Of a DNA stretch of 12,056 bases, positions 1 through 12,056 are shown in pieces. The notes beneath the pieces are model-generated. The model saw only the letters and a program-made list of their open reading frames with translations, had not been told where the DNA came from and made no database searches. This DNA is from Promethearchaeia archaeon (GTDB lineage: Archaea > Asgardarchaeota > Lokiarchaeia > Sigyniarchaeales > SOKP01): the NCBI GenBank assembly GCA_029856155.1, contig JAHQWL010000003.1, forward strand, positions 1 to 12,056, given 5' to 3'. Position numbers and translations under genes: made by a program. The stretch's first letter is position 1. The number at the start of each line of letters is the position of its first letter.

Positions 1-152
1 TAATTAGAGAATTAATGAAATATGTAAAAACCACTTTAAAAATAAACAAGATATATATTCATTGCCGTGATTCTGATAGTGCATTAAGGTCTTTATTATT
101 AAAATTAGGTATCAAGAAATCTAAAGAAGTTTTATATGAAATCGAATTATAG
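1..152 (+). CDS. 3' end of a gene entering from the left edge, probably a GNAT-family acetyltransferase
   Basis: Frame starting at nt 3 is open to TAG at 150-152 and reads IRELMKYVKTTLKINKIYIHCRDSDSALRSLLLKLGIKKSKEVLYEIEL*. This resembles a GNAT C-terminus (helix, beta strand, ...KLG(F/I), final beta strand). Not in the ORF track. Confidence 0.5.
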   Translation, partial: IRELMKYVKTTLKINKIYIHCRDSDSALRSLLLKLGIKKSKEVLYEIEL

Positions 153-407
153 TTATTAATATTATTATCAAAAAGTAGATTATCAGATAACGTTTTTTAG
201 CAAGAGAATTTGTAGTTCTTGGTCCAACTCTTAATGATGATGGAATTGAAATTCTAAAATCACTTTAATTTATCCTTTTTAAATCCAGAATATACGGAAT
301 TCAGCTAATAAATTTATATATAAAAGAATAATTTTGTCCTAATTATTTATTTTTATCCATTTGAAAAAATCAGCTTAAAAAAGACCATTTGGATGATTAA
401 GAGGATA

Positions 408-767
408 TTAGTCTTCTATTGTAAAATCTTTTATCATTGTAATATTGTTATCAATATAAATAGTAATGGCAATAAGCTTTAATTCTTCATCATCTACGGT
501 TTCTGGATCCATCATCACAAAATAAAATTTATTCCCCTCTGTATCAAAACCAACTTCCATTTCACCACAATCCTCTGGTATTATCTCCGCAATGTTTTCT
601 GGTGCATTTTTTTTCAAGATCTCGTAGATATCATCTTCAAGCTTTTTCTGACTCGCTCTGATTGTTTTAATATTTGAGAAATCAAATTGTCCCATTGACT
701 CCTGAGCCTTAGAATTTAAATCATTCCATTCTTCGAACATTTCTTTTAAATTTTCTTTTGAAGACAT
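408..767 (-). CDS. Hypothetical acidic protein, 119 aa
   Basis: ATG-started ORF with protein-like composition (N-terminal helices, C-terminal beta strands), divergent from the SagB gene across a 110-bp AT-rich gap. No family recognised. Confidence 0.75.
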   Translation of the reverse strand: MSSKENLKEMFEEWNDLNSKAQESMGQFDFSNIKTIRASQKKLEDDIYEILKKNAPENIAEIIPEDCGEMEVGFDTEGNKFYFVMMDPETVDDEELKLIAITIYIDNNITMIKDFTIED

Positions 768-877
768 AAAATAGCATTATTATTAATTAAATTAAAATTT
801 CTTATTTTCAGAAAAATAACTAATAAGTAATGAATCTGTACTATATTATAACTATTTAATTTAAATTAGATGAGATC

Positions 878-1453
878 ATGGATCTTCAACTTCCAAAGCC
901 GATATTAAAAGGTAGTAAAAGTCTGGAAGAATGTATCTACGAACGGGAAAGTGTTAGAAGTTATAAAGAGAAAGTAATTGAGATAGAAGAGATTTCACAG
1001 ATTTTATGGGCAATCCAAGGGAAAAAAGGGATTAAAAGAACAGTTCCGAGCGCAGGGGCCACTTATCCTTTAGAAATTTATGTTACTATAAAAAATGAGG
1101 GTTATTTTTATTATAATTACAGTAAGCATGTTTTAGAATGTATTACAGATAAAGATTTAAGTAATAAGCTTGTTGAAGCTTCATGGAATCAACATTTTAT
1201 TGCTGAGGCATATCTTAATGTAATAATTTGTGCTATTTTCGAAAGGACAATTGAAAGATATGGTCAACGGGGAGTTAGATATGTTTATATTGAAGTAGGT
1301 CATTGTGCTCAAAATGTTCATTTAGAAGCTGTAGCCTTAGGTCTATGCTCAGTTCCTATAGGAGCATTTGAAGACGATAAAGTTAAGGAAGTACTAAAAC
1401 TCAAAAAACAAATTGAACCTCTATATATTATTCCAATTGGACATCCAAAATGA
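878..1453 (+). CDS. SagB/ThcOx-family FMN-dependent dehydrogenase (nitroreductase fold)
   Basis: Motifs SLEECIYERESVRSY, LWAIQG, RTVPSAGATYPLEIY, RYGQRGVRYVYIEVGHCAQN and LGLCSVPIGAF are typical of the family. Confidence 0.92.
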   Translation: MDLQLPKPILKGSKSLEECIYERESVRSYKEKVIEIEEISQILWAIQGKKGIKRTVPSAGATYPLEIYVTIKNEGYFYYNYSKHVLECITDKDLSNKLVEASWNQHFIAEAYLNVIICAIFERTIERYGQRGVRYVYIEVGHCAQNVHLEAVALGLCSVPIGAFEDDKVKEVLKLKKQIEPLYIIPIGHPK

Positions 1454-1463
1454 AGTAAACGTT

Positions 1464-2012
1464 TTAATACTCTCCTTGAGCTTCAAATTCAGCTCTCTCT
1501 ATAGAAAAATACATAGTTTTAGATGGAATATCTTTAATTGGCACATGACCCATATATTTCATTCCTACTCTTTCAGCTACTTTCCACGCTCGTGAGTTTG
1601 TAGAACGGATAAATGCGATAATTCCTGTTAAAGTTGGTTCTTCAAACGCATATTCTATAAGTTTTTTCATCGCTTCTATAGCAAAACCATGACCTCTATA
1701 CTCAGGTCGCACCAAGTAGAAACACTGTGCCTTCTTACCATTTTCTGAAGATAACAACCCACACAATCCAATATAATTTCCACTTTCTTTATTTATGACT
1801 ATTAATACGATTACAGGGTTGATTGAGTTATAAGAATCTATAATAGAATTGAATATTTGCTGTGAGTTATTATCTAATTTCATCTTCAAAATGAATTTCA
1901 AGTTATTATCAGCAGTAGCATCTTTTATAATATCCGAAAAAACCTCAAAATCATCTCGGTTCATTAGCCTTAGAATAAGTCTTTTACTCACAATTTTTTT
2001 AGGAAGATTCAT
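1464..2012 (-). CDS. GNAT family N-acetyltransferase, RimJ/RimL type (about 182 aa)
   Basis: SKRLILR near the N-terminus, acetyl-CoA motif PEYRGHGFAIEA, and NSRAWKVAERVGM. Start moved from 2171 to the ATG at 2012 (MNLPKKIVSKRLILR), which matches the usual family N-terminus and removes the overlap with the divergent CPBP gene. Confidence 0.88.
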   Translation of the reverse strand: MNLPKKIVSKRLILRLMNRDDFEVFSDIIKDATADNNLKFILKMKLDNNSQQIFNSIIDSYNSINPVIVLIVINKESGNYIGLCGLLSSENGKKAQCFYLVRPEYRGHGFAIEAMKKLIEYAFEEPTLTGIIAFIRSTNSRAWKVAERVGMKYMGHVPIKDIPSKTMYFSIERAEFEAQGEY

Positions 2013-2063
2013 CTGACTATTGTGACTTATAAGATATACGTTATTAAGTTTTAAAGTTGTATT

Positions 2064-2075
2064 ATTATATATAAT
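2064..2075. promoter_or_regulatory. Palindromic TATA-like element between the divergent GNAT and CPBP genes
   Basis: ATTATATATAAT is self-complementary, about 35 nt before the CPBP ATG (2110) and about 52 nt before the GNAT ATG (2012). Weak evidence in such AT-rich DNA. Confidence 0.3.
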
Positions 2076-2109
2076 TTCCATTAAATCACGAACAATCAAA
2101 ATTACATTA

Positions 2110-2919
2110 ATGTCATACGACGAGAATCTTGTAAAAAACAGGATAAAAAACAGTTTAATATATAATTCCATAATTTTCTTGATTTTTGTATTTTGGTTTT
2201 TTTACTCTTCGTTTGATAACATTTTAATTTTATTTCTGATATGTCTACTAATTTTTTTAGTAGTTTTTGTTAAATTTATTACAGAAGTAAGATCTGGATT
2301 TACCGTAGAACAAAAAATTTTATACATACTGCTTTTTTTAATACCATTTGCTTTATTTGGGGATGCTATCTTATTTTATAACACTTCAATTACATTCTTT
2401 ATCCCATTTAGTAATTTAGTAGGTATAAAGCATAATCATAATATTATTCTATTTTTATTCTATTTCTCGATAATCTTGTTAAAATTAGTCGGGATTAAGG
2501 TTTATTTCTCAAAAAATGTTAAATTCCTTCAAGAAGGAAGAGGAGATGAAATATTTCAATTTTTTACGAAGAATATTACATATAAAAAAGTAATACTTTT
2601 AGTGATTCTCTTTCCACTGGTAGCTTTTATTGAGGAATTGATTTATAGAACACTTCTCATTAGTATTTTAACGTATTATCTTAATTTGGACTATATACTA
2701 AGTATCATTTTAATTTCAATTATTTTTGGATTAGTACATTATTCAACTTCGCAAAATTGGGGGCATGTAATTTCCACACTTATATCTTCTATAATCTATT
2801 CCCTTGCTTTAATTCAATTAGGTATTATATATCCATGGATATTCCATTTATCAACTAATTTATTTGTATTATTGTTTTATTATCAAGGAAGAAAAAAATA
2901 TTATTCAGAAATGAAATGA
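2110..2919 (+). CDS. CPBP family intramembrane glutamic endopeptidase (CAAX protease/Abi, Rce1-like)
   Basis: Multi-TM protein with EELIYR (EExxxR), FGLVH (FxxxH) and HLSTN (HxxxN) motifs. Confidence 0.9.
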   Translation: MSYDENLVKNRIKNSLIYNSIIFLIFVFWFFYSSFDNILILFLICLLIFLVVFVKFITEVRSGFTVEQKILYILLFLIPFALFGDAILFYNTSITFFIPFSNLVGIKHNHNIILFLFYFSIILLKLVGIKVYFSKNVKFLQEGRGDEIFQFFTKNITYKKVILLVILFPLVAFIEELIYRTLLISILTYYLNLDYILSIILISIIFGLVHYSTSQNWGHVISTLISSIIYSLALIQLGIIYPWIFHLSTNLFVLLFYYQGRKKYYSEMK

Positions 2920-2994
2920 TAATTAATTGAAATAATATGATTAGATCTTGAATAACCTAACAAATTTTTTAAACTAATTATCAGAAGTGATATT

Positions 2995-3639
2995 ATGACT
3001 AAAAAAATACTAATTTTGACTGGCGATTTTGTTGATGATTATGAATTAATGGTACCTTATTCTGTTCTTACTATGTTTGGATGTGAAGTTAAAATAATTT
3101 GTCCTGGCAGGGGAAAGGGTGAATTTGTTAAAACTGCTATTCATTACATTTCTATAGAAGATTGGGAGTTAGCTTTAAAGAGAAAACCTATCACATATTC
3201 AGAATCACTTGGACATCCTTTTAGATTAAATGATGATTTCGATTGGGAAAATGTAGAAAAAGAAGTAGTTAATTATGATGGGTTAATTATTCCAGGTGGG
3301 AGAGCTCCAGAATATCTATCTCTAGTTCCTGAGGTTCAAAAACTAGTTTCCCATTTTATGGAGAATAATAAGCCTATTGGAGCAATTTGCCATGGTCCTC
3401 AAGTTCTAGCCTATAGTGATGCTGCTTTAACAAAAATAGACTATTTAAAAGATAAAAAAATATATCCATATCCGTCTGTTGCTCTGGAGTGTTCTTTACA
3501 AGGAGCAATAATAGAGGATGATTACCCTGCCAACATTGCTTATACCCATGACAATCTAGTAACAGCTCCATCTTGGGACGCATTGCCGGAATTTATGAAA
3601 CAATTTCTTAATCTTCTGAATTTAAAAACATTACCCTAA
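2995..3639 (+). CDS. DJ-1/PfpI family protein (glyoxalase III/deglycase/protease-like)
   Basis: KKILILTGDFVDDYE (catalytic Glu), YDGLIIPGGRAPEYL, and AICHGP (nucleophilic Cys followed by His). Confidence 0.93.
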   Translation: MTKKILILTGDFVDDYELMVPYSVLTMFGCEVKIICPGRGKGEFVKTAIHYISIEDWELALKRKPITYSESLGHPFRLNDDFDWENVEKEVVNYDGLIIPGGRAPEYLSLVPEVQKLVSHFMENNKPIGAICHGPQVLAYSDAALTKIDYLKDKKIYPYPSVALECSLQGAIIEDDYPANIAYTHDNLVTAPSWDALPEFMKQFLNLLNLKTLP

Positions 3640-3660
3640 TGAATAGTAAAGATTAAAAAA

Positions 3661-4476
3661 ATGAAAATAGACTTTCGAGAAGCTAAGAGTATTATAACAA
3701 AGAGTAATATTCCATCAATCGATTATGTAATAAATCCATATACTGGGTGTCAACATGGTTGCATTTATTGTTATGCTGAATTTATGATAAGATTTACAGG
3801 TCATAAAGGAGATAAATGGGGTCAGTTTTTAGATATAAAAACTTTTAATTTGAATAAAGTAAAACCTCAGAAATACAATGGAAAAACAATTCTGTTAAGT
3901 TCAGTAACAGATCCATACTTACCCTTAGAAAAGAAGTATCAAAATACAAGGAAGATATTGGAAAAGCTAGTTGGAACTGAAGCTGAAATCTCAATTCTCA
4001 CAAAATCGAAATTAGTTGTTCGAGATATTGACCTATTTAAAAAGTTTAAAAATGTTAATGTTGGTATCTCAATTAGTACTTTAGATGAGAATTTTGCAAA
4101 GATTATTGAACGAGCGGCATCAAAACCTTTAGATCGATTAGACGCTATTAAACAAATTTCTGAAGCGGGTATTGAAACATATACATTTATATCACCCTTT
4201 TTTCCAGAAATTACGAATTTTAAAGCAATTATTGAAGAGAGTAGAGAATATTCAAATCGTTTCATGTTTGAAAATTTGAATTTTAGACCTCATAACGTGC
4301 CTAGAATAATAAAAGTAATAAAAGAATATTATCCAGAATTGGTTTCTAAATATAAAGAAATCCAAAAAGATCAAGGTTATTGGGATATTCTTGAGAGTGA
4401 GATTGAGAATTATTGCGAAAAAAAGAATCTTATTTATGATATTGAATTTCACCATGGAGGATTTTCAAAAAGCTAA
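3661..4476 (+). CDS. Radical SAM protein, spore photoproduct lyase-like family
   Basis: INPYTGCQHGCIYCYA (CxxxCxxC), SSVTDPY and ILTKS motifs. Confidence 0.9.
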   Translation: MKIDFREAKSIITKSNIPSIDYVINPYTGCQHGCIYCYAEFMIRFTGHKGDKWGQFLDIKTFNLNKVKPQKYNGKTILLSSVTDPYLPLEKKYQNTRKILEKLVGTEAEISILTKSKLVVRDIDLFKKFKNVNVGISISTLDENFAKIIERAASKPLDRLDAIKQISEAGIETYTFISPFFPEITNFKAIIEESREYSNRFMFENLNFRPHNVPRIIKVIKEYYPELVSKYKEIQKDQGYWDILESEIENYCEKKNLIYDIEFHHGGFSKS

Positions 4477-4539
4477 AATTATTCTTTATACTATATTTAA
4501 TTAAGAATCATATATCTCTAAGATAGATATAATCCAAAA

Positions 4540-5853
4540 ATGCCCGAAGATTACCAGATTGCTTTAAACAAATTAAAAAGAATTTTACCCTTTGTTAATT
4601 CAGTTGCATTAGTGGATGGAAGAGGCGAATTAGTTTATTCAACAGATAATTGGAATATAAAAGAAGATATAGTTGATCTAATATCTCTCTGGTCGTCTAT
4701 GAAACGTCAACCTATTATGATTTCTGGAAAAAAATATTTAATACGTACTTGTACAAGTGATAGATTTGTAGCAAGCTCACCTAAAGGAGAAGGCCATATT
4801 GTAGGTGCTAATGACGATGAAAGGACAATTATAACTCTTATTGAACCAGATGGGATTATTCCTTTTACTACTATGGAGATAACTAGAATTTTAGCTTCAT
4901 TAAAAGAAAAAGAACCTTACTTGGATGAGAGTATACAATTAGGAAAGAACATCAAATTAATGAAAGATGGATCCTCTCATAGTGAAAAAGTAAAGCAAAA
5001 TAAACTTGATAAAGATATATTGCCAAACCAAAAACAAAAAGAGCCAAAGCTAGATCTACCTTTCACAGCTCGCCTTATGGCTTATTATCGAGCTCAAGAG
5101 TCTAAACGTGATGATGCTCTTATAATAGATCCTTTCGCAGAGCGCCTTGCGGGTAATTTGGGTTCATACTTGAGTGATCATATACGTTTCTCTGAAATGG
5201 ATTATCCGCTCGTGCGTTCATATTACATTGAAAAAAATTTGTTAACGCCTTGGTGTAATAAACAAAAAGATTCACAAATAGTTCTTTTAGGAGCAGGATT
5301 AGACACACGTGCATACCGATTCAAACCCGAACATAAAAATAAACACACTCTCTTCGAGATCGATTTTCCAGAAGTGATTCAATATAAAAATGAAATTTTA
5401 AAAAATGAAAAACCTTTTTGTAATCTTGTGCGCTTATCTGCTGACCTTTCCAAACATAATTGGTTACCCTTTTTAATAAATAGCAAATTTTCTACAAAGA
5501 CCCCTACTTTTTGGGTATTAGAAGGCATTGCTTATTATATTGAAAAACAAGATTTTACCTCTTTACTCTTTAAAATAGCCGAGATAAGTACTAAACACAG
5601 TCAAATTTTCATTGATATCATGCAATTATCAAGATGGTACTCTTTTCCTTATACTTCAGATGGAATTGTAGGAGACCCCTTCTCAAAGCATTTTAAATGG
5701 GGTATTGATATTAACTCTGCTCAATCGCTTTTTGCTGAATTTGGTTGGAATGTGACCTGTTCTTTCGCTGATGATCATGATCAAGGTAGAAATGTAGGGC
5801 AGAAAGGGATGATTTTTGTTCATGGAGAGAGGGCTTCCACTATGTTTTTTTAA
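4540..5853 (+). CDS. Fusion of an N-terminal Asgard profilin-like domain (aa ~1-121) and a C-terminal SAM-dependent methyltransferase of the leucine carboxyl methyltransferase (LCM)/TIGR00027 type (aa ~173-437)
   Basis: MTase: TARLMAYYRAQES, DPFAERLAG, QIVLLGAGLDTRAYR, FEIDFP, ADL and EGIAYY. N-terminus: VALVDGRGELVYSTDNWNI, ISGKKYLI and GEGHIVGA resemble Loki profilins. The domains are joined by a Lys/Gln/Pro-rich linker. Confidence 0.85.
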   Translation: MPEDYQIALNKLKRILPFVNSVALVDGRGELVYSTDNWNIKEDIVDLISLWSSMKRQPIMISGKKYLIRTCTSDRFVASSPKGEGHIVGANDDERTIITLIEPDGIIPFTTMEITRILASLKEKEPYLDESIQLGKNIKLMKDGSSHSEKVKQNKLDKDILPNQKQKEPKLDLPFTARLMAYYRAQESKRDDALIIDPFAERLAGNLGSYLSDHIRFSEMDYPLVRSYYIEKNLLTPWCNKQKDSQIVLLGAGLDTRAYRFKPEHKNKHTLFEIDFPEVIQYKNEILKNEKPFCNLVRLSADLSKHNWLPFLINSKFSTKTPTFWVLEGIAYYIEKQDFTSLLFKIAEISTKHSQIFIDIMQLSRWYSFPYTSDGIVGDPFSKHFKWGIDINSAQSLFAEFGWNVTCSFADDHDQGRNVGQKGMIFVHGERASTMFF

Positions 5854-5949
5854 GCACTTTATGGATTTATTTTAAAATAAAACAATAAGATATAATTTAC
5901 TTAGACTATTAAATTAAAATCATAAAACTAAAAGGAAAAGTTTATTCAG

Positions 5950-6597
5950 ATGCCAAGCGGCGTAATTTCTCACCAAGCACCAGGATTAGCATTAAAAATT
6001 AAATATCCAAGTAGGTTTGATGGAACAGCTCTATGTCTCAGTACCTTAGTTCCTGATTTAAATGTGCTGGTTGATCCCTTTATACCATTTTCATTCAGAG
6101 ATTTTACTCATAGTTTATTAGGATTAATAATTTATACTATACCTTTAACGATAATATTAACAATTATTTTTTGTAGAAATATTAGTCCATTTGTGGCTAA
6201 GATTGCGAAAAGAGAAAATGTAATATATAAACCCTTGAAATATTTTGGCGTAGATGAATGGGATAACTTTAAGAAAAAAAAATACAATAAGAGATATTTT
6301 ATTGTTGCGTCTTATTCAGCTCTTATTGGGGGTTTAACACATCTTTTACTCGATCTTCCTGCACATGAATATGTACAGTTGTTTTTTCCAATAATATTAC
6401 AAAATCCCGATTTTTTATTATACTCTATTATAGATTTTGGCCCTATTACTATTGGTTCGATGCAAATTGAACGTAATTTAACAGTCTATCAACTTATATG
6501 GATGGTTGAAACCTTAATTACATTTGTCATAGCTCTTTATCTTCTTAGATATATTAAGAAACGCAATTTAATAAGCAAATGGTATACAGAAACATGA
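5950..6597 (+). CDS. DUF4184-like membrane protein (YdjM-like putative metal-dependent hydrolase)
   Basis: MPxxxISH N-terminus, PDL, FTHS and THLLLD motifs with hydrophobic TM segments. Confidence 0.75.
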   Translation: MPSGVISHQAPGLALKIKYPSRFDGTALCLSTLVPDLNVLVDPFIPFSFRDFTHSLLGLIIYTIPLTIILTIIFCRNISPFVAKIAKRENVIYKPLKYFGVDEWDNFKKKKYNKRYFIVASYSALIGGLTHLLLDLPAHEYVQLFFPIILQNPDFLLYSIIDFGPITIGSMQIERNLTVYQLIWMVETLITFVIALYLLRYIKKRNLISKWYTET

Positions 6598-6664
6598 AAA
6601 AAACTTAATAAGGATTTATTAAATCATCAAAGCAAATAAAATAAACAATTTTATACTCAACGAT

Positions 6665-6674
6665 AAAAAAAAAA
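6665..6674 (-). terminator. Archaeal oligo-T terminator candidate
   Basis: T10 on the minus strand about 15 nt after the NosD-type gene stop at 6690. Confidence 0.4.
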
Positions 6675-6689
6675 GGCTCTAATGAGCCA

Positions 6690-8205
6690 TTAATATTCAA
6701 ATGTAAATGTTCTATTGAGGACAAGTTCAGTATACATATCATAATTATAGAATCCAAGTATCCACTGATAAAAATGGTCTCCTTCTGGAAGTCCCGCATT
6801 ACGTAAGTAATCAGGTGGTAATATTATATAGAAGTATTCGATATAACCAGGCTCATCATATGCTACTTCATCAAAGTACCAAAAATTGCCTTGACAGGAA
6901 TAATCTACTCCATAAAACCTAAATATTGCTGTATAAGGAGGACAAAATTCACGGTATGTTCTTTCTGAAAATAATTGTTTCATTCCTATCATAATATAAC
7001 ATGTCTCATCAGAGCGTATCGTAGCGAATCCTCTTAACCAATTAGAATCGGGATCTAAAGTTACTTCTATTAATTCTTGTTCTAAAGCATTTAGAATTTC
7101 CCAACCGCTCTTTTCCATGAATGGATAAGCATCATATCCTATGAAAGGCCATGGAGAATCTCCTAAACCGTCTTCATTATCATCTGTACCAGTGTAATCT
7201 GACCAGTAATTTCCTTCAAGCATGTAGGGATTGTACCATTCATTCATCCAATATTGCGCGTCCCATGCTTGTAGATCGTTGCTAATAAGATTATTATGAT
7301 AGATACGATTATAATCACAATCTACATCAAGCCCAATGCCATAAGTATTGTGTTTGATTGTATTTCTAACAATCTCATTATTATCAACATTAGCCAAATA
7401 AATTCCATTAACATTTCTTGCAATTGTATTTCCGTAAATAAGGTTGTCTTCCGCACCAAAGTAATACCAATCGACAATTGCAATACCCGTTAGATCATTT
7501 CTTCTACAAAAATTCTCAAATATACTATTACCAAAGGATGAACCTACCACAATCCCTGTATCAGAGTTTCTTGTACAAAGATTCTTGGATACCATATTAT
7601 AGTTGGAATCAAGCCAAACCATTATCCCCCATGTATTATCTCTGCAAGAATTTCTAGTTATAATATTGTCACTGGATCCTTCAAGATATATTCCTGGTCC
7701 TGCATTTCCATTACAGAGATTTTGTTTTATTTCATTATTGTATGAATACATTAATGCTATACCAGAACCCTGTCCCGAGTCTGGCCACCCATTATTAAGA
7801 AATTTATTATTAAGAATGACGCCATTGGATGTGCTGACTAATATAAGTCCTGCATTTCTCACCCCCGGCGGGGGTCTAGTATTATATAAAATGCAATTCT
7901 TTATTTCAAAGGATACATAGGAGTTCATGATCATTATACAAAAAAATGACTCCTCGCCATTAATTGCTACATTCTTTATTATATAAGGATCTTCTTCCGT
8001 ACCAGACCCTTTACACCAAGGTTCTAAAGCTGCTTCCTCCCAAGTGTAATCTCCAGAATTCCAATCATCTATAATTATAGGATCAAGAGTCCAACGTTTC
8101 GGTCTACATCCAACTACAGCTACCACTGGAAGAGTAAATGTAATTGTAAGCATAATTGCCAAAAGACTTATCTTAATAGTTTTTTTTTGCGTTTTTTCTC
8201 ACCAT
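6690..8205 (-). CDS. Secreted NosD/CASH-type right-handed parallel beta-helix protein; the probable true start (ATG 8205) is out of frame by one base
   Basis: GSGTEEDPYII motif, ~22-24 aa N-x-I-x-x-N...GI repeats, IYHNNL and GNYWSDYTGTDDNEDGLGD. The in-frame ORF is 6690..8162 (TTG start) with an in-frame TGA at 8199-8201. Removing one A from the A6 (8192-8197) or A9 (8180-8188) tract joins ATG 8205 and gives a complete signal peptide. Confidence 0.85.
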
Positions 8206-8223
8206 TATTTTTTTTAAGATTTC

Positions 8224-8241
8224 TTGATCAATATTGATCAA
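8224..8241. promoter_or_regulatory. Perfect 18-bp palindrome, candidate operator
   Basis: TTGATCAATATTGATCAA starts 19 nt upstream of ATG 8205 (minus strand) and lies downstream of a minus-strand TTTATA at about 8262-8267. Confidence 0.55.
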
Positions 8242-8591
8242 AGTTTGGATATTTCAATTTGTATAAAAAGAATATGTTGAATATAAGCAGTAAGTTCAGG
8301 AAAAATATTAGTAAAACATATATTTTAGTTGTAAAAATTTACGAATTACTAGCAAAATTAGAATAACTAATCATTTTTAATATAATCGATTCATAAGAAA
8401 TAATTATTAGTTTTTTGCAGTTCTAATTAGCAAATTTAACTATTTTCTTTTTATTTTACAAAATAGGGTTAAAGCTTATAGAAAAATTTCATACATGCGC
8501 TTTTCCTTCTGATATGTACCATTTTTTCTTCTTTTTCTAAAATATTTTAGGTCAATGAAGATTTTAAACACATGAAGTAAAAGTGAACGAT

Positions 8592-9566
8592 ATGTCAAAT
8601 ATTAATAAAAAGCAGGAAATAATTGCCTATATCTTATTAATCTTAACTATGGTTATTTGGGGAGGTACTTGGCCAATAGGGCGGTGGTTAGTATCTGAAA
8701 AAGTAGGAGGTGCAACAATCCCACCATTCATGATAGCAGTCATCCGTTATTTTTTAGCGATAATTTGTTTCTTTTTCATTCTTAAATTTAAAGAAGGAAG
8801 TTTAAATTGGCAATTTGCTAAGGAAAATTGGAAGATCTTAGTGATAATGGGTTTTTTATCTGTTACAATTTATCAAGCAGGTTATCTTTTAGGTGAAATT
8901 TTCACTGCTGCAAGTGATGCCAGTATAATGGTCGCAACAAATGCTATTTGGGTTGTAATTCTTTCCAGCATTTTCTTAAAAACAGAATTCTTTAGTTGGA
9001 AAAAAGCTGGTGGAACTTTTTTAGCATTCATAGCGGTCATCCTTGTTGTAGGGTTTTCTCCAAATGTAGATGTTTTGAATCGATTTCTTGGAGATATTTT
9101 AATATTGGCAGCCGCGCTTGCTTATGCTACATATACTGTCATTTCACGCTATTTTTTGAACAAGACTAAAAGCGAAACTGAATCATATCAACCAAGCTCC
9201 ATATGGATAATGACATGGGTATCTTTTTTTGGATTTTTAATAACCACACCAATAGCCTTAATTATCAGCCCAGAATATTTTAACCCTCTTAGTTACCTTT
9301 CAATTCCTCCCCGAGTATGGTTAGGAATTGCATATTTAGCATTTTTATCAACAATAGGAGCATATACATTTTATTTAGAGGGTGTAAAACGTTTGGATGC
9401 TAGCAGAGCGGCAATTTTTCAAACATTAGTTCCTTTATTTGGTGTATTGTTTTCTGCGATATTCCTTCACGAAAATTTTGATGTTTTCATTTACCCTATT
9501 TCTTTATTACTAGTTATATTGGGAATAACTCTTGTAAATCTAAGAAAAAATAAGAAAGTGGATTAA
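8592..9566 (+). CDS. DMT superfamily (EamA-like) transporter
   Basis: About 10 TM segments, IWGGTW, PF...AVIRY, GDILILAAALAYATY and GVKRLDASRAAIF..LVP. ATG 8592 preferred over GTG 8583; TTTAAA lies at 8563-8568. Confidence 0.92.
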   Translation: MSNINKKQEIIAYILLILTMVIWGGTWPIGRWLVSEKVGGATIPPFMIAVIRYFLAIICFFFILKFKEGSLNWQFAKENWKILVIMGFLSVTIYQAGYLLGEIFTAASDASIMVATNAIWVVILSSIFLKTEFFSWKKAGGTFLAFIAVILVVGFSPNVDVLNRFLGDILILAAALAYATYTVISRYFLNKTKSETESYQPSSIWIMTWVSFFGFLITTPIALIISPEYFNPLSYLSIPPRVWLGIAYLAFLSTIGAYTFYLEGVKRLDASRAAIFQTLVPLFGVLFSAIFLHENFDVFIYPISLLLVILGITLVNLRKNKKVD

Positions 9567-9630
9567 TTTTCGATCCTAGAGACAAATTCTATAATTAGCT
9601 CATAATTTCAATAAAATATCAACTATATGT

Positions 9631-9638
9631 TTTTATAT
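9631..9638 (+). promoter_or_regulatory. TATA box candidate for the J-domain gene (possibly leaderless mRNA)
   Basis: TTTTATAT ends about 26 nt before the ATG at 9665, which fits archaeal spacing. Confidence 0.4.
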
Positions 9639-9664
9639 CCGAATTTTATTCTATTAAGTAGAAG

Positions 9665-10012
9665 ATGAATGAGAATAAGGATTATTATGAGCTTTTAGGG
9701 ATTGAAAAAGATTCTACAGAAGAGGAAATTAAATTAGCATATAGAAAATTAGCTAAAAAATATCATCCTGATGTTAATAAAACAGATCCTAAAGCTAAAG
9801 AGAAATTTATTGAAATAAAGGAAGCTTATGAAACCTTAATTGATCCTATAAAACGTGGAATCTATGATCAGCCTATATATAATCCTCAGAACCCAGATTG
9901 GAGTGATCTGTTTAGAACTTCTGATTTTAGAACTTTTATAGAAATAATGAGACGAATATATAGAAATTCAAATCCGTCTTATAAACCTCCTCCTGAAGGA
10001 ATGTATGTATAA
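9665..10012 (+). CDS. Small J-domain (DnaJ class III) protein
   Basis: DYYELLGI...[20 protein letters not shown]...[12 protein letters not shown] with an intact HPD motif. No G/F-rich region, Zn finger or CTD; a ~45 aa tail ends in PPPEGMYV. Confidence 0.92.
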
Positions 10013-10159
10013 TAGTTTCAATTCTCCTTTTATTTGGTTAATATCTAAAAGAATTGTTTGGATTAATTTAGATTATAAATTATATAAATTTAAGACTTCA
10101 TTATTTCATATAAATATTAAGTCTGATAATTATGATTTCATTTTAGATCAGGTTATATT

Positions 10160-10429
10160 ATGGTTGATTCCTCAAAATCCAACTCAGCTAATATGATAAA
10201 ATCTGAATATAATAAGAGATTAAAGGAATTAGAATCCAAATTAGCATTAAAACATAAAGAATTGAAACAAATTGAAAATGCATTTATTCATGACACAAAG
10301 AAGATTGATCATTCAAATGTTGGTAAATTAAAATCTAAAAAAGCACAAGTTAATTCAGAAATATTACTGTTAATAAAACAGATTAAAAAAGTCAGTAAGG
10401 AAAAGCTTAGAAAACTTAAAAAATTATAA
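10160..10429 (+). CDS. Hypothetical Lys-rich coiled-coil protein, 89 aa
   Basis: ATG ORF with heptad-like Leu/Ile periodicity in two long helices. No family recognised. Confidence 0.65.
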   Translation: MVDSSKSNSANMIKSEYNKRLKELESKLALKHKELKQIENAFIHDTKKIDHSNVGKLKSKKAQVNSEILLLIKQIKKVSKEKLRKLKKL

Positions 10430-10510
10430 AAATACTTTTATAGGATTTAAGTTAATACATTCTAATTATTGAAATCTCCTATAATTTTAATAAATCTTAT
10501 TAAAAAATAG

Positions 10511-10519
10511 AAAAAAAAA
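10511..10519 (-). terminator. Archaeal oligo-T terminator candidate
   Basis: T9 on the minus strand about 13 nt after the stop at 10533. Confidence 0.4.
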
Positions 10520-10658
10520 GTTAAATTATTATCTAATCTGTTAGGGCTCGTTTTTTCATAAATATATAGATTACTGCTATTACTGCAACACCTGCGACTA
10601 TAGACACTACAACAATAACTACAATCACTGTTGGATCTACTCCACCAGAGGGAATACT

Positions 10659-11207
10659 TTTAGTTATTGTTATTTCTTCAAATGAAAGGTTTCCTAAAGT
10701 ATCATTAGCATAGAATGTAATTGTGATTGAGCCTTCAGGCAAAGATGCCCATGTAGTATGATCAATAGTTGCATTTAAAGTAATTGTAAAATTGTTTACA
10801 CCGCCATCAAGGGAATACCAGATTGAATCTAAATGATCGTCTGTGACTATAATTATGAATCCAGGTGCATTGACTCCAAACTCACTTCCGGAAGAAGGTG
10901 ATTCAATTACGATAATTGGTCCAGTAGCATCTTTTTCAATACTAACTTCAGCAGATCCAATATTTCCTGGTTTATCAGAAGCATAAAATGTTAATGTAAT
11001 TATGCCATCAGTCATTGCATTCCATACAGATTGATCTATAATTCCAGTAAATTTTGTAAATGTGTAATTGTTTAATCCACCATCAAGTGTATACCACATC
11101 TCAAATAGATATGTCTCAGTTATGGTTAAACTGAAAGCTGGAGCATTTTTAACAAATAAATCATTATTACTAGGTGAATTAATTGTGACTAATGGTTCTT
11201 CATCATC
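10659..11207 (-). repeat. Two tandem ~92-aa Ig-like domains (protein-level repeat)
   Basis: P-x-x-x-I-x-SP...NAPxF...WY(T/S)LDGG.NN(Y/F)T...ID...W.....G.IT(L/I)TFYA.D..GN occurs twice. Confidence 0.8.
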
Positions 11208-11399
11208 AGCTATAGGAAAATGATCTATGCTTCCTGCAGAACCTCCTATATATGTATATGGAGTATCCACGATTCCATATGGGGCGTCGTTATCTGGACC
11301 TGTGTGATTGTCCCAGTAATTACCAATTGTTGTACGATTCCATTGGTTGTTCCATCATCAATCGCATGTTTCGCATTTTTTCGAAAGAAATTTAAATAA

Positions 11400-12056
11400 A
11401 ATGAGTTATAACTCCCCGAGTTTACTTCTATACCAATAGTATTATTATCTAAGACATTTTCAGTAAAATAATTATAATCACAACCTTCTACAAAATTTAT
11501 CCCAGTATCTCCGTTATTTTGTATTTTATTTCCTAAAATTGTGTTATTTTCGCATCCTGATTCTAATTCTATACCATGATAAACATTATTGTTAATTGTA
11601 TTTCCCAAAATTGTGTTATTATAACAATTCAAGAAAAGAAAAATCCCATATTCATTATTATTTATAGTATTTTCTGAGATTGTATTGAAACTAGAACCTT
11701 CTTCTATTTGTATTCCTTCATAGTTATAATTAACAACATTTTCTGAGATAGTATTATCATTGGATTCATCACCTAACACCATTCCATATTCGTTATTATC
11801 GATATTATTTCTTGAAATCGTATTATTATTACAAAACAAATTGAAATCTATTCCATAATCGCCATTATTATTTACATCATTTTCTGAGATTATATTATAG
11901 TCACAATCCTCCAAATATATTCCATCAATTTCATTATTGTTTATTATGTTTTCGGTGATAATATTATAGTCACAATCAAAATATATCCACATCCCATCGT
12001 GATTACCGCTTATGTTGTTTTCTGCGATAATGTTGTTCTCACAATCAGTGTCAAAA
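11400..12056 (-). repeat. Coding tandem repeats (66-72 nt) of parallel beta-helix coils
   Basis: ATATTATAGTCACAATC at 11892-11908 and 11961-11977 (69 nt apart); AAAATTGTGTTATT at 11535-11548 and 11607-11620 (72 nt apart). The spacing matches 22-24 aa protein repeats. Confidence 0.8.

Follow-up and report, generated by a model that had tools for sequence, protein, structure and literature searches.

A Lokiarchaeial Profilin-Fold Domain Tethered to an LCM-Family Carboxyl Methyltransferase

The 12,056-nucleotide stretch of DNA analyzed here (the window), which comes from contig JAHQWL010000003.1 of a 4.1-Mb, 97% complete genome (GCA_029856155.1), encodes a protein in which an N-terminal profilin-fold domain is joined by a disordered linker to a SAM-dependent methyltransferase of the LCM family (Table 1). 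On balance, this protein is probably a carboxyl methyltransferase that has kept its ancestral substrate, likely a small acid, and carries a flexibly tethered profilin docking module localizing or gating the enzyme. Asgard profilins have been described as small stand-alone actin regulators, and profilin is normally an actin-monomer binder. The profilin-methyltransferase fusion appears to be undescribed so far, as an earlier reading of this DNA made from the sequence alone had supposed: the literature searched contained no description of this or any other profilin fusion (the subscription papers of Akil & Robinson 2018 and Ponlachantra et al. 2023 may mention multidomain profilins), and N-terminal extensions are the only additions considered in a published survey covering 256 Asgard profilins. 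The architecture, in which the domain of a eukaryotic signature protein (ESP) has been combined with one of prokaryotic type within a narrow lineage, resembles the lineage-restricted multidomain Asgard ESPs that Liu et al. (bioRxiv 2020.10.19.343400) present as a typical pattern, in passages that do not mention profilin fusions.

The open reading frame is free of internal stops, and the division proposed by the sequence-only reading into an N-terminal domain of ∼120 aa, a hydrophilic linker, and a complete LCM/TIGR00027-type methyltransferase with an intact LGAGLDTR motif was recovered in full. The whole protein was modeled with AlphaFold2 (mean pLDDT, 75); the model runs from a profilin topology through a disordered segment (residues 124 to 171, pLDDT below 50) to the methyltransferase, and the polypeptide stops 5 residues past the enzyme core. 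The start of the linker contains a P-Y-x-D...LG motif that is also found in the 205-aa extended profilins and in the profilin-TrmB fusions, while the linker length differs between fused homologues. The same reading had proposed checking whether the sequence data span the linker and whether other Asgard genomes encode this architecture. The domain join is covered by assembled contigs from four studies, including a single contig from run X1 that spans the entire fusion gene and contigs from three further studies that run from the profilin into the linker or the enzyme, and the fusion is not a singleton, as 71 fused homologues were found. A chimeric assembly is thereby ruled out. At positions 5329 to 5331 of the window, the codon GAA (Glu264) is replaced by TTT (Phe) in the contigs of all four runs; the few further single differences, among them those at positions 5454, 5456, and 4911, are likewise common to the runs and do not affect the frame. 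These base differences may represent strain variation or an assembly difference. A promoter and terminator scan gave results at chance level.

Table 1. Features of the profilin-methyltransferase fusion gene (positions refer to the window)
Feature	Position	Strand	Basis
Whole ORF, 437 aa: profilin-fold domain, linker, and LCM/TIGR00027 carboxyl methyltransferase	4540..5853	+	ORF call, Pfam/TIGR00027, AlphaFold2 model, spanning contigs
Profilin-fold domain, aa 1-121; Lokiarchaeial "extended profilin" paralogue clade, without Loki-loop	4540..4902	+	Sequence, fold, domain tree
One strand (aa 65-70) of the three-strand motif for actin binding, remodeled; corresponds to human K69/S71/I73/R74	4732..4749	+	Alignment; PMC9975505, PMC8410842
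Family-specific conserved patch, IEPDGIIPF to Glu113, start of last helix (human V118-E129 actin-contact region)	4840..4878	+	Family alignment
Lys/Glu-rich disordered linker, aa 122-171	4903..5052	+	pLDDT <50 in model
LCM-family class I SAM-dependent carboxyl methyltransferase, OPCMT-like, aa 172-432	5053..5835	+	Pfam, TIGR00027, structure comparison
Thr176, equivalent of ML2640c Thr20 (carboxylate binding)	5065..5067	+	Alignment; PMC10193983; 96-100% conserved
SAM-binding motif I, LLGAGLDTR, aa 249-257	5284..5310	+	Sequence
Tyr333, equivalent of ML2640c Tyr194 (carboxylate binding), in E-G-x-x-Y-Y motif	5536..5538	+	Alignment; PMC10193983; 100% conserved

Both sequence and structure identify the N-terminal domain as a profilin. 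The best phmmer match of residues 1 to 121 was the Odin profilin 5ZZA (E value, 1.7e-9), followed by the Loki profilins 5ZZB and 5YED (about 9e-5) and the Thor profilin 7PBH (0.004), and the family profile matched profilin with an E value of 2.4e-10. Pfam entry PF00235 gave no match to the fusion and scores only 25 bits even for the canonical profilin of the same genome. Foldseek aligned the model with 5ZZA at a TM score of 0.86 and 1.6 Å; structure comparison with VIA returned Z scores of 17.0 to 17.6 for Loki and Odin profilins (17.5 for the Odin profilin) and 14.5 to 14.7 for those of yeast and Acanthamoeba, with superposition on the Odin and Loki structures at 1.6 to 1.9 Å over 116 to 123 residues. 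The model has the seven-stranded sheet, terminal helices, and three-strand insert after a short central helix that mark the profilin fold, with DSSP placing the helix at residues 44 to 53 and the strands at 59 to 61, 64 to 71, and 75 to 79. This helix-plus-three-strand layout distinguishes profilin from roadblock/LC7 domains, which have a long central dimerization helix instead (PMC10933270). The roadblock, GAF, and PAS folds, considered as alternatives in the sequence-only reading, are thus ruled out by the topology and the profilin sequence matches; no chain of these three types was among the fold matches listed, the lists being dominated by the methyltransferase.

That reading had also recognized a Loki profilin pattern and expected a Loki profilin as the top hit. 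The profilin part of this proposal was borne out by sequence and by fold, but the Odin protein is the closest by sequence and the Loki-loop insertion is absent, as is the N-terminal extension. The domain accordingly differs from the Loki profilin-1/-2 orthologous group, whose members carry the Loki-loop, are stand-alone 136-aa proteins, and share a clade; their true orthologue in this genome is a different gene (G000:C28). Seven ORFs of this genome are profilin-like: two are fusions (to the methyltransferase and to TrmB), two are extended forms of 211 and 231 aa, two are small and divergent, and one is the canonical Loki profilin. In a domain tree built from 140 columns, in which many forks are unresolved, the methyltransferase-fused profilins form one group (support, 81), a wider clade (support, 96) joins them with the extended profilins and with TrmB, Sir2, and Ras fusions, and the biochemically tested Loki profilins constitute a separate clade. 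The fusion shares the fold, sequence homology, and three-strand actin-binding motif of the studied Asgard profilins (Odin 5ZZA, Loki profilin-1 5YED/5YEE, Loki profilin-2 5ZZB, and Thor 7PBH) but differs in that its profilin is tethered to an enzyme and belongs to another paralogue clade than the tested Loki profilins.

The C-terminal part is recognized by TIGR00027 (residues 176 to 408, 138.6 bits, cutoff 93.55) and by Pfam LCM (PF04072; E value, 2e-31; 109.7 bits, cutoff 22.3). Its closest solved structures in VIA comparisons are ML2640c (Z score, 27.2; 28% identity) and Rv0731c (25.2; 24% identity), both of which were shown biochemically to methyl-esterify small carboxylic acids (Lin et al., PMC10193983). 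Similarity to the OPCMT-like enzymes (ML2640c, 2UYQ; Rv0731c, 6ID6; MnMT4; TIGR00027) extends to the N-terminal helical subdomain, formed by helices at residues 175 to 241 before the Rossmann core (the 2UYQ alignment spans residues 173 to 432), to the Thr/Tyr pair, and to the SAM-binding residues. In ML2640c, Thr20 and Tyr194 bind the carboxylate, and the SAM contacts include Arg28, Arg90, Gly115, Asp135, Asp164, Glu189, and Gly190 (PMC10193983); the equivalents in the fusion are T176, Y333, R184, R226, G253, D275, D302, E328, and G329, which are 92 to 100% conserved across the fused family. Differences include Gly/Ala in place of Ala113/Ser114 of ML2640c (LGAG versus LASG in motif I), the tethered extra domain (the described OPCMT-like proteins are single modules of ∼300 aa), and placement in a separate Asgard clade with its own invariant residues. 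With all catalytic and SAM-binding residues present, the protein can be predicted, from its sequence, to be very probably an active carboxyl methyltransferase. However, the structure-based identity to ML2640c falls just below the 30% that serves as a working boundary of OPCMT-like enzymes (PMC10193983), even though the family residues are present, so that the substrate class is an extrapolation.

The sequence-only reading had pointed to LCMT1/Ppm1 as the eukaryotic relative. This analogy is the weaker one: LCMT1 is further off (Z score, 23.1; 18% identity), Ppm1 and TYW4 also rank behind ML2640c and Rv0731c, the sequence match to LCMT1/Ppm1 has an E value of 1.2e-10 versus 2.6e-20 for ML2640c, and the motif after strand 4 is of the bacterial E-G-x-x-Y-Y type rather than the E-C-x-x-x-Y of LCMT1/Ppm1. 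What the fusion has in common with LCMT1/Ppm1 and TYW4/Ppm2 is the LCM fold (Z scores, 20 to 23) and presumed carboxyl-methylating chemistry, at 13 to 18% identity. TYW4 likewise combines LCM with an extra domain, but that domain is a C-terminal Kelch propeller, which is absent from the fusion. No ORF with a PP2A-like YFL C-terminal tail was found in this genome, and an ESM Atlas search with the full protein retrieved only stand-alone bacterial LCM clusters, at 0.79.

Close relatives of the enzyme (about 56 to 62% identity) are present in proteins labeled as thor-, hod-, hermod-, odin-, heimdall-, and borrarchaeal. Outside the profilin fusions, the enzyme of this clade is either stand-alone or joined to a conserved 150-aa helical domain, which can be located at its N- or C-terminal end and is found almost only beside it. 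In the enzyme tree (a quick method with a midpoint root), the profilin fusions form one branch (SH-aLRT, 99) of 71 fused rows plus 7 split, partial, or truncated ones, nested among the stand-alone and helical-domain forms. Of 261 enzyme columns, 72 are at least 90% identical in profilin-fused and helical-domain-fused members alike, and only four columns, none of them catalytic, differ consistently between the two. Since the core is the same with or without profilin, the substrate probably did not change when the profilin was gained. Given the conserved core and the stand-alone or helical-domain-tethered state of the other members, the profilin looks like a swapped-in accessory: the enzyme would predate the fusion, with the profilin occupying an exchangeable slot.

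The helical domain itself (as in the fusions L025:1492-2835, minus strand, P0143, P0144, and about 40 relatives) is all-helical, with the motifs ISPRLLRDPL and EEEAH..GYLKAIL, and was modeled at a pLDDT of 90. It has no Pfam family, and fold searches gave no Foldseek match at an E value of 0.001, a best VIA Z score of 7.0, and Atlas TM scores below 0.4. One genome from the family of the window has a tandem arrangement (L049, G275:C354) in which the gene after a helical-domain-fused methyltransferase encodes another LCM methyltransferase, more distantly related. A highly conserved, uncharacterized Asgard-wide methyltransferase clade with a dedicated partner domain has thus come to light.

Tested Asgard profilins bind actin (PMC8410842, PMC13716822) and respond to phosphoinositides, and those of the Loki/Odin type do not bind polyproline (PMC8410842). 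Actin contacts were mapped onto the fusion from published lists (PMC9975505, PMC1964790) through the equivalence of human K69 and Odin K58 (PMC8410842) and the G121-E129 spacing. The mapped positions were placed by motif alignment rather than by coordinates, and structural glycines are among them. Their conservation exceeds that of the remaining domain (0.72 versus 0.56; resampling P value, 0.003), which argues that this face matters. It is nevertheless remodeled. K65 is kept in 60% of the fusions versus 100% of the extended and canonical profilins, for which the sampling was narrower. In the K-Y strand, where tested profilins have S/M, I/V, and acidic-or-Arg positions, Ser/Met at position 67 has given way to variable aliphatic residues, Leu/Val/Ile at position 69 (human Ile73 equivalent) to Arg in 90% of the family, and position 70 is free to vary; at the beginning of the last helix, a hydrophobic GIIPF sequence is new. 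Residues S80, H86, G105, and the acidic E113 are retained, as in the tested profilins. Lokiactin is 96 to 100% identical across the family, so compensating changes in actin are unlikely; judged from the alignments, the remodeled face would fit either an altered mode of actin binding or a new partner. Complex prediction for the profilin domain with its own methyltransferase domain (score, 0.00; mark, 0.32) gave no answer either way.

The reading that accommodates these observations best is that an active SAM-dependent carboxyl methyltransferase of the Asgard-wide LCM/OPCMT-like clade acquired, in a single lokiarchaeial ancestor, a domain from the "extended profilin" paralogue, as the trees and architectures show, in the accessory slot that in its relatives holds the helical domain or nothing. 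It would act on the same carboxylate as the relatives that lack profilin; a small organic acid is the most likely candidate, a peptide end is possible, and actin would not be the substrate. The flexibly linked profilin would serve for docking, its actin-type face holding a conserved partner and thereby positioning or gating the enzyme; this partner may about equally well be a new protein or still Lokiactin, in a changed binding mode. The likeness to ML2640c/Rv0731c, the constant core, purifying selection on the profilin, its conserved actin face, and the TrmB, Sir2, and Ras sister fusions all speak for this reading. On the other side, the gene neighborhoods point to no pathway, a core that is constant across Asgard archaea would also fit a conserved protein substrate (the HRCF end of Lokiactin is invariant in the class), and the existence of split and profilin-less copies shows that the tether can be lost.

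The distribution of the fusion bears on a rather unlikely alternative, namely that a chance-fused profilin copy lends expression signals or solubility, has no binding role, and is slowly decaying. When the N-terminal domain was used as a query, 24 proteins were retrieved, every one of which contained the LCM domain, including 22 full-length ones besides the window's own cluster; further searches raised the fused enzyme rows to 71. The fused homologues, labeled Promethearchaeota or Lokiarchaeia, belong to Lokiarchaeia genomes from three families of the class. Of 400 genomes of the phylum, 16 had a full-length match (one with an internal stop) and one more had a split copy, all in the window's class: 14 of the 135 genomes of its family and members of two other families. 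In contrast, among 50 genomes sampled from that family, Lokiactin and canonical profilin were each present in 47 and the extended profilin of 205 aa in 45; even though the genomes are incomplete, this contrast marks the fusion as an accessory gene. Such a patchy distribution, the existence of split, frameshifted, and profilin-less copies (one of the latter), and the faster evolution of the profilin (44% mean identity versus 59% for the enzyme) would suit a passenger. However, the domain has been kept in all these sequences under purifying selection (dN/dS, 0.29 to 0.40, versus 0.18 to 0.30 for the enzyme), the split copies keep the profilin ORF directly upstream, and the family-specific residues R69, E102, D104, I107, and E113 on the presumed binding face are near-invariant.

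Slightly more doubtful is the proposal that the profilin fold has given up protein binding and controls the enzyme as a sensor for a membrane lipid or other small ligand. Roadblock/longin-type folds, which are related to profilin, act as adaptable input modules, and the domain heads several outputs (TrmB winged helix, Sir2, and methyltransferase) in the layout of a one-component regulator. The GIIPF patch and Arg69, which are unlike those of all actin-tested profilins, and the phosphoinositide response mentioned above could be seen in the same light. Yet the conserved positions lie on the protein-binding face of profilins, the lysines proposed to bind phospholipids are weakened (K65 as noted; Leu/Phe at the position of Loki K71), and the long floppy linker would fit tethering better than allosteric coupling. 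The targeting or sensing role offered by the sequence-only reading stays plausible, and its cytoskeleton-directed protein methylation module becomes a minority view, with the same core occurring without profilin across Asgard classes, a domain that is not orthologous to the tested Loki profilins, and several actin-contact positions changed.

The profilin site on actin adjoins the actin C terminus, and LCMT1 methylates the Leu309 carboxylate of PP2A. Least likely of all, despite a genuine profilin fold, actin binding by the tested homologues, a Lokiactin C terminus (HRCF) that is invariant in the class, an Arg69 that could replace human Arg74 at the actin C-terminal carboxylate, and a sister profilin-TrmB fusion adjoining a second actin in this genome, is that the profilin captures monomeric Lokiactin for methyl-esterification of its C-terminal Phe carboxylate by the tethered enzyme, tuning actin dynamics: the enzyme resembles ML2640c in type and not LCMT1/Ppm1, its core was unaltered by profilin gain, the fusion is far rarer than Lokiactin and canonical profilin, no actin gene was recognized in the neighborhoods of 41 loci, and second actins occur in 3 of 8 fusion carriers versus about 17 of 61 genomes overall, which is no signal.

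Irrespective of the partner, one lokiarchaeial profilin paralogue emerges as a reusable module that is attached to small GTPases, a sirtuin, and transcription regulators as well as to the methyltransferase. Provided that actin binding has been retained, such fusions would couple transcription, methylation, and deacylation to the state of the cytoskeleton in the archaea most closely related to eukaryotes; otherwise, a eukaryotic-signature fold has been rewired, which cautions against calling every Asgard profilin match cytoskeletal. Were actin itself methylated, this would be a dedicated prokaryotic actin-modifying enzyme among profilin-headed outputs (methyltransferase, Sir2, TrmB, and Ras) that read the actin monomer pool.

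The related profilin genes deserve brief description. In this genome, the profilin-TrmB fusion lies in one same-strand run (L002:646-3209, G000:C26) with a 97-aa ORF and the second actin, which shares 85% identity with Lokiactin. A profilin-Sir2 fusion (L191:2758-6227, P0039) is accompanied by another Sir2 gene and by a gene for a 494-aa protein without recognized identity; the three form a block that interrupts the S3 to L22 part of a ribosomal protein cluster, in the reverse orientation. Candidate fusions with a C-terminal extended-group profilin involve GTPases of the Ras family and an OB-like domain of a proteasomal ATPase (P0033, P0042, P0110, and P0106), P0033 coming from a single 1.5-kb contig. 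The 211-aa and 231-aa profilins (L003:1501-2136, plus strand, and L004:1150-1845, minus strand) contain a low-complexity linker and a common C-terminal helical domain. The 205- to 211-aa extended profilin, which appears to be uncharacterized, keeps Odin-like actin-face residues.

The 41 neighborhoods showed synteny at the genus level only and no shared pathway. Rce1-like genes (CAAX protease family) are located near the fusion within the genus (window:2110-2919, plus strand) and, in one distant genome, immediately downstream (L193:7259-8002, plus strand), probably by chance. A CAAX-type pathway was not adopted, as no relationship between the two genes could be detected and ∼8 motif matches occur in this genome. 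Other neighbors in the window (878-4476 and 5950-10429) were assigned by Pfam to DJ-1/PfpI, radical SAM (SPL-like), DUF4184, and NosD beta-helix families and, by eye, to a SagB-type nitroreductase, a GNAT acetyltransferase, a DMT-type transporter, and a DnaJ-domain protein. A NosD-like beta-helix ORF (10533-12055, minus strand) leaves the window and shares an overlap with the beginning of another ORF, whose 245-aa product ends in a membrane anchor; the two are possibly one frameshifted surface protein. One member of the fused family (L194, P0123) comes from GCA_035531115.1, which bears the bacterial name "Candidatus Deferrimicrobium sp." at NCBI; its gene layout matches that of genome G124 from the window's class, so that the label is probably an error.

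Follow-up and report, generated by a model that had tools for sequence, protein, structure and literature searches.

A shortened DnaJ, here called mini-J, is maintained in one family of Loki-type Asgard archaea and has a docking-type C-terminal tail that may bring Hsp70 to the 20S proteasome. We suggest this role because the last nine residues of the protein are more strongly conserved than its J-domain and resemble the tag by which regulators dock on the 20S particle. J-domains recruit Hsp70-ATP and trigger its hydrolysis, and C-terminal tails of the hydrophobic-Tyr-x form (HbYX) dock between the α subunits of the 20S proteasome, as in PAN, Cdc48/VAT, PbaB and eukaryotic PI31. Docking of the mini-J tail on the 20S proteasome, with Hsp70 brought there, is the best explanation of the data that follow, and we hold it tentatively, as a reading with nearly an even chance of being right.

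The window analyzed is a whole contig (C2) of 12 kb from an Asgard genome of 4.1 Mb (97% complete, ~29% G+C). Translation of 9665-10012 (+) gives a protein with the C-terminus KPPPEGMYV, followed by a TAA stop. The features that matter here are:

4540-5853, + strand: profilin-LCM fusion gene, 4 kb upstream of mini-J
9630-9639, + strand: A/T-rich TTTTTATATC, ~30 nt 5′ of the ATG, read from the sequence
9665-10012, + strand: mini-J gene (P0001), 115 aa, stop included, the only long frame there
9680-9868, + strand: J-domain, residues 6-68 (Pfam PF00226; the genome search agrees on the coordinates)
9764-9772, + strand: HPD tripeptide His34-Pro35-Asp36, the Hsp70 ATPase-stimulating loop, read from the sequence
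9869-9967, + strand: residues 69-101, linker then helix (~82-100), homologue of the G/F start (hhalign, BLASTP, AF2)
9983-10009, + strand: C-terminal tail K107-PPPEGMY-V115 (conservation and codon variation; coil in AF2)
10001-10009, + strand: HbYX, Met113-Tyr114-Val115, within the tail and directly before the TAA

The A/T-rich element may be an archaeal TATA box, in which case the mini-J mRNA would be leaderless or near-leaderless; a scan of the locus for bacterial-type promoters and terminators was uninformative. Just 3′ of the gene is a Lys-rich ORF of 89 aa (10160-10429, +), probably a coiled-coil, for which the sole match was a sub-threshold one to Pfam KIF21A_4th (21.9 bits versus a cut-off of 33.1 bits).

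The Pfam DnaJ profile PF00226 matched mini-J with 92.8 bits (E=1.4e-26; curated cut-off 27.8 bits), covering profile positions 1-63 of 63, and the solved J-domains nearest to mini-J matched at E about 1e-21. The HPD tripeptide is kept in 125/125 members of the mini-J family. Together with the translation, the Pfam match confirms what a first-pass annotation had read from the letters of the DNA, i.e., an intact HPD J-domain followed by a short HbYX-like tail. In the AF2 model (mean pLDDT 72.6), the J fold is made up of helices 7-11, 19-33, 44-59 and 61-68 at pLDDT 80-91; beyond it come a disordered linker (69-81), a helix (82-100, pLDDT 55-65) and then a coil tail. The linker region, residues 69-101, includes the DIF-like D-W-S-D-L-F. 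DnaJ was the sole domain in the Pfam search of mini-J, with no FP domain, zinc finger or client-binding domain, and no oligomerisation domain is evident, the 82-100 helix being of low confidence.

Comparison with the longer J-proteins points to the origin of the protein. When mini-J was aligned with the class-A DnaJ P0132 (376 aa) by hhalign, 99 columns were aligned at 54% identity, covering the J-domain and extending as far as the beginning of the G/F region (VDVSDIF..DELFKSIFGGF), with homology ending at ~residue 101. The closest J-domain in its own genome is that of the class-A DnaJ at G000:C69:9092-10222 (BLASTP, 57% over 82 residues, with one stretch of 13 identical residues, reaching residue 83). 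Judged from these alignments, mini-J consists of a new tail of ~14 residues attached to the first ~100 residues of its lineage's class-A DnaJ and, because Pfam shows a J-domain only and the class-A homology stops at ~residue 101, its architecture is that of a class-C J-protein. With the class-A DnaJs (P0132 and the C69 copy) mini-J shares its J-domain and the beginning of G/F, whereas the remainder of G/F, the CXXCXGXG zinc finger and both C-terminal client-binding domains are absent from it, and it is 115 aa long compared to their ~376 aa. What mini-J has in their place is the KPPPEGMYx tail, a module for which no longer bearer was found. It also differs in being outside any dnaK operon: the genome has three dnaK genes, each with a full-length dnaJ beside it, and mini-J is the fourth, solitary J gene.

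Of the 3430 ORFs in the same genome that are ≥100 aa long, 49 (1.4%) have an ending of the Hb-Tyr-x form, and a single such ending is by itself no more than chance, which was the caution attached to the 3-residue motif in the first-pass annotation. The caution stands for one gene and fails for the family, since conservation of the tail across relatives is far beyond chance: the penultimate Tyr, whose conservation at the exact C-terminus had been proposed as the check, occupies that position (–2) in 125/125 homologues. A whole-protein search found 395 mini-J homologues of 63-202 aa, mostly 115-117 aa, and calls of 128 aa and 143 aa have a C-terminus identical to that of the shorter ones. The exact C-terminus K-P-P-P-[ED]-[GS]-[ML]-Y-[ITVS] is present in all 120 homologues among the matches listed (395 found). 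The most distant members, which came from an exhaustive profile search of 1.84 billion representatives, end ..RPPPEGMYI, ..SEPPFGLYI and ..YPPPPDSIYI. Among the 125 family members, the hydrophobic position before the Tyr is Met in 122, Leu in 2 and Ile in 1, and the last residue is free (Ile 98, Thr 15, Val 10, Ser 2); further upstream, Pro at –6 is found in 125/125 and Glu or Asp at –5 in 123/125. The tail is the least variable segment of mini-J, with a mean column entropy of 0.33 bits compared to 0.69 for the J-domain and 1.4-2.1 for the residues between them.

The codons point the same way. Selection appears to act on the mini-J protein, because the Pro, Glu, Gly and Tyr codons of the tail vary synonymously under constant residues and because pN/pS, ~0.27 over the gene as a whole, falls to 0.19 in the J-domain and 0.14 in the tail and rises to 0.42 in the middle, in a sample in which pS is near saturation (about 0.70) and in which most loci, for pN/pS and codon counts alike, were fetched by a pattern that requires the tail, so that the tail values are biased. 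Unbiased support for the conservation of the tail comes from the whole-protein searches, i.e., the 395 homologues and the profile search of 1.84 billion representatives. One candidate tail-less member, P0127, was rejected: its sequence is cut by a contig end. In another case, P0143 (192 aa, a metagenomic representative), the last 79 residues of mini-J, from the middle of the J-domain onward, are joined to an unrelated N-terminal segment, and this protein is probably an assembly or gene-calling chimera. As read from these sequences, the mini-J tail is a genuine motif of HbYX form, conserved at the C-terminus.

The distribution of the gene is narrow. With a profile of the C-terminal 48 residues, mini-J was found in at least 69 of the 400 phylum genomes, every one of them in the GTDB family of the window, i.e., in at least 69/135 genomes of that family (at least 68/134 others plus the genome of the window); outside the family it was found in 0/265 genomes of the phylum among the candidates scored, which were 17 of ~50 per genome, so that absences are not proven. 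By genus, it is present in at least 34/42 genomes of one (g4) and in at least 25/53 of its own (g1). Mini-J is an accessory gene, patchy even within a genus, because among the candidates scored it is missing from several genomes of its own genus that are 99-100% complete. The first-pass annotation had looked to Asgard genomes for homologous short J-proteins; Asgard is correct, and the scope is narrower, being restricted to about half the genomes of the window's own GTDB family. Since the matches are confined to this family, the NCBI labels Thor, Odin and Hod carried by some MAGs with mini-J are probably loose naming. A DNA search of 301 genomes with the pattern PPP-[DE]-x-x-[ILMF]-Y-x-stop gave essentially one match per genome, mini-J itself, and agreed with the distribution seen by the profile. 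In one genome of the same genus, two copies of the C-terminal module are 2.5 kb apart (G195:C47:20675-20803 and 23163-23297); the second, which ends ..PPPEGIYI, has a TAA within it and is thus a decayed duplicate. In the gene neighbourhoods of three relatives, nothing is conserved except an EamA transporter in close kin, and no conserved proteasome or Hsp70 neighbours were seen.

The HbYX motif is defined by a hydrophobic residue at P3, Tyr at P2, any residue at P1 and a terminal carboxylate paired with Lys66 of the α subunit, and the same work names the gate and pocket residues of 20S α and stresses multivalency for 20S partners (PMC8907193). In the 20S α subunit of this genome (G000:C26:160070-160786) and in 21 further Asgard α subunits, Y8, D9, P17, G19, E25, Y26 and K66 are invariant. 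The β subunits that go with this α are encoded on C52 and C82. PAN of the same genome ends ..RLYS, two Cdc48 copies end ..DLYR and ..ELYR, and the PAC2/PbaB-like protein ends ..KSLYI; some mini-J members end ..DSLYI or ..DSMYI.

Several other genes of these systems deserve mention. A second PAN paralogue (G000:C71:55707-56918, –) ends ..SDIFL and one of three Cdc48 paralogues (G000:C1:39562-41805, –) ends ..RLFV, both being Hb-Phe-x and not Hb-Tyr-x. A further gene of the PF00227 proteasome family (G000:C1:9788-10374, +) is in two pieces with a TAA between them, which may be a broken second paralogue of α or β or reflect a faulty assembly; two α paralogues are usual among relatives in the family, and this genome has only one intact at E≤1e-40. 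The genome has three Hsp70 genes, on C26, C69 and C71. One of them (G000:C69:15501-17522, –, 673 aa) ends ..KKVVDVDWDED, which is acidic and faintly reminiscent of the eukaryotic EEVD tail, and the other two end ..VVDAEYD and ..LQDKMM.

Relative to proteins with known docking tails, mini-J shows both likeness and difference. PAN, Cdc48/VAT and PbaB (PAC2 family) have, like mini-J, a C-terminal hydrophobic-Tyr-x with free carboxylate on a flexible tail; unlike mini-J, they form rings or oligomers and are multivalent, have no J-domain and have tails without the PPP-E-G extension, and their binding to 20S is shown experimentally whereas the likeness of mini-J is one of sequence. Unrelated proteins of actinobacteria, Bpa/PafE and Mpa, have a Gly-x-Tyr-x motif that docks in the α pocket, and G-M-Y-I in the mini-J family has the same form; Bpa is, by contrast, a dodecameric ring with no chaperone domain. 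Eukaryotes couple Hsp70 to the proteasome through DNAJB2/HSJ1 (by its UIMs), BAG1 (by its UBL domain) and CHIP. The logic proposed for mini-J is the same, i.e., an Hsp70 co-chaperone with a proteasome-addressing module, but these proteins address the 19S cap or ubiquitin and not the 20S α pockets, and homology to mini-J is limited to the J-domain. PI31/Fub1 ends, as mini-J does, in a disordered Pro-rich region with HbYX at its C-terminus; it differs in having an FP dimerisation domain, which mini-J is without, and the mini-J tail is of ~14 residues with three consecutive Pro. In PI31 the disordered C-terminus is Pro/Gly-rich with HbYX at residues 269-271, in line with the general likeness to PI31 drawn by the first-pass annotation, and its long Pro/Gly-rich segment enters the catalytic chamber, inhibition by PI31 being independent of HbYX (PMC10319324).

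The mechanism that we favor is as follows. Mini-J is a stand-alone J co-chaperone of the class-C type, which arose when the class-A DnaJ of the lineage lost everything after the start of its G/F region and gained a 14-residue tail. Its J-domain would engage one or more of the three Hsp70s and trigger ATP hydrolysis, as expected from what is established for J-domains. The disordered tail K-P-P-P-[ED]-[GS]-[MLI]-Y-x-COOH would then, in the step that we infer, dock on the 20S α ring, with the Tyr in contact with the Gly19/Glu25 region and the free carboxylate paired with α Lys66. Once docked, mini-J would bring Hsp70 with its unfolded client to the gate of the proteasome, ready for hand-off to degradation; intermediates in the assembly of the α ring are an alternative site at which the tail might dock. 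In a complex prediction of three copies of the 20S α of this genome with residues 70-115 of mini-J, run without controls, ipSAE was 0.30/0.46/0.06 (median 0.30, against a mark of 0.32), a result that carries no weight on either side.

Several observations argue for docking on the 20S proteasome. Both ends of the proposed bridge appear to be in place: on the chaperone side, the J-domain is intact, to judge from the HPD in 125/125 members, and the genome encodes three Hsp70s; on the proteasome side, the receptor is present with an α pocket that looks competent. The tail itself matches the HbYX definition at the level of sequence, with a fixed hydrophobic residue, a fixed Tyr, a free last residue, a free carboxylate and disorder, and it is modelled as coil after a helix of low confidence, as docking tails are. 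In addition, the established docking families of the same genome have similar endings. There is also a precedent by analogy: Bpa was found through a C-terminal GQYL common to Mpa and was then shown to bind 20S (PMC8223512).

Set against docking is the extent of the conservation, which spans six residues past HbYX (KPPPEG), beyond what HbYX needs, and could mark another reader. By analogy with known partners, a single HbYX tail on a small protein with no evident oligomerisation domain should bind weakly. The gene is accessory and lineage-restricted although the 20S proteasome is universal, it has no conserved proteasome or Hsp70 neighbourhood, and the Hb-Tyr-x ending is unspecific (1.4% of ORFs). 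The proposal of the first-pass annotation, i.e., an adaptor between Hsp70 and 20S, thus gains from the invariance of the Tyr, from the conserved and selected gene, from the HbYX pattern and from the α pocket residues, and loses from its restriction to one GTDB family.

In a bolder version of docking, Hsp70 would act as an ATP-driven delivery cap: several mini-J tails in the α pockets would open the gate and fire the Hsp70 ATPase at the pore, so that clients enter without PAN or Cdc48. We think this unlikely. If true, it would be a third, non-AAA+ route into the archaeal proteasome and an archaeal precedent for eukaryotic Hsp70-proteasome triage.

The nine-residue conservation, the lack of an evident way to present several tails and the lineage restriction leave room for a lineage-specific reader of the whole motif. 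According to this alternative, which we consider possible though doubtful, some other partner reads all of K-PPP-E-G-M-Y-x-COOH as a short linear motif at the C-terminus, and Hsp70 is recruited elsewhere; the reader could be a profilin-, SH3-, WW- or GYF-like domain, a PUB/PUL-like domain or a lineage-specific protein. Nine residues are kept and not three, including the Pro at –6 (125/125) and the acidic residue at –5 (123/125), and restriction to one GTDB family fits a lineage-specific partner, whereas the 20S proteasome is common to all archaea as far as is known. Eukaryote-like adaptor domains abound in Asgard genomes, and the window also encodes the profilin-domain fusion. Nevertheless, no candidate reader was found. 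The genome gave no match to a PUB domain, which reads the Hb-Tyr-x tails of p97 (control genomes gave no match either), the profilin-LCM fusion and mini-J do not co-occur, no other protein family bears the tail, and PPPEGMY matches none of the PPxY, PxxP and PPG consensus forms. PDZ class II ligands need a hydrophobic last residue, and the Thr or Ser at the end of 17/125 members speaks against this class. Searched against PDB sequences, the profile of the C-terminal 48 residues gave chance-level matches only (E of 0.07 or worse), and look-alikes of residues 69-115 in the ESM Atlas all scored <0.9.

The tail might instead act inside the chaperone system, either as a pseudo-substrate of the Hsp70 SBD or in autoinhibition, folding with the G/F-derived helix onto the J-domain. 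The G/F region regulates the Hsp70 cycle in DnaJ, and in class-B J-proteins a G/F helix masks the Hsp70 site. In mini-J, the residues ahead of the tail are homologous to the G/F region of DnaJ, DIF-like motif included, and genomic context links nothing outside the chaperone system to the gene. However, the exact C-terminal position, the invariant penultimate Tyr and the free last residue are foreign to Hsp70 substrates and to known G/F autoinhibition. DnaK motifs are Leu-rich and basic-flanked, whereas the tail is Pro-rich and acidic, and AF2 shows no confident docking of the tail on the J-domain. We therefore regard a role within the chaperone system as improbable.

A further idea comes from the fusion gene upstream. 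Its LCM part belongs to the leucine carboxyl methyltransferase family, of which LCMT1 acts on the PP2A tail ..TPDYFL, and by analogy the fusion would methylate the carboxylate of the mini-J tail while its profilin domain reads PPP. The two genes are a few kb apart in two close relatives as well (G276 C16, at 240376 and 243753; G177 C37, at 21947 and 24155), and methylation could in principle serve as a switch, by blocking the salt bridge to Lys66. However, other genes lie upstream in a more distant relative, ~60 genomes have mini-J without the fusion, and the full-length fusion is found in 14/135 family genomes, with mini-J in at least 8/14 of these versus at least 69/135 overall; on this lack of association the idea was rejected as highly improbable. 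Most genomes of the family have stand-alone profilin-domain proteins of ~205 aa, and some have LCM-only genes of ~270-300 aa.

That mini-J is merely what remains of a truncated dnaJ and has no function, the outcome that the first-pass annotation had named as telling against its proposal, is hardly credible: homology to class-A DnaJ is limited to its first ~100 residues and half of the genomes in the family dispense with the gene, but 395 homologues are of constant length, pN/pS is 0.27 with pS about 0.70, the newly gained tail is the most conserved part and the apparent tail-less member is a contig-end cut, so that the gene is dnaJ-derived and yet a conserved, selected family.

In the full-text literature we found no description of HbYX with a J-domain, of HbYX with Asgard archaea or of these Asgard J-domain and Hsp70 proteins, and public databases name the mini-J homologues only DnaJ or J-domain-containing. 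Mini-J combines known kinds, to judge from its architecture a class-C J-protein and an HbYX-type tail, and does not form a new category. The known partners of the archaeal 20S proteasome are AAA+ unfoldases (PAN, Cdc48) and PbaB-type factors. According to one paper, the factors that regulate the archaeal proteasome are largely unknown (PMC9540759). If the mini-J tail does dock on the 20S proteasome, a bacterial-type Hsp70 system acquired by archaea would be physically coupled to the archaeal/eukaryotic degradation machine, this coupling would be found in the lineage closest to eukaryotes, and three or four recombinant proteins would suffice to test the triage between folding and degradation. 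Should the partner be other than the proteasome, few C-terminal linear motifs are as strongly conserved as this tail, which would then mark an interaction directing Hsp70 to some specific site.
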